From assembly GCF_013122565.1 (NCBI RefSeq), contig NZ_CP053258.1: DNA of 64,000 nucleotides, one strand, 5' to 3'. The stretch's first letter is position 1. Each line of letters begins with the position of its first letter. A model generated the notes under the pieces. It was given only the letters and a program-made list of their open reading frames with translations, was not told where the DNA came from and did no database searches. The position numbers and the translations under genes are program-made. Source of the DNA: Escherichia coli (GTDB lineage: Bacteria > Pseudomonadota > Gammaproteobacteria > Enterobacterales > Enterobacteriaceae). Positions 1 through 64,000 of the stretch are shown piece by piece.

Positions 1-125
1 CGAATGCTGCGGCGCAACGGGCGCTGACAGGCGGCAAGAAAATCATCAAAAGAGAGCGTCGAAGGCATTGCTTCGCGCATTTGCGTCAGAAAGGCGTCCG
101 GGAAATAAACGGTATGTTGGGCCAC
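1..125 (-). CDS. rsmF: 16S rRNA m5C1407 methyltransferase RsmF (YebU), N-terminal fragment; the gene runs off the window start
   Basis: Reverse complement of 1-125 reads [43 protein letters not shown], which I recognise as the RsmF N-terminus. It lies downstream of letB as in K-12. Too short for the ORF track. Confidence 0.7.
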
Positions 126-173
126 GAGCATATACCACTGGCAAAAAAACAGGCGCGCAGTTTAGCATAAACG

Positions 174-195
174 CTCCGGCGCAGGCACGCCGGAG
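174..195 (-). terminator. Hairpin just downstream of the letB stop (possible weak terminator or attenuator)
   Basis: 8-bp inverted repeat ctccggcg/cgccggag with a 6-nt loop, 10 nt past the letB stop. The U tail on the minus strand is poor. Confidence 0.3.
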
Positions 196-204
196 CAGTG
201 GGCA

Positions 205-2838
205 TTATTTGGGAAGCGCAGTTCCCCATTCACGCCACTCTTTCGGTTCACTTTCCTGCAACAGGAAGTGCTTGCCTTCCTGGGCTTTCGGTGCCAGTGG
301 CGTACCCGGAGGCGTGGCGAAGGCGATGCCGCCACGGATAAACTGGTTAAAGGTGCCGGTTTTCACTACGCCGCCCGTCAAACCAAAGTCCAGACTGTAA
401 CCCGATGCCAACCAGAAGATGGAATTGTTACGCACCAGGTGTTGATAGCGTTTACTGATGCGCATCGCAATCATCACGCGATCAGACAATGTCCCCAGCG
501 TCATTCCGGTAACCGTACCTACTTCCAGACCACGGAACAGCACAGGCGTACCAATACCTAACGAACCGGCTTCAGGCGCTTCAACAATAATGCTTAAGCC
601 ATCCAGGTAACGCGAATCAGTAATGGTGGCCTCTTGCAACTCAAAGTCGCGGCGAGGATTACCCCGACCTGGTTCGACGTTGATATACGGCTGGAGGATG
701 GTATCAAGATGCTCAACGCCCGCGGCTGAAATTTGCGGTGTGACCACCGAGAAGCGCGTACCGCCGCGGGCGAAGGTCTGGACATACTCCGGATAGAGCA
801 CCGCTTTTGCCTGCACTTCATTGCGCGCGGTAATCAGATCCAGCGTCTGGATTTGCCCGATATCAATACCGAGATAGCGAATTGGCATCCCGACCGCCAG
901 TTTTCCGGCATCGAAAGCGTGGAGCGTAATCTGCCCGCCAACCGCACGGGCTGCTGTTTCGGAAGCATACAGAATACGTTTGTCGCCTTTACGCTGACTG
1001 GCGCTGGCACCGCTGAGGTTATCGAAGCTAATGGCTCCCTTTAATGCTCTGGAGAGCGGGGATGCCTGTACGGTCAGGCCGCTGCCATTCAGCTGAACTT
1101 TCGCCCCGCCTTCTGCCCAGAACACGCTATTGCTGGTCAGAAGGTTGCGATACTCCGGCTTAATATGCAGATCGATATCAAACGCGTTAGCTCGCGGACG
1201 CACGGTAATCACTTCACCAACTTCAAATTTACGGTACAGCACTACCGATCCTGCCTGCACATCCGGCAGCGTCTCTGCACTCAAACTCACGGTTGTGGTG
1301 GGTAAATCGCTAAGGCTGTTCTCCAGCGCTTTTTCCAGATTTGCATACAGTGGATAGCTGGCTTTCATCTCGCCTTTATCGCCCGGCAGAATACGTATCC
1401 CGCCGTTAATCCATTCTGAGGCGCTGGCACCGAGAAACTCAACGCCATCCAGCCCCACCTTCACGTCGACACGGCTGTTGACGACAAATTTGCTATCGCC
1501 TTTTACCAGTTCGCGATGCTGAGGCTCGATGGCGACGGTAAAGGTAACGCCTTTGCTGGTGAGTTTACGATCAATAACCTGGCCTACCTGCACGCCGTGA
1601 AGAATGAGCGGCTGACCAGCATCAATACCGTAACTTTCCGGCGCGGTCAGGGTCAGCGTCAGAACATCAGGTTCATGCAGCAGTGCTTTTTCGCCTGGCA
1701 CAACAACGAACTCTTTGCGTGGCTCGCCATCGCCGGGCACCAACTCAAAGGTTTTGCCAGTCAGCAGGGCGCTGAGATTGGCATCGCTAAGGGATAATTT
1801 CGGGTTGCGTAATTCGATGCGGGTATTTTCCCGTAGCAGCGTAACGACGCTGGGATCAACGGTCATTTCTCCGGTGACTTTACCACCAGGATTTAAATCC
1901 AGTTTAGTCAGCTGTCCGACTTCCAGCCCCTGATACATTAACGGCGTCGAGTCGGCGGTTAATCCGGCCCCACTCGGCAGTTCCAGTTTTATTATTACGC
2001 CACGCTGGCTGTGGGCCAGATCTTCATACAGACCAAAGGTATCTTCCGCCTCGGCAGGTTTCGACTCTTCAGGTGAATCGAAGGCAATCGCACCGTTAAC
2101 CAGTGCCGCCAGACTTTCCAGTTTCACCTTCGCGCCACTGATACTGACGTTGGCATCAACGCCAGAAACATTCCAGAAACGGCTACCTTTTTTCACCAGG
2201 TCGGTAAAACGCCGCTCGATCAGGACATCAATCACCACGCCTTGTTTATTGGGATTGATGGCATAGTCGTAGACTTTACCCACCGGGATCTTGCGGAAAT
2301 AGACCAATGAACCGCTGTTCAGCGAACCGAGATCGGGAGCTTGCAGGTGGATCATCAGATCGCCGTTATCCAGCCGATACTTCGGTTGGGTATCGAGTGC
2401 GACAAAGTGATCCTGCTCTTTACCTTTACCTGGCATCATGCCGATATAGTTACCACCGACGAGGGCGTCCAGCCCGGAGACACCTGCCAACGAGGCCTTT
2501 GGCGTCACCAGCCAGAACTGTGTCTCTTCGCGCAGCGCATCTTTCATATCGGATTTGATGCTGACCTTGACTTCAATCTTACGAAGATCGTCGCTGAGGC
2601 TGATATCCTGCACTGTTCCGACTTCAACGCCCTGATAACGAACAGGCGTACGGCCTGGAACAATACCATCCGCCGACATAAAGTCGATGGTGACGGTATT
2701 ACCCCGGTCCTGATAACTGTCCCAAATCAGCCAACCGGCAATCATTAGCGCGATGAACGGCAGCAGCCAGAAAGGTGAGATACGGCGTTTATTTTTAATC
2801 TGCGCTTCAGTCGTCGAAGCGGGCGTTTCCTGACTCAT
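205..2838 (-). CDS. letB: Lipophilic envelope-spanning tunnel protein LetB (YebT), multi-MCE-domain protein
   Basis: ORF track 205..2880 (891 aa). Start trimmed to ATG 2838 ([27 protein letters not shown]...), giving 877 aa. N-terminal TM helix followed by tandem MCE repeats. Sequence recognised as YebT/LetB. Confidence 0.95.
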
Positions 2839-4090
2839 GTGCATCCCAAAGTAAGCGGCTGTCCAGCCATTCCACAGCAAGAATAGTCAAAATTACCGCT
2901 GCGCCGAAATAAAACGCAGCCGGTCCCATAGTAAAAGCGAGAATCTGATCGCGATTAATCAGCGACATGGTTAAAGATATGACAAACAGGTCGAGCATCG
3001 ACCAGCGACCAATCCAGGTCACCATTCGCAGTAACAGAATGCGTGTGCGTAAACCTTGTTGGCATTTAAAATGAATGCTCAACAGTAAAGTGAACATGAC
3101 GATCACTTTAGTAAACGGAACCAGAATACTGGCGATAAACACGATTCCTGCAACCGCAATGTTGCTACTTGCCAGCGACATAATTCCGGAAAGAATTGTA
3201 TCTTCCTGCCGTCCTCCGTTCAGATAAATGATAGAAATAGGCAACAGGTTGGCAGGTAACAATAAGACGATTGACGCTAACAGCGCCGCCCAGCATTTTT
3301 GCAAACTATGACGGCGACGCAGGCGTAGCGGAATATGGCAACGCGGGCAGCGACCACGCTGATCAGGATAGCCGGTAAAATGGCACCCAAGACAGACACG
3401 AAGTTTCTCGTCCCTACGCGTAGCGGGGCGCTGCGGATAAAATCGCTCCCACAGCTCCTCAACATTAAGATGTGACAACGTCACCGTTGTTAAAATCACC
3501 AACGCCACAAAAGAGAACAAGCCGACGCCAGCCTGGATATGGGCATAATCCTGTACCTTTATAGAAGCAACGCCAATGCCGACCAGGTAGATATCCAGCA
3601 TTACCCACTCTTTAAGGCGCTCAAGCATCAGCAGTACCGGGCGTAAGTTCATTCCCAGTCGGTTACCAAACCATAAATAAGCTATGGAGGTCACCAGAAT
3701 GAGGGGGGCACCAATAACGCAGAAAAAGACCATCGACCCCGTTATCGTATCGCCCTGTTTGGTCATTTGCCAGATGCCTTGCATGACGTTGGCGTCGATA
3801 CGAATACCTAACAGCCAGATATGCAACAGCGGTTCGCCCCAGGCAAACGGCATCAGCAACAGCATGGTGAAAGCCATTGCCGCCAGGCGCGTTAGCGACC
3901 AGTCGCGCCCGTCGCGAATTTTTGCCTGACAGCGCGGACAATAGGCACTCTGATGAGAATTTATCTCGGGCAGGCTAAACAGCATGTCACATTGCGGGCA
4001 ACGTTGGTAATCACCACGCGGCAGTTCCTCGCCGATTGCCCTCACTGTTATCTTTTTTGTCGGCGTAATTTGTTGTGTGTTAAGAGCCAT
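2807..4090 (-). CDS. letA: PqiA-family inner membrane protein LetA (YebS)
   Basis: ORF track, 427 aa. Two PqiA-like halves, each with paired CxxC motifs (CPQCD..CPRCQ; CLGCH..CPRCH) and polytopic TM segments. The 3' end overlaps the letB start by 32 nt. Confidence 0.95.
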
Positions 4091-4219
4091 GACGTGCCAA
4101 ATGTAATAAGAATTAACATTAATCTTAACCCATGATTGGAATGATCTTGAGCATTAACGCATTTAATGCTTATTTTAATAGGCTGGCAGTTCCTGGTAAG
4201 ACAACCAAGTGATTATATA

Positions 4220-4717
4220 ATGAACAAAACAGAATTTTACGCGGATTTAAATCGCGACTTTAACGCGCTGATGGCAGGAGAAACCAGTTTTCTGGCAACG
4301 CTTGCGAACACCAGTGCGTTGTTATATGAGCGTCTCACTGACGTAAACTGGGCAGGTTTTTATTTGCTTGAGGACGATACACTGGTACTCGGACCATTTC
4401 AGGGCAAAATTGCCTGTGTCCGGATACCCGTCGGGCGCGGCGTGTGCGGCACTGCGGTTGCCCGCAATCAAGTGCAGCGTATCGAGGATGTTCATGCGTT
4501 TGACGGGCATATTGCCTGTGATGCGGCGAGTAATTCTGAAATTGTTCTGCCGCTGGTGGTGAAAAATCAGATTATTGGTGTTCTCGACATCGATAGTACC
4601 GTCTTCGGTCGCTTTACAGACGAGGACGAGCAAGGCTTACGTCAGCTTGTGGCACAGCTTGAAAAGGTGCTTGCAACGACGGATTACAAAAAATTCTTTG
4701 CGAGCGTCGCAGGATAA
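4220..4717 (+). CDS. msrC: Free methionine-(R)-sulfoxide reductase MsrC (YebR), GAF domain
   Basis: ORF track 4166..4717. Start trimmed to ATG 4220 (MNKTEFYADLNRDF...), giving 165 aa. Recognised as YebR/MsrC. Confidence 0.9.
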   Translation: MNKTEFYADLNRDFNALMAGETSFLATLANTSALLYERLTDVNWAGFYLLEDDTLVLGPFQGKIACVRIPVGRGVCGTAVARNQVQRIEDVHAFDGHIACDAASNSEIVLPLVVKNQIIGVLDIDSTVFGRFTDEDEQGLRQLVAQLEKVLATTDYKKFFASVAG

Positions 4718-4813
4718 TCAACGGATAACGTAGCATTTACTGATAGCGTCATTATAATGACGCCTGTTCATGCCTGCGCTTGTTGGCTACGTCCGTTGTA
4801 ATCAGGAAATTTC

Positions 4814-5512
4814 ATGGAAAATCAACCTAAGTTGAATAGCAGTAAAGAAGTAATCGCGTTTCTGGCCGAACGTTTTCCCCACTGTTTCAGTGCGGAAGGT
4901 GAAGCGCGTCCGCTGAAAATCGGTATTTTTCAGGATTTGGTCGATCGTGTTGCCGGGGAAATGAACCTGAGCAAAACGCAATTACGATCCGCTTTACGTC
5001 TCTACACTTCGAGCTGGCGTTATCTTTACGGTGTTAAACCCGGCGCAACGCGTGTCGATCTTGACGGCAACCCATGCGGTGAGCTGGATGAGCAACATGT
5101 AGAGCATGCTCGCAAGCAGCTTGAAGAAGCGAAAGCGCGTGTTCAGGCACAGCGTGCTGAACAGCAAGCGAAAAAACGCGAAGCTGCCGCAGCTGCTGGT
5201 GAGAAAGAAGACACACCGCGCCGCGAACGCAAGCCACGTCCGACCACGCCACGTCGCAAAGAAGGCGCTGAACGTAAACCTCGTGCGCAAAAGCCGGTAG
5301 AGAAAGCGCCAAAAACAGTAAAAGCACCTCGCGAAGAACAGCACACCCCGGTTTCTGACATTTCAGCTCTGACTGTCGGACAAGCCCTGAAGGTGAAAGC
5401 GGGTCAAAACGCGATGGATGCCACCGTATTAGAAATCACCAAAGACGGCGTCCGCGTCCAGCTGAATTCGGGTATGTCTTTGATTGTGCGCGCAGAACAC
5501 CTGGTGTTCTGA
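4814..5512 (+). CDS. proQ: RNA chaperone ProQ (FinO family)
   Basis: ORF track, 232 aa. FinO-like N-domain, basic low-complexity linker ([32 protein letters not shown]...) and C-terminal Tudor-like domain. Recognised. Confidence 0.97.
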
Positions 5513-5531
5513 AACGGAGGCCGGGCCAGGC

Positions 5532-7580
5532 ATGAACATGTTTTTTAGGCTTACCGCGTTAGCTGGCCTGCTTGCAATAGCAGGCCAGACCTTCGCTGTA
5601 GAAGATATCACGCGTGCTGATCAAATTCCGGTATTAAAGGAAGAGACGCAGCATGCGACGGTAAGTGAGCGCGTAACGTCGCGCTTCACCCGTTCTCATT
5701 ATCGCCAGTTCGACCTCGATCAGGCATTTTCGGCCAAAATCTTTGACCGCTACCTGAATCTGCTCGATTACAGCCACAACGTGCTGCTGGCAAGCGATGT
5801 TGAACAGTTCGCGAAAAAGAAAACCGAGTTAGGCGATGAACTGCGTTCAGGCAAACTCGACGTTTTCTACGATCTCTACAATCTGGCGCAAAAGCGCCGT
5901 TTTGAGCGTTACCAGTACGCTTTGTCGGTACTGGAAAAGCCGATGGATTTCACCGGCAACGACACTTATAACCTTGACCGCAGCAAAGCGCCCTGGCCGA
6001 AAAACGAGGCTGAGTTGAACGCGCTGTGGGACAGTAAAGTCAAATTCGACGAGTTAAGCCTGAAGCTGGCAGGAAAAACGGATAAAGAAATTCGTGAAAC
6101 CCTGACACGCCGCTACAAATTTGCCATTCGTCGTCTGGCGCAAACCAACAGCGAAGATGTTTTCTCGCTGGCAATGACGGCGTTTGCGCGTGAAATCGAC
6201 CCGCATACCAACTATCTTTCCCCGCGTAATACCGAACAGTTCAACACTGAAATGAGTTTGTCGCTGGAAGGTATTGGCGCAGTGCTGCAAATGGATGATG
6301 ACTACACCGTTATCAATTCGATGGTGGCAGGTGGTCCGGCAGCGAAGAGTAAAGCTATCAGCGTTGGTGACAAAATTGTCGGTGTTGGTCAAACAGGCAA
6401 GCCGATGGTTGACGTGATTGGCTGGCGTCTTGATGATGTGGTTGCCTTAATTAAAGGGCCGAAGGGCAGTAAAGTTCGTCTGGAAATTTTACCTGCTGGT
6501 AAAGGGACCAAGACCCGTACTGTAACGTTGACCCGTGAACGTATTCGTCTCGAAGACCGCGCGGTTAAAATGTCGGTGAAGACCGTCGGTAAAGAGAAAG
6601 TCGGCGTACTGGATATTCCGGGCTTCTATGTGGGTTTGACAGACGATGTCAAAGTACAACTGCAGAAACTGGAAAAACAGAATGTCAGCAGTGTGATCAT
6701 CGACCTGCGTAGCAATGGCGGTGGGGCGTTGACCGAAGCGGTATCGCTCTCAGGTCTGTTTATTCCTGCGGGTCCTATTGTTCAGGTCCGTGATAACAAC
6801 GGTAAAGTTCGTGAAGACAGCGATACCGACGGACAGGTTTTCTATAAAGGCCCGCTGGTGGTACTGGTTGACCGCTTCAGTGCTTCGGCTTCAGAAATCT
6901 TTGCCGCGGCAATGCAGGATTACGGTCGTGCGCTGGTTGTGGGTGAACCGACGTTTGGTAAAGGCACCGTTCAGCAATACCGTTCATTGAACCGTATTTA
7001 CGATCAGATGTTACGTCCTGAATGGCCAGCGCTGGGTTCTGTGCAGTACACGATCCAGAAATTCTATCGCGTTAACGGCGGCAGTACGCAACGTAAAGGC
7101 GTAACGCCAGACATCATCATGCCGACGGGTAATGAAGAAACGGAAACGGGTGAGAAATTCGAAGATAACGCGCTGCCGTGGGATAGCATTGATGCCGCGA
7201 CTTATGTGAAATCAGGAGATTTAACGGCCTTTGAACCGGAGCTACTGAAGGAACATAATGCGCGTATCGCGAAAGATCCTGAGTTCCAGAACATCATGAA
7301 GGATATCGCGCGCTTCAACGCTATGAAGGACAAGCGCAATATCGTTTCTCTGAATTACGCTGTGCGTGAGAAAGAGAATAATGAAGATGATGCGACGCGT
7401 CTGGCGCGTTTGAACGAACGCTTTAAACGCGAAGGTAAACCGGAGTTGAAGAAACTGGATGATCTACCGAAAGATTACCAGGAGCCGGATCCTTATCTGG
7501 ATGAGACGGTGAATATCGCACTCGATCTGGCGAAGCTTGAAAAAGCCAGACCCGCGGAACAACCCGCACCCGTCAAGTAA
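5532..7580 (+). CDS. prc: Tail-specific periplasmic protease Prc (Tsp), S41 family with PDZ domain
   Basis: ORF track 5484..7580. Start trimmed to ATG 5532 (MNMFFRLTALAGLLAIAGQTFA signal peptide), giving 682 aa. Lies 20 nt after the proQ stop. Confidence 0.95.
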   Translation: MNMFFRLTALAGLLAIAGQTFAVEDITRADQIPVLKEETQHATVSERVTSRFTRSHYRQFDLDQAFSAKIFDRYLNLLDYSHNVLLASDVEQFAKKKTELGDELRSGKLDVFYDLYNLAQKRRFERYQYALSVLEKPMDFTGNDTYNLDRSKAPWPKNEAELNALWDSKVKFDELSLKLAGKTDKEIRETLTRRYKFAIRRLAQTNSEDVFSLAMTAFAREIDPHTNYLSPRNTEQFNTEMSLSLEGIGAVLQMDDDYTVINSMVAGGPAAKSKAISVGDKIVGVGQTGKPMVDVIGWRLDDVVALIKGPKGSKVRLEILPAGKGTKTRTVTLTRERIRLEDRAVKMSVKTVGKEKVGVLDIPGFYVGLTDDVKVQLQKLEKQNVSSVIIDLRSNGGGALTEAVSLSGLFIPAGPIVQVRDNNGKVREDSDTDGQVFYKGPLVVLVDRFSASASEIFAAAMQDYGRALVVGEPTFGKGTVQQYRSLNRIYDQMLRPEWPALGSVQYTIQKFYRVNGGSTQRKGVTPDIIMPTGNEETETGEKFEDNALPWDSIDAATYVKSGDLTAFEPELLKEHNARIAKDPEFQNIMKDIARFNAMKDKRNIVSLNYAVREKENNEDDATRLARLNERFKREGKPELKKLDDLPKDYQEPDPYLDETVNIALDLAKLEKARPAEQPAPVK

Positions 7581-7584
7581 TATC

Positions 7585-7616
7585 AATCAGGCACAAGAAA
7601 TTGTGCCTGATTTTTT
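7585..7616 (+). terminator. Rho-independent terminator of proQ-prc
   Basis: 11-bp stem aatcaggcaca/tgtgcctgatt with a 6-nt loop, followed by a T-run, 5 nt after the prc stop. Confidence 0.8.
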
Positions 7617-7694
7617 AACAGCGGCAAGATGCCGTAAATCAGATGCTACAAAATGTAAAGTTGTGTCTTTATGGTGACTTACGCGCTATCCAGA

Positions 7695-7720
7695 CTTGAA
7701 AATAGTCGCGTAACCCATAC
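7695..7720 (+). promoter_or_regulatory. Candidate sigma-32 heat-shock promoter of htpX
   Basis: CTTGAAA (7695-7701), about 12 nt, then CCCATAC (7714-7720) resembles the sigma-32 consensus CTTGAA-N13-15-CCCCATNT. htpX is a known heat-shock gene. Motif match by eye only. Confidence 0.4.
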
Positions 7721-7771
7721 GATGTGGGTATCGCATATTGCGTTTTGTTAAACTGAGGTAAAAAGAAAATT

Positions 7772-8653
7772 ATGATGCGAATCGCGCTCTTCCTGCTAAC
7801 GAACCTGGCCGTAATGGTCGTTTTCGGGCTGGTACTGAGCCTGACAGGGATACAGTCGAGCAGCGTTCAGGGGCTGATGATCATGGCCTTGCTGTTCGGT
7901 TTCGGTGGTTCCTTCGTTTCGCTTCTGATGTCCAAATGGATGGCATTACGATCTGTTGGCGGGGAAGTGATCGAGCAACCGCGTAACGAAAGGGAACGTT
8001 GGCTGGTCAATACTGTAGCAACCCAGGCTCGTCAGGCGGGGATCGCTATGCCGCAAGTGGCTATCTACCATGCGCCGGACATCAACGCTTTTGCAACCGG
8101 TGCGCGCCGTGATGCCTCTCTGGTTGCTGTCAGCACCGGTTTGCTGCAGAACATGAGCCCGGATGAAGCCGAGGCGGTAATTGCTCACGAAATCAGCCAC
8201 ATCGCCAATGGTGATATGGTCACCATGACGCTGATTCAGGGCGTGGTGAACACCTTCGTTATCTTTATTTCCCGTATTCTGGCGCAGCTTGCCGCGGGTT
8301 TTATGGGCGGAAATCGTGATGAAGGTGAAGAGAGCAACGGCAACCCGCTGATCTACTTTGCGGTTGCAACGGTTCTGGAACTGGTGTTTGGTATTCTGGC
8401 GAGCATTATCACCATGTGGTTCTCGCGTCATCGTGAATTCCATGCTGATGCCGGTTCGGCAAAACTGGTTGGTCGAGAGAAAATGATTGCCGCGCTGCAG
8501 CGCCTGAAAACCAGCTATGAACCGCAAGAAGCAACCAGTATGATGGCTTTCTGTATTAACGGTAAGTCGAAATCGCTCAGTGAGTTGTTCATGACTCACC
8601 CGCCGCTGGATAAACGTATTGAAGCTCTGCGTACGGGTGAATACCTGAAGTAA
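7772..8653 (+). CDS. htpX: Membrane-bound zinc metalloprotease HtpX (M48)
   Basis: ORF track, 293 aa. HExxH motif ([11 protein letters not shown]), TM helices. Recognised as HtpX. Confidence 0.97.
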
Positions 8654-8668
8654 TATGAAGTAAATACT

Positions 8669-8700
8669 AAAAAGCGCGTCCTGAACGACGCGCTTTTTTT
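8669..8700. terminator. Bidirectional terminator shared by convergent htpX and yebQ
   Basis: A5-gcgcgtc-ctgaac-gacgcgc-T7: a GC stem flanked by an A-run and a T-run. Overlaps the yebQ stop codon. Confidence 0.75.
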
Positions 8701-10072
8701 ATGCCCTGGATCGTGGCTGAGTGATACGTAAACCACTGACACAGGCAGCAATCACTGCCAGAATAGCCGCAGCCATCAGCGAGACGTGCGTACCATTATC
8801 ACCAAAGTGATTTAGCATCAGCGCCACCAGCGCCGCGCCGCTACTCTGACCCAGTAGACGAGCCGTCCCTAACATGCCACTGGCTCCACCGCTACGTTCG
8901 CGAGGAGCGGAGGTAATAATGGTGTGGTTATTGGGTGACTGGAATAAGCCAAATCCAGCACCACATAAGATCATCGGCCAGATAATATTGATATCCGCAG
9001 GTGACGCGGGCAGCAGAACCAGGGAAAAAAGCCCCGCAGCCATGATGAACAATCCTAAAGCACCCAGCAATCCTGCATGTACGCGTTCAATCAAATAGCC
9101 TGCCAGCGGAGCCATCACCATCGTTGCTAACGGCCACGGTGTCAGAAGTAAACCTGTTTCGACTTCACTACGCCCGAGCACGGTTTGCAGGTAAAAGGGC
9201 AGGGAAACCATTGCCAGCATTTGTGCGCAGAAAGAGCAAACAGATGTGCAAATAGAAAGTGAAAACAGCGGGATACGCAGTAAATCCACCGGTAGCAGCG
9301 GTACGGGAAGAGAAAGCTGGCGGCGAATAAAGAAAATACCAACGACAACCATTACCACCAGCTCCGCACCAATCAATGTCAGCGATTGCCCCTGAGCGAA
9401 ACCACTCAACGCAGTGATAAGCAGGCCGAAGGTTAACGCGTTCATCACGGCGCTGGGCAGGTCGAAACGGGGTTTACTGGCGCGAGAACCATTGGGTGGC
9501 AGAAAACGCATTGCCAGAAGCAGGGCGATAATACCCAACGGTACGTTGATTAAAAATAACCATTTCCAGGATGCGATGGAGAGGATTGCTGCAGCAATTG
9601 TCGGCCCGGCAGCAGAAGAGACGGCAACAATAAACGAGTTTATGCCCATCCCTCTACCCAGAAAACGTTGTGGATAGATCAGGCGGATAAGGGCGGTATT
9701 AACGCTCATCAACGCTGCACCGCCGAAACCTTGTATGACACGCGCAAGGGTGAGCATTTGCAGCGAATCAGAAAGGGCGCAGAACAGTGAAGACAACAGA
9801 AAAACGACCAGACCGCATTTATAAATACGTCGATAGCCAAACATATCACCCAGAAACGAAAACGAGAGCAGGGAGATGACAATGGCGATTTGATAGGCGT
9901 TCACTACCCAGATGGAACTGGCTGGCGTGGCATGAAGGTCCGTGGCGATTGTTGGCAAGGCGACGTTGGCGATTGCGCCGTCAAGGACAGCCATCGAAAT
10001 ACCAATCACAATGGTTAATATCGCACCGTATCGCTGGGGCAATGGCAGGCCGTCGGCCTGAACTTTTGGCAT
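8699..10072 (-). CDS. yebQ: MFS transporter YebQ (DHA2/EmrB-like, 14 TM)
   Basis: ORF track 8699..10183. Start trimmed to ATG 10072 (MPKVQADGLPLPQRYG...), giving 457 aa. Recognised. Confidence 0.9.
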   Translation of the reverse strand: MPKVQADGLPLPQRYGAILTIVIGISMAVLDGAIANVALPTIATDLHATPASSIWVVNAYQIAIVISLLSFSFLGDMFGYRRIYKCGLVVFLLSSLFCALSDSLQMLTLARVIQGFGGAALMSVNTALIRLIYPQRFLGRGMGINSFIVAVSSAAGPTIAAAILSIASWKWLFLINVPLGIIALLLAMRFLPPNGSRASKPRFDLPSAVMNALTFGLLITALSGFAQGQSLTLIGAELVVMVVVGIFFIRRQLSLPVPLLPVDLLRIPLFSLSICTSVCSFCAQMLAMVSLPFYLQTVLGRSEVETGLLLTPWPLATMVMAPLAGYLIERVHAGLLGALGLFIMAAGLFSLVLLPASPADINIIWPMILCGAGFGLFQSPNNHTIITSAPRERSGGASGMLGTARLLGQSSGAALVALMLNHFGDNGTHVSLMAAAILAVIAACVSGLRITQPRSRA

Positions 10073-10248
10073 AGGAATTTTATATCTTTGGTGAATAATC
10101 AACAGGGGTATGATTCTAGCACTGATATTCACGGTGGATGTCGCAGAATTGTAACTAACCGGCAAAAGATGGATTGCGACCACCCTGGCGCGAAATTATA
10201 ATAAAAAACAGTTCTGATTTTTATAAAACACTCGCAATGAGGTGATAA

Positions 10249-11040
10249 ATGGCTAACGCAGATCTGGATAAACAGCCTGATTCTGTATCTTCCGTGCTAA
10301 AAGTTTTTGGCATTTTGCAGGCGCTGGGTGAAGAGCGCGAAATAGGGATAACCGAGCTGTCGCAGCGCGTCATGATGTCAAAAAGCACCGTTTATCGCTT
10401 TTTACAGACCATGAAAACCTTAGGTTATGTGGCCCAGGAAGGGGAGTCGGAGAAATATTCCCTGACCCTGAAATTGTTTGAACTGGGCGCTCGCGCGTTG
10501 CAAAACGTCGATTTAATTCGTAGCGCAGATATCCAGATGCGTGAGATCTCCCGCCTGACTAAAGAAACTATCCACCTCGGCGCACTGGATGAAGACAGTA
10601 TTGTTTACATTCACAAAATTGACTCTATGTACAATTTGCGCATGTATTCACGGATTGGGCGTCGTAATCCGCTGTACAGCACCGCGATTGGTAAGGTACT
10701 GCTGGCATGGCGCGATCGCGATGAAGTGAAGCAAATTCTTGAGGGCGTGGAGTATAAACGCAGTACCGAGCGGACTATCACCAGTACAGAAGCGTTATTA
10801 CCCGTTCTGGACCAGGTGCGCGAGCAGGGGTATGGCGAAGATAACGAAGAGCAGGAAGAAGGGCTGCGATGCATTGCGGTACCGGTATTTGATCGCTTTG
10901 GCGTGGTCATTGCCGGTTTGAGCATCTCCTTCCCGACGTTGCGTTTCTCTGAAGAGCGTTTACAGGAATATGTTGCAATGTTGCATACCGCAGCGCGCAA
11001 AATTTCTGCCCAAATGGGTTATCACGACTATCCGTTCTGA
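10249..11040 (+). CDS. kdgR: IclR-family transcriptional repressor KdgR
   Basis: ORF track, 263 aa. N-terminal wHTH plus IclR effector domain. Recognised as KdgR. Confidence 0.95.
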   Translation: MANADLDKQPDSVSSVLKVFGILQALGEEREIGITELSQRVMMSKSTVYRFLQTMKTLGYVAQEGESEKYSLTLKLFELGARALQNVDLIRSADIQMREISRLTKETIHLGALDEDSIVYIHKIDSMYNLRMYSRIGRRNPLYSTAIGKVLLAWRDRDEVKQILEGVEYKRSTERTITSTEALLPVLDQVREQGYGEDNEEQEEGLRCIAVPVFDRFGVVIAGLSISFPTLRFSEERLQEYVAMLHTAARKISAQMGYHDYPF

Positions 11041-11047
11041 TGAGAGT

Positions 11048-11088
11048 AAGAACCTGTCGGAATATCAAACAGACAGGTTCTTTATTTT
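11048..11088 (+). terminator. kdgR terminator hairpin
   Basis: 11-bp stem aagaacctgtc/gacaggttctt followed by tattttgc, 8 nt after the kdgR stop. Confidence 0.65.
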
Positions 11089-11183
11089 GCATGAGAAAAA
11101 TAAAGTTGAAGGTGGCGTTAGATTAAACGCGCTTGCTATAAGAATTTTTTACTTGTGAGTGAGAATCTGGTTATTTATTACCC

Positions 11184-11423
11184 TTAACCATTATCGACCA
11201 CGATATTGCTTTTGCGTAACAGCGGGCAATCTGTTATCCCCAAAAAACCACTTTTAGTGTGCAAGTATTGTACCGTGCTGGTGCCTCTGGCAGTCAGATA
11301 GGTACATTGCAAACCTAATCCTGCGGCATTCTCTTTGCTTCCAATCAAAACGCCATATCCGCTGAGTAATAATCCTATCCATACCAGTGCTATCAGCATA
11401 ACTGTGCGAATGATGAATCGCAT
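11184..11423 (-). CDS. yobH: Small membrane protein YobH
   Basis: ORF track, 79 aa (MRFIIRTVMLIALVWIGLLLSGYG...). Recognised as YobH. N-terminal hydrophobic helix. Confidence 0.85.
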   Translation of the reverse strand: MRFIIRTVMLIALVWIGLLLSGYGVLIGSKENAAGLGLQCTYLTARGTSTVQYLHTKSGFLGITDCPLLRKSNIVVDNG

Positions 11424-11581
11424 TACAACCTCTTCTCTTTTTATGTTCGCTTAATCGTAGCGGCAATATGCGCTGAAGCAAGCGACTCATTCCGAAAAAG
11501 CACGAATATCGACATAGTTAGGCGCTGTTTAACTAACGCATGCTAGTTTAATGACATAAGGTAGGTAAAACGGAGATTGGA

Positions 11582-11725
11582 GTGAAAAAGTTTCGATGGG
11601 TCGTTCTGGTTGTCGTGGTGTTGGCTTGCTTGCTGCTTTGGGCGCAGGTATTCAACATGATGTGCGATCAGGATGTACAATTTTTCAGCGGAATTTGTGC
11701 CATTAACCAGTTTATCCCGTGGTGA
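11582..11725 (+). CDS. mgrB: PhoQ-inhibiting small membrane protein MgrB (47 aa)
   Basis: Read directly from DNA; below the track cutoff. GGAG-N6-GTG, then [46 protein letters not shown]-stop, which matches MgrB as I recall it. GTTTA motifs lie upstream (11527, 11546). Confidence 0.92.
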
Positions 11726-11799
11726 TATCATTTTTTCAGCACTAGATTTTCTTCCTCTCCAGCAATGGTAGAATAGCGCCTCTACTCAGAGGTGGTGAA

Positions 11800-12087
11800 A
11801 TGAACGAAGTTGTAAATTCAGGCGTGATGAGCATTGCGTCTTTGGTTGTATCGGTGGTGGTTCTTCTTATCGGGCTCATCTTGTGGTTTTTTATCAATCG
11901 TGCCAGTTCACGGACTAACGAACAGATTGAACTGCTTGAGGCGTTGCTGGATCAGCAAAAACGTCAAAATGCACTGTTACGTCGTTTGTGCGAAGCAAAC
12001 GAACCTGAGAAAGCAGATAAAAAGGCCGTTGAGAGTCAAAAATCGGTTGAAGACGAAGATATTATTCGTCTGGTCGCCGAACGATAA
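11800..12087 (+). CDS. yebO: Small single-TM protein YebO
   Basis: ORF track, 95 aa (MNEVVNSGVMSIASLVVSVVVLLIGLILWFF...). Recognised as YebO. Confidence 0.85.
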   Translation: MNEVVNSGVMSIASLVVSVVVLLIGLILWFFINRASSRTNEQIELLEALLDQQKRQNALLRRLCEANEPEKADKKAVESQKSVEDEDIIRLVAER

Positions 12088-12101
12088 TCCTTCCTCAATC
12101 T

Positions 12102-12131
12102 TGAGTAACCCCGTCGTTGCAGGGTTACTCA
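12102..12131 (+). terminator. Hairpin downstream of yebO
   Basis: 10-bp stem tgagtaaccc/gggttactca with a 10-nt loop, 15 nt after the yebO stop. No clear T-run. Confidence 0.35.
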
Positions 12132-12754
12132 ATTCGTCCTGATTATACGCACTGTCATGGTGCAATTGCTTCAAATTAAAACTCTGGTCTGACTTCAAAT
12201 AATTATCATATTATTTATCTGCGTAACGGGATACCAGAAAAAATATTTACCCTATTAATTTATTAGGATGTTTACATCGGATTTTTGATTAAGCGTGGTA
12301 TTATTTATTAGCGAAACGTTTCTCTCTTGATTTTTTTACTCATTCATCAATTTTTCTTATTTTAAATTTACAATACCTTTGGGATTGACTTCTCTTTGGG
12401 GTAATTGATAGCCGTTAACTGCCTGTTTTATGAGAAAAAGTAATATAACTTTTTATTCATTGCATAGCAGAAAATGTGATATTGCACGCACTATGTAATA
12501 ACTTCTCCCACTGGCCTGGAACAACTGAACTTATTGAACTATGTTAGAAAATACGCCAGTTTAAGTATCTGTCTGAACTGGCAAGGTTAAGCACAATGAT
12601 ATATCGGCGCGTATTCCGTTGCATAAGTGTGCAAAAAAAGTGGAAGACGTATCGAGATTTGTGCGTCTGATCGAGACATGTTTAAAAATGGCTTGCCATA
12701 ATTAACGTTGTATGTGATAACAGATTTCGGGTTAAACGAGGTACAGTTCTGTTT

Positions 12755-12898
12755 ATGTGTGGCATTTTCAGTAAAGAAGTCCTGAGTAAACACGTTGACG
12801 TTGAATACCGCTTCTCTGCCGAGCCTTATATTGGTGCCTCATGCAGTAATGTGTCAGTTTTATCTATGTTATGCCTGCGGGCGAAGAAAACAATCTAA
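12755..12898 (+). CDS. yobF: Small protein YobF (47 aa), upstream of and co-oriented with cspC
   Basis: Read directly from DNA: ATG 12755, [47 protein letters not shown], stop at 12896-12898. Matches YobF. Below the track cutoff. Confidence 0.85.
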
Positions 12899-12910
12899 GG
12901 AATTTTTCAA

Positions 12911-13120
12911 ATGGCAAAGATTAAAGGTCAGGTTAAGTGGTTCAACGAGTCTAAAGGTTTTGGCTTCATTACTCCGGCTGATGGCAGCAAAGACGTGTTC
13001 GTACACTTCTCTGCTATCCAGGGTAATGGCTTCAAAACTCTGGCTGAAGGTCAGAACGTTGAGTTCGAAATTCAGGACGGCCAGAAAGGTCCGGCAGCTG
13101 TTAACGTAACAGCTATCTGA
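12911..13120 (+). CDS. cspC: Cold-shock-domain protein CspC
   Basis: ORF track, 69 aa ([37 protein letters not shown]...). RNP1/RNP2 CSD motifs. Recognised. Confidence 0.97.
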
Positions 13121-13165
13121 TCGAATCCACTGATCTGAAGTGTGAATACGCTTCAATCTCGCTAT

Positions 13166-13197
13166 AAAGCCTCGTCGAATGCGAGGCTTTTTACTTT
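13166..13197 (+). terminator. cspC rho-independent terminator
   Basis: Stem aaagcctcg/cgaggcttt with a 7-nt loop and a T-rich tail. Confidence 0.75.
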
Positions 13198-13285
13198 GCT
13201 TTATCTTCGCTCCAGTCGTTCGGATATTTGCCCGCCGCGTGATTCGCGTTACACTTGCGGCCTTTAGTATCCTGCCGGAGTTGTC

Positions 13286-14095
13286 ATGTCGTTTTCCTGT
13301 CCACTTTGCCATCAGCCTCTTTCGCGTGAAAAAAACAGCTATATCTGTCCCCAGCGACATCAGTTTGATATGGCGAAAGAAGGGTATGTCAATCTGCTGC
13401 CCGTTCAGCATAAACGGTCTCGTGATCCGGGCGACAGCGCGGAAATGATGCAAGCACGCCGCGCATTCTTAGATGCCGGACATTATCAGCCGCTGCGTGA
13501 TGCAATTGTCGCCCAACTGCGGGAACGGCTTGATGATAAGGCCACGGCGGTGCTGGATATTGGCTGTGGTGAAGGGTATTACACACACGCATTTGCCGAT
13601 GCGTTGCCCGAAATCACCACCTTTGGCCTGGATGTCTCGAAGGTAGCGATAAAAGCGGCGGCGAAACGCTATCCGCAGGTCACTTTTTGTGTCGCTTCCA
13701 GCCACCGTTTGCCGTTTTCCGATACCAGTATGGACGCCATAATACGTATTTACGCGCCGTGTAAAGCAGAAGAATTAGCGCGAGTAGTGAAGCCCGGCGG
13801 TTGGGTCATTACTGCCACGCCGGGACCGCGACATTTGATGGAGCTGAAGGGGCTGATTTACAATGAAGTACATCTTCATGCACCTCATGCAGAACAACTG
13901 GAAGGTTTTACATTACAGCAGAGTGATGAGTTGTGTTATCCGATGCGTCTTCGCGGTGATGAAGCCGTCGCATTATTGCAGATGACGCCGTTTGCCTGGC
14001 GTGCGAAGCCAGAAGTCTGGCAAACACTGGCAGCAAAAGAAGTGTTCGACTGCCAGACGGACTTTAATATTCACCTCTGGCAGCGTTCTTATTAA
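13286..14095 (+). CDS. rlmA: 23S rRNA m1G745 methyltransferase RlmA (RrmA)
   Basis: ORF track, 269 aa. N-terminal Cys4 zinc motif (CPLCH...CPQRH) and SAM-binding motif DIGCGEGYY. Recognised. Confidence 0.95.
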
Positions 14096-14658
14096 CCGTG
14101 GAAGTGCGTCCAGAGGATCTGGACGCCGATGCCGATCAGCACCAGCCCGCCGAGAATTTCCGCTTTTTTCCCAATAATTGAGCCGATAAAGCGACCAACC
14201 ATCATCCCTAATGTCGACATAATCAAGGTTGCACAACCAATGGCCAATGCGGTCGCGATAATGTTGACCTGAAGGAAAGCAAGACCAACACCCACAGCCA
14301 TGGCATCCAGGCTGGTGGCAATCGCGGTGGTTACCAGTAGCCAGAAACCGTGTCGACGGCGCGGTTCTTCATCTTCATCATCTGCGCCACGAAACCCCTC
14401 AATAATCATTCGCCCGCCGAGAAATATCAGCAGAACAAACGCAATCCAGTGGTTCCATTCAAGGACAAATCGGCTGGCTAACATGCCCATTCCCCAGCCG
14501 ATCAGCGGCGTCAGGGTTTCGACGGCACCAAAAATAAGGCCGGTTCGCAATGCTTCAGAAAATTTCGGTTTATGGAGGGTGGCACCTTTACCGATTGATG
14601 CAGCAAATGCATCCATCGACATACCAAACGCAAGAAGAACAGTAGCAGTGATATTCAT
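14092..14658 (-). CDS. mntP: Manganese efflux pump MntP (YebN)
   Basis: ORF track 14092..14901 (269 aa). Start trimmed to ATG 14658 ([25 protein letters not shown]...), giving 188 aa. The in-frame upstream part is the riboswitch leader. The 3' end overlaps the rlmA stop by 4 nt. Confidence 0.93.
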
Positions 14659-14664
14659 GACAAC

Positions 14665-14890
14665 GTCCTGACCGGGGTATCCATAAAACACATCATCGCC
14701 CCCAGCAAACATGCATACATGAACAACAAGCCGCGATGGGTTTTCGCGTTCATGCAGGCATAGCGATTGATGTGCATATGGTCTCGCCTGACTGAAAGTC
14801 TTCAGTCCGTACGTGCCACGTTTTGCAACGAGTATGTTGACACGTACATTTCCGGAATCTGGAAATTGGCTACTCCCCAAATGAGGGCGC
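14665..14890 (-). promoter_or_regulatory. yybP-ykoY Mn2+ riboswitch in the mntP 5' leader
   Basis: The minus strand carries the conserved UUGGGGAGUAGCC element (rc of 14868-14880) at the 5' end of a leader of about 220 nt ahead of mntP. E. coli mntP is an established yybP-ykoY riboswitch locus. Boundaries are approximate. Confidence 0.75.
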
Positions 14891-15022
14891 AACCTTAACA
14901 TATTTTGAGAATATAAAACAACTGTTGGAATATATTATTTTATTGCTTTGTTGATAACGATTTTCATTTAGATTTATATATCAATGAAACGTTAAAATAA
15001 ATAACAAATAAGGGAAGAGGTA

Positions 15023-15070
15023 ATATAGCCTAAGCTATGTCTGATTATTAAAAACACACTAAACATAGCT
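15023..15070. promoter_or_regulatory. MntR operator half-sites upstream of the mntP promoter
   Basis: ATATAGC-ctaa-GCTATGT palindrome (15023-15040) plus AAACATAGC (15061-15069). These resemble the MntR box AAACATAGC-N4-GCTATGTTT known from mntH and mntP. Confidence 0.5.
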
Positions 15071-15087
15071 TTGGGTAAATTCATAAG

Positions 15088-15546
15088 TTATTGAGTTGAT
15101 ACGAGAAGCTTATAAAATTTTTCCAGATCGTCGATATTTCGAACGCGGATTAACAGCCGACGCTGTTCTAATTGCATCACCAACACGCCATCTTCCGACA
15201 AGTTTATCGCTTTGATTCGGCTATATTCAATCCAGACATTGGCGAAGAAAAAACCTTTTTGGTTAAAGATGATCTTCGGAACGCGGATCCAGAATATATA
15301 AAAACCCATCAGAGCCAGTGCGCTTAATAACCATGTCGTTATTAACGCACCATGATTCGTGACGTTGTTATAGATAAGAATGACAATCAATCCGACGAAG
15401 ATAACGCTATCGATGCGACCACGCCGGAGCAAAGGAATTGCCAGCAGGGTGGGGCCGTTACGGCGGGGCATGATGAACTGATCGTAGATCGCGAAGGCCA
15501 GGAGTGCGGCGATGAAAAGAATTAGTACCAGGTCCGTGATTGTCAT
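15088..15546 (-). CDS. yobD: Inner membrane protein YobD (DUF986)
   Basis: ORF track, 152 aa ([29 protein letters not shown]...). Recognised as YobD. Confidence 0.88.
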
Positions 15547-15559
15547 TAATCCTCCAGAT

Positions 15560-15584
15560 AAAAAAACGGGGCCAAAAGGCCCCG
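15560..15584 (-). terminator. manXYZ operon terminator
   Basis: Minus strand: ccggggcc-tttt-ggccccg followed by U7, 16 nt after the manZ stop. Confidence 0.8.
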
Positions 15585-15600
15585 GTAGTGTACAACAGTC

Positions 15601-16452
15601 TTACAGTCCCAGCAGGCCGCAAGCGTAACCAGCGATACCGATGACGAAGAAGCCAACGATGATCCACAGCGGGTTAACTTTTTTGCGCAACAGCCACATA
15701 CAAGCAAATGTCAGCAGCAGTGGCACAAGGCCTGGCATTAACTGGTCCAGAATAGTCTGGACGGTAGTAACGTGTTCTTTGCCCGTCTGGTCAGTAATGC
15801 GAGAGACAACCAGCGGGATGTTGACATGTGTCCACTTGTTAACTAATGCCCCCATGACAAACAGGCCGAGGATAGACGCCCCTTCCGTCAGTTTTTGCAG
15901 GAAGCCACCACCCATATCTTTAACGATATCGATACCTTTGGAGTAACCATACGCTACGCCGTAGTAACGGGTTGCCAGACGCACCAGGTTAAACAGGATG
16001 AAGAACAGCAGCGGACCTAACAGGCTGCCGCTCATCGCGATACCGGCACCCAGCGCTGCAAATACCGGACGTACGGTTCCCCAGAAGATCGGGTCGCCTA
16101 CGCCAGCCAGCGGCCCCATCAAACCGACTTTGATACCGTTGATAGCACCGTCATCGATCTCTGCGCCATTAGCACGCTGTTCTTCCAGCGCCAGGGTTAC
16201 GCCGAGAATCGGCGCAGCCACGAACGGCTGGGTGTTAAAGAACTCCAGGTGACGGCGAATAGCTTGTTTACGAGCTTCGTTGTTCTCAGGGTAGAGGCGA
16301 CGAATTGCCGGTACCATAGAGAAGCAGAAACCCAGTGCCTGCATACGTTCGAAGTTCCATGAACCCTGGAAGAGGTTAGAACGCAGGAAGACGCCACGAA
16401 TATCACTTTGAGTGAGTTTTTTCTCGGTGGTAGTTTGAGTTGTATCAACCAT
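15601..16452 (-). CDS. manZ: Mannose PTS EIID component ManZ
   Basis: ORF track 15601..16461 starts at a GTG. I prefer ATG 16452 (MVDTTQTTTEKKL..., 283 aa), which has AGGUGA 5 nt upstream. Recognised as ManZ. Confidence 0.93.
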   Translation of the reverse strand: MVDTTQTTTEKKLTQSDIRGVFLRSNLFQGSWNFERMQALGFCFSMVPAIRRLYPENNEARKQAIRRHLEFFNTQPFVAAPILGVTLALEEQRANGAEIDDGAINGIKVGLMGPLAGVGDPIFWGTVRPVFAALGAGIAMSGSLLGPLLFFILFNLVRLATRYYGVAYGYSKGIDIVKDMGGGFLQKLTEGASILGLFVMGALVNKWTHVNIPLVVSRITDQTGKEHVTTVQTILDQLMPGLVPLLLTFACMWLLRKKVNPLWIIVGFFVIGIAGYACGLLGL

Positions 16453-16464
16453 TTCGCTCACCTG

Positions 16465-17265
16465 TTAGTCCAGTTCGTTATCGAGATCGTTGTTACCAGC
16501 AGCCTGAGCAGGCGCACCGGCTACGCGGTTGTATTTCGGGCTAAGTTGGATGTAGAGCACTGCCATAACAGTACCAATCACACCCAGAGCAACCAGGTTA
16601 AAGTTGGTGAATGCTGCGGTTACGAAGCCGAGGTAGAAGAACGGCATCAGGTAGCCAGCACGCATCATGTTGATAACCATCGCATAACCAACCACCACGA
16701 TCATGCCACCGGCGATATTCAGACCATTGGTCACCACTTCCGGAATCGCATTCAGCATGTTCTGTACTTCGCTTGTACCAACAGACAGCGCAACGATGAC
16801 GGCCGGAATAGCCACACGCATTGCTTGCAGGAGCAGAGAAGAAACGTGGATCCAGGAAATCGCTGTCAGGTTGCCGTTATCAGCAGCCTTATCCGCAGCG
16901 TGCTGGAAAGCAACGGTGATAGTACGAACGATGATGGTCAGTACCTGGCCCGCAGCGGCCAGAGGGATTGCCAGTGCAATACCTGCACCAATGCTCTGAT
17001 GACCTGCGATAACCAGAATGGTAGAAATGATAGATGCCAGAGCGGCGTCAGGCGCAACTGCAGCACCGATGTTCATCCAGCCCAGCGCGATCATTTCCAG
17101 CGTACCACCGATAATAATACCGGTTTTCATATCCCCAAGAACGATACCCACCAGGGTACACGCGATTAGCGGACGGTGAAACTGAAATTCATCGAGGATT
17201 GATCCCATACCTGCGATACAGGCTACGATAAATACCAGCACAATTTGAAGAGTGGTAATCTCCAT
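16465..17265 (-). CDS. manY: Mannose PTS EIIC component ManY
   Basis: ORF track, 266 aa (MEITTLQIVLVFIVACIAGMGSILDEFQFHRP...). Recognised. Confidence 0.96.
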   Translation of the reverse strand: MEITTLQIVLVFIVACIAGMGSILDEFQFHRPLIACTLVGIVLGDMKTGIIIGGTLEMIALGWMNIGAAVAPDAALASIISTILVIAGHQSIGAGIALAIPLAAAGQVLTIIVRTITVAFQHAADKAADNGNLTAISWIHVSSLLLQAMRVAIPAVIVALSVGTSEVQNMLNAIPEVVTNGLNIAGGMIVVVGYAMVINMMRAGYLMPFFYLGFVTAAFTNFNLVALGVIGTVMAVLYIQLSPKYNRVAGAPAQAAGNNDLDNELD

Positions 17266-17327
17266 TGTACTTCTCCTGTTTACGTAAGACTAAAGTGTGA
17301 AAACTGAGTGATAATCAACACAATACG

Positions 17328-18299
17328 TTACTTATCGATTTTGCTGATCAGATCCATCATTTTCAGTTTCGGATCGGTGGAAACCTTACGGACTTCCAGC
17401 TCAATACCGCGCGCATTCAGTTTCTTGAACGCCTCGATATCTTTTTCATCAACCGAAACCGCGTTATTCACCTGGGTTTTACCCTGACGGAATGCCATAC
17501 CACCAACGTTAACAGAGGTGATTTTCACGCCGCCTTCAACGAGACGCTCTACATCTGTTGGGTTGGTAAATAACAGCATTACACGTTCGCCAGCATATTT
17601 CGGGTTGTTGTAGACGCGAATCATTTTGGCAACATCAACTACGTGTGCTGTTACGCCCGGAGGTGCAACCTGGGTGAGCAGTGTCTTACGAACGGTATCC
17701 GCAGCCACTTCATCACTAACAACAATAATACGGGAGACATTGGTTTCTTTAGTCCAGCGGGTGGCGACCTGACCGTGAATCAGACGGTCGTCGATACGCG
17801 CAAGGCCAATAACCATGTAGTCGTTTGGCCCCATTGGTTTTGCCGGAGTTGGAGCCGCTTTTGGTGCTGCCGCAGCGGGTGCTGGCGCGGCCTTTTCAAC
17901 CGGTTTGGCTTTCAGTGCTTTCACGCCTTCACGGCCTGTTTCTACTGCCAGCGCAACCAGTTCATCAAAGCTTGGGTCATCATCACGGGCCATTAACGTT
18001 TCCACGAGCATTGGAATGTTAACGCCTGCAATGACTTCATAATGCTCTTTGTCGACGACAATGCGGCTGGCAGCATTGAACGGGCTGCCTCCCCATGTAT
18101 CAACGAGAAACAGCACGCCTTTAGTGGTGTCGAGTTTTGCCAACTGAGCGTTGTACTTTTCAATCAGCGTTTCGGCATTTTCACCTGGAACGAAATCGAT
18201 CCAGCCAACGTTTTCCTGCTCGCCTAACAGCATTTCTGCCGTTTTAAGCAACTGCTCTGCAGCCCAACCATGTGTGCCTATAACAATAGCAATGGTCAC
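17328..18299 (-). CDS. manX: Mannose PTS EIIAB component ManX
   Basis: ORF track, 323 aa. EIIA and EIIB domains joined by an Ala/Pro hinge (KAAPAPAAAAPKAAPTPAKP). Recognised. Confidence 0.96.
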   Translation of the reverse strand: MTIAIVIGTHGWAAEQLLKTAEMLLGEQENVGWIDFVPGENAETLIEKYNAQLAKLDTTKGVLFLVDTWGGSPFNAASRIVVDKEHYEVIAGVNIPMLVETLMARDDDPSFDELVALAVETGREGVKALKAKPVEKAAPAPAAAAPKAAPTPAKPMGPNDYMVIGLARIDDRLIHGQVATRWTKETNVSRIIVVSDEVAADTVRKTLLTQVAPPGVTAHVVDVAKMIRVYNNPKYAGERVMLLFTNPTDVERLVEGGVKITSVNVGGMAFRQGKTQVNNAVSVDEKDIEAFKKLNARGIELEVRKVSTDPKLKMMDLISKIDK

Positions 18300-18415
18300 T
18301 TGCTACCTCCTTTATTATCGTTAACACCTCAACGTGCCAGATGTATTTTTGAATCGTCGTCCACAATCGAATCGATTCAGATAAGGGCTACAACCAAAAA
18401 CCCCTGCGTTTCGCG

Positions 18416-18446
18416 ATTTATTTTAGATATCGAAAAAATTATTTTA
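18416..18446. promoter_or_regulatory. Candidate Mlc/NagC-type operator in the manX promoter region
   Basis: AT-rich palindrome atttatttta-gatatc-gaaaaaattatttta, about 120-150 bp upstream of the manX ATG. manXYZ is a known Mlc/CRP target. Assigned from motif shape only. Confidence 0.35.
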
Positions 18447-18761
18447 TGTGATGAAGATCCGTAATTTAACTTTCGATTAGCAGAAATTTCGAAAGGTAAA
18501 ATATCCTTGTCACATTCGTTTGCAAAGGAAGGTAAATCTTTGCCAAATCAGAGGCGTCTCTGATATGTTTAACTCCCGTTTAACAACCATGGAGTATAGG
18601 GCAGTAGCCCGCAGTATGGATCGTCACCGACGTCATTTCAGCATCAGGCCTTTTAACGCCTGCCTTTCTGGCACTCTATGCCGCACCTTTCGTTTGCATT
18701 TTGTCGTTACGCCTGCATTATTTCTGGCGTCGAATAGCTATTCCTTAAGCAGGAGCTTGTC

Positions 18762-20318
18762 ATGGAATTCTTAATGGACCCCTCAATTTGGGCGGGGCTA
18801 CTCACGCTTGTTGTTCTCGAAATTGTGCTGGGTATCGATAACCTGGTCTTCATCGCCATTCTTGCTGACAAACTGCCGCCAAAACAACGCGATAAAGCGC
18901 GTTTGCTGGGGTTATCACTGGCGCTGATTATGCGTCTGGGACTGCTGTCGCTGATTTCATGGATGGTCACGCTGACCAAACCGCTATTTACCGTCATGGA
19001 TTTCTCCTTCTCCGGACGCGACCTGATTATGTTGTTCGGGGGGATATTCTTGCTGTTCAAAGCAACAACCGAACTGCATGAACGGCTGGAAAACCGCGAT
19101 CATGATTCCGGCCACGGTAAAGGCTACGCCAGTTTCTGGGTGGTCGTCACACAGATTGTCATCCTTGACGCCGTCTTCTCGTTGGATGCGGTAATTACTG
19201 CAGTAGGGATGGTTAACCATCTGCCGGTGATGATGGCGGCGGTAGTGATTGCGATGGCGGTTATGTTGCTGGCATCCAAACCGCTGACGCGATTCGTTAA
19301 CCAGCACCCCACGGTGGTGGTGCTCTGTCTGAGCTTCCTGTTAATGATTGGTCTGAGTCTGGTGGCAGAAGGTTTCGGTTTCCACATTCCGAAAGGTTAC
19401 CTGTATGCCGCGATTGGCTTCTCGATCATCATCGAAGTGTTTAACCAGATTGCGCGTCGCAACTTTATTCGTCACCAGTCGACTTTGCCGCTGCGAGCGC
19501 GTACTGCCGATGCCATCCTGCGTTTGATGGGCGGGAAACGTCAGGCCAATGTTCAGCACGATGCCGATAACCCGATGCCGATGCCGATCCCGGAAGGTGC
19601 ATTTGCCGAAGAAGAACGTTACATGATTAACGGCGTACTGACGCTGGCGTCGCGTTCTCTGCGCGGGATCATGACGCCGCGCGGTGAAATAAGCTGGGTT
19701 GACGCTAATCTCGGGGTCGATGAAATCCGCGAGCAGCTGCTCTCCTCACCGCACAGCCTGTTCCCGGTATGTCGCGGTGAACTGGATGAAATCATCGGAA
19801 TCGTACGTGCTAAAGAACTGCTGGTGGCGCTGGAAGAGGGCGTTGATGTGGCGGCGATTGCTTCGGCGTCTCCGGCGATTATCGTCCCGGAAACCCTCGA
19901 TCCGATCAACCTGTTGGGCGTGCTGCGTCGTGCTCGCGGGAGCTTTGTTATCGTGACCAACGAGTTTGGTGTGGTACAAGGTCTGGTCACGCCGCTGGAT
20001 GTGCTGGAAGCCATTGCGGGTGAATTCCCGGACGCTGACGAAACGCCGGAAATCATTACTGATGGTGACGGCTGGCTGGTAAAAGGCGGTACAGATTTGC
20101 ATGCCTTGCAGCAGGCGCTTGATGTTGAGCACCTTGCCGATGACGATGATATCGCGACGGTCGCGGGCCTCGTGATCTCGGCAAATGGTCACATTCCCCG
20201 TGTGGGCGATGTGATTGATGTAGGGCCACTGCATATCACCATCATTGAAGCCAATGATTATCGTGTTGATCTGGTTCGCATTGTTAAAGAGCAACCGGCG
20301 CACGATGAAGATGAGTAA
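18762..20318 (+). CDS. yoaE: TerC-family membrane protein with CBS pair and CorC/HlyC C-terminal domain, YoaE
   Basis: ORF track, 518 aa ([34 protein letters not shown]...). Recognised as YoaE. Confidence 0.93.
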
Positions 20319-20321
20319 GCG

Positions 20322-21920
20322 TTAACGTAACGGCATAATGGGTGTGATATGTCCATTATGCCGGGCGGGCGGCGGTTGGCTGCCCGCCAGCCATTTGGGA
20401 AAATCACGTAGTGGCATCGGCTGTGCGTACAAATACCCTTGCAAAATATGCACGCCATGACGGCGCAAATATTTCGCCTGTTCTTGCGTTTCCACACCCT
20501 CCGCCACCAGTTCAATATTCAGTCTTTGCCCCAGTGCGATGATGATATCGGTCACCGTCGAGTTAACCGCGTCAGAACCTATAGCTGCGGTAAATGACTT
20601 ATCAATTTTCAGCACGTCAGGACGTAATGTTTCAAGCCAGGAAAATGAACTGTTGCCGGTGCCGAAGTCATCAATCGCCAGTTTGACGTTTTTACGATGT
20701 AGCTCGCGGGCAATCCGATAATCAACATCCAGTAAGGCATCGCGTTCGGTGATTTCGAGGATCAGTTGCTGAATCGGGTGAGCGCTAAACCAGTACTGAT
20801 TGAGATCTTTTATCAGCACACCACGGCGAAAATGGCTGGGTGCGACGTTAATACCAACATGAAACTGACTACTCATCGGGAAAACATGGCGCTGACGAAT
20901 GGTTTCTGCCATCACATAGCGGGTCAGTGGCACAATTAAATGATGTTCTTCCGCGATAGGAATAAACACATCCGGCGAAATCCAGCCCTGACGCGGATTG
21001 TTCCAGCGCAGCAAAATCTCTACACCAATACATTGTTGGCTGCGCGCATTAAGCAAAGGCTGACAGAACAATTCGAACTCATGTTGCGCCAGGCCCAGAT
21101 TGATTTCGCGGGAAAAGCTCATCCGGTAAGCGGTCGCCAGCCAGGCGATGTAGCCCACCAGTAAACTTAGCAGCACCGCCAGCGGTAATTGTGTTGGAAG
21201 ATAGTGCCATGCCAGCGCCGTAGCCCCCGGACCATTAACGTTAATGGTAAAAGGAAAGCGTTGCGAAGAAACCTGATAGTTTTCATTGTCTTCAGGTTGC
21301 GGAAGGGAATCTACCAGCCCATTACCATAGAGCAAATGCCGATTGTCCACCGTCAGGCTGGCGCTACTGATTTGCGGCAGTTGTGGCTCAAGGAGCATTG
21401 TCGTCAGTAAGTCGATGTTAATCATCTCCATGACCCCAGCATTGCTACTGCCCGTTGCAGGCGTCCATTGAATCAAAACCGGACTGCCTTTAATCAGGGC
21501 ACGGTCGGTTGTCAGTCGTAAAAGTGGTTGCGGTGCAGGAAGTTCAGCCAGAATGTCCACGACGGGCACATTGCGATAACCAAAAATGCTGGAGCAATAG
21601 AGTGTGCCGTCTTGCACCAGGCCAATGGATCGCACAGTTTGGAGTTTTGCCGCCTGTTTACGTAATGGCAAATGGGCGACAGAGCAGGGCAGACCAATCA
21701 GCGGAAGCAAGACTTCGCTACCTGCCTGTAGGGGAAGCAGTACTTTATCTAATTCTTCTACAGCGTGATTGGCGAATTGTACTACTCGTTGTTGATTTAA
21801 GTTACGCTGTGAAATAAATCGCACGCTCAGGGTCGAAGCGAGCGTAACGAGTGCGCAAATCGTACAAACAATCATTCGATTACGGCGATAGGTTTTAATG
21901 ATCCGTTGTGCTTTTTGCAT
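20322..21920 (-). CDS. pdeD: c-di-GMP phosphodiesterase PdeD (YoaD), CSS-motif sensor plus EAL domain
   Basis: ORF track 20322..21950. Start trimmed to ATG 21920 (MQKAQRIIKTYRRNRMIV...), giving 532 aa. EAL signature (LILEITER...DDFGTG). Recognised. Confidence 0.9.
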   Translation of the reverse strand: MQKAQRIIKTYRRNRMIVCTICALVTLASTLSVRFISQRNLNQQRVVQFANHAVEELDKVLLPLQAGSEVLLPLIGLPCSVAHLPLRKQAAKLQTVRSIGLVQDGTLYCSSIFGYRNVPVVDILAELPAPQPLLRLTTDRALIKGSPVLIQWTPATGSSNAGVMEMINIDLLTTMLLEPQLPQISSASLTVDNRHLLYGNGLVDSLPQPEDNENYQVSSQRFPFTINVNGPGATALAWHYLPTQLPLAVLLSLLVGYIAWLATAYRMSFSREINLGLAQHEFELFCQPLLNARSQQCIGVEILLRWNNPRQGWISPDVFIPIAEEHHLIVPLTRYVMAETIRQRHVFPMSSQFHVGINVAPSHFRRGVLIKDLNQYWFSAHPIQQLILEITERDALLDVDYRIARELHRKNVKLAIDDFGTGNSSFSWLETLRPDVLKIDKSFTAAIGSDAVNSTVTDIIIALGQRLNIELVAEGVETQEQAKYLRRHGVHILQGYLYAQPMPLRDFPKWLAGSQPPPARHNGHITPIMPLR

Positions 21921-22009
21921 GCGGGCCACCCTGTAAGCGTATGGCGACAAACGCCTGACGCAACAGTGGAAGTGTAGTGGGGAAAATTACAGCAGACGAG
22001 AAAGCGGGG

Positions 22010-22040
22010 ATAAATTCGCCCATCCGTTGCAGATGGGCGA
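22010..22040 (-). terminator. sdaA terminator hairpin
   Basis: 9-bp stem tcgcccatc/gatgggcga, 10 nt after the sdaA stop, with an A/U-rich tail on the minus strand. Confidence 0.5.
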
Positions 22041-22050
22041 GTAAGAAGTA

Positions 22051-23415
22051 TTAGTCACACTGGACTTTGATTGCCAGACCACCGCGTGAGGTTTCGCGGT
22101 ATTTGGCGTTCATGTCCTTACCGGTTTCGTACATCGTTTCGATGACCTTATCCAGCGAGACGCGCGGTGCACTGGTGCGGCGCAGAGCCATCCGTGCGGC
22201 GTTAATCGCCTTCACAGAGGCAATGGCATTACGCTCAATGCACGGCACCTGAACCTGCCCTGAAACCGGGTCGCAGGTTAAACCAAGGTTGTGTTCCATG
22301 CCAATTTCCGCCGCCACGCAAACCTGTTCCGGGCTACCGCCCAGCAGTTCTGCAAGACCCGCAGCAGCCATTGAACAGGCAACACCCACTTCGCCCTGGC
22401 AACCAACTTCCGCACCGGAAATAGAGGCGTTCATTTTATACAATGCACCAATCGCGCCCGCTGCCATAAAGTAACGGGTATAGATGTCCGGGCTGACCGA
22501 TTCAATAAAGTGGTCATAGTAAGCCAGCACTGCCGGAACGATACCGCAGGCACCGTTGGTTGGCGCAGTTACCACACGACCACCGGCGGCGTTTTCTTCG
22601 TTAACTGCCAGCGCAAACATGTTTACCCAGTCAATGACATTCATCGGATCGTTAGACAGTTTATCGCTGGAAACCAGCATCCGGCGCAGGGCAGACGCAC
22701 GACGTGGCACGCGCAGCGGGCCTGGCAGTACACCTTCGGTGTTCATCCCGCGATCGATACATGCCTGCATGGTTTGCCAGACATGCGCGAAATACTCGTC
22801 GATCTCTTTCTTGCTGTGCAGCGCCAGTTCGTTCTGCATAGCGAGACCAGACAGCGAATAGCCGGTTTCATTACAGTACGCGAGCAGTTCGGTGGCAGAT
22901 TTGAACGGATACGGCACGCTCACTTCGTTGGCAGCATCCTGACCAAAGTGTTCTTCATCGACGATAAAACCGCCGCCGATGGAATAATAAGTTTTGCTGT
23001 AGACGACTTCATCGCCGTTATAGGCGTGGATTTGCATACCGTTTTCATGCAGCGGCAGGTTGCCGTTATGAAAACGCATCCCGTTGTCGCGCGGGAAATC
23101 CACTTCATGCTGTCCCTGTGCCAGCAGCAGACGTTCGCGCTCTTCTACGTCGCGAATAAAACCGGGAATACTGTCGATATCCACGGTGGCAGGTTCGTTA
23201 CCTGCAAGACCCATAATAATGGCGATATCGGTGTGGTGGCCTTTACCCGTCAGCGACAGTGAACCATAAACGTCCACGGCAACGCGAGTAATGCTATCCA
23301 GTAAGCCTTTTTCGACCAGATCATCGACGAACTGTTTACCTGCCTTCATAGGCCCTACGGTATGGGAAGATGAGGGACCAATCCCCACCTTAAACATGTC
23401 GAATAGACTAATCAC
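22051..23415 (-). CDS. sdaA: L-serine deaminase I SdaA (4Fe-4S)
   Basis: ORF track, 454 aa ([26 protein letters not shown]...). Recognised. Confidence 0.97.
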
Positions 23416-23598
23416 GATAATACTCCTGACAAGGTGACTGGACTTCCAGTAACGAACTAATAACAGCGCATAGTGTAAGAGGGAACGCGGCGACTGGCTT
23501 AACTATTCACATGAATTAAACTAATCAAAAACCGCGATTTAACTAATATTGCGATGATTGTCTCAAGTAGTGTTTTGTAGATGTAAAGATAAGTATAG

Positions 23599-24177
23599 TC
23601 AGGGTTTCACACCAATTTGCAGCGCCAGCTCACGAATTATGCCTGCGGTCATTCCCCATACAAAATACTGTTCGTACCAGGACAGCCATACCCGATGTGA
23701 ATCGCCACGGCGGTAGATATCTAAAGGGTGATAACGACCCAGATGTAATGCCTGGGCGAGCGGCATTTCAAACACCGCCGAGACTTCATCTTCACTGGCG
23801 CGATACGGCAGATCGGGCGGGATAATGCCGACCACTGGGGTTACCTGGTAGCCAGTTACGCTATCGACGGGCGGCAGCACGCCGATAACTTCAACGGCGG
23901 AAGGCGGTATAGCAACCTCTTCTTCAGCTTCGCGCAGCGCGGCGGCGATAACTGATGCGTCCGTGTCATCGACTGCACCTCCAGGGAATGCCACTTGTCC
24001 AGCGTGTTTACGCAGATGAATTGAACGCTGAGTCAGCAACAACCCCGGTTGCGGTCGACGGACGATGGGGATTAACACGGCAGCCTGACGATGATTTAGG
24101 GTTTCCCGGTTAATTTGCGGGCGCAAAAGTTGAAAGCGCGATAAAAAATCATCAAGCGTCAGGCTACGGTATTCCAC
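23599..24177 (-). CDS. nudL: Nudix CoA pyrophosphohydrolase NudL (YeaB)
   Basis: ORF track, 192 aa. Nudix box ([25 protein letters not shown]). Starts 3 nt after the pabB stop. Confidence 0.92.
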
Positions 24178-24180
24178 GTC

Positions 24181-25542
24181 TTACTTCTCCAGTTGCTTCA
24201 GGATACGATTAACTTTATCAAAAGTTTCCTGATATTCCGCTTCTTCCTGGCTATCGGCGACAATTCCACCGCCCGCAGAGCAGAAAATTTGTCCGTTAAT
24301 GGCAGTCAGCGTGCGGATAGTAATGCTGGTGTCCATGTTGCCGCAAAAGCTCAAATAGCCAATGCTGCCGCACCAGGCATTGCGTCGCTGCGGTTCCAGT
24401 TCGTCGATAATTTCCATAGCCCGTACTTTCGGAGCCCCGGTTATTGAACCACCAGGAAAAGCTGCGCGCAGCAGATCGCTGGCGTGTAACTGTTCTGGTA
24501 GTCGCGCCGTTATGGTGCTGACCAGATGATGCACGGCAGGGAAGGGTTCCACCACGAACAGCTCTGGTACTTTTACCGAACCTGCTACGGCAACACGACC
24601 GATATCATTACGCATTAAATCGACAATCATCAGATTTTCGGCACGATCTTTCGCTGAGTTCGCCAGTTTTTCTGCTTGTTTGCTATCCTCCTGAGGATCG
24701 GGCAGGCGCGGTAGCGTGCCTTTAATAGGGCGGGTCTGGATTTCACTATTATCACAAAGAATAAACCGCTCTGGCGAAAGGCTTAAAATTGCACCCTGTT
24801 CAAGACGTAAAAAAGCGCTAAATGGCGCGCGGTTGGCCTGATTAAGCTGAAGGAATGCCTGCCATTCATCGCCAGAATAGGTCGCATGAAAACGCTGGGC
24901 GAGATTCACCTGATAGCAATCACCGCTGTGCAGATATTCCTGTACCTGGCGAAATTTTTCGCCGTACTGCTCGCGGGTCATATTGGATTGCCAGTCGGAA
25001 GTGAGCGTGAAATCTTCCTGCGGGGAGAATTGCTGGCTTTCCAGCCAGACCCGACGGGCATTGACATCATTATGACTCAGCAAAGAAACTGTTTGACGCT
25101 GGTGGTCGACAATGAGCGCCCAATCGTAGATACCCACTGCCATATCGGGCAGAACGATATCTTGTTCCGCAATTTCTGGCATTGACTCAAAACGGCGACC
25201 CAGATCGTAGCCAAACAACCCCAGCGCGCCGCCCTGAAATGGCAAATCTTCGTTATGCGCTGGGCGGATGTCTGCGCGATCCAGCACCCGCTGTAGCACC
25301 TGTAGCGGGTCATCTGTAGTCGTTGTGCGTTTTTCGCCTTCACTAACAACGGTTTCTTTACCGGAAGTGGTTAAAGTGCAAATCGGCTCGGCGACCACAA
25401 TATCAAAGCGACTATGCGGATGTTTGGCATAGCCGGAGTGTAACAACATCGCCCACGGCAGGTGGCTTAAGCGGGAGAAATAAAATTCAGCGGCGTCCTG
25501 ACGCCAGGGTAAAGTAATCACAGCGGGAGATAACGTCTTCAT
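24181..25542 (-). CDS. pabB: Aminodeoxychorismate synthase component I PabB
   Basis: ORF track, 453 aa (MKTLSPAVITLPWRQDAAEFYFSRLSHLPWAMLLHSG...). Recognised. Confidence 0.97.
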   Translation of the reverse strand: MKTLSPAVITLPWRQDAAEFYFSRLSHLPWAMLLHSGYAKHPHSRFDIVVAEPICTLTTSGKETVVSEGEKRTTTTDDPLQVLQRVLDRADIRPAHNEDLPFQGGALGLFGYDLGRRFESMPEIAEQDIVLPDMAVGIYDWALIVDHQRQTVSLLSHNDVNARRVWLESQQFSPQEDFTLTSDWQSNMTREQYGEKFRQVQEYLHSGDCYQVNLAQRFHATYSGDEWQAFLQLNQANRAPFSAFLRLEQGAILSLSPERFILCDNSEIQTRPIKGTLPRLPDPQEDSKQAEKLANSAKDRAENLMIVDLMRNDIGRVAVAGSVKVPELFVVEPFPAVHHLVSTITARLPEQLHASDLLRAAFPGGSITGAPKVRAMEIIDELEPQRRNAWCGSIGYLSFCGNMDTSITIRTLTAINGQIFCSAGGGIVADSQEEAEYQETFDKVNRILKQLEK

Positions 25543-25615
25543 CAGTCCTGACTCTACTGGCTATGTGCCGGGTAGCATGAAATAATTAGCGCCAACAATT
25601 TAGCAGGAGTTAACA

Positions 25616-25795
25616 ATGTTTGCAGGTTTACCTTCACTCACCCATGAACAGCAGCAAAAAGCTGTCGAGCGGATCCAGGAACTGATGGCACAAGGGATGA
25701 GCAGCGGCCAGGCAATCGCGTTGGTGGCAGAAGAGCTGCGTGCCAACCATTCCGGCGAGCGAATCGTGGCGCGTTTTGAGGATGAAGACGAGTAA
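25616..25795 (+). CDS. yoaH: UPF0181 small protein YoaH (59 aa)
   Basis: Read directly from DNA: AGGAG-N6-ATG 25616, [59 protein letters not shown]-stop. Below the track cutoff. The 66-aa minus-strand ORF here is its shadow. Confidence 0.88.
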
Positions 25796-25853
25796 CACAC
25801 TAATCCGTATTGATTTCGTTATACAAGCCGATGATTATTTGATTGTGAGAAAA

Positions 25854-25886
25854 AGGACGCTTTTTATATGTGATTAAAAGCGTCCT
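25854..25886. terminator. Hairpin between convergent yoaH and yoaC
   Basis: 10-bp stem aggacgcttt/aaagcgtcct with a 13-nt loop. A/T runs on both sides are built into the stem. Confidence 0.5.
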
Positions 25887-25914
25887 GACCCATTTATGCT
25901 GATATAAATTTAAC

Positions 25915-26214
25915 TCAGACCAGTGCTTTTAGTTCTTCCTGCATATATGTTGAAAAGTATTCAGGATTTTTAATCACAGAGCGTTCACCTGTCTCCATTT
26001 TTTTTGCCCATCCAACCATTTTTTCCGTGAACCCAGGGTTCCAGCCTTCCTGGTCAGCTCGCGCCGTAATATCAGCGGCACTCGCGGGTACTCCCAGTTC
26101 TTTTAAATATTTAAAGATTCCCTTCGCCGTGCTTTCATTCATCGAACTTGGTGTTGGCGCTGATACATCCATGGCACCAATGAAATCCAGGGCTTTATCT
26201 ATTACAGCAGGCAT
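25915..26214 (-). CDS. yoaC: DUF1889 protein YoaC
   Basis: ORF track 25915..26274. Start trimmed to ATG 26214 (MPAVIDKALDFIGAMDVSAPTPSS...), giving 99 aa as in K-12. Confidence 0.85.
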   Translation of the reverse strand: MPAVIDKALDFIGAMDVSAPTPSSMNESTAKGIFKYLKELGVPASAADITARADQEGWNPGFTEKMVGWAKKMETGERSVIKNPEYFSTYMQEELKALV

Positions 26215-26635
26215 ATTCTTATCCTTAAAATTAACCATGTTATCGATAAGGCTATATATGACCTTAATTTGCATCTAATATCAAAGGGATTATAACGATA
26301 TGGCACGAGTTAACCTGTTGACATTCAGGTGTTTTAAAGGTAGCAGCTCATGGTGTGTTATCCAGTAAGATGGAGAAAATTAACGGTCAGTCCGCACGCT
26401 ATAACCAGATTGTTCAGCTAAGAAAGAAAACCAGAGTTGCTAATCAAAGGGCGAACACAACGGCATAGTTATGTTTATTTATATAGTTAGTTTTATAGAT
26501 AAAATTGAAATTATAAAAATAAATAATGAATTAGCAGAAGCATCAACAGTAATATCTTATTCTCTGGTCGATTTATGTAAAACCGACCAGTATTATCGAT
26601 AAATTATCGTCTGACTTATTTTGCTTCGATAAAGC

Positions 26636-26980
26636 TTACACCGCAGCCACAATCTTAATTTCAACTTTATACTTCGGGTTCATCAAACCCGCTTGTACCG
26701 TGCAGCGCACCGGCGCATGACCCGCGACAACCCAGGCATCCCACGCTTTATTCATCGCCGCGAAGTCGTTTTTATCGGCCAGGAAAATGGTGGCATCCAG
26801 AATGCTCGATTTATTGCTGCCCTGTTTTTCCAGCACGGCGTCAATCTGCGCCAGCGTGTTGGCGGTTTGCTCAAAGGCATCGGCGTCGAGGTTTTCCGGT
26901 ACACCAGTGTAGTAGAGCGTGTTGTTGTGGATTACTACATCAGACCAGCGGGCTTCAGCATCGATACGAACGATAGTCAT
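26636..26980 (-). CDS. yoaB: RidA/YjgF-family protein YoaB
   Basis: ORF track 26636..27028. Start trimmed to ATG 26980 (MTIVRIDAEARWSDVVIHNNTLYYTG...), giving 114 aa. GAGGA lies upstream. Confidence 0.88.
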   Translation of the reverse strand: MTIVRIDAEARWSDVVIHNNTLYYTGVPENLDADAFEQTANTLAQIDAVLEKQGSNKSSILDATIFLADKNDFAAMNKAWDAWVVAGHAPVRCTVQAGLMNPKYKVEIKIVAAV

Positions 26981-27111
26981 CATTTTGTCCTCATTATACT
27001 TCCATTTTCGTGCTGCAAAGACTGCCACAATGTGAGGTCGCCGTCATCACTTCAACTGGCGAAAGCGCCCTCATCCTGACATAATCCCTGTTCAAATCAA
27101 CAGGGGGTAGT

Positions 27112-29022
27112 GTGACGGACGATTTTGCACCAGACGGTCAGCTGGCGAAAGCGATACCAGGCTTTAAGCCGCGAGAACCACAGCGACAGATGGCGGTAGC
27201 CGTCACCCAGGCGATAGAAAAAGGCCAGCCGCTAGTGGTGGAAGCAGGAACCGGTACGGGCAAAACCTACGCTTACCTGGCCCCTGCGCTGCGGGCGAAA
27301 AAGAAAGTCATTATCTCGACCGGCTCAAAAGCGTTGCAGGATCAGCTCTACAGCCGCGATTTGCCAACGGTCTCAAAGGCGTTGAAATACACGGGCAACG
27401 TGGCGTTGCTGAAAGGGCGCTCAAACTATCTCTGCCTCGAACGTCTCGAACAGCAGGCGCTGGCGGGCGGCGATCTGCCGGTACAAATCTTAAGCGATGT
27501 GATCCTCCTGCGCTCCTGGTCCAATCAAACAGTCGATGGCGATATCAGCACCTGCGTCAGCGTGGCGGAAGATTCGCAGGCGTGGCCGCTGGTCACCAGC
27601 ACCAACGACAACTGTCTTGGCAGCGACTGCCCGATGTATAAAGATTGCTTTGTGGTCAAAGCACGTAAAAAAGCGATGGACGCCGATGTGGTGGTGGTAA
27701 ACCATCATCTCTTTCTGGCGGATATGGTGGTTAAAGAGAGTGGATTTGGCGAGTTGATCCCGGAAGCGGACGTCATGATCTTCGACGAAGCCCACCAGCT
27801 ACCGGACATTGCCAGCCAGTATTTTGGTCAGTCACTCTCCAGTCGACAACTGCTCGACCTGGCAAAAGACATCACCATCGCCTACCGCACCGAATTAAAA
27901 GACACCCAGCAGTTACAAAAGTGCGCTGATCGTCTTGCCCAGAGTGCGCAGGATTTTCGTCTGCAACTCGGTGAACCAGGTTATCGCGGTAACCTGCGTG
28001 AGCTGTTAGCTAATCCGCAAATTCAGCGGGCATTTTTACTGCTCGATGACACCCTGGAACTTTGTTATGACGTGGCGAAACTGTCACTGGGGCGTTCCGC
28101 GTTGCTGGATGCGGCATTTGAACGCGCCACGTTATATCGCACGCGACTCAAACGGCTAAAAGAGATCAATCAACCGGGCTATAGCTATTGGTACGAATGC
28201 ACTTCGCGCCATTTTACTCTGGCTCTCACACCGCTCAGCGTGGCGGATAAATTCAAAGAGTTAATGGCGCAAAAACCAGGTAGCTGGATCTTTACCTCAG
28301 CAACGCTGTCGGTGAACGACGATCTGCATCATTTCACCTCGCGACTTGGCATCGAACAGGCAGAGTCGTTGCTGTTACCCAGCCCCTTTGATTACAGCCG
28401 TCAGGCGTTACTCTGTGTGCCGCGCAACCTGCCGCAAACCAATCAACCGGGCTCCGCACGGCAACTGGCGGCAATGCTGCGACCGATCATCGAAGCTAAC
28501 AACGGTCGTTGTTTTATGCTTTGTACCTCGCACGCCATGATGCGCGATCTGGCCGAGCAGTTCCGCGCCACCATGACGCTTCCCGTTTTGTTGCAGGGGG
28601 AAACTAGCAAAGGGCAACTGTTGCAGCAATTTGTCAGCGCCGGTAACGCGCTTCTTGTGGCAACCAGTAGTTTCTGGGAAGGGGTGGACGTGCGTGGCGA
28701 TACATTGTCATTGGTGATTATCGACAAATTGCCGTTTACCTCGCCGGATGATCCACTGTTAAAAGCGCGCATGGAAGATTGCCGTTTGCGTGGTGGTGAC
28801 CCGTTCGATGAAGTGCAGCTGCCGGATGCGGTCATTACTCTCAAGCAGGGAGTAGGGCGACTGATTCGCGACGCCGACGATCGCGGGGTTTTGGTGATTT
28901 GTGACAATCGGCTGGTGATGCGCCCTTACGGCGCGACGTTTCTCGCCAGTCTGCCGCCAGCGCCGCGCACCCGTGACATTGCCCGTGCGGTTCGTTTCCT
29001 TGCGATACCATCCTCCAGGTAA
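27112..29022 (+). CDS. yoaA: DinG-family Fe-S DNA helicase YoaA
   Basis: ORF track, 636 aa, GTG start. Walker A (AGTGTGKT), DEAH box (FDEAHQL), Cys cluster. Recognised as YoaA. Confidence 0.94.
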   Translation: MTDDFAPDGQLAKAIPGFKPREPQRQMAVAVTQAIEKGQPLVVEAGTGTGKTYAYLAPALRAKKKVIISTGSKALQDQLYSRDLPTVSKALKYTGNVALLKGRSNYLCLERLEQQALAGGDLPVQILSDVILLRSWSNQTVDGDISTCVSVAEDSQAWPLVTSTNDNCLGSDCPMYKDCFVVKARKKAMDADVVVVNHHLFLADMVVKESGFGELIPEADVMIFDEAHQLPDIASQYFGQSLSSRQLLDLAKDITIAYRTELKDTQQLQKCADRLAQSAQDFRLQLGEPGYRGNLRELLANPQIQRAFLLLDDTLELCYDVAKLSLGRSALLDAAFERATLYRTRLKRLKEINQPGYSYWYECTSRHFTLALTPLSVADKFKELMAQKPGSWIFTSATLSVNDDLHHFTSRLGIEQAESLLLPSPFDYSRQALLCVPRNLPQTNQPGSARQLAAMLRPIIEANNGRCFMLCTSHAMMRDLAEQFRATMTLPVLLQGETSKGQLLQQFVSAGNALLVATSSFWEGVDVRGDTLSLVIIDKLPFTSPDDPLLKARMEDCRLRGGDPFDEVQLPDAVITLKQGVGRLIRDADDRGVLVICDNRLVMRPYGATFLASLPPAPRTRDIARAVRFLAIPSSR

Positions 29023-29079
29023 TTTGTTACGGAGTATGGTATGATGCGCGCCTTTTTATTGATCTAAGCACGAAGACCC

Positions 29080-29775
29080 ATGCGAATTCTGGCTATCGAT
29101 ACCGCGACAGAGGCCTGCTCTGTCGCCCTGTGGAACGACGGTACTGTCAACGCTCATTTTGAGCTTTGCCCTCGTGAACATACTCAACGAATTTTACCGA
29201 TGGTGCAGGATATCCTGACCACCAGCGGAACTTCCCTGACTGACATAAACGCTCTGGCATACGGGCGCGGCCCCGGTAGCTTTACCGGCGTGCGCATTGG
29301 TATTGGCATTGCGCAAGGGCTGGCACTTGGCGCAGAGCTACCGATGATTGGCGTCTCCACGCTAATGACGATGGCGCAAGGGGCGTGGCGCAAAAACCGC
29401 GCAACACGCGTGCTGGCAGCCATTGACGCGCGAATGGGCGAAGTTTACTGGGCCGAATATCAGCGTGATGAGAACGGTATCTGGCACGGTGAAGAAGCCG
29501 AAGCCGTACTCAAACCCGAACTCGTTCATGAACGGATGCAACAGCTTTCCGGCGAATGGGTGACGGTAGGGACGGGCTGGCAAGCCTGGCCGGATCTCGG
29601 TAAAGAGAGCGGGCTGGTTTTGCGCGATGGCGAAGTGTTACTCCCCGCTGCAGAAGATATGCTGCCGATTGCTTGTCAGATGTTTGCCGAGGGTAAAACG
29701 GTGGCGGTGGAACATGCCGAACCGGTTTATTTACGTAACAACGTCGCATGGAAGAAACTTCCGGGCAAAGAATGA
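29080..29775 (+). CDS. tsaB: tRNA t6A37 biosynthesis protein TsaB (YeaZ)
   Basis: ORF track, 231 aa ([21 protein letters not shown]...). Recognised. Confidence 0.96.
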
Positions 29776-29814
29776 ATCTTAAGAGTATGCCCTGAGAAAA
29801 AAAGGAGTCGCATC

Positions 29815-30396
29815 ATGGCGGTTCAAAAGAATGTTATCAAAGGCATACTGGCAGGTACGTTTGCGCTAATGCTGAGCGGTTGTGTCACTGTGCCGGACGC
29901 CATTAAAGGCAGCAGTCCCACGCCGCAACAAGATTTAGTTCGGGTGATGAGTGCGCCGCAGCTGTACGTTGGTCAGGAGGCACGCTTTGGTGGCAAAGTG
30001 GTTGCGGTACAAAACCAGCAAGGGAAAACCCGCCTGGAAATTGCTACCGTACCGCTGGACAGCGGAGCCAGACCGACGCTGGGAGAACCTTCTCGCGGTC
30101 GCATTTATGCCGATGTGAACGGTTTTCTGGACCCGGTGGATTTCCGTGGACAACTGGTTACGGTAGTCGGGCCAATCACTGGTGCGGTTGACGGCAAAAT
30201 CGGCAATACGCCCTATAAATTTATGGTGATGCAAGTAACGGGTTACAAACGTTGGCATTTAACCCAGCAGGTGATTATGCCGCCTCAGCCGATTGATCCA
30301 TGGTTTTATGGTGGTCGTGGCTGGCCCTATGGCTACGGTGGATGGGGCTGGTATAATCCCGGCCCCGCGAGAGTACAAACAGTTGTAACTGAATAA
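29815..30396 (+). CDS. yeaY: Slp-family outer-membrane lipoprotein YeaY
   Basis: ORF track, 193 aa. Lipobox LSGC at residues 20-23. W/G/Y-rich C-terminal tail. Recognised as YeaY. Confidence 0.9.
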
Positions 30397-30417
30397 TTGC
30401 TTGTTTTTAAAGAAAAA

Positions 30418-30442
30418 GAAACAGCGGCTGGTCCGCTGTTTC
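30418..30442 (+). terminator. yeaY terminator hairpin, overlapping the distal FadR operator of fadD
   Basis: 10-bp stem gaaacagcgg/ccgctgtttc with loop ctggt. The embedded GGCTGGTCCGCTGTTTC (30426-30442) resembles the FadR consensus (CTGGTCCGAC.TGTT). Confidence 0.5.
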
Positions 30443-30510
30443 TGCATTCTTACGGTAAAGATAAAAATAAATAGTGACGCGCTTCGCAACCTTTTCGTTG
30501 GGTAATTATC

Positions 30511-30527
30511 AAGCTGGTAAGATGAGT
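30511..30527 (+). promoter_or_regulatory. Candidate proximal FadR operator in the fadD promoter
   Basis: AGCTGGTAAGATGAGTT resembles the FadR box. It lies 85 bp from the distal candidate, matching the roughly 86-bp spacing I recall for the two fadD operators. Confidence 0.45.
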
Positions 30528-30600
30528 TAATATTATGTTAACAACATGTTTATCACTTGGGGTTGCGATGACGACGAACACGCATTTTAGAGGTGAAGAA

Positions 30601-32286
30601 TTGAAGAAGGTTTGGCTTAACCGTTATCCCGCGGACGTTCCGACGGAGATCAACCCTGACCGTTATCAATCTCTGGTAGATATGTTTGAGCAGTCGGTCG
30701 CGCGCTACGCCGATCAGCCTGCGTTTGTGAATATGGGGGAGGTGATGACCTTCCGCAAGCTGGAAGAACGCAGTCGCGCGTTTGCCGCTTATTTGCAACA
30801 AGGGTTGGGGCTGAAGAAAGGCGATCGCGTTGCGTTGATGATGCCTAACTTATTGCAATATCCGGTGGCGCTGTTTGGCATTTTGCGTGCCGGGATGATC
30901 GTCGTAAACGTTAACCCGTTATATACCCCGCGAGAGCTTGAGCATCAGCTTAACGATAGCGGCGCATCGGCGATTGTTATCGTGTCTAACTTTGCTCACA
31001 CACTGGAAAAAGTGGTTGATAAAACCGCCGTTCAGCACGTAATTCTGACCCGTATGGGCGATCAGCTATCTACGGCAAAAGGCACGGTAGTCAATTTCGT
31101 TGTTAAATACATCAAGCGTCTGGTGCCGAAATACCATCTGCCAGATGCCATTTCATTTCGTAGCGCCCTGCATAACGGCTACCGGATGCAGTACGTCAAA
31201 CCCGAACTGGTGCCGGAAGATTTAGCCTTCCTGCAATACACCGGCGGCACCACAGGTGTGGCTAAAGGCGCGATGCTGACTCACCGCAATATGCTGGCGA
31301 ACCTGGAACAGGTCAACGCCACCTATGGGCCGTTGCTGCATCCAGGTAAAGAACTGGTAGTAACGGCGCTGCCGCTGTATCACATTTTTGCCCTGACCAT
31401 TAACTGCCTGCTGTTTATCGAACTGGGTGGGCAGAACCTGCTTATCACTAACCCGCGTGATATTCCAGGGTTGGTAAAAGAGTTAGCGAAATATCCGTTT
31501 ACCGCTATCACTGGCGTTAACACCTTGTTCAATGCGTTGCTGAACAATAAAGAGTTCCAGCAGCTGGATTTCTCCAGTCTGCATCTTTCCGCAGGCGGAG
31601 GGATGCCTGTTCAGCAAGTGGTGGCAGAACGTTGGGTGAAACTGACCGGACAGTATCTGCTGGAAGGCTATGGCCTGACCGAGTGTGCGCCGCTGGTCAG
31701 CGTTAACCCGTATGATATTGATTATCATAGTGGCAGCATCGGTTTGCCGGTGCCGTCGACGGAAGCCAAACTGGTGGATGATGATGATAATGAAGTACCA
31801 CCGGGTCAACCGGGTGAGCTTTGTGTCAAAGGACCGCAGGTGATGCTGGGTTACTGGCAGCGTCCGGATGCTACAGATGAGATCATCAAAAATGGCTGGT
31901 TACACACCGGCGACATCGCGGTAATGGATGAAGAAGGATTCCTGCGCATTGTCGATCGTAAAAAAGATATGATTCTGGTTTCCGGTTTTAACGTCTATCC
32001 TAACGAGATTGAAGATGTCGTCATGCAGCATCCTGGCGTACAAGAAGTCGCGGCTGTTGGCGTACCTTCCGGCTCCAGTGGTGAAGCGGTAAAAATCTTT
32101 GTAGTGAAAAAAGATCCATCGCTTACCGAAGAGTCACTGGTGACTTTTTGCCGCCGTCAGCTCACGGGCTACAAAGTACCGAAGCTGGTGGAGTTTCGTG
32201 ATGAGTTACCGAAATCTAACGTCGGAAAAATTTTGCGACGAGAATTACGTGACGAAGCGCGCGGCAAAGTGGACAATAAAGCCTGA
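30601..32286 (+). CDS. fadD: Long-chain fatty acyl-CoA synthetase FadD
   Basis: ORF track 30535..32286. Start set to the TTG at 30601 ([24 protein letters not shown]...), giving 561 aa as in K-12. AMP-binding motif [12 protein letters not shown]. Confidence 0.93.
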
Positions 32287-32305
32287 GCGTTAAGTCAGTC
32301 GTCAG

Positions 32306-32331
32306 ACGCCGGTTAATCCGGCGTTTTTTTT
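32306..32331 (+). terminator. fadD terminator, which is also the stem-loop plus U8 element of the rnd leader
   Basis: Stem acgccgg/ccggcgt with loop ttaat, followed by 8 T. Lies 20 nt after the fadD stop and 25 nt before the rnd UUG start. Confidence 0.8.
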
Positions 32332-32355
32332 GACGCCCACTAAAGAGAATACAAT

Positions 32356-33483
32356 TTGAATTACCAAATGATTACCACGGACGATGCGCTGGCTTCTTTG
32401 TGTGAAGCCGTCCGTGCCTTTCCGGCGATAGCCCTGGATACTGAATTTGTTCGTACGCGCACTTATTACCCGCAGCTGGGGTTGATTCAACTTTTCGATG
32501 GCGAGCATCTGGCGCTAATTGATCCTCTCGGGATCACCGACTGGTCACCGCTGAAAGCGATCCTGCGCGATCCGTCCATCACAAAATTTCTCCATGCAGG
32601 CAGTGAAGATCTGGAAGTGTTCCTCAATGTCTTTGGCGAATTACCACAACCCTTGATTGACACGCAAATCCTTGCTGCCTTCTGCGGACGCCCGATGTCA
32701 TGGGGTTTCGCTTCCATGGTGGAAGAGTATTCCGGCGTTACGCTGGACAAGAGTGAATCGCGCACCGACTGGCTGGCCAGACCGCTGACCGAACGTCAGT
32801 GTGAATACGCAGCGGCGGATGTCTGGTATCTGTTACCGATCACCGCCAAGCTTATGGTAGAAACGGAGGCCTCCGGCTGGCTACCTGCGGCGCTGGATGA
32901 ATGCCGCCTGATGCAAATGCGTCGTCAGGAAGTCGTTGCGCCGGAAGATGCCTGGCGTGATATCACCAATGCCTGGCAGTTACGCACACGCCAACTGGCC
33001 TGTCTGCAACTGTTAGCCGACTGGCGACTGCGCAAGGCGCGAGAGCGCGATCTGGCGGTGAACTTTGTCGTGCGTGAAGAGCATTTGTGGTCGGTAGCGC
33101 GTTATATGCCGGGAAGTTTAGGCGAACTGGACAGCCTGGGTTTATCCGGTAGCGAAATCCGCTTTCACGGTAAAACGCTGCTGGCGCTGGTGGAAAAAGC
33201 GCAGACATTGCCGGAAGAGGCCTTACCGCAGCCGATGCTTAACCTGATGGACATGCCGGGTTATCGTAAAGCGTTTAAAGCGATTAAGTCGCTGATTACT
33301 GACGTGAGCGAAACGCACAAGATCAGCGCCGAATTGCTGGCATCGCGTCGGCAAATCAACCAACTGCTGAACTGGCACTGGAAACTGAAACCGCAGCACA
33401 ATTTGCCGGAGCTGATTTCCGGCTGGCGTGGTGAGCTGATGGCGGAAGCATTACACAATTTATTGCAGGAATATCCGCAGTAA
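32356..33483 (+). CDS. rnd: Ribonuclease D
   Basis: ORF track, 375 aa, starting at TTG 32356 (NYQMITTDDALASLCEAVRAFPAIALDTEF...). DEDD exonuclease and HRDC domains. The UUG start is a known feature of rnd. Confidence 0.95.
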   Translation: MNYQMITTDDALASLCEAVRAFPAIALDTEFVRTRTYYPQLGLIQLFDGEHLALIDPLGITDWSPLKAILRDPSITKFLHAGSEDLEVFLNVFGELPQPLIDTQILAAFCGRPMSWGFASMVEEYSGVTLDKSESRTDWLARPLTERQCEYAAADVWYLLPITAKLMVETEASGWLPAALDECRLMQMRRQEVVAPEDAWRDITNAWQLRTRQLACLQLLADWRLRKARERDLAVNFVVREEHLWSVARYMPGSLGELDSLGLSGSEIRFHGKTLLALVEKAQTLPEEALPQPMLNLMDMPGYRKAFKAIKSLITDVSETHKISAELLASRRQINQLLNWHWKLKPQHNLPELISGWRGELMAEALHNLLQEYPQ

Positions 33484-33489
33484 AATCTT

Positions 33490-33532
33490 CCGAAGCCGGA
33501 CTGGGCGCGCTCAGCGCCACATCCGGCTTCGG
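33490..33532. terminator. Long hairpin between convergent rnd and the yeaX remnant
   Basis: 11-bp outer stem ccgaagccgga/tccggcttcgg enclosing an inner GC-rich repeat (gggcgc..gcgcc). GC-rich and REP-like in style. Confidence 0.45.
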
Positions 33533-33536
33533 CAAA

Positions 33537-33950
33537 CTACAAATCCAACACCAGGCGTTTACCCTTCGCACGCGAACAACAGATCAACATACTTTGCTGG
33601 CTGGCACGCTCTTCATCGCTAAAATACTGATCCCGATGGTCAGCTTCACCTTCCAGTATTGCCGTTTCGCAGGTTCCGCATACCCCTTCACGACATAAAC
33701 ATTCCACTTTCGCGGCTTTATTATTTTCAATAACCTGCAAAATAGTCATCTCTTCCGGCACCACAAACTCTTTTCCGGAACGGGCAAGCACCAGGGTAAA
33801 TGCATCGCCGGTTTTGTCTTCGATAGCAAATTGCTCAAAGTGCAGCGTATCGGCGGCGATGTCCAGACGCGCAGCTTCACTTCTTACCGCTTCAATTAGC
33901 GCCTCGGGGCCACAGGTATAAACGTGTGTGCCAGGTTCGATATCCGCCAT
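33537..33950 (-). pseudogene. yeaX: Truncated yeaX: only the C-terminal part of the reductase, including the plant-type 2Fe-2S ferredoxin domain
   Basis: ORF track 33537..34016 (159 aa). From ADIEPGTHVYTCGPEALIEAV... to ...CREGVCGTCETAILEG...LICCSRAKGKRLVLDL it matches the C-terminal part of YeaX (321 aa in K-12 by my recollection). The N-terminal FMN/NAD part is absent, and codons upstream of 33950 fall in a palindrome and AT-rich DNA. Confidence 0.75.
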
Positions 33951-33992
33951 TGACATCCTCCACGTCCTGAAGGACGAGGAGGATGTCAATGG
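33947..33992. repeat. 46-nt near-perfect palindrome at the yeaX truncation point
   Basis: ccattgacatcctccacgtcct-ga-aggacgaggaggatgtcaatgg: 22-nt arms, 21 of 22 complementary, counted base by base. Each arm carries GGAGG-N6-ATG on its own strand. Confidence 0.9.
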
Positions 33993-34139
33993 CAGGGTAT
34001 GAGTTGTATATTGCATTTAACGAATTAATTATTTTTGTGTTATATAAATTAAACAATTAAGAATTCGGAAAGCCATAAAACACGAAACGGAAACAATAAA
34101 AGGTGAAATGACGCAGGTTATTAACTGCAAAGAACGAAT

Positions 34140-34165
34140 AAAAAAACCGCGTCAGTGACGCGGTT
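34140..34165 (-). terminator. dmlA rho-independent terminator
   Basis: Minus strand: aaccgcgtc-act-gacgcggtt followed by U7, 20 nt after the dmlA stop. Confidence 0.8.
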
Positions 34166-34184
34166 CAAATAAACTGGTTTGACC

Positions 34185-35270
34185 TTAACGCAAAATAATT
34201 TTGCAAATCGCGTCGGCAACCTGTGGCGTGGTGGCACTGCCTTTCATATCCGGTGTTTTCGGCCCGTGAGCAATCACTTCTTCAATCGCTGCCAGAATAC
34301 CGTTATGCGCTTGCTGGAAACGCTCATCGCCATTGCCGAGAAAATCGAGCATCATTGCACCGGCCCAAATTGTGGCGATAGGGTTAGCAATATTTTTCCC
34401 GTAGATATCCGGCGCGGAACCGTGGACAGGCTCGAAGAGCGACGGGAAAGTGCGTTCCGGATTCAGGTTGGCGGATGGGGCAATGCCAATGGTGCCGGTG
34501 CAGGCCGGGCCAAGATCGGAAAGGATATCGCCAAACAAATTGGACGCCACTACCACATCGAAGCGTTCCGGCTGCATCACAAAACGCGCGCAGAGAATAT
34601 CAATATGCTGCTTGTCCCACCGGATCTCCGGATAATTCTCGGCCATTGCTTCCACTCGCTCATCCCAGTACGGCATGCTGATGGCTAAACCGTTCGATTT
34701 AGTGGCAGAAGTTAGTGTCTTACGTGGGCGGCTTTGCGCAAGTTCGAAGGCATAACGCAAAATGCGATCGACACCACGACGCGTAAATACCGATTCCTGA
34801 ATGACGACTTCATGCTCTGTACCTTCATTCACTCTACCGCCGAGCGAGGAATATTCGCCTTCGGTGTTTTCCCTGACCACGTAAAAATCGATGTCGCCAG
34901 GCTGTTTTCCCGCCAGCGGGCAGGGAACGCCAGGAAAGAGACGAACCGGGCGCAGATTGACGTACTGGTCGAATTCACGACGAAATTTCAGCAGCGAACC
35001 CCACAACGAAATATGGTCCGGAACGGTATCCGGCCAGCCGACGGCACCAAAATAGATGGCGTCGAAACGGCTAAGTTGCTCATGCCAGTCGTCCGGCATC
35101 ATTTTACCGTGATGGCTGTAATACTCGCAGCTCGCCCACTCCATTTGCTCAAAACTCAAGGCGAAGCCCCAGCGCTCAGCGGCAGCCTGTAACACGCGAA
35201 TCCCTTCAGGAAGGACTTCTTTGCCAATCCCGTCTCCCGGGATCGCAGCAATACGCATCGTTTTCATCAT
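34185..35270 (-). CDS. dmlA: D-malate/3-isopropylmalate dehydrogenase (decarboxylating) DmlA (YeaU)
   Basis: ORF track, 361 aa (MMKTMRIAAIPGDGIGKEVLPEGIRVLQAAAERWGF...). Isocitrate/isopropylmalate dehydrogenase family. Recognised. Confidence 0.94.
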   Translation of the reverse strand: MMKTMRIAAIPGDGIGKEVLPEGIRVLQAAAERWGFALSFEQMEWASCEYYSHHGKMMPDDWHEQLSRFDAIYFGAVGWPDTVPDHISLWGSLLKFRREFDQYVNLRPVRLFPGVPCPLAGKQPGDIDFYVVRENTEGEYSSLGGRVNEGTEHEVVIQESVFTRRGVDRILRYAFELAQSRPRKTLTSATKSNGLAISMPYWDERVEAMAENYPEIRWDKQHIDILCARFVMQPERFDVVVASNLFGDILSDLGPACTGTIGIAPSANLNPERTFPSLFEPVHGSAPDIYGKNIANPIATIWAGAMMLDFLGNGDERFQQAHNGILAAIEEVIAHGPKTPDMKGSATTPQVADAICKIILR

Positions 35271-35372
35271 TGGGTTCTCACTTCCTGACCATCAAAATTG
35301 ACAACATCACCATCCTATAATTGACTGAAAAGGAATTAATCCCCGTAACTGGTGAAACATAAAACACGAATC

Positions 35373-36296
35373 ATGAATAATTTACCGCTGCTGAATGATT
35401 TGCGCGTCTTTATGCTGGTGGCTCGCCGGGCTGGTTTTGCCGCCGTGGCGGAAGAACTGGGCGTTTCACCGGCGTTCGTCAGCAAGCGCATCGCCTTGCT
35501 GGAGCAAACGCTAAACGTGGTGTTGTTACACCGCACCACCCGCCGCGTCACCATTACCGAAGAAGGAGAGCGGATTTATGAATGGGCGCAGCGGATTTTG
35601 CAGGATGTCGGTCAGATGATGGACGAACTTTCTGACGTGCGTCAGGTGCCACAGGGGATGCTGCGTATTATCAGCAGCTTTGGTTTTGGACGACAGGTGG
35701 TGGCTCCGGCGTTATCAGCGCTGGCGAAGGCGTATCCGCAACTGGAATTACGTTTTGATGTGGAAGACCGGCTGGTCGATTTGGTCAATGAAGGTGTCGA
35801 TCTCGATATTCGCATTGGCGATGACATCGCCCCTAATTTAATCGCCCGCAAACTGGCGACCAATTACCGCATTCTCTGCGCGTCGCCGGAATTTATTGCG
35901 CAACATGGCGCGCCGAAACATTTAACCGATCTTTCTGCATTGCCGTGCCTGGTCATTAAAGAGCGCGATCATCCTTTTGGTGTCTGGCAATTACGCAATA
36001 AAGAAGGCCACCATGCGATTAAAGTCACCGGCCCACTGTCGTCTAATCATGGAGAAATTGTCCATCAGTGGTGTCTCGATGGGCAGGGGATTGCTCTGCG
36101 CTCCTGGTGGGATGTTAGCGAAAACATTGCCAGTGGTCATTTAGTGCAAGTGCTACCGGAATATTACCAGCCAGCGAACGTCTGGGCCGTTTATGTTTCA
36201 AGGCTGGCGACGTCAGCGAAAGTGCGGATAACGGTAGAATTTTTACGCCAGTATTTTGCCGAGCACTACCCGAATTTTTCACTGGAGCATGCCTGA
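35373..36296 (+). CDS. dmlR: LysR-family activator DmlR (YeaT)
   Basis: ORF track 35352..36296. Start trimmed to ATG 35373 (MNNLPLLNDLRVFMLVARRAGFAAVAEELGVSPAFVSKRI...), giving 307 aa. Divergent from dmlA. Confidence 0.9.
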   Translation: MNNLPLLNDLRVFMLVARRAGFAAVAEELGVSPAFVSKRIALLEQTLNVVLLHRTTRRVTITEEGERIYEWAQRILQDVGQMMDELSDVRQVPQGMLRIISSFGFGRQVVAPALSALAKAYPQLELRFDVEDRLVDLVNEGVDLDIRIGDDIAPNLIARKLATNYRILCASPEFIAQHGAPKHLTDLSALPCLVIKERDHPFGVWQLRNKEGHHAIKVTGPLSSNHGEIVHQWCLDGQGIALRSWWDVSENIASGHLVQVLPEYYQPANVWAVYVSRLATSAKVRITVEFLRQYFAEHYPNFSLEHA

Positions 36297-36353
36297 TTAA
36301 TGATTCAATTATCGGGTTGATATCAGGTTAAAACCTGATTTTCTCCTTTCTAA

Positions 36354-37061
<708 letters not shown>

Positions 37062-37144
37062 TGCTTTCAGCCCGCGTTGTCGCGGGCTTCCCATCTGTAA
37101 TTCTCCCTGATTCTTCTTTGATACGGTGCTAAAAAGTAACCAAT

Positions 37145-37167
37145 AAATGGTATTTAAAATGCAAATT
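37145..37167. promoter_or_regulatory. Candidate NsrR operator in the yeaR-yoaG promoter
   Basis: The reverse complement reads AATTTGCATTT-T-AAATACCATTT, resembling the NsrR 11-1-11 inverted repeat (AAnATGCATTT). yeaR-yoaG is an established NsrR/NarL target. Confidence 0.45.
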
Positions 37168-37233
37168 ATCAGGCGTACCCTGAAACGGCTGGAATAAACC
37201 GTTTTCAGCGCATTCACCGAAGGAGGGAAAAGG

Positions 37234-37593
37234 ATGCTGCAAATCCCACAGAATTATATTCATACGCGCTCAACGCCTTTCTGGAATAAACAAACTGCGC
37301 CTGCCGGAATATTCGAACGTCATCTTGATAAAGGAACGCGCCCGGGGGTTTACCCACGCCTTTCCGTTATGCATGGGGCGGTCAAATATCTCGGCTACGC
37401 TGATGAACACAGTGCAGAGCCTGATCTGGTGATCCTTATCGAAGCGGGGCAGTTTGCGGTGTTCCCTCCAGAAAAGTGGCACAACATTGAAGCCATGACT
37501 GACGATACTTATTTCAACATTGACTTCTTCGTTGCTCCTGAAGTCCTGATGGAAGGCGCGCAACAACGGAAAGTCATTCATAACGGGAAATGA
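37234..37593 (+). CDS. yeaR: DUF1971 protein YeaR
   Basis: ORF track, 119 aa (MLQIPQNYIHTRSTPFWNKQTAPAGIFERHLDKGTRPGVYPRL...). Recognised. Confidence 0.9.
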   Translation: MLQIPQNYIHTRSTPFWNKQTAPAGIFERHLDKGTRPGVYPRLSVMHGAVKYLGYADEHSAEPDLVILIEAGQFAVFPPEKWHNIEAMTDDTYFNIDFFVAPEVLMEGAQQRKVIHNGK

Positions 37594-37596
37594 ATC

Positions 37597-37779
37597 ATGG
37601 GCAAAGCAACGTATACCGTGACCGTCACCAATAACAGCAATGGCGTTTCTGTCGATTATGAAACAGAGACGCCGATGACTTTGCTGGTGCCAGAAGTGGC
37701 GGCTGAAGTGATAAAAGATCTGGTGAATACCGTGCGTTCTTATGACACGGAAAACGAACATGATGTTTGTGGTTGGTAA
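37597..37779 (+). CDS. yoaG: DUF1869 small protein YoaG
   Basis: ORF track, 60 aa (MGKATYTVTVTNNSNGVSVDYETETPMTLLVPEVAAEVIKDLV...). Starts 3 nt after the yeaR stop. Confidence 0.9.
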   Translation: MGKATYTVTVTNNSNGVSVDYETETPMTLLVPEVAAEVIKDLVNTVRSYDTENEHDVCGW

Positions 37780-37926
37780 TTATCACTGATCGTTGATGGC
37801 GCAATTTCTGCGCCATCGCAAAAAAATCCTCCGTGATGCTCGTCACAAATCTTGCCCTCCCGATGTTGTGCTATGCTTTTTATCAGCGACTAACCCGCTA
37901 ATGCAAAACAGATAAGTGAGGAAACA

Positions 37927-38175
37927 ATGGGTATTCTGTCATGGATTATTTTTGGGCTTATTGCCGGTATTCTGGCGAAGTGGATCATGCCAGGTAAAGA
38001 TGGTGGTGGATTCTTTATGACTATCCTGCTGGGAATAGTCGGTGCCGTAGTCGGCGGATGGATCAGCACGCTGTTTGGCTTTGGTAAAGTCGATGGCTTC
38101 AATTTTGGCAGCTTCGTGGTTGCCGTTATTGGTGCGATTGTCGTGCTATTTATCTACAGGAAGATTAAAAGTTAA
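37927..38175 (+). CDS. yeaQ: GlsB/YeaQ/YmgE-family stress membrane protein YeaQ
   Basis: ORF track, 82 aa (MGILSWIIFGLIAGILAKWIMPGKDGGGFFMTILLGIVGAVVGGW...). Recognised. Confidence 0.92.
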   Translation: MGILSWIIFGLIAGILAKWIMPGKDGGGFFMTILLGIVGAVVGGWISTLFGFGKVDGFNFGSFVVAVIGAIVVLFIYRKIKS

Positions 38176-38188
38176 CGCGTAAATTGCA

Positions 38189-38223
38189 CAAAGGCTGCAC
38201 ACAGGCAGCCTTTGCTATTTTTT
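38189..38223 (+). terminator. yeaQ rho-independent terminator
   Basis: 10-bp stem caaaggctgc/gcagcctttg with loop acacag, followed by ctattttttt. Confidence 0.8.
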
Positions 38224-38233
38224 AGAGGTGACG

Positions 38234-38308
38234 TTACCACCATCCCAGCTCAGTGCCGAGTACGACAATAATCGCCACACCCATCATAATGATCGTTGTT
38301 TTTTTCAT
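38234..38308 (-). CDS. yoaJ: Small membrane protein YoaJ (24 aa)
   Basis: Read directly from the minus strand: ATG 38308, MKKTTIIMMGVAIIVVLGTELGWW-stop. Matches YoaJ. Confidence 0.8.
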   Translation of the reverse strand: MKKTTIIMMGVAIIVVLGTELGWW

Positions 38309-38310
38309 CT

Positions 38311-38409
38311 TTATGCTCCCGGGGCAGCATAGCCGCCAATAAAAAACCATGCTAAAAATACGACCGCTGTAATGAAGATTACAACCGGAAAAATAATACC
38401 GATTCGCAT
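38311..38409 (-). CDS. yoaK: Small membrane protein YoaK (32 aa)
   Basis: Read directly from the minus strand: ATG 38409, MRIGIIFPVVIFITAVVFLAWFFIGGYAAPGA-stop. Matches YoaK. Its stop lies 2 nt upstream of the yoaJ start. Confidence 0.8.
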   Translation of the reverse strand: MRIGIIFPVVIFITAVVFLAWFFIGGYAAPGA

Positions 38410-38441
38410 GTTATCACCAATCAAAAGGATGTGAATACGCC

Positions 38442-39467
38442 TCAGGAATGTAGCGCTGGATGCGCGACAAAAGGTGTTTTCTGTTTGTGTTTTTTCTCCT
38501 GATACATCGCGATATCGGCAGCATGCAGGGCACTGTCTGCATCGGTTGTTTCAGGATCGACTTCTACTATGCCAAGACTGGCACCAGGATAATACAAATC
38601 AACATCACCTAAGTGATATTCTCCGCGTATTTGCTGCTGAATACGTTCTCGCAGCGACGAAATATCCGCATTCTCGTTGTTCAGTGAAACAACCAAAAAC
38701 TCATCACCGCCGAGACGACCAATAACTTCGCCATTTTGCTGGAGCGTATTAAGGCGCTCGCCAACCTGAATGAGGAACAAATCACCACTATTATGACCAA
38801 AACGATCGTTGATTAATTTGAAGTTATCCAGATCGATAAACGCGATCATTATCTTATGGTTAAGATGCCGGGCGAGGGAAAACAGCGTCGTCAGATTTTC
38901 AAAAATCGCCCGCCGATTCGGTAGCCCGGTTAACGAGTCGGTATACGATTGCGCAATCAGCGCAGCATTGGCTTCGCGCAGCTGTTCAACCAACGCCTCT
39001 TTTTGAATATATTGTGCAATCAGTCCGGCGAATAACTGTAAAACCTGTTCCGCGCGTTCACTCCACTGGCGCTTCTCACTGCTGGCGGCGCAAAGCGTGC
39101 CATAGAATGATCCATCCGGTAAGTGAATTGGCGTGCTCAGAAATGTGGTGATGCCAAGATTGCGTGCCGCAATACAGTCGCCCCAACGGTCAGGGACTTC
39201 ATCGCTGAAAAAGCAGTTTTCATCAATGGCGCGTTTGCATAACGAGTAATCCCACGAGACGGTAAAATTCTCCGGGATGTGCATTTTCTGGCTGTTACGG
39301 GCAAACATAATATGCTGCAGGCGCGCTTCGACATCCACTTTGGTCAGGTAGGTTGATTCCATATCAGTGACCATTTCCAGCATCTCCAGAAGCTGTCGGA
39401 CCAGACTTTCCAGTGACTGTTCTTTGGCAAGGGATTGCGAGACGCGGTCGATGATCTGATCTGACAC
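38442..39467 (-). CDS. dgcP: Diguanylate cyclase DgcP (YeaP), GAF plus GGDEF
   Basis: ORF track 38442..39596. Start set to GTG 39467 (SDQIIDRVSQSLAKEQSLESLVRQ...), giving 341 aa as in K-12. Intact RLGGDEFLVV motif. Confidence 0.88.
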   Translation of the reverse strand: MSDQIIDRVSQSLAKEQSLESLVRQLLEMLEMVTDMESTYLTKVDVEARLQHIMFARNSQKMHIPENFTVSWDYSLCKRAIDENCFFSDEVPDRWGDCIAARNLGITTFLSTPIHLPDGSFYGTLCAASSEKRQWSERAEQVLQLFAGLIAQYIQKEALVEQLREANAALIAQSYTDSLTGLPNRRAIFENLTTLFSLARHLNHKIMIAFIDLDNFKLINDRFGHNSGDLFLIQVGERLNTLQQNGEVIGRLGGDEFLVVSLNNENADISSLRERIQQQIRGEYHLGDVDLYYPGASLGIVEVDPETTDADSALHAADIAMYQEKKHKQKTPFVAHPALHS

Positions 39468-39649
39468 GAAACAACTCCAGGATACGGCGGGTAAATGCTG
39501 ATTATTTAATCTTTGCAGGCATGATAAAACATCATCAACAAAGATGAAACAATGCGTAATATGATTTGAGTGAATGTAATAAAAATAGTGCTGCAAAACA
39601 AAACGATACCGCGATACTCTAAGTCTGGATAAATATGTGAGATCAATAA

Positions 39650-39904
39650 ATGAAAATTATCAGTTTTGTTCTGCCTTGCTTGCTGGTCCTGGCTGGTTGT
39701 TCAACCCCTTCTCAGCCAGAAGCACCCAAACCGCCGCAGATTGGTATGGCAAATCCGGCGTCGGTCTATTGCCAGCAGAAGGGCGGGACGCTCATTCCAG
39801 TGCGGACAGCGCAAGGGGTCAGCAACAATTGCAAATTACCGGGCGGTGAAACGATTGATGAATGGGCATTGTGGCGACGGGACCATCCGGCTGGTGAAAA
39901 ATAA
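39650..39904 (+). CDS. yoaF: DUF333 lipoprotein YoaF
   Basis: ORF track, 84 aa. Lipobox LAGC (MKIISFVLPCLLVLAGCSTPSQ...). Recognised. Confidence 0.9.
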   Translation: MKIISFVLPCLLVLAGCSTPSQPEAPKPPQIGMANPASVYCQQKGGTLIPVRTAQGVSNNCKLPGGETIDEWALWRRDHPAGEK

Positions 39905-39925
39905 CCGCCGGATGCTGTACTAAAA

Positions 39926-40273
39926 TCACAAGCTACGTAGCCAGTCGGCCAGCACCAGCGCATGGTTCTGCGTGGTGTTTTTGGCTGAGTAGAGCAGGGT
40001 CAGCGGCTGTTTTTTGGCGATGTCCGCCAGCCGCTTTCCTTCTTGCTCGTGTTGCGCCAGTTCTGCAAGATATTGCTCGCGAAAGGTTGCAAAATCGACG
40101 ACTTCGCCGTGAAAGGCTTTGCGCAGTTCCGTTGACGGTGTGATTTCTTTATCCCACTCATCAAGGGCTAAATCGGTTTTTTTGATACCGCGCGGCCAGA
40201 GGCGGTCGACCAGTACGCGATAACCATCGCTCTGTTCAGCCGGATCATAAACGCGTTTGCACTGAATATTCAT
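39926..40273 (-). CDS. yeaO: DUF488 protein YeaO
   Basis: ORF track 39926..40294. Start trimmed to ATG 40273 (MNIQCKRVYDPAEQSDGYRVLVDRLWPRGIKK...), giving 115 aa. Confidence 0.88.
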   Translation of the reverse strand: MNIQCKRVYDPAEQSDGYRVLVDRLWPRGIKKTDLALDEWDKEITPSTELRKAFHGEVVDFATFREQYLAELAQHEQEGKRLADIAKKQPLTLLYSAKNTTQNHALVLADWLRSL

Positions 40274-40327
40274 CGTGTTTGTTCTCCCTTTCACGCATGA
40301 TTTGTCACGTCACTATAGCACCGGATA

Positions 40328-41509
40328 TTAGCGAATTTCTTTGTCTCTCCCGGCGCAAAGTCCGAAAATCGCCATCAGTAGTGACAGTATTGCAACACCC
40401 ATCAGTGGTGCGGACCAGTCACCGATAGCATCGTGTATTTTCCCCATCAGCGGCGGCCCACAGGCTGCCAGCAAATACCCGACGGATTGTGCCATCCCCG
40501 AGAGTGCCGCCGCCTGATGCGCAGAACTAGCCCGCAGACCAATGAACGTCAATCCCAGTATCATTGCTGCGCCGGAACCAAAGCCGAAAAGCAGAGTCCA
40601 GGTGATCGCGTGCGCTGGCATAAAGCAGAGCCCAACCGCGCCCACTGCGCACATCAAGGCAACGAACGCTGCAATACCACGCTGATCTTTCACATGATGT
40701 AAGAAAAGAGGGATCAGCAAACCGGGCGCTGCTGTGGCTAGTTGCAGCAAACCATGCAGTGAACCCGCCTGTGCTTCGCTATAGCCGTGACTGATGAGGA
40801 TCGCCGGAAGCCAGCCAATAATCACGTAATAGACCAGTGAGTTGATCCCAAGAAACAATGTTACCTGCCAGGCAAGCGGCGAACGCCAGATACCCCGAGT
40901 ATGTAAGGCGCGTGAAGTACTCAAATTTGCATGTTGTTGGCTTCGCCACTGTGGCAGCCATAAAAAAAGAGCCAGCAGAGGAAAACACATCAGCATGAGC
41001 AAGGCGCCTTGCCAGCCAAAACCGTTCAAAGCCAGCGGCACTACCATAGCCGATCCCAGGGCCGCCGCAGCTCCCATTGTCAGGGAATATGCGCCGGTAA
41101 GTCTGGCGACGGAATGAGGGAAATCGCGTTTAATTAATCCTGGCAGTAAGACATTACCTAATGCAATCCCACCACCAATGACCGCTGTACCGCCAAATAA
41201 TAAGTAAGGCGAAGGGAGAGAGCGAATTGCGATACCTGCACAGATCAAAAGTAACGCGGCAAACAGGCTACGTTCCATACCAAAACGTCGCGCCACCGGG
41301 GCAGCCAGAGGTGAGATTAGCGCAAAGGCCAATAATGGCAGGGTGGTTAATAAGCCGGTTTGCGCCGTCGTCAGCGAGTAAGCGGAACGAATCGTATCGA
41401 GTAACGGTGCTGCGCCGGTGAAGGTGACGCGTAATGTTGTGGCAATCATTAGAATGCCAGCGATAAGGACAATCCTGTTTTTGCCGCTTAATGAAGTTGA
41501 ACAGGTCAT
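40328..41509 (-). CDS. nimT: MFS exporter NimT (YeaN), CynX family
   Basis: ORF track, 393 aa, 12-TM MFS. Recognised as YeaN. Confidence 0.9.
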   Translation of the reverse strand: MTCSTSLSGKNRIVLIAGILMIATTLRVTFTGAAPLLDTIRSAYSLTTAQTGLLTTLPLLAFALISPLAAPVARRFGMERSLFAALLLICAGIAIRSLPSPYLLFGGTAVIGGGIALGNVLLPGLIKRDFPHSVARLTGAYSLTMGAAAALGSAMVVPLALNGFGWQGALLMLMCFPLLALFLWLPQWRSQQHANLSTSRALHTRGIWRSPLAWQVTLFLGINSLVYYVIIGWLPAILISHGYSEAQAGSLHGLLQLATAAPGLLIPLFLHHVKDQRGIAAFVALMCAVGAVGLCFMPAHAITWTLLFGFGSGAAMILGLTFIGLRASSAHQAAALSGMAQSVGYLLAACGPPLMGKIHDAIGDWSAPLMGVAILSLLMAIFGLCAGRDKEIR

Positions 41510-41605
41510 ATGCTTCTCATTGTTACAAACGAGGCTGTACCTTACCGTTTTTATTGTTATGTTGAATCAAGCTAAAATGACAAATTATCGCTAAATTCGG
41601 ACAAA

Positions 41606-42427
41606 ATGATGCACAGGTTGAATCTCAATGGCTATGAACCCGACCGACACCATGAAGCCGCGGTCGCATTTTGTATTCACGCCGGAACGGATGAGTTAAC
41701 CAGTCCTGTACATCAGCACCGCAAAGGACAGCTGATACTGGCATTACATGGTGCAATTACCTGTACGGTGGAAAATGCTTTGTGGATGGTGCCGCCACAA
41801 TATGCGGTTTGGATACCGGGCGGGGTGGAACATAGTAATCAAGTGACAGCTAACGCTGAACTCTGTTTTCTGTTTATCGAACCCAGCGCAGTGACAATGC
41901 CGACAACATGTTGCACATTGAAAATATCGCCCTTATGCCGGGAATTAATTTTAACTCTGGCAAACAGGACGACGACTCAGCGTGCTGAGCCGATGACCCG
42001 CAGATTAATTCAGGTCCTGTTTGATGAACTCCCTCAGCAGCCACAACAACAGCTGCACCTACCCGTTTCTTCTCATCCTAAAATCCGCGCGATGGTGGAG
42101 ATGATGGCGAAAGAGCCCGTCGAGTGGGGGTCATTGGGGCAATGGGCTGGCTTTTTTGCGATGAGTGAACGCAATCTTGCCCGACTGATAGTAAAAGAGA
42201 CGGGGTTGAGTTTTCGCCAGTGGCGACAGCAGTTACAGCTGATTATGGCGCTTCAGGGATTAGTGAAAGGCGATACTGTACAGAAAGTTGCTCATACGCT
42301 GGGGTATGATTCAACAACGGCCTTTATTACTATGTTTAAGAAAGGCCTGGGGCAAACGCCAGGCCGATATATTGCGGGATTAACTACTGTTTCCCCACAA
42401 TCAGCGAAACCAGACCCGCGGCAATAA
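41606..42427 (+). CDS. nimR: AraC-family regulator NimR (YeaM)
   Basis: ORF track, 273 aa. Cupin N-domain plus C-terminal AraC HTH. Divergent from nimT. Confidence 0.9.
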
Positions 42428-42830
42428 GCGGGCCAACCGGTACGCCGCGAAACAGCGCTACGCCTAAAACAGTGCCCACCAGCAGCCCAGCAACCAGTTG
42501 CGGCTGGCTGCCCATTAACGTCACGCCGCGCCCACCCAGCCAGGAGACAATAACGCCTACTGCAATTGCCACCAGCGATTTCCAGTTCAGAAACGAGTGA
42601 ATCAAGGTTGAGGGCGGTAGCGTCCCGCTGGCGATGGGGGCCATAACGCCAATCGTCAGAATGATTATCCCGATACTTAGCCCCTGTTTTTCAATCCACG
42701 GGAAAAAGGTGCTTAACGGTGTGACGCGGACAATGATCAACACCAGAATTGAAACGGCGACAGTGGTGTTATGACTGATAAAGCCCAGCGCAGCTAACCC
42801 GAGCAGGATCAGCAAAGTGACATCAAACAT
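42384..42830 (-). CDS. yeaL: DUF441 inner membrane protein YeaL
   Basis: ORF track, 148 aa ([36 protein letters not shown]...). The 3' end overlaps the nimR 3' end by 44 nt (convergent). Confidence 0.9.
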
Positions 42831-42999
42831 CGTGGTTTCCTTGCCAAAAAATAATAAGCCTGCTTACTTTACGCTTGCTGCAGGAAGGAAGTAGAAAATC
42901 TTTACGTTTTTTGCATAAAAAATCAGGCGAACTGTCATCAAACTGCCATTTGTGCACGCTAACAATAACGTGAAAACAGCTATCTCCCGGGGGCATGCT

Positions 43000-43104
43000 A
43001 TGAACGATCAAATGTTCGTCGAGACACTGATTATCACGTCATCGTTTTTTGCCATTGCGGTTGTGCTGGTTTTGTCCGTTCTGCTTATTGAACGGACAGG
43101 CTAG
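43000..43104 (+). CDS. yoaI: Small membrane protein YoaI (34 aa)
   Basis: Read directly from DNA: ATG 43000, [34 protein letters not shown]-stop. Matches YoaI. Its stop abuts the yeaK stop. Confidence 0.8.
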
Positions 43105-43608
43105 TTACGCAGTGCGGCGGAAATTGATCAGTTCTGGTTGCGCAATGCGCAAATAATCCGCGGTTTTCAAAATAACGGATTTATCCAGCATGCCTGCATT
43201 GAAGGCGATTTCATCAAATCGTTCGAAGAGTAGGGGGTCGGCAACCAGTTTGAGTTTTGGATGGAAGCTGAAAGGGGGGATCGCGCCGAAGACACAGCCT
43301 GTGAGTTCATCGACTTCCGCCGGGCTGGCCAACGAAGCGCGTAATCCGCCTATATGGCTGGCGAGTTGGCTCAGATCGGCCTGTTGATCGGCAGCGAGGA
43401 TCGCCAGAACATGTTGATTTACGCCATTGCCTTTGACTTTACATACCAGTGCCTTAGCCCCCTGGCCTAAAGCGGTGCCACGAATTTCTGACACCGCTTC
43501 GCATTTACCTACCGCTTCATGGGTAACGACGCGGAAGTCAGCACCTTCTTGTGATAATAAAGCGATTAACCGCTGATGCGTCACGCTTCCTTTAGCCATT
43601 TCAGTCAT
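43105..43608 (-). CDS. yeaK: YbaK/ProX-family aminoacyl-tRNA deacylase YeaK
   Basis: ORF track, 167 aa (MTEMAKGSVTHQRLIALLSQEGADFRVVTHEAVGK...). Recognised. Confidence 0.9.
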   Translation of the reverse strand: MTEMAKGSVTHQRLIALLSQEGADFRVVTHEAVGKCEAVSEIRGTALGQGAKALVCKVKGNGVNQHVLAILAADQQADLSQLASHIGGLRASLASPAEVDELTGCVFGAIPPFSFHPKLKLVADPLLFERFDEIAFNAGMLDKSVILKTADYLRIAQPELINFRRTA

Positions 43609-43650
43609 TTCACGCTCCTGAGATTACAAGCAAACAACCACAGAAGATTA

Positions 43651-45141
43651 TCATGAACGGCTGTTTTTGTTCTGCTTATTGACATATAAACGCTCATCGG
43701 AAGCTTTATACGCATCATGTAACGTATCGTTTTCTTTCATCGCGTAAATACCGGAAGAGAAGCCAATCTCTTTCTGCGGCGCGATATGTTGCAGACGTTT
43801 TTCGATACGTTCAGGCAGTTGTGCTGCAATTTGCGGCGTCGAATCGACAAGAATGATGCAGAATTCATCGCCACCGAGTCGGATGGCATAATCACTTTTA
43901 CGAATCGACAGTTTAATCGCCTGAGCTAATAACGTAATCGCTAAATCCCCCTCCTGATGACCGAGGGTGTCATTTATTTGCTTTAACTTGTCCATGTCAA
44001 TTGCAATAAACATCACCGAAGAACCGGATTGCACCAGTTTTTGCAACCGCTGCTCCAGTTCAGGGGTTAAAATTTTGCGATTATAGAGTCCAGTCATCGC
44101 ATCACTAATATTTTCTCGCGACACATTTTGGTATAAACGGAAGTGCATCCGCACCATATTCAGCAAAATTAACGCCGTCAAAATCCAGAACAGAACGCTT
44201 TTCCACGAAGACGTGATAAAGTAAAGAATATCAATGGATAACGAGACACGAATGCCGCCCGGTAAGTCATGGACGTAACTGACATACTGGAACAGATTAT
44301 CTTCGCTCTGGTTGATGATAATGTCGCGCCCCGAATCTGTATCGGTTAGCGTGACATTGAGAAAACGCCAGAGGAGAGGGCGGTCATGAGTGTAAAAGAT
44401 ATTCCGCAGATTGTTTTTGTTAATATCCAGCAGCACAATCCCTTTTAGCTGCCCTGCAACATACACCGGCGTCAGCAAACTCATCACGTTCTGTTTAGTA
44501 CGCTGATCCTGGTAAATGCTCGACAATACGGTACGCCCGGTAAATACCTTTTCAATATCTTTGCGATCGATGCCAATACTTCCTGACTGCAGGAAGGACC
44601 AGTTATTCATCGCAAAGTATTCAACATTAACCGGCTCATAAAAATAGACATAGCGGTCATTGAGATCGAGATAATAGTGAAATTTCTCTTCGGCCATCCC
44701 AAGACCTGAACCGTAATCATCCTGGTGGCGGTTGCCTTCCACTGCCTGATCAAAAGCGGGTAATAGTGCTGCAGCTTCCACAATTGTGTCGCAGTCAGTG
44801 GATGCGGTTTGTAGTGTGCCGCGTAAGCCCGGGTATTTATGGGCAGTCAGGTTTAAGCCATGGGTATTATTGGCAGACTCAAAAGCCTCGCAGATGGCGC
44901 GCCGCTGTTCTGGCGACACTTCCGACTGCTCAGCAGCGAGAGCGCGCATCACATGCGCGGCAATACTCTGATTCTGATACTTATCATAAAGAAAGGAGGA
45001 GTCTGCTTTCTGCACGATATAGCGCAGATAGGCACTCATTGCTCTGTCGCTGGCGACAAGTTCAAAAATAAGGAAGGAAGATGTCAGCACAATGACACTT
45101 GCGGCGATAAAATGCCGGAGCATTCTATGGTGCAATTTCAT
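43651..45141 (-). CDS. dgcJ: Diguanylate cyclase DgcJ (YeaJ), periplasmic sensor plus GGDEF
   Basis: ORF track 43651..45321. Start trimmed to ATG 45141 (MKLHHRMLRHFIAASVIVLTSSFLIFELV...), giving 496 aa. Intact RLGGDEFCIIL motif. Confidence 0.9.
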   Translation of the reverse strand: MKLHHRMLRHFIAASVIVLTSSFLIFELVASDRAMSAYLRYIVQKADSSFLYDKYQNQSIAAHVMRALAAEQSEVSPEQRRAICEAFESANNTHGLNLTAHKYPGLRGTLQTASTDCDTIVEAAALLPAFDQAVEGNRHQDDYGSGLGMAEEKFHYYLDLNDRYVYFYEPVNVEYFAMNNWSFLQSGSIGIDRKDIEKVFTGRTVLSSIYQDQRTKQNVMSLLTPVYVAGQLKGIVLLDINKNNLRNIFYTHDRPLLWRFLNVTLTDTDSGRDIIINQSEDNLFQYVSYVHDLPGGIRVSLSIDILYFITSSWKSVLFWILTALILLNMVRMHFRLYQNVSRENISDAMTGLYNRKILTPELEQRLQKLVQSGSSVMFIAIDMDKLKQINDTLGHQEGDLAITLLAQAIKLSIRKSDYAIRLGGDEFCIILVDSTPQIAAQLPERIEKRLQHIAPQKEIGFSSGIYAMKENDTLHDAYKASDERLYVNKQNKNSRS

Positions 45142-45321
45142 GATAAATGGCACTCCTTCGGTTAGTGAAACGAGAAAACCAGATAAAGTTCGATTGCGGC
45201 CTGGCACAGGGGCGCTAATTATACTCATCTCTGCGCCGCTGGGGAGGGGAAATTTAGGGGTAATAGTAATAAATTGTATGCAAAAGCCACGCAAAAAGCA
45301 TGGCTCTGAATATTTTTGCAC

Positions 45322-46797
45322 TTAAATATGATGAATAATCACTTTGTTGCCCCCCTCGCTTTTCGCTTCGCGTAAGGCTTTATCTGCTTCCGTCATGACA
45401 AGCGAGATATTACGCGTGTCACCCGTTGAAAAAACCGTGCCAATACTGATGGTCATTTGTTCAGGAACATCATATCTGTTACTAAAGCCGGTCAGGAGTT
45501 CGACATTTTTACGCATACGTTCCGCAATGATTTTTGCCTGGGCACTATTGAGTTCGGTAAATAGCAAGCCAAACACCTCACCCTCCAGTCGCGCTAAAAT
45601 ATCATCGGGGCGGATGCTTTGCTGGATAATATCGACAATTGAAACCAGCACTTTATCACCCACACGATGTCCCCATTGGGCATTGATACGTTTGAACTGA
45701 TTAATATCAACCAGCATGACACAGAAGTCCTTAACAACAGGTCGCGACAATAATGACTCTACGCTGTTGAAAAAGTAGCGCCGATTATAAATATTGGTCA
45801 GCACATCATGAACTGCCAGTTTGCTGGAGAGTTGCAGTTCCTGAAAAATGTTATAAATCAGAAAAGACACAACAAACAGTTTACTGGAGACTTCAATCCC
45901 GCGACTGATATACCAGATGGTGTAATTATACTCATCCAGAGTCAGTAGAAGTAAGTTACAGCATAGCGATGCCAGACATAATAATGCTATTAACGGCCAT
46001 AGTTCGCTGGCTAATCGTGTACGCATGATAATAAAGAACAGTAAAAATGCCCACAAACAAACCAATATTTTTGTATAGTTGATTCCCCAGGTCGCAGTAT
46101 GGTTGTCCGGACAGTAATCGACGACATACAAAGAATAGTCAGCGTTATAACTGCTCAGATTGTGTGCCAGAAGGGGAAAAACTAAAAAAGGGATCAGCGC
46201 CAGCAACAGGATTGCCATTTTTTTCTTATTGTTGTCAAGGATGTTGTCTTTTCCATAACAAAAGAGCGCCAGCGAGGTTAAACAAATAAAACTGAGTTGG
46301 CGGAAAATATAGAAAATAGAAACATCATTCGACTTTGTCTGAATCAGTGTACTGTCGCTGATAGGTTTATGGATAACAACAATAGTTTCAACTAAATAGA
46401 TAAGGCCACTTAAAAACGCAAGACTTAAAATGAGTGTTGGTAGAATTTGTTTGTTAGTGAAATATTTCATTAACATGAAAAGAAAAATGATGGCGTTAAG
46501 GAAAAACAAAGCCACAACGACCATCAGATAATTCATCTGTGGGATGAGTTTTACATTCGTGTTTTCGTTATATAAGGTGGTGATGCAAAATAAAATTAAC
46601 GTCAGCAATAAACTGAAAATAAAAAAGCTTTGAGCTTTTAATTTTTGTGTACCCATAGAAACCATAAAAAGGAGAGCAATATGAGTGCTGGATTTTATTG
46701 ATGGCAGAGATATATAGTTTTGACCAGGATCAATTTTCGTTAACGATAAAAAATATTTAAAGAATAACCCCAGGGAAATACGTGTTGACCGAATCAT
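45322..46797 (-). CDS. cdgI: c-di-GMP-binding protein CdgI (YeaI), polytopic membrane domain plus degenerate GGDEF
   Basis: ORF track, 491 aa. The GGDEF position reads RLEGEVFGLL (degenerate). The region encoding the N-terminal membrane domain is very AT-rich. Recognised as YeaI. Confidence 0.9.
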   Translation of the reverse strand: MIRSTRISLGLFFKYFLSLTKIDPGQNYISLPSIKSSTHIALLFMVSMGTQKLKAQSFFIFSLLLTLILFCITTLYNENTNVKLIPQMNYLMVVVALFFLNAIIFLFMLMKYFTNKQILPTLILSLAFLSGLIYLVETIVVIHKPISDSTLIQTKSNDVSIFYIFRQLSFICLTSLALFCYGKDNILDNNKKKMAILLLALIPFLVFPLLAHNLSSYNADYSLYVVDYCPDNHTATWGINYTKILVCLWAFLLFFIIMRTRLASELWPLIALLCLASLCCNLLLLTLDEYNYTIWYISRGIEVSSKLFVVSFLIYNIFQELQLSSKLAVHDVLTNIYNRRYFFNSVESLLSRPVVKDFCVMLVDINQFKRINAQWGHRVGDKVLVSIVDIIQQSIRPDDILARLEGEVFGLLFTELNSAQAKIIAERMRKNVELLTGFSNRYDVPEQMTISIGTVFSTGDTRNISLVMTEADKALREAKSEGGNKVIIHHI

Positions 46798-46904
46798 TTT
46801 TCCGAATGATTGTTTTCTGGAACTAAATTGTGTAAAGGTTATGCTGTCATATTTAAAACGATTGTAAGCTAATGTATGTAATAAATGAGATAATTTACAG
46901 TGAG

Positions 46905-46939
46905 CTAAAAATCAGCCAGGCGATAATGACCCGGCTGAT
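46905..46939 (-). terminator. yeaGH operon terminator
   Basis: Minus strand: atcagccggg...cctggctgat hairpin (one mismatch) followed by UUUUU, 5 nt after the yeaH stop. Confidence 0.65.
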
Positions 46940-46943
46940 AGTT

Positions 46944-48239
<1,296 letters not shown>

Positions 48240-48339
48240 CTACATTTGCCAACTGTATGCTACGCCTGTGTTGCCGCTTCTCTGGCCCACGGTTCGCTGT
48301 CGTTGTAGGCCCGGTAGCATGTATACCGGGCCAGGGTTG

Positions 48340-50274
48340 TTAAGACGATTTACGTACGCGCAAATACCATTCGCACAGTAAACGCACCTGTTTACGGGTG
48401 TAGCCTTTTTCCATCATACGGTCGACAAAGTCGTCATGTTTCTTCTGCTCGTCGGTTGACGTTTTGGCGTTAAACGAAATAACCGGCAACAGCTCCTCGG
48501 TATTGGAGAACATTTTCTTCTCGATAACCGTGCGCAGTTTTTCATAGCTGGTCCAGTTCGGATTGCGTCCGCTGTTATTCGCTCTGGCGCGCAGTACGAA
48601 GTTAACAATCTCGTTGCGGAAATCTTTTGGATTACTGATCCCCGCCGGTTTCTCGATTTTCTCCAGCTCGGCGTTAAGAGACTCGCGGTCAAACAGCTGC
48701 CCGGTATCCGGATCGCGATACTCCTGATCCTGAATCCAGAAATCCGCGTAGGTAACATAACGGTCGAAAATGTTTTGCCCATATTCGGAATAGGATTCAA
48801 GGTAGGCCGTCTGGATCTCTTTGCCGATAAACTCGGCATATTTCGGGATCAGATAACCTTTCAGGAACTCCAGATAGCGTTCTGCCTGCTCTTGCGGGAA
48901 CTGCTCGCGCTCGATCTGCTGTTCCAGGACGTAGAACAGATGGACCGGGTTTGCCGCCACTTCTACATGATCGAAGTTGAACACGCGGGAGAGGATCTTA
49001 AACGCAAAACGCGTCGACAGACCGTTCATCCCTTCATCGACACCGGCATAGTCACGATATTCCTGATACGACTTGGCTTTGGGATCGGTGTCTTTCAGAC
49101 TTTCGCCATCATAAACCCGCATCTTTGAATAAATGCTGGAGTTTTCTGGCTCTTTCAGGCGCGAAAGAATGGAAAAACGTGACAGTGTTTCGAGCGTGCC
49201 AGGGGCGCAGGGGGCGTGAGTCAATTCACTGTGATTAAGCAATTTCTCGTAGATTTTGATCTCTTCGGAAATGCGCAAGCAATACGGCACCTTTACGATG
49301 TAAACACGATCGAGGAAGGCTTCGTTGTTTTTGTTATTACGGAAAGTGACCCATTCGGATTCGTTCGAGTGGGCGAGAATAATCCCGTTGAACGGCAGGG
49401 CGGAGATACCTTCCGTCCCGTTGTAGTTACCTTCCTGAGTGGCGGTTAACAGCGGATGCAGCACTTTTATCGGTGCTTTAAACATCTCAACGAATTCCAT
49501 GATCCCCTGATTGGCGCGGCATAGTGCACCGGAATAGCCATAGGCGTCCGGGTCATTCTGCGCGTAGTGTTCGAGTTTACGAATATCGACTTTCCCAACC
49601 AGCGCGGAGATGTCCTGGTTGTTCTCATCACCGGGTTCCGTTTTGGCGATGGCAATTTGTTGCAGAATTGACGGCCAGACCTTCACTACCCGGAACTTAG
49701 TGATATCGCCACCAAATTCATGCAGGCGTTTTGCCGCCCACGGCGACATGATGGTGCCGAGATAACGGCGAGGAATGCCATACTCTTTTTCCAGAATCTG
49801 CGCATCTTCCTGCGGATTGAAAAGACAGAACGGATGATCGTTGACCGGGCTACGCTCACCGTTGGCGCTCAATACATAAATCGGTACGAGCTGCATTAAT
49901 GATTTCAGTCGCTCAGCAAGCGATGATTTACCCCCACCCACAGGCCCCAGCAGATACAGGATTTGTTTCTTCTCTTCCAGCCCCTGAGCCGCGTGTTTCA
50001 GATAAGAGACAATCTGTTCAATCGCGTCTTCCATGCCGTAAAACTCTTCAAATGCCGGATAACGTGCAATGACCCGGTTAGAAAAGAGTCGAGAAAGTCT
50101 GGGTTCCTGGGCTGTATCGACCATGACAGGCTCACCGATAGCCATCAATAGCCGCTCAGCCGCGTTGGCATAAGCACTGCGATCTTGCCGACAAGTGGTA
50201 AGAAACTCCTGCAGTGTGAACTCTTCGTCCTTGGCAGCTTCATATCGCTGGCGATAGTGATCGAATATATTCAT
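48340..50274 (-). CDS. yeaG: PrkA-family serine protein kinase YeaG
   Basis: ORF track, 644 aa. Walker A (GPVGGGKSS). Recognised as YeaG. Confidence 0.95.
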   Translation of the reverse strand: MNIFDHYRQRYEAAKDEEFTLQEFLTTCRQDRSAYANAAERLLMAIGEPVMVDTAQEPRLSRLFSNRVIARYPAFEEFYGMEDAIEQIVSYLKHAAQGLEEKKQILYLLGPVGGGKSSLAERLKSLMQLVPIYVLSANGERSPVNDHPFCLFNPQEDAQILEKEYGIPRRYLGTIMSPWAAKRLHEFGGDITKFRVVKVWPSILQQIAIAKTEPGDENNQDISALVGKVDIRKLEHYAQNDPDAYGYSGALCRANQGIMEFVEMFKAPIKVLHPLLTATQEGNYNGTEGISALPFNGIILAHSNESEWVTFRNNKNNEAFLDRVYIVKVPYCLRISEEIKIYEKLLNHSELTHAPCAPGTLETLSRFSILSRLKEPENSSIYSKMRVYDGESLKDTDPKAKSYQEYRDYAGVDEGMNGLSTRFAFKILSRVFNFDHVEVAANPVHLFYVLEQQIEREQFPQEQAERYLEFLKGYLIPKYAEFIGKEIQTAYLESYSEYGQNIFDRYVTYADFWIQDQEYRDPDTGQLFDRESLNAELEKIEKPAGISNPKDFRNEIVNFVLRARANNSGRNPNWTSYEKLRTVIEKKMFSNTEELLPVISFNAKTSTDEQKKHDDFVDRMMEKGYTRKQVRLLCEWYLRVRKSS

Positions 50275-50709
50275 GGTATGCCGTCCTTTCGTTTTTTAGC
50301 ACAGGTTAAGAGCCGTTCATATGAATAGTAGAGGCTCCCGGAAGAGGTAAACTGAACGACGTCTCTTGCTAAAACACAGCAACTCTCATGCCATTTTATC
50401 GACGATGAGAACAACGTGCCCGGTGATACACCTTCAAAATTAAGCGTAGATGGCAAATGGAAAACTTGCCTGCACGGCTTTCTTAATTTCAATGGCATAT
50501 CAACAACTCATCCATAAATTTTGCATAATTAATGTAAAGACCAGGCTCGCCAGTAACGCTAAATTCATTTGGCTGTAAGCGCGGTGTCATCCGCGTCAGG
50601 AAAATTAAACAGTTACTTTAAAAAATGAAAACGTAAAAAGGTTGGGTTTCGATGTATTGACGGGTAAACTTTGTCGCCCGCTAAACATTTGTTTAAGGAA
50701 TGATTAATT

Positions 50710-51456
50710 GTGACCAAACTCAAACTTCTGGCACTTGGAGTGCTTATCGCAACGTCTGCAGGCGTAGCGCACGCTGAAGGTAAATTTTCCCTGGGCGCAG
50801 GCGTAGGTGTCGTTGAACACCCATATAAAGATTACGATACCGATGTGTACCCAGTACCGGTAATCAACTATGAAGGCGATAACTTCTGGTTCCGTGGCTT
50901 AGGTGGTGGTTACTACCTGTGGAATGACGCAACGGATAAACTTTCAATTACCGCTTACTGGTCGCCGCTTTACTTCAAAGCTAAAGACAGTGGCAATCAC
51001 CAAATGCGTCACCTGGATGACCGTAAGAGCACCATGATGGCTGGTCTGTCTTATGCTCACTTTACCCAGTACGGTTACCTGCGTACCACCCTGGCTGGCG
51101 ATACCCTGGATAACAGCAACGGCATCGTCTGGGATATGGCCTGGTTGTATCGTTACACCAACGGTGGCCTGACCGTGACTCCGGGTATTGGTGTGCAGTG
51201 GAACAGCGAAAATCAGAACGAATACTATTATGGCGTATCGCGCAAAGAGTCCGCTCGCAGCGGTCTGCGTGGCTATAACCCGAACGACAGCTGGAGCCCT
51301 TACCTGGAGCTGAGCGCCAGCTACAACTTCCTCGGCGACTGGAGTGTTTACGGTACCGCGCGCTACACCCGTCTGTCTGATGAAGTTACTGACAGCCCGA
51401 TGGTGGATAAATCCTGGACTGGCCTGATTTCTACCGGGATCACCTACAAATTCTGA
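50710..51456 (+). CDS. mipA: MltA-interacting outer-membrane protein MipA (YeaF)
   Basis: ORF track, 248 aa, GTG start. Signal peptide (MTKLKLLALGVLIATSAGVAHA) and terminal Phe typical of a beta-barrel. Recognised. Confidence 0.94.
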   Translation: MTKLKLLALGVLIATSAGVAHAEGKFSLGAGVGVVEHPYKDYDTDVYPVPVINYEGDNFWFRGLGGGYYLWNDATDKLSITAYWSPLYFKAKDSGNHQMRHLDDRKSTMMAGLSYAHFTQYGYLRTTLAGDTLDNSNGIVWDMAWLYRYTNGGLTVTPGIGVQWNSENQNEYYYGVSRKESARSGLRGYNPNDSWSPYLELSASYNFLGDWSVYGTARYTRLSDEVTDSPMVDKSWTGLISTGITYKF

Positions 51457-51487
51457 TAATGCATCTTTCCAGGGCATTTTGTGCATA

Positions 51488-51512
51488 AAAACAGGGCGTG
51501 ATGCCCTGTTTT
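51488..51512 (+). terminator. mipA rho-independent terminator
   Basis: Stem aaaacagggc/gccctgtttt with loop gtgat. The T-run is part of the 3' arm. Confidence 0.75.
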
Positions 51513-51545
51513 GCATTACGGTGGTGCAATACCTGGGAGGAAACA

Positions 51546-52400
51546 ATGCAACAAAAAATGATTCAATTTAGTGGCGATGTCTCACTGCCAGCCATAGGGC
51601 AGGGAACATGGTATATGGGCGAAGATGCCAGTCATCGCAAAACAGAAGTTGCTGCACTACGCGCGGGCATTGAACTCGGTTTAACCCTCATTGATACCGC
51701 CGAAATGTATGCCGATGGCGGTGCCGAAAAGGTGGTTGGGGAAGCATTAACCGGTCTGCGAGAGAAGGTCTTTCTCGTCTCTAAAGTCTATCCGTGGAAT
51801 GCTGGCGGGCAAAAAGCGATAAATGCATGCGAAGCCAGTTTACGCCGTCTCAATACTGATTATCTCGATCTCTACTTATTACACTGGTCTGGCAGTTTCA
51901 CTTTTGAAGAGACTGTCGCAGCGATGGAAAAATTGATCGCTCAGGGAAAAATCCGCCGCTGGGGCGTTTCTAACCTTGATTATGCCGATATGCAGGAACT
52001 CTGGCAGCTGCCGGGGGGAAATCAGTGTGCCACTAATCAGGTGCTTTACCATCTCGGTTCACGAGGGATTGAGTACGATCTACTCCCCTGGTGCCAGCAA
52101 CAACAGATGACGGTGATGGCTTACAGTCCATTAGCCCAGGCCGGGCGGTTGCGCAATGGGCTGTTAAAAAACGCGGTAGTCAACGAAATTGCACATGCTC
52201 ACAATATCAGCGCGGCACAAGTATTGTTGGCGTGGGTAATCAGCCATCAGGGTGTGATGGCGATTCCAAAAGCGGCCACGATTGCCCATGTCCAACAAAA
52301 TGCGGCTGTGCTTGAGGTCGAACTTTCTTCAGCGGAATTAGCTATGTTGGATAAGGCATATCCGGCACCAAAAGGAAAAACTGCGCTGGATATGGTGTGA
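51546..52400 (+). CDS. yeaE: Aldo-keto reductase YeaE
   Basis: ORF track 51498..52400. Start trimmed to ATG 51546 (MQQKMIQFSGDVSLPAIGQGTWYMGED...), preceded by GGGAGG, giving 284 aa. Confidence 0.92.
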   Translation: MQQKMIQFSGDVSLPAIGQGTWYMGEDASHRKTEVAALRAGIELGLTLIDTAEMYADGGAEKVVGEALTGLREKVFLVSKVYPWNAGGQKAINACEASLRRLNTDYLDLYLLHWSGSFTFEETVAAMEKLIAQGKIRRWGVSNLDYADMQELWQLPGGNQCATNQVLYHLGSRGIEYDLLPWCQQQQMTVMAYSPLAQAGRLRNGLLKNAVVNEIAHAHNISAAQVLLAWVISHQGVMAIPKAATIAHVQQNAAVLEVELSSAELAMLDKAYPAPKGKTALDMV

Positions 52401-52409
52401 TGTTGATGC

Positions 52410-52434
52410 GTGCCGGATGCATCGCACCCGGCAC
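52410..52434. terminator. Hairpin between convergent yeaE and yeaD
   Basis: 7-bp stem gtgccgg/ccggcac with an 11-nt loop. The gccggatgc core is REP-like. Confidence 0.35.
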
Positions 52435-52450
52435 ACAACATTAACGCAAA

Positions 52451-53335
52451 TTAACGTTTGGTAACGCGAATGGATTGCGCCAGATGTGCAGGTTTTTCTT
52501 TGGTCACTTTTTGCGTTTCTGAAGCGTAAGCCGTTTCTACACAAACAAAGGTCTTGTAGCCATCGTCCGGCATGTCGCCCATGCTAACTGAAAGCGCCGG
52601 TCCCGGGTTCCAGCCGACAACGTTCAGATGATGCTGGTGGCCTACGGCGATAATACGATTCAGCGCTTCATCATTAATTACGCTGCAATCTTGCGGATTC
52701 AGATACACGCGATCGGTACGGTCAGGGAAGGTCTGAATACCGTCGGTCAGTACATCTTCTTTCGCGTCATTTACTTTATCAATGAAGCGATCGCCCAGCC
52801 CACTGACGCTTACCTTAGCGATATCACCCACGTTAAAGTAGGTATGCAGGGCAGAGGTGGTTTCAAATTCGCCATGAGATTCAAGATCGATTTCACAGGT
52901 TTTACCCACGCGGAAATGCGCTAACAGCGTAAAGTCGTGCGGCCAGAATTTTTTCGTCTCGTCGCTTTGTGTCAATTCAAAAGTCAGCGCTACGCCATCA
53001 GCATCTTCATAATGTGATTTCAGCGTCCACGGCAGGTTGCGGGCAAAACCGTGCGCAGGCAGACCTTGTTCTGCAGCCGGACCAAACCACGGCCAGCAAA
53101 CCGGTACGCCACCGCGAATAGCGACGCCATTTTTGAACGGTGTGTTGTTGCTCAACCACAGAACTTCTTCTTCACTCGCAGGTTTCCACGAGAGAAGGTG
53201 TGCGCCCTGTAATGCAAAAGAGGCTTTTACCTGGGGATGATCGACCACAATGAGGTCCAGTTCATCCAGTTTACGACGGGAGAGGACAGGGGAGATTTGT
53301 TCGATGACCGGAAGGGCAAAAATTTTATTAATCAT
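52451..53335 (-). CDS. yeaD: Putative glucose-6-phosphate 1-epimerase YeaD (aldose epimerase family)
   Basis: ORF track 52451..53356. Start trimmed to ATG 53335 (MINKIFALPVIEQISPVLSRRKLDELDLIVVDHPQ...), giving 294 aa. Confidence 0.9.
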   Translation of the reverse strand: MINKIFALPVIEQISPVLSRRKLDELDLIVVDHPQVKASFALQGAHLLSWKPASEEEVLWLSNNTPFKNGVAIRGGVPVCWPWFGPAAEQGLPAHGFARNLPWTLKSHYEDADGVALTFELTQSDETKKFWPHDFTLLAHFRVGKTCEIDLESHGEFETTSALHTYFNVGDIAKVSVSGLGDRFIDKVNDAKEDVLTDGIQTFPDRTDRVYLNPQDCSVINDEALNRIIAVGHQHHLNVVGWNPGPALSVSMGDMPDDGYKTFVCVETAYASETQKVTKEKPAHLAQSIRVTKR

Positions 53336-53366
53336 GACGCAGTCCTTTAACTTCATTTTATCAGGT

Positions 53367-53397
53367 AAAAAAAAGAGCGACCGAAGTCGCTCTTTTT
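53367..53397. terminator. gapA terminator (bidirectional form)
   Basis: A8-agagcgac-cgaa-gtcgctct-T5. Lies 22 nt after the gapA stop on the minus strand. Confidence 0.8.
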
Positions 53398-53418
53398 AGA
53401 TCACAGTGTCATCTCAAC

Positions 53419-54426
<1,008 letters not shown>

Positions 54427-54755
54427 CTATTTGTTAGTGAATAAAAGGTTGCCTGTAAAATTACAAAAACCTTACGCAGCGTCAAGCGGAATCGTGTCAA
54501 TCATTGCGACAAATCAATCCTGTGCCTAAGCATTACGCGACTGACTCGCCTCACTCTTCCTTTGGGCTTGAGACCACATGGGGTCGGCGCCCCGAATTTT
54601 AAAGGGCAATTACGATAAAAATGTGATTTTCATCACGATTTAGGTGCAGCCATTTCGTCGAGATCAAGTTTAGGACAAAATTTTACCAGTTGGTGTTAAT
54701 GTTTTGTTAGAATCAGTCACGTAATGTGAGCACGATTAAAGTGAGATGTGAGCAA

Positions 54756-55169
54756 ATGGCTAATAAACCTTCGGCAGAAGAACTGAAAAAAAATTTGTCC
54801 GAGATGCAGTTTTACGTGACGCAGAATCATGGGACAGAGCCGCCATTTACGGGTCGTTTACTGCATAACAAGCGTGACGGCGTATATCACTGTTTGATCT
54901 GCGATGCCCCGCTGTTTCATTCCCAAACCAAGTATGATTCCGGCTGTGGCTGGCCCAGTTTCTACGAACCGGTGAGTGAAGAATCCATTCGTTATATCAA
55001 AGACTTGTCACATGGAATGCAGCGCATAGAAATTCGTTGCGGTAACTGTGATGCCCATCTGGGGCATGTCTTTCCCGACGGGCCGCAGCCAACGGGCGAA
55101 CGTTATTGTGTTAACTCTGCCTCTTTACGCTTTACCGATGGCGAAAACGGCGAAGAAATCAACGGTTGA
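54756..55169 (+). CDS. msrB: Methionine-(R)-sulfoxide reductase MsrB (YeaA)
   Basis: ORF track 54726..55169. Start trimmed to ATG 54756 ([31 protein letters not shown]...), giving 137 aa. Two CxxC zinc motifs. Confidence 0.94.
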
Positions 55170-55210
55170 AAAAACGATTCAGCAACTTATTCCACAGGAG
55201 CGGAAAAATT

Positions 55211-55483
55211 ATGAATCTTGATGACATTATCAACAGCATGACGCCTGAGGTATACCAGCGTTTGTCGACCGCCGTTGAACTGGGGAAATGGCCTGATGGC
55301 GTTGCGTTGACCGAGGAACAAAAAGAGAACTGCCTGCAACTGGTGATGCTGTGGCAAGCCCGCCATAATACCGAAGCACAGCATATGACAATTGACACAA
55401 ATGGTCAGATGGTCATGAAGAGCAAACAGCAGTTAAAAGAAGATTTTGGTATCTCAGCAAAGCCTATTGCCATGTTTAAGTGA
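55211..55483 (+). CDS. yeaC: DUF1315 protein YeaC
   Basis: ORF track 55166..55483. Start trimmed to ATG 55211 (MNLDDIINSMTPEVYQRLSTAVELGKWPDG...), giving 90 aa. Confidence 0.88.
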   Translation: MNLDDIINSMTPEVYQRLSTAVELGKWPDGVALTEEQKENCLQLVMLWQARHNTEAQHMTIDTNGQMVMKSKQQLKEDFGISAKPIAMFK

Positions 55484-55589
55484 ATGAGTTATCTAGTATT
55501 TAAGCCTGTTATTAAGGGAGGGCAAATATACTTGTTCGGACGTCGTGTTTTAGCTGCAAGTAGGTTAAATGCAACACTGACAAGTATTA

Positions 55590-55626
55590 TCTGGCCTACA
55601 ATGTCATTGAGGAAATGTAGGCCAGA
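55590..55626. terminator. Perfect 11-bp hairpin in the yeaC-pncA spacer
   Basis: tctggcctaca-(15 nt)-tgtaggccaga. Lies 18 nt beyond the pncA stop. The ggcctaca ends resemble REP tails. No strong U-run. Confidence 0.4.
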
Positions 55627-55643
55627 GATGAATTCAACTAAAA

Positions 55644-56285
55644 TTACCCCTGCGTCTCTTCCCAGTCTGCCAGCGTATATAGCGTTGCCCCAGCTGCTGA
55701 CATTTCCATAAACGCGTGCGCACTGTCCTGTGGCTGGATATTCACCCCACGACAGCCATCGATAATCACGTTTACCTTATAACCTAACTGTAACGCGTCC
55801 AGCACGGTAAACTTCACGCAATAGTCAGTCGCCAGGCCCATAACGATCAATTCATCGATTTCATGATCGCGTAACCAGTCATCAAGCGAGGTTTTCTGCC
55901 GACGGCCGTTATCAAAAAAGGCACTGTAACTGTCAACTAAAGGATTTTCGCCTTTATGGAACACCGCTGCGATCGCTTTTTGGTTCAGTAACGGATGTAA
56001 TTGTGCGCCTTCACTGTTCTGCACACAGTGATCTGGCCAGAAGGTTTGTGGCAAACCGTCGAGTTGGCCTGGCGTATAAGGCTCTACACCGTGCTGACTG
56101 GCAAAACTGCCGTGATTCGCCGGGTGCCAGTCCTGACTGGCGATAACCGCTTCACCGCGCGACTGGCACCAGTCAATCAGGCGGTTAGCGACATCCACCG
56201 TACTGTCACCTTCCGGCACGGCGAGCGCGCCACCAGCACAGAAATCATTTTGTAAATCGACCAGTAACAGGGCGCGAGGGGGCAT
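55644..56285 (-). CDS. pncA: Nicotinamidase/pyrazinamidase PncA
   Basis: ORF track 55644..56303. Start trimmed to ATG 56285 (MPPRALLLVDLQNDFCAGGALAV...), preceded by TAAGGAG, giving 213 aa. Confidence 0.94.
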   Translation of the reverse strand: MPPRALLLVDLQNDFCAGGALAVPEGDSTVDVANRLIDWCQSRGEAVIASQDWHPANHGSFASQHGVEPYTPGQLDGLPQTFWPDHCVQNSEGAQLHPLLNQKAIAAVFHKGENPLVDSYSAFFDNGRRQKTSLDDWLRDHEIDELIVMGLATDYCVKFTVLDALQLGYKVNVIIDGCRGVNIQPQDSAHAFMEMSAAGATLYTLADWEETQG

Positions 56286-56295
56286 TGCAGTCTCC

Positions 56296-57312
56296 TTAAT
56301 CATCCGGCGTCAGTTCGCCGCGCAGGTTTTGGCTCATGGCCTTGCGAATGGTTTCAGTATCCAGTTCCTGGCTAAGCAGGTAATGCAGTTTGGTTAGCGT
56401 GGCTTCTACAGTCATATCTGCACCGCCAATTACGCCGGCATGGGCGAGGGCGTTACCGGTGGCATAACCACCCATGTTCACTTTACCGGACATACATTGT
56501 GTCAGGTTGACCACCACAATACCGCGATCGCTGGCTTCTTGTAATTCCTGCAGGAAGGCTTTGTTTTGTGGCGCATTACCCACGCCATAGGAGCGCAGAA
56601 TCAATGCTTTCACCGGTTGGCGCAGAAAATTGCGCACGACGTCAGCAGAAATCCCCGGATAAATCGTCACTACGCCAATTGGTTGCGGGGTGATTGGATG
56701 AACGATCAATTCCCCATCACCGTGCGGGGCGGGTGGCGTATTCAAACGACGAATATGGATACCTGCTTCCAGTAACGGAGGAAGGTTTGGAGAGGCAAAC
56801 GCATCAAAACCATCGGCATGGGCTTTGGTAGTGCGGTTGCCGCGATACAGTCGGTTATTAAAAAAGAGTGTTACTTCGTTGATCGGATAATTCGCCGCAA
56901 CGTACAACGCATTCAGCAGATTAATTTGTCCGTCAGAGCGTAGCTCAGCCAGCGGGATTTGTGACCCTGTCACAATGACCGGTTTACCGAGATTCTCGAG
57001 CATGAACGACAGCGCAGAGGCGGTATACGCCATCGTGTCGGTACCGTGTAGAATGACAAAACCATCATAGTCGTCATAGTGCGCTTTAATATCTTCAGCA
57101 ATATGCTGCCAGTCTTCCGGCGTCATATCTGAAGAATCCATCAGTGGCGTATATTCATGAATGGTGAAATCTGGCATCTCCGGGCGATGGAATTCCGGCA
57201 TCAGCGCCAGTTGGCGTTGTAGATGACCTGACACCGGTATATAACCCTGCTCGGAACGCTGCATCCCGATGGTCCCGCCCGTGTAGGCAACGTAAATTGA
57301 TTTCTTTTGCAT
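56296..57312 (-). CDS. ansA: Cytoplasmic L-asparaginase I AnsA
   Basis: ORF track, 338 aa (MQKKSIYVAYTGGTIGMQRSEQGYIPVSGHL...). Recognised. Confidence 0.97.
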   Translation of the reverse strand: MQKKSIYVAYTGGTIGMQRSEQGYIPVSGHLQRQLALMPEFHRPEMPDFTIHEYTPLMDSSDMTPEDWQHIAEDIKAHYDDYDGFVILHGTDTMAYTASALSFMLENLGKPVIVTGSQIPLAELRSDGQINLLNALYVAANYPINEVTLFFNNRLYRGNRTTKAHADGFDAFASPNLPPLLEAGIHIRRLNTPPAPHGDGELIVHPITPQPIGVVTIYPGISADVVRNFLRQPVKALILRSYGVGNAPQNKAFLQELQEASDRGIVVVNLTQCMSGKVNMGGYATGNALAHAGVIGGADMTVEATLTKLHYLLSQELDTETIRKAMSQNLRGELTPDD

Positions 57313-57390
57313 GATATTGATATGAATGATATCGAAAGAGCAAAAGTATATACGTGAGGGGCAGCGAGCGCACCTGGATACTCTGTGGAT

Positions 57391-57434
57391 ATGAGAAAAG
57401 TCCGGCAGGACGGAGGGATTAGTGTCCCGCCGGA
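57391..57434 (-). terminator. Rho-independent terminator after the SIMPL-like gene, upstream of the ansA promoter
   Basis: Minus strand: tccggcgggac-(12 nt)-gtcctgccgga (one mismatch) followed by cuuuucuc, 10 nt after the stop at 57444. Confidence 0.6.
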
Positions 57435-57443
57435 GAAAAGTGG

Positions 57444-58154
57444 TTAATCCTGCAACGCATAGGTTACGGTCGTGACTACGCGTACCGTTTTATTAATCGC
57501 CGTAGGATCATCTTCATCACTGCCACTGGCAAAGATCTGGAATACGCCTTGTGAGGCATCGCTAATTGACCCCACCTGGCTACCTGAGTCCGTTGCAAAT
57601 TGTAGTGCGGCGTTGCGTGCATCTTTGGTGGCGGCAGCAATCATCTCAGCGCGCAGTGCGCCAATACCATTAAAGCGATAGGCGACTTTGCTCTCAGCGA
57701 TAGCGCCATCTGTAGCGACTTGCAGTTCGTTTAATTTCGCGACGACTTTTTCGACAGCAGCAACATTATGGGTTTTTATCGTCACTGACCCGTCTGCGTT
57801 ATAGCGTGGCATTGTGGGATCATCTTTCAGATAGAAGGAATCTGTTCGCTTGCTTGTCCATTGGCCCAGGATTATCTCTTTCTCGTTAATCCCCTGAGCA
57901 TTGAGTTCGGCAACAATTTTTTTCTGCGCGTCTTCCAGTTTCGGGAACAGTTCGCCGGGAACATTACCTTTAAAGTTAAGCGCAATTATTAATTCTGCCG
58001 TATCTGCGCGAACTTCTTTTTCAGAAAGCCCGCGCACATTGACATAACGGTTGTTGGTTTTTAAATGTTTAACACCATCGCCAACAAAATAACCACAGGC
58101 GCTAATCCCCAGTCCGAGGACGATAGCGGCAATTAAAGAGGGGGCCTTGTTCAC
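57444..58154 (-). CDS. SIMPL/DUF541-like protein with N-terminal signal-anchor or lipoprotein signal; not in the K-12 gene order as I recall it
   Basis: ORF track 57444..58256 (270 aa, GTG start inside a hairpin). Plausible starts are ATG 58166 (MESSVNK...) or, preferred, GTG 58154, which has GGAG 6 nt upstream (MNKAPSLIAAIVLGLGISACGYF...). The C-terminal part (GALRAEMIAAATKDARNAALQFATDSGSQVGSISDASQG) resembles SIMPL-family proteins such as YggE. Family assignment is by eye. Confidence 0.65.
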   Translation of the reverse strand: MNKAPSLIAAIVLGLGISACGYFVGDGVKHLKTNNRYVNVRGLSEKEVRADTAELIIALNFKGNVPGELFPKLEDAQKKIVAELNAQGINEKEIILGQWTSKRTDSFYLKDDPTMPRYNADGSVTIKTHNVAAVEKVVAKLNELQVATDGAIAESKVAYRFNGIGALRAEMIAAATKDARNAALQFATDSGSQVGSISDASQGVFQIFASGSDEDDPTAINKTVRVVTTVTYALQD

Positions 58155-58232
58155 TGATGACTCCATATCAGATGCTAAATGAGCAAGGGAATGTAGTGGA
58201 GAGAGGGAGTGAAAGACAGTCCGATTCAGGAG

Positions 58233-58262
58233 TGTGGCCGACAGCATATCGGCCACATTTTT
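58233..58262. terminator. Hairpin immediately after the sppA stop, with its T-run on the plus strand
   Basis: 9-bp stem tgtggccga/tcggccaca with loop cagcata, followed by T5 on the plus strand (A5 precedes it on the sppA strand). Lies 8 nt from the sppA stop. Confidence 0.4.
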
Positions 58263-58269
58263 GCAGGAT

Positions 58270-60126
58270 TTAACGCACGTTGGCGCAGGTCAGGCAAAAC
58301 GCATAACGGTTTTGTGGGTCGTTAAACGCCGCCAGCTTGTCGCTTTCACTTTTAACGGTAGAGGCTACCGAGGCCAGCGGTGCAGGTAACATGGCCTGGA
58401 ACGCATCTGGCAACATTGCCCGGACAGAACCAGACATGTTGTCCATCACTTTGTCGAAGAAGGTCGGTTCATCAACGTAGTATTCCAGATGCCACTGTTT
58501 CACTTTTGCCAGCTCTGCTGCTTTGGCGACCGCATCATCGAAATCCCCGAGACTATCGACCAGCCCGTTAGCTTTTGCGTCCTGACCGGTCCAGACGTGG
58601 CCCTGGGCGATTTTATCAATCTGCTCCGGCGTCGAATGACGCGCATCAGCAACCAGCGTGATAAAGCGTTTATAGCCATTCTCAATGCTTAACTGCATCA
58701 TCTGCTGCGCTTCCGGCGGCAGTGCCCTGGTGATAGAAACATCCGCCAGCGGTGAAGTTGAGACACCATCAGTATGAACACCAATCGAATCCAGACTATT
58801 TTCTACGGTGGTGATCACGCCGAAGATACCGATAGAACCGGTCAGGGTGCTGGGGTTAGCCACAATGTAATTAGCTGGCGTGGAAATCCAGTAACCACCA
58901 GATGCCGCCATGCCGCCCATCGATACAACCACAGGCTTACCCGCAGCCCGGGCTGCTGCCAGTTCAGCGCGAATCACTTCAGACGCGGTAACGCTGCCGC
59001 CTGGGCTATTAACACGCAGAACAATCGCTTTCACTTTCGGGTCAAGGCGAGCGTCGCGGATTTGTGCCGCAGTGGTATCACCGCCAACATTCCCCTGAGT
59101 TTCCTCGCCATCCATAATTGCGCCATTAGCGAAGACGACACCGATGCTGTCACCGGTATCTGCTGGCGTTTTCAATGCGTAATCGTAATAACTGATGGCG
59201 CGATAATTTTTATCAGTCTTACTCCAGCCGAACTCTTTGGTCAGAGCTTTTTCGATTTCGGCACTCGATGCCAGTGCATCGACCAGCTTGTTTTCCAGCG
59301 CATATTTCGCGGTATCGCCACCGGTTTTGGTTAAACCTTCAAGCAACCCTTGCGCGCCAGGAAATACCTGCTGAGCAGGGATCTGCCGGTTAGCGGCAAC
59401 AGTATTCAGATAGTTTTGCCACAGCTCACCAATCCAGCGGCTGTCAGCTTCGCGGGCTGCCGGTGACATATCATCACGAATAAACGGTTCAACGGCAGAT
59501 TTATACGTACCCACGCGGAACACATGGGTGGAAACTTTCAGCTTATCCAGCAACGATTTGTAGTACAGACCGTTGGTGGCAAAGCCGTGTAGATCAACCA
59601 CGCCTTGCGGAGACAGCCAAATTTTATTGGCGAAACTGGCGAGATAATATTGCCCCTGGCTGTAGTTCTCGCCAACGGCATAAACCGGTTTCCCGCTGTC
59701 ACGAAACTCTTTCAGGGCTTTGCCGATGTACTGCATAGACGGCTGGTCGCCGCCTGCGAAGTTTTTCAGATCCATCACGATACCGGTGATATTGCGGTCG
59801 TCCTTCGCCTGGCGAATGGTGTTGACGATATCAAACAGTGAGTTTTCCTGCAGACGATCGGAACTGGCACCAAGTAGTTGGCGGCTTAATTTACTAAACC
59901 GCTGAGAACTGTCGGGTTTATCGACGATTACACCAGAAATGTCCAGCAGCAGTGCACCACGACTGGCCGTTTCTTTCGAATCACCACCACTGACCTGCAT
60001 CCAGATCCCCACACCAACCAGCACGAGAAAAATAAAGAACAGGTTAAGTACCATTTCACGGACGAAATTCAGCAGACGCCACGTCCATTTAAAAAATCCG
60101 GCAATAAATCGCCAAAGGGTTCGCAT
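58270..60126 (-). CDS. sppA: Signal peptide peptidase A (protease IV) SppA
   Basis: ORF track 58270..60270. Start trimmed to ATG 60126 ([33 protein letters not shown]...), giving 618 aa. Tandem S49 domains. Confidence 0.94.
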
Positions 60127-60286
60127 GTATTCTCCCAACTTAAGGTCACACCTGTCACAGGCGCAATAGATGTGGTTATCGTAATGACCCAACCGACACT
60201 TGTCAGCAGGAATTGCGGACTGTGCTGTAACAAAATCCACTCTCGTGTTAATTTTGTGAATAAATATCATGACAGGAGTTAATCAA

Positions 60287-60838
60287 ATGGATGCACTCGA
60301 ACTATTGATCAATCGCCGTAGCGCCTCCCGCCTGGCTGAACCCGCGCCAACGGGTGAACAACTGCAAAACATCCTGCGTGCGGGTATGCGCGCGCCGGAC
60401 CATAAGTCCATGCAACCGTGGCATTTTTTTGTGATTGAAGGGGAAGGACGCGAGCGTTTCAGCGCCGCACTGGAACAGGGGGCGATTGCTGCCGGTAGTG
60501 ATGACAAAGCTATCGACAAAGCCCGTAATGCGCCGTTCCGCGCACCGCTCATCATCACGGTGGTGGCGAAATGCGAAGAAAATCATAAAGTCCCGCGATG
60601 GGAACAGGAAATGTCTGCCGGATGCGCGGTCATGGCGATGCAAATGGCAGCCGTTGCCCAGGGGTTTGGCGGCATCTGGCGCAGTGGCGCATTAACTGAA
60701 AGCCCGGTAGTGCGTGAAGCATTCGGTTGCCGTGAGCAGGATAAAATTGTCGGTTTTCTCTACCTCGGTACGCCGCAGTTGAAAGCATCTACGTCGATAA
60801 ACGTCCCGGACCCGACGCCGTTTGTGACTTATTTCTGA
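60287..60838 (+). CDS. ydjA: NAD(P)H nitroreductase YdjA
   Basis: ORF track 60269..60838. Start trimmed to ATG 60287 ([30 protein letters not shown]...), with AGGAG 8 nt upstream, giving 183 aa. Confidence 0.93.
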
Positions 60839-60954
60839 TAATTGTCGCGAAACTGTCTGGATTGTGAGCAAAGGCGCAGGAATTCAGACACTCTCACTTA
60901 TCACTTCACGGAATGAGGGTTACCATACCCGGATTGCATTGACAGGAGATGTCC

Positions 60955-61998
60955 ATGAGCGAGAACTCGATTCGTTTGACCCAATACAGCCACGGAGCTG
61001 GTTGCGGCTGTAAAATTTCCCCAAAAGTGTTGGAAACCATCCTGCACAGTGAGCAGGCGAAGTTTGTTGATCCGAATTTGCTTGTGGGTAATGAAACCCG
61101 CGACGATGCGGCGGTGTACGATCTGGGCAATGGCACCAGCGTTATCAGTACCACCGACTTCTTTATGCCGATCGTTGATAATCCTTTCGATTTTGGCCGC
61201 ATTGCGGCGACTAACGCCATCAGCGATATCTTCGCGATGGGGGGCAAACCGATTATGGCGATTGCGATCCTCGGCTGGCCGATTAACAAACTTTCCCCGG
61301 AAATTGCCCGCAAAGTAACCGAAGGTGGACGCTATGCATGCCGTCAGGCGGGTATTGCGCTGGCTGGCGGTCACTCCATCGATGCGCCGGAGCCGATTTT
61401 TGGTCTGGCGGTAACGGGGATCGTACCGACCGAGCGGGTGAAGAAAAACAGTACCGCACAAGCCGGATGCAAACTGTTCCTGACGAAACCGCTGGGGATC
61501 GGCGTTCTTACCACGGCTGAGAAAAAATCACTGTTGAAACCAGAACATCAGGGACTGGCGACGGAAGTGATGTGCCGGATGAACATCGCAGGCGCGTCCT
61601 TTGCCAACATTGAAGGCGTAAAAGCGATGACCGACGTAACGGGCTTTGGCCTGCTGGGCCATTTGAGCGAAATGTGTCAGGGCGCAGGTGTGCAGGCGCG
61701 CGTTGACTATGACGCGATCCCAAAATTGCCGGGGGTTGAAGAGTACATTAAGTTGGGCGCAGTGCCTGGCGGCACCGAACGTAACTTTGCCAGCTACGGT
61801 CATCTGATGGGTGAAATGCCGCGTGAAGTGCGCGATTTGCTGTGCGATCCGCAAACTTCTGGCGGTTTGCTGCTGGCGGTCATGCCGGAAGCAGAAAATG
61901 AGGTTAAAGCTACAGCCGCCGAGTTTGGCATTGAACTGACGGCGATTGGCGAACTGGTGCCAGCGCGCGGCGGTCGTGCCATGGTTGAGATCCGTTAA
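60955..61998 (+). CDS. selD: Selenide, water dikinase (selenophosphate synthetase) SelD
   Basis: ORF track 60949..61998. Start set to ATG 60955 ([26 protein letters not shown]...), with AGGAG 6 nt upstream, giving 347 aa. Confidence 0.96.
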
Positions 61999-62002
61999 TT
62001 CA

Positions 62003-63964
62003 ATGCGGTTGTTTATTGCCGAAAAACCGAGTCTGGCGCGTGCCATTGCTGATGTCCTGCCCAAACCGCACCGGAAAGGCGATGGCTTTATTGAGTGCGG
62101 TAATGGTCAGGTGGTGACCTGGTGTATCGGTCACCTGCTTGAGCAGGCGCAGCCAGACGCCTACGACAGCCGCTATGCGCGCTGGAATCTTGCGGATTTG
62201 CCGATTGTCCCGGAAAAGTGGCAATTACAGCCCCGACCCTCCGTGACCAAACAACTTAATGTCATCAAACGCTTTTTGCATGAAGCCAGCGAAATCGTTC
62301 ATGCCGGGGACCCGGATCGTGAAGGGCAATTGCTGGTGGATGAAGTGCTGGACTATCTGCAACTGGCACCGGAAAAGCGCCAGCAGGTGCAGCGTTGCTT
62401 GATAAACGACCTGAACCCGCAGGCGGTTGAGCGGGCGATCGACCGTCTTCGTTCCAACAGTGAGTTTGTACCGCTGTGCGTTTCTGCGCTGGCGCGAGCG
62501 CGTGCCGACTGGCTGTACGGCATCAATATGACCCGTGCGTATACCATTCTCGGTCGCAATGCCGGTTATCAGGGCGTACTTTCCGTGGGACGCGTGCAGA
62601 CACCCGTGCTCGGGCTGGTGGTGCGCCGCGATGAAGAGATTGAAAACTTCGTGGCGAAAGACTTCTTTGAAGTCAAAGCACATATCGTGACACCTGCCGA
62701 TGAGCGGTTTACCGCTATCTGGCAACCGAGCGAAGCGTGTGAACCGTACCAGGATGAAGAAGGGCGCTTGTTACATCGTCCACTGGCGGAGCATGTGGTT
62801 AACCGCATTAGTGGTCAACCGGCTATTGTCACCAGCTATAACGATAAACGGGAATCAGAATCCGCGCCGCTGCCTTTTTCGCTTTCGGCGTTGCAGATTG
62901 AAGCGGCAAAACGCTTTGGTCTGAGCGCGCAGAACGTGCTTGATATCTGCCAGAAGCTGTACGAAACGCACAAGCTAATCACTTATCCGCGTTCCGATTG
63001 TCGCTATTTGCCAGAAGAACATTTTGCCGGACGCCACGCGGTGATGAATGCCATCAGCGTTCATGCACCGGGCTTGTTACCGCAGCCGGTGGTAGATCCG
63101 AATATGCGCAACCGCTGTTGGGATGACAAAAAGGTCGATGCGCACCACGCCATCATCCCGACCGCACGGAGTTCTGCGATCAACCTGACGGAGAACGAAG
63201 CGAAGGTCTATAACCTGATTGCCCGTCAGTACTTGATGCAGTTCTGCCCGGATGCGGTCTTCCGCAAGTGTGTTATCGAACTGGACATTGCCAAAGGCAA
63301 ATTTGTCGCTAAAGCCCGTTTTCTTGCTGAAGCAGGCTGGCGCACGCTGTTAGGCAGCAAAGAGCGCGATGAAGAAAACGACGGCACGCCATTGCCTGTG
63401 GTGGCGAAAGGCGATGAGTTGCTGTGTGAAAAAGGTGAAGTGGTAGAGCGGCAAACCCAGCCGCCGCGCCATTTTACCGATGCAACACTGCTTTCGGCGA
63501 TGACCGGGATCGCGCGCTTTGTACAGGACAAAGATCTGAAAAAGATCCTCCGTGCTACCGATGGTCTGGGGACAGAAGCAACGCGTGCCGGGATTATTGA
63601 ACTGCTGTTCAAGCGTGGCTTCCTGACCAAAAAAGGGCGCTATATCCACTCTACCGACGCCGGAAAAGCGTTATTCCATTCGCTGCCGGAGATGGCGACG
63701 CGACCGGACATGACCGCTCACTGGGAATCGGTGCTGACGCAAATCAGCGAAAAGCAGTGTCGCTACCAGGACTTTATGCAGCCGCTGGTGGGGACGCTAT
63801 ATCAGCTTATTGATCAAGCCAAACGTACTCCGGTGCGGCAGTTTCGCGGCATTGTGGCTCCGGGCAGTGGTGGCAGTGCTGATAAGAAAAAGGCTGCAAC
63901 GCGTAAACGTAGTGCGAAAAAAAGTCCGCCAGCAGATGAAGCCGGAAGCGGGGCGATAGCGTAA
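62003..63964 (+). CDS. topB: DNA topoisomerase III TopB
   Basis: ORF track 61946..63964. Start trimmed to ATG 62003 ([35 protein letters not shown]...), giving 653 aa. Starts 4 nt after the selD stop. Confidence 0.96.
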
Positions 63965-64000
63965 GCAAGCGAATCTTTCGTGCTATTCGAGTCATATTCT

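Follow-up and report, generated by a model that had tools for sequence, protein, structure and literature searches.

Organisation of the rnd–dmlA locus and extent of the loss

The window analysed in this study, a 64-kb stretch of Escherichia coli DNA, holds between rnd and dmlA a remnant of yeaX, a short palindrome and a piece of intergenic spacer, arranged as follows.

32356–33483, + strand: rnd (RNase D), intact, left neighbour (open reading frame list; rnd annotation in matching E. coli records)
33490–33532, no strand: inverted repeat CCGAAGCCGGA...TCCGGCTTCGG between the convergent ends of rnd and yeaX (read from the sequence)
33537–33949, − strand: yeaX remnant, from codon 185 (last two bases) to codon 321 plus stop (tblastn, Pfam, end of homology)
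33950–33989, no strand: whole palindrome TTGACATCCTCCACGTCCTGAAGGACGAGGAGGATGTCAA (single copy in the window; fold)
33950–33980, − strand: IS609-type right end, consisting of the hairpin TCC-TCGTCC-TTCA-GGACGT-GGA and the tail GGATGTCAA (alignment to K-12 IS609)
33981–33989, − strand: 9 nt TTGACATCC, inverted copy of the right-end tail (alignment to IS609)
33990–34184, − strand: kept dmlA–yeaV spacer, including the dmlA intrinsic terminator at 34144–34166 (alignments, terminator scan)
33991–34065, no strand: cluster of 11–12 differences from every compared E. coli spacer (alignment)
34185–35270, − strand: dmlA, intact, right neighbour (open reading frame list; exact protein widespread in public assemblies)

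The locus of E. coli strain Res13-Sevr-PER07-33 (L001) served as reference and reads rnd, yeaX (321 aa), yeaW (374 aa), yeaV (536 aa) and dmlA. The order is the same in K-12, as the preliminary description had correctly stated; K-12 has a shorter yeaV and a separate deletion of its own in the dmlA–yeaV spacer and the 5' end of yeaV. Homology between window and reference ends at 33949 (L001 position 6650) and restarts at 33990–33992 (L001 positions 10080–10082), 56–58 bp upstream of the yeaV ATG, and 3,429–3,431 bp have therefore been lost relative to the reference. In their place stand exactly 40 bp of palindromic sequence (33950–33989). The spacer is retained over 195 bp and lacks only its final 56–58 bp before the yeaV ATG, while the inverted repeat on the rnd side is native and unchanged, lying within a block 99.8% identical to other E. 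coli. With the reference E. coli proteins as queries, tblastn returned no match to YeaV or YeaW anywhere in the 64-kb window, and of YeaX it found residues 185–321 only (99.3% identity, window 33950–33540).

The core of the preliminary description thus stands. It had yeaV and yeaW missing between rnd and dmlA, which tblastn and the alignment to the reference bear out, and yeaX cut down to about 137 C-terminal codons, in agreement with the tblastn interval and with a Pfam Fer2 match. The deletion of about 3 kb that it proposed measures about 3.4 kb and takes in yeaV, yeaW and the first 184 codons of yeaX. The AT-rich remainder (33990–34184) is, by alignment and terminator scan, the dmlA terminator together with most of the dmlA–yeaV spacer. 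Reference E. coli show no gap of about 650 bp and no short YeaX at this place; they carry a full yeaX (321 aa), yeaW and yeaV. Judged from these alignments, the rnd–dmlA locus no longer encodes the YeaV transporter or the YeaW/YeaX carnitine monooxygenase, and the predicted loss of the YeaW/X trimethylamine route would follow for this locus.

Coding capacity of the yeaX remnant

Compared with intact YeaW/YeaX, a Rieske oxygenase and reductase of the CntA/CntB type, the window retains from the reductase its 2Fe-2S domain, at the C-terminus (99.3% identity), and lacks the flavin- and NAD(P)-binding half of YeaX, YeaW itself and the BCCT transporter YeaV. The architecture typical of YeaX and CntB, flavin and NAD(P) domains followed by 2Fe-2S, is not present, residues 1–184 being absent. 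The profile check had been expected to return Fer2 and the end of NAD_binding_1. Fer2 was indeed recovered from the 159-aa open reading frame (residues 78–151, E = 4.9e-15), whereas the tail of the preceding domain appeared as DmmA-like_N, and below threshold.

The preliminary description further held that the remnant keeps a Shine–Dalgarno (SD) sequence and an in-frame ATG, so that a free-standing ferredoxin could be made. Both signals turn out to be supplied by the palindrome rather than by yeaX or yeaV: GGAGGA and two ATGs (33956 and 33950) form its 3' arm on the − strand. In the RNA fold, GGAGGA and both ATGs are paired within a stem that comprises about 24 pairs and is interrupted by a single mismatch (−45 kcal/mol). 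The reading frame lies downstream of the dmlA intrinsic terminator (34166–34144, terminator scan), and the scan picked up nothing resembling a promoter in the spacer on the strand of the frame. The start ATG of the 159-aa frame, at 34016, has no SD before it as read from the sequence, and exists because window-specific substitutions created it. Expression of a free ferredoxin fragment therefore appears unlikely, and the Fer2 remnant is most likely silent, because the only SD and the nearby ATGs are predicted to be locked in the hairpin and the dmlA terminator stands upstream. The exact 159-aa and 139-aa products have no record in the protein look-up. The 137-aa product is on record solely as a TTG-started C-terminal piece of a frameshifted yeaX, since many assemblies with a frameshifted yeaX call the piece from the TTG of codon 185; the contigs concerned still have yeaV and yeaW.

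The 40-bp palindrome at the joint

The palindrome occurs once in the 64-kb window and is built as TTGACATCCTCC ACGTCC TGAA GGACGA GGAGGATGTCAA with a single A·A mismatch. Its predicted folding energy is −26.6 kcal/mol as DNA (z = −10.3) and −45 kcal/mol as RNA (z = −7.9). The two joints that it makes are defined by the 30-mers GGAGGATGTCAATGGCGGATATCGAACCTG, across right end and yeaX, and CATACCCTGCCATTGACATCCTCCTCGTCC, across spacer and 5' arm. In the flanks there is a 4-nt inverted match (GCCA/TGGC) with further partial pairing, one base of the match being a window-specific substitution.

Several common identities were considered for the palindrome and set aside. An intrinsic terminator was rejected, given that a T run is absent on both strands and that the scan lists only the dmlA terminator (34166–34144). 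Promoter, operator, attC, dif, protelomerase site, CRISPR repeat and sequencing adapter were dropped on reading the sequence. Rfam assigned no family and returned only chance miRNA-like hairpins.

Beside the joint, on the spacer side, the sequence is unusually divergent. Positions 33991–34065 show 11–12 differences in 75 bp, compared with 11 over the 2,335 bp that follow and 5 across 1,594 bp on the opposite side, and the best E. coli match to this region is 91%. The changes are mixed transitions and one deletion, and two of them extend the hairpin into the flanks. This divergent spacer allele was not found elsewhere, and a metagenome search gave only a chance AT-rich match.

Relationship to the right end of IS609

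IS609-like elements belong to the IS200/IS605 family, with the Y1 transposase TnpA and the RNA-guided nuclease TnpB, and elements of the family insert 3' of a short target without duplicating it. K-12 carries IS609, annotated as a mobile element, between ydcL and ydcO; its gene insQ encodes a putative RNA-guided DNA endonuclease. The 31 nt beside yeaX align to the right end of this element with 29 of 31 positions identical. The K-12 element ends ...GGGATCCACGTCCTTCAGGGCGTGGAGGATGTCAA/tatcgg, the slash marking the boundary, and the − strand of the window reads TCCTCGTCCTTCAGGACGTGGAGGATGTCAA/TGGCGG across the joint, so that the tail of the right-end hairpin stops at the element boundary, adjoining yeaX. 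The features shared between the two comprise the TTCA-loop hairpin, the T·G wobble in its stem, the tail GGAGGATGTCAA and a flank that follows TTAT. In contrast to K-12 IS609, the window keeps 31 nt and lacks the left end, tnpA, tnpB (insQ) and the guide-RNA scaffold, and upstream of the hairpin an inverted copy of the tail has taken the place of the original sequence.

The evidence for the right end comes from the hairpin, the tail and the target. Fold and K-12 alignment reveal a subterminal imperfect hairpin with a 4-nt loop of the UUCA/UUUA kind, and a few nucleotides 3' of it lies an end of the TCAA type, GGAGGATGTCAA abutting the boundary in the window as in K-12 IS609 and in two further loci (L109 and L010). 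At the joint, intact yeaX reads GCGCGATTAT/TGGCGGATATC (GATTAT/TGGCGG), consistent with insertion 3' of TTAT without duplication as judged on the right-end side only; K-12 IS609 and a mini-element in the Sakai prophage Sp5 likewise directly follow TTAT. In L109 and L010, the matching hairpin and tail occur 5–7 nt after the stop of a tnpB-like gene and are preceded by omega-RNA-like sequence, in the form of weak Rfam matches to HgcC, sot0042 and RAGATH-18; Rfam gave no family at gathering threshold on the seven loci submitted. TTAT and TCAA are the commonest left and right cleavage motifs among IS605 elements (PMC9956272), and an 'RE-like tetraloop' with an 8-bp stem and a UUCA or UUUA loop is described as a right-end feature of tnpB elements of the IS1341 type, archaeal as well as bacterial (PMC4615843). 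By alignment and motif, the 31 nt at the joint are the right end of an IS609-type element. Given TTAT precisely at the joint, the junction of right end and yeaX is therefore the one expected of a canonical insertion after yeaX nucleotide 553.

The other side of the palindrome differs. The left end with its own hairpin (K-12 CCGGTGCGCCGTAAAACCCCATCC...) is absent and TTGACATCC is found instead. This 9-nt segment is foreign to IS609, which has GTAGCAGGGA at that place, and it is what renders the hairpin symmetric. The novel joint with the spacer lies on this side (33981–33989): the spacer ends ...CCCTGCCA, and the TTGACATCC that comes next, perhaps together with TCC, is non-IS609 sequence and the inverted complement of the right-end tail. 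On this comparison the spacer-side junction, made by the 5' arm, is non-canonical. Neither tnpA nor tnpB nor a guide-RNA scaffold lies between the ends, and tblastn with K-12 InsQ and YncK found no match in the window. The simple deletion envisaged in the preliminary description thus holds as far as the loss is concerned and fails at the joint, which is not plain and carries an IS609-type right-end hairpin.

Two kinds of miniature element invite comparison. REP and REPIN sequences, moved by RAYTs, which are Y1 transposases related to the TnpA of IS200/IS605, are likewise short extragenic hairpins connected with HUH Y1 transposases and often lie at the 3' ends of genes. To our knowledge REPs are species-specific and have a 5' motif of the GTAG type, whereas the family of 40-mers described below keeps its 12-nt arms across phyla and lacks such a motif. 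Palindrome-associated transposable elements (PATEs) consist of the left end of an IS200/IS605 element fused to a right end, with no gene between them (PMC4615843, PMC10055086). The window resembles them as a gene-less miniature remnant that retains the right-end hairpin, and true left/right-end fusions of the IS609 kind occur in Sakai prophage Sp5 and in another locus (L012, TTAT/CCGGTGCGCTGTAAAACCCCGTCCTTCAGGGCGTGGAGGATGTCAA). Different from PATEs, the unit in the window is a symmetric single 40-bp hairpin whose 3' part is the right end and whose 5' part repeats the tail in inverted form and is not a left end.

Distribution of the joint and of yeaVWX loss in E. coli

Among 5,426 complete E. 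coli genomes, all but one matched both flanks of the joint and none had them joined (80% or more of the query matched at a single place). The right-end/yeaX junction was likewise absent from these genomes, as was any IS609 end at the site of yeaX nucleotide 553, so that no intermediate was seen. Neither the exact left junction nor the double-junction pattern occurred in the GTDB species representatives or the JGI metagenomes. The exact-protein look-up of DmlA led to intact loci only, among the contigs examined. Over 20 kb, the best identity of the window to any complete E. coli genome is 98.7%; the window probably derives from a poorly sampled E. coli lineage.

The gene loss as such is less remarkable than the preliminary description implied. 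About 4,370 of the complete genomes keep this part of yeaX and the dmlA–yeaV spacer, and about 1,050 of the 5,426 (roughly 19%) lack both via another scar. One of the yeaX-less genomes keeps only rnd, a fragment of dmlA, a fragment of dmlR and leuE; in strain SL124, IS1 stands where yeaV and yeaW were, and the window has no IS1. These other losses are alike in outcome and differ in breakpoints and in the element involved, and the deletion in the window is therefore independent of them and so far unique.

A family of symmetric 40-mers in bacteria, archaea and phages

The joint is rare and its palindrome is widespread. Matches were obtained in 4,946 of the 5,426 complete E. coli genomes, at sites that include prophages, P1-like plasmids, a pPCP1-like plasmid and a position upstream of fecI. 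Beyond E. coli, the 40-mer was present in 18 phage contigs of IMG/VR, with GC contents from 32% to 69%, and in at least 120 GTDB species genomes. The hosts comprise Proteobacteria, Actinobacteria (Streptomyces, Frankia), Cyanobacteria, Chlamydiae, Nitrospirae, Lachnospiraceae and Archaea (Halorubrum, Natrinema, Methanomassiliicoccales). Across sites, the unit is sharply 40 bp long, with constant 12-nt arms and unrelated flanks, and neither a target duplication nor a motif or consensus in the flanks was found. The sites are intergenic and often adjoin a gene's 3' end. A gene-interrupting insertion, of the bypass or intron-like kind, was rejected: besides the intergenic location, removal of the unit restores no open reading frames. 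No gene neighbour is constant across loci, though 8 loci have a tRNA gene and a P4-type integrase close by, and 4 have tnpB at a distance of a few kb. The literature on the arm sequences yielded unrelated primers only, that on palindromes at joints, mosaic boundaries and Lamassu triggers nothing specific, and no published description of the symmetric 40-nt form was found.

The internal variation of the family bears the signature of a single-strand hairpin. The inner six pairs, which the search pattern left free, show strong covariation: 109 compensatory cells were counted against 31 ± 4 in shuffled data, and 0 of 500 shuffles reached as high. With the unit oriented by its TTYA loop, mismatches are strand-specific U·G pairs (20 UG against 2 GU at pair 16), which points to a hairpin acting as single strand. 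The strand that bears U·G and the TTYA loop is the − strand in the window.

Relations between the symmetric unit and ordinary right ends were examined in 140 loci. About 20 of these also hold, within 8 kb, the hairpin followed by GGAGGATGTCAA without a 5' arm, and the inner stem of such arm-less ends was identical to that of the palindrome in the loci compared. Fragments consisting of the 5' arm only were never seen in a lone-arm scan of the 140 loci. A single cyanobacterial metagenome-assembled genome (MAG) has five copies that share an unusual inner stem and loop, and no end of the right-end type lies nearby. On the 5'-arm side of the palindrome, homology between a P1-like plasmid and phage P1 runs right up to its edge, and beyond the palindrome the plasmid continues with a different module, a comparison compatible with what the joint in the window suggests for the 5'-arm side. 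The site in P1-like plasmids is always occupied by the 40-mer, and some of the plasmids also carry a group II intron there. An empty site was not found for the Rac-like copy, the site being unique.

We tentatively suggest that the symmetric hairpin (TTGACATCCTCC, 6 nt, TTYA loop, complement, GGAGGATGTCAA) may be a distinct minimal class of right-end derivative. On this possible reading, which we hold with less than even confidence, the class would extend across bacteria, archaea and phages, and a reproducible reaction at the right end cleaved by TnpA would generate or mobilise its members. Joints such as the present deletion and the module swap in P1-like plasmids would be marked by the hairpin, which would also provide a landing site for group II introns.

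Proposed origin of the deletion

The starting points for any explanation are the deletion, the 31-nt identity with the IS609 right end and the ancestral TTAT, all of them observed. Based on this evidence, the joint is understood, with reasonable though far from complete confidence, as the product of an IS609-like element that inserted in yeaX and of a later deletion that left a symmetrised right end. The element would have inserted after yeaX nucleotide 553, directly 3' of TTAT, with its top strand equal to the yeaX coding strand. A later illegitimate event would have removed the element body (left end, genes and omega-RNA scaffold) and, in one event with it, about 3.43 kb upstream, namely yeaX codons 1–184, yeaW, yeaV and 56–58 bp of spacer. 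The right end would have survived as its last 31 nt, preceded by 9–12 nt of inverted copy of its own tail, by which the natural imperfect hairpin would have become a symmetric 40-bp palindrome. A strand switch during replication or repair may have produced the copy: synthesis would have moved onto the right-end tail, copied it and returned at the TCC at the foot of the hairpin; the GCCA/TGGC inverted match in the flanks would help such a switch. The order of events and the strand-switch origin of the inverted copy are what we infer from the final product, and the insertion is deduced from a single junction because the left end, tnpA, tnpB and the omega-RNA scaffold are absent from the window. 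Coincidental TTAT at the joint has a chance of roughly 1 in 250. IS609 does not contain the 5' 9–12 nt, which counts against insertion followed by deletion, as does the cluster of differences at 33991–34065, for which this course of events does not account. Elsewhere, at more than 100 sites, the start of the 40-mer coincides with the element boundary and the flank offers no microhomology, which argues against a switch primed purely by microhomology; such boundary-exact 5' arms hint at an enzyme-defined end or at a mobile 40-mer. According to the GC skew, the top strand of the remnant is the leading-strand template, reportedly, from work by Ton-Hoang et al. in 2010, the disfavoured orientation for the IS200/IS605 family.

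A mobile 40-mer would be a tiny non-autonomous, single-hairpin derivative of an IS200/IS605 end, served by TnpA in trans. It would have inserted after the TTAT of yeaX, an adjacent deletion then removing 3.43 kb on the 5' side from the boundary onwards, and a full-length IS609 would never have been present. The sharp bounds and unrelated flanks of the unit in the phage contigs and GTDB species genomes speak for such mobility, as do the five copies in one cyanobacterial MAG with no right-end-type end near and the consistent lack of 5'-arm-only fragments, and in the window the right-end side does meet TTAT. We nevertheless regard this origin as rather unlikely. The unit has neither a target motif on its 5' side nor a target duplication, its own TTGAC would have to serve as target where IS609 uses TTAT, and a single hairpin whose cleavage sites are paired with each other is no known substrate of TnpA. 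The right ends with identical stem that occur within 8 kb in about 20 of the 140 loci fit local derivation at least equally well.

Transposition into yeaX would be dispensable if a spontaneous deletion, by slippage or end joining, had picked up IS609-related DNA as filler. The GCCA/TGGC match and the partial pairing in the flanks would agree with that, and the 10 nt to the left of the Sakai Sp5 mini-element are similar (ATATACGCCAT compared with ATATCCGCCA), a likeness that could indicate microhomology-guided capture from a prophage copy. Yet the Sp5 copy shows an additional T at the joint and has no symmetric 5' arm, the window-specific substitution affects one base of the 4-nt inverted match, and the filler would have had to end exactly at the IS boundary and to land exactly after TTAT; we consider capture improbable. 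An artefact, be it mis-assembly across a repeat or the scar of an engineered deletion, is more improbable still. It would account for a joint absent from every collection searched and for 159-aa and 139-aa products that are unrecorded. However, the palindrome is single-copy in the window and offers no second copy to collapse across, it belongs to a natural sequence family, and it bears no evident resemblance to the usual recombinase scars FRT and loxP, in which 13-bp inverted repeats flank an 8-bp spacer. The best identity of 98.7% over 20 kb fits an unsampled natural lineage.

Biological meaning

For the strain, the deletion would mean no uptake of carnitine or gamma-butyrobetaine and no oxidation to trimethylamine via YeaV, YeaW and YeaX encoded at this locus. 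The metabolic point is modest, because about a fifth of the complete E. coli genomes already lack yeaVWX. As far as sequence comparison can tell, the deletion in the window is a real, strain-specific, IS-associated gene loss of a known kind, and its joint is a clean natural illustration of how an element of the IS200/IS605 family leaves flanking DNA deleted and its own end hairpin made symmetric. Among the by-products of the analysis of the yeaVWX deletion, the broad occurrence of the 40-mer is the most interesting. If one mechanism does lie behind its presence at hundreds of unrelated sites, the 40-mer would be a marker of past TnpA/TnpB activity, and of the rearrangements caused by it, in any prokaryotic or phage genome.

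Distribution and interruption of the palindrome

The symmetric 40-bp palindrome that occupies the deletion joint has the form TTGACATCCTCC-N6-TTYA-N6'-GGAGGATGTCAA, as read from comparison loci L005-L146 on IMG/VR and GTDB genome contigs, and it turns up there in archaea as well as in many bacterial phyla, where phages, plasmids and chromosomes carry it; the flanks of these copies are unrelated to one another. Five copies lie in a single cyanobacterial MAG (L079, L081, L090, L098 and L103), all five having an unusual inner stem and loop in common, and two related phage contigs (L020 and L021) carry the 40-mer at the same site in flipped orientation. Individual copies and a related element discussed here are the following.

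Features at the comparison loci
L175 1096-1620, E. coli plasmid NZ_CP062905.1: split palindrome, at a site identical to L003 1501-1540
L158 3432-3472, K-12 MG1655, upstream of fecI: degenerate palindrome copy, TTGACATCCTCACTGCCCTAAAGGATGGGGA
L002 1490-1545, Sakai prophage Sp5: miniature IS609 left-end/right-end fusion of ~46 nt, after TTAT

In ~30 P1-like plasmids, at the joint between the serine-acetyltransferase gene and lydA, an insert of ~480 nt interrupts the palindrome after GGAGGATGT; read on the strand that displays the TTYA loop, it begins with GTGCG and ends with GAT. The insert matches group II intron domains D1-D4 (RF02001, 96.9 bits; RF01998, 46.8 bits) and, judged from these matches, a group II intron of the hairpin-targeting kind seems to use the palindrome's hairpin as its landing site.

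In K-12 MG1655 the left end of IS1F lies no more than a few bases past the degenerate copy, and the TGA within the TTGACA of this copy is the stop codon of the small protein gene ykiE. The fec loci of Enterobacter and Klebsiella hold an intact palindrome at the matching position (L040, L101, L139).

The miniature IS609 of Sp5 recurs as a ~46-nt end fusion in 933W and other Stx phages. Its flank in these phages, ATATACGCCAT, resembles the yeaX flank of the window, ATATCCGCCA, a likeness that may be due to chance.

Recurrent damage to the yeaVWX locus

Adjoining the joint, window positions 33991-34065 show 11-12 differences in 75 bp against every E. coli dmlA-yeaV spacer compared, in a background of ~0.3-0.5% divergence on either side. 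The end of this spacer together with the start of yeaV is a recurrent rearrangement site: K-12 (L174 2000-2260) lacks ~165 bp there relative to L001, the reference strain with intact yeaVWX, and to L157, and its YeaV comprises 481 aa, compared to 536 aa in E. coli that have the ~165 bp.

Two further routes of locus loss are represented by strain SL124 (L161), in which IS1 replaces yeaV-yeaW and yeaX is intact, and by strain AVS0465 (L162), where the scar has kept rnd, leuE and fragments of dmlA (156 bp) and dmlR, and nothing else. About 1,050 of 5,426 complete E. coli genomes are without yeaX and the spacer, the scar layout having been read in one of them, AVS0465. In many E. coli assemblies that still possess yeaV and yeaW, a frameshift splits yeaX into pieces of ~165-203 aa and 137 aa, as sampled from public assemblies with the 137-aa product (L147-L156). 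Inactivation of yeaX seems to have happened often and independently.

Follow-up and report, generated by a model that had tools for sequence, protein, structure and literature searches.

A palindrome at a yeaVWX deletion joint in Escherichia coli, a probable scar of IS609-type right ends

The right end of IS608 is defined by a cleavage site, TCAA, located 10 nt 3′ of the foot of a hairpin, and the element uses TTAC as its target (PMC3201880). IS608 TnpA requires a guide 5′ of the hairpin foot for stable complexes and for cleavage, and cleavage of a TTAT-type target needs a left end to which TnpA is bound (PMC3201880). Miniature derivatives of IS200/IS605 elements, the PATEs, have also been described (PMC7290912). 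The palindrome reported here lies in a 64,000-nt stretch of E. coli DNA (hereafter the window; GCF_013122565.1, NZ_CP053258.1). It shares with the right ends of IS608 and IS609 a subterminal imperfect hairpin and an end at GTCAA (TCAA in IS608) placed 10 nt from the hairpin foot, and with the IS609 right end in particular the terminal GGAGGATGTCAA and a flank that follows a TTAT target. In contrast to an IS609 right end, it is not accompanied by tnpA, tnpB, a left end or the GGAT guide, the place of the guide being taken by an inverted terminus. PATEs and other mini-derivatives, such as the prophage Sp5 hybrid described below, are likewise short, hairpin-bearing, repeated and built from the same IS ends, but they carry a left and a right end in direct order and are mobilisable, whereas the palindrome appears to consist of two right ends, inverted. 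REP/BIME sequences and REPINs with their RAYTs are also short, repeated extragenic hairpins related to IS200/IS605 ends. Their GTAG/CTAC head, their high copy number as an E. coli chromosomal family and REPIN pairing are all missing here, as the palindrome contains no GTAG/CTAC motif and is present in one copy in the window.

The window reads as an E. coli-type segment in which fadD (30535–32286, plus strand), rnd (32356–33483, plus strand), a yeaX remnant (33537–33949, minus strand), the palindrome, dmlA (34185–35270, minus strand) and dmlR follow one another. Comparison with the loci of strains STO_Bone2 (L002), N96 (L049) and 1506 (L001) places the end of yeaX homology at 33949 (..GATATCCGCCA|) and the restart of homology to the dmlA–yeaV spacer at 33990–33992. 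The DNA missing at this joint amounts to 3,429 bp as measured in STO_Bone2 (~3.4 kb), is bounded by ATAA at one end and TTAT at the other, and takes in yeaV with the promoter-proximal stretch of its leader, yeaW and the 5′ half of yeaX. What remains of yeaX is its last 137 codons, which encode a 2Fe-2S ferredoxin domain (Pfam Fer2) and are 100% identical to yeaX of many E. coli. On the other side, alignment to the intact loci identifies a dmlA–yeaV spacer remnant (33990–34184, minus strand) that includes the dmlA terminator (34166–34144), followed by dmlA itself, the gene upstream of the lost yeaVWX cluster, which gene comparison finds intact. A preliminary description of this DNA had located the palindrome exactly where YeaX homology ends and had counted its creation by the rearrangement among its readings, and the comparison agrees on both counts. 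The joint of the window occurs in none of 5,426 complete E. coli genomes. Within the spacer remnant, positions 33994–34055 are ~95% identical to the best of these 5,426 genomes, with ~10 substitutions crowded into 60 nt, next to the yeaX remnant that is 100% identical to many. The K-12-like strain 1506 carries an independent and different rearrangement upstream of yeaV (L001 8480–8500) in which the N-terminus and leader are gone, and its yeaV is annotated as a partial pseudogene; yeaX is frameshifted in STO_Bone2 and several other strains. The yeaVWX cluster thus seems to decay repeatedly.

The palindrome itself, CCATTGACATCCTCCACGTCCT-GA-AGGACGAGGAGGATGTCAATGG, spans 33946–33993, and a repeat finder resolves it into 23-nt arms (33946–33968 and 33971–33993) separated by 2 nt. 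The arms pair at 22 of 23 positions (96%), the lone mismatch being an A opposite an A (33962 and 33977). The sequence is as first described, at 33947–33992, with arms that prove one base longer on each side. As single-stranded DNA, the minus strand folds into a hairpin of −26.3 kcal/mol, compared with −7.7 ± 2.0 kcal/mol for 200 shuffles, none of which is equally good (z = −9.2), and the 22-mer arm has no second copy in the 64-kb window when up to three mismatches are allowed (chance expectation 0.00). The palindrome is exceptional, as had been claimed. Its centre is a 40-nt core, TTGACATCCTCC-ACGTCCTGAAGGACGA-GGAGGATGTCAA (33950–33989), that is missing from the intact loci, where neither arm pre-exists anywhere in 10 kb, even with three mismatches (L001, L002 and L049).

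The source of the core is indicated by L043, in which the 5′ exon of a group II intron is the end of an IS200/IS605-family element with tnpA (Pfam Y1_Tnp, E = 4e-41) and tnpB (HTH_OrfB_IS605 and TNB; the full-length tnpB in L045 also contains OrfB_IS605). RefSeq names this type of element IS609, and it is found in 5,346 of the 5,426 genomes; it moves as single-stranded DNA and counts IS608, IS605 and IS606 among its relatives. Five copies at five different sites (L043, L045–L048) have the right end ...ACAGCCTGAACGTAGCAGGGATCC-ACGTCC-TTCA-GGGCGT-GGAGGATGTCAA|flank, and the same hairpin, in direct orientation, is part of the left end. The last 27 nt of IS609 match the minus strand of the palindrome at 26 positions and the plus strand at 23, and this 27-nt right-end match is the sole one that blastn of IS609 finds in the window. 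On the minus strand the inner stem reads TCGTCC-TTCA-GGACGT, compared with ACGTCC-TTCA-GGGCGT in IS609, and the inner stem-loop (33962–33977) corresponds to the subterminal imperfect palindrome of the IS609 right end, with 10 nt between the hairpin foot and the element end GTCAA. One terminal 12-nt GGAGGATGTCAA (33950–33961, minus strand) abuts yeaX, its GTCAA joining the yeaX flank at 33950|33949, and the other (33978–33989, plus strand) joins the yeaV-leader flank at 33989|33990. The second outer arm, TTGACATCCTCC, is not IS sequence, since IS609 has ..GCAGGGATCC at this place; it is an exact inverted copy of the terminal 12 nt. Because one half is an IS609 right end and the other outer arm is its inverted terminus, the palindrome can be read as two right ends, head to head. 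We assign it to an IS609 right-end scar with high confidence, and with moderate to high confidence we interpret it as two head-to-head right ends that have one hairpin in common and two genuine insertion junctions. The preliminary description had offered an inverted duplication made by the deletion as one reading. The inverted repeat stands, while a duplication of local yeaX or yeaV sequence does not, the core being a foreign IS609 end and its inverted copy. An IS609 left end (CC(A/G)GTGCGC..., hairpin CCCCGTCC-TTCA-GGG(T/C)GGGG), tnpA and tnpB are all missing from the palindrome. Where IS609 has its guide tetranucleotide, GGAT, on the 5′ side of the hairpin foot, the palindrome reads ..CATCCT.. 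on both strands. With the guide lost, the scar should no longer be cleavable by TnpA and is probably immobile.

Both junctions of the scar lie in the register expected of IS609 insertion. The left junctions of IS609 read TTAT|CC(A/G)GTGCGC in four of five copies and TTAC| in the divergent fifth. The window contains an empty IS609 target in yoaG, ACCGTGCGTTCTTAT|GACACGGAAAACG (..TTCTTAT|GACACGG..; 37729–37756, plus strand), which is an exact fusion of both flanks of the IS609 copy in L045, and the two alleles together place insertion 3′ of TTAT, without target duplication, with the element ending in GTCAA. Other E. coli, including L045 and several more, have an IS609 copy exactly at this yoaG site, ~3.7 kb from the scar. 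On the yeaX side of the scar (minus strand), intact GATTAT|TGGCGGATA becomes GTCAA|TGGCGGATA in an exact replacement. On the leader side (plus strand), intact AATTAT|TTGCAGGGT becomes GTCAA|TGGCAGGGT, in register with one T-to-G difference at 33991. The same relation holds in a P1-like plasmid, where TCTCTTAT|GCAACAT of the empty L041 corresponds exactly to GTCAA|GCAACAT of L003, and in pPCP1-type plasmids, where TTAT|GTTAGACATGG of the empty L051 corresponds to GTCAA|ATTAGACATGG of L021 in register with one mismatch. For the palindromes of the Stx phages and the A34 prophage, no palindrome-free homologue was found. All four junctions for which an empty or intact homologue is at hand are thus in the TTAT register. 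As TTAT occupies 0.3–1.2% of positions on the relevant strands of the locus (chance of register ~0.006–0.008 for the yeaX junction and ~0.003–0.012 for the leader junction), four such junctions are far from chance. Moreover, because target cleavage needs a TnpA-bound left end, each junction implies the genuine insertion of a two-ended element. These junctions support, with moderate to high confidence, a scar composed of two IS609-type right ends on opposite strands, each with its own insertion-site flank attached.

The same architecture is found at 35 other loci, with outer arms TTGACATCCTCC and GGAGGATGTCAA, an inner stem of 6–8 bp and a 4-nt loop, TTYA or its complement. The inner stem varies with compensating changes and the outer 12 bp are held fixed, a constancy that is partly imposed by the search pattern. 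A sensitive search recovers near-identical 40-mers in E. coli replicons, namely P1-like plasmids, lambdoid and Stx prophages, small pPCP1-type plasmids and 258 phage records. When one genome per species is scanned for the exact pattern, the structure turns up in Legionella, Oxalobacter (four contigs), Chlorobiaceae, Salinivibrio, Chlamydiales, Rhodospirillaceae, Guyparkeria and Chamaesiphon, and a scan of IMG/VR adds 18 further palindromes. Family members end exactly at GTCAA on both sides in 26 of 35 cases. No target-site duplication and no conserved target lies beside the palindromes of the family, and no protein, be it toxin-antitoxin, recombinase or nuclease, is common to the neighbours of the 35 loci. 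In an Oxalobacter MAG the same right end sits beside the 3′ end of tnpB, and the solo palindromes share the loop variant of that copy, which points to a local origin of the scars. Among IMG/VR hits with one fixed inner hairpin (n = 26), most are true right ends (..GGAATCC-hairpin-GGAGGATGTCAA) and 2–4 are palindromic. On one viral contig, an intact IS copy of the same type lies in inverted orientation with its right end 70 nt away from a palindromic scar (L028 10954–11100), and the contig has a third copy at another place, an arrangement that suggests repeated local insertion.

Nearly precise excision of Tn10 leaves a short palindromic scar in which two inverted IS copies are represented by their outer ends, the interior being lost, a product attributed to snap-back and slippage. 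The IS609 scar would resemble this remnant in being a short palindrome of outer ends from which the intervening DNA has been lost. It would differ in that Tn10 belongs to a DDE, double-strand IS family, and in that the repeats used for slippage would be the IS hairpin itself. We consider it likely that the palindrome is a dead IS609 scar, in which two inverted right ends are fused at the hairpin and the DNA between two TTAT sites is lost, and we propose with moderate confidence that it formed by collapse of the two ends. We infer both this history and the mechanism of collapse; the two-copy intermediate is likewise inferred, and none was seen. IS609-type elements, either full or reduced to mini-elements with left and right ends, would have occupied both TTAT sites in inverted orientation with their right ends outward, the second copy being stable or formed transiently when the first re-inserted into the complementary strand. 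Such precursors are expected to have the right-end joints GGAGGATGTCAA+TGGCGGATATCG in yeaX and GGAGGATGTCAA+T[TG]GCAGGGTA in the yeaV leader, and the left-end joints GCGCGATTAT+CC[AG]GTGCGC and GTAATTAT+CC[AG]GTGCGC. The two inverted copies would pair as a snap-back, and replication would slip from one subterminal hairpin to the other; being near-palindromic, the two hairpins can serve as direct repeats too. By inspection, the subterminal hairpin agrees with its own reverse complement at 16 of 20 positions, so that two inverted right ends also carry a direct quasi-repeat at the base of the snap-back. Slippage would leave the 40-mer and take away the body and left end of each IS copy along with yeaV, yeaW and the 5′ half of yeaX, with the orientation of the loop depending on the slip position, so that either could result. 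Both loop orientations are indeed found at homologous sites (L038 versus L039, and L019 versus L050). The T-to-G difference at 33991 replaces a C/T mismatch beside the stem by a C-G pair, so that the arms reach 23 nt, the outcome expected of quasi-palindrome correction by template switching.

Several points weigh against this two-copy route. [quoted passage not shown] The leader junction requires the one T-to-G change, where the rival considered next reads 2 nt of filler; the A-A arm mismatch and a G-to-A in the inner stem require later mutation or two variant parents; and the window has no IS609 copy outside the scar. None of the 5,426 complete E. coli genomes has an IS609 or mini-element at either TTAT site of the locus, and the yeaX-side joint found no match in one metagenome scan. 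A single IS609 in yeaX could instead have sufficed if the nascent strand folded back at the hairpin, copied the terminal 12 nt together with 2–4 nt of yeaX flank and then, through GC microhomology, was joined again to the yeaV leader, with loss of the IS body and 3.4 kb. The yeaX junction would then be the exact TTAT site, and the extra TG (33990–33991) and the 4-nt extension of the palindrome (GCCA/TGGC) would need no point mutation; extensions of at least 3 nt occur in three of the 35 family members, compared with ~0.5 expected. However, fold-back leaves the in-register TTAT at the leader to chance (~1%), a variable overshoot would not lead one to expect the 26 members that stop exactly at GTCAA, and run-on would copy the same flank onto both sides, which is never seen among the 35. 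We regard this course of events as unlikely. Considerably less probable still is that the 40-nt palindrome is a mobile miniature element, moved in trans by an IS609-type TnpA and inserted between opposite-strand TTAT sites, with the 3.4 kb between staggered cuts lost. Such an element would fit with a unit that has identical, discrete boundaries in many genomes and is present several times per genome in one MAG, and with two junctions in the TTAT register. Yet TnpA works on single strands rather than on duplex ends, and no conserved target lies beside occupied sites. The palindrome also lacks both a left end and the guide tetranucleotide that IS608 TnpA needs (PMC3201880).

None of the three readings first put forward stands as it was worded. 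The absence of both arms from intact loci rules out a native leader hairpin as well as an inverted duplication of local DNA. The first of these, in which a hairpin native to the yeaV leader controls translation and outlived the deletion, had been one of the readings proposed; its SD/anti-SD appearance is all that speaks for it. This reading is refuted by the three compared loci, of which L002 and L049 have intact leaders with no trace of either arm, and by the occurrence of the same 40-mer in phages, plasmids and other phyla, and we give it a negligible probability. A symmetric operator, the last of the readings first put forward, or another selected element, such as a terminator that works in both directions or a switch controlling translation of the YeaX remnant, fares only slightly better and is highly improbable. 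The hairpin is very stable, and family members often lie between convergent genes or just past a stop codon. Against this, the same 40-mer stands beside unrelated genes in unrelated phyla with no common neighbouring protein to bind it, and the gene downstream in the window is a truncated pseudogene. A terminator scan finds no T-run and makes no call at the palindrome, calling only the dmlA terminator (34166–34144), which lies upstream. Promoter-like matches are at background level (2 versus 0.9 expected) and none stands out, and an Rfam scan of the region returns only sub-threshold, microRNA-like hairpin hits. We find no sign of a regulatory role for the scar in these scans. Two further candidates were discarded. 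A sequencing adapter or engineered scar is at odds with the natural covariation of the inner stems and with the true IS ends that share the sequence. Protein-coding arms (DILHALKD...) are excluded by a variation in element length of 1–2 nt, which does not keep the frame; the apparent DILHALKD motif arises because the loop and the IS terminus are conserved.

The preliminary description had drawn attention to GGAGG-N6-ATG on both strands, and the motif is present as claimed. The ATG of the minus strand (33950–33948) is in frame with the YeaX C-terminus, also as claimed, and opens a 137-aa product with the Fer2 domain. This product is not diagnostic, because strains with a frameshifted full-length yeaX give the same call from a TTG start; a 159-aa fusion ORF was not on record in our look-up. 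The minus-strand ATG is made up of the terminal A of the IS and the TG of a yeaX TTG codon, and the plus-strand ATG of the terminal A and the TG of the flank, where the G is the sole base that differs from intact alleles (T-to-G). The conserved IS terminus GGAGGATGTCAA includes GGAGG, and the terminal A together with flanking TG makes up each ATG; the buried SD and start codon are a by-product. The 23-codon plus-strand ORF of the earlier account, which owes its ATG to the T-to-G difference, finds no support, and we read it and the SD/ATG motifs as accidental.

A group II intron also makes use of the hairpin. Bacterial class C introns are known to insert just after stem-loops (PMC1702495; PMC3522654). 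Plasmid L042 carries the palindrome with an ORF-less group II intron of ~490 nt (RF02001, 96.9 bits; RF01998, 46.8 bits in Rfam) where L003 has the bare palindrome; on the intron strand it reads ...GGAGGATGT|GTGCG...GCCGAT|CAA, and L003 is the exact empty site. Related intron copies elsewhere share this 5′ exon. In L042, L043 and L044 the insertion lies 3 nt inside an IS609 right end or a palindromic scar (GGATGT|CAA). The full-length intron of L043 (3028–4870, plus strand) encodes a reverse transcriptase-maturase with RVT_1 and GIIM and no endonuclease domain; those of L042 (~1697–2180, minus strand) and L044 (from 3028, plus strand) are ORF-less or truncated. By setting the IS cleavage site 1.8 kb from the hairpin, the L043 intron should cripple its host element. 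The window palindrome keeps the intron exon sequence on both strands, at 33986|33987 (plus) and 33953|33952 (minus), identical to the exons of L042 and L043, and thus appears to provide a site of class C type, with a stem-loop 5′ exon ending in ..GGAGGATGT and the 3′ exon CAA. No group II intron is present in the 64-kb window. The introns of L042, L043 and L044 resemble those at known class C sites, terminators and attC, in following a stem-loop directly. They differ in that the stem-loop is an IS end rather than a terminator or attC. A native intron exon as origin of the hairpin was set aside as the primary explanation once the IS609 end had been identified; an intron site accounts for a user of the hairpin and not for its origin.

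IS-mediated deletions and IS remnants are ordinary. This scar stands apart because it recurs across phyla, lies at mosaic joints and is used by an intron. A limited literature search found no description of head-to-head right-end palindromes, and a full-text search for the arm sequences returned only unrelated primers. For the window, the scar makes a history readable in which an IS609-mediated event would have destroyed the carnitine-to-trimethylamine genes yeaW and yeaX together with the transporter gene yeaV. As a tentative proposal, to which we attach a low probability, head-to-head palindromes may be a regular and previously undescribed product of IS608/IS609-type elements across phyla. 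They might arise in one concerted step of excision from one strand, re-insertion into the complementary strand and bypass of the snap-back by replication. The DNA between two targets would be deleted or replaced each time, and a portable 40-nt hairpin would stay behind as a mosaic recombination joint and a landing pad for class-C-like introns. If such a regular single-strand transposon reaction exists, the palindrome would be a new, recognisable signature of deletion and mosaicism driven by IS200/IS605 elements, and would give annotators a simple marker for a scar that at present goes unannotated.

The same 40-nt scar marks module boundaries in Stx phages, P1-like plasmids and the plague plasmid pPCP1. 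It lies directly after cI in Stx phages, after higBA in pPCP1, and between the tail-fibre and lysis modules of P1-like plasmids, where it forms an edge common to ~470 of them. Stx-type phages L019 and L020 share the cI-side junction with L050, but the inner loop is in the opposite orientation and the far-side DNA is different: L019/L020 have an intact restriction-modification module of BsuBI type there, and L050 an unrelated insert of 162 nt with a truncated endonuclease gene; here the scar seems to have been reused as a recombination joint. In Yersinia pestis pPCP1 the flanking sequences match at the spacing expected for the 40-nt scar. In the pPCP1-type plasmid L021 the 40-nt scar follows higA, and ~100 nt away, just 3′ of pla, lies another related palindrome that is shorter, GACATCCTCCCC-GCCA-GGGGAGGATG (~1925–1955). 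The Stx prophage Sp5 of Sakai contains an unannotated hybrid of the IS609 left and right ends, ~50 nt long with one common hairpin, at TTAT|CCGGTGCGCTGTAAAACCCCGTCCTTCAGGGCGTGGAGGATGTCAA (L004 3005–3056, minus strand), and Shiga-toxin-producing strains such as O157:H7 and O111 have 5–11 Sp5-like matches per genome.
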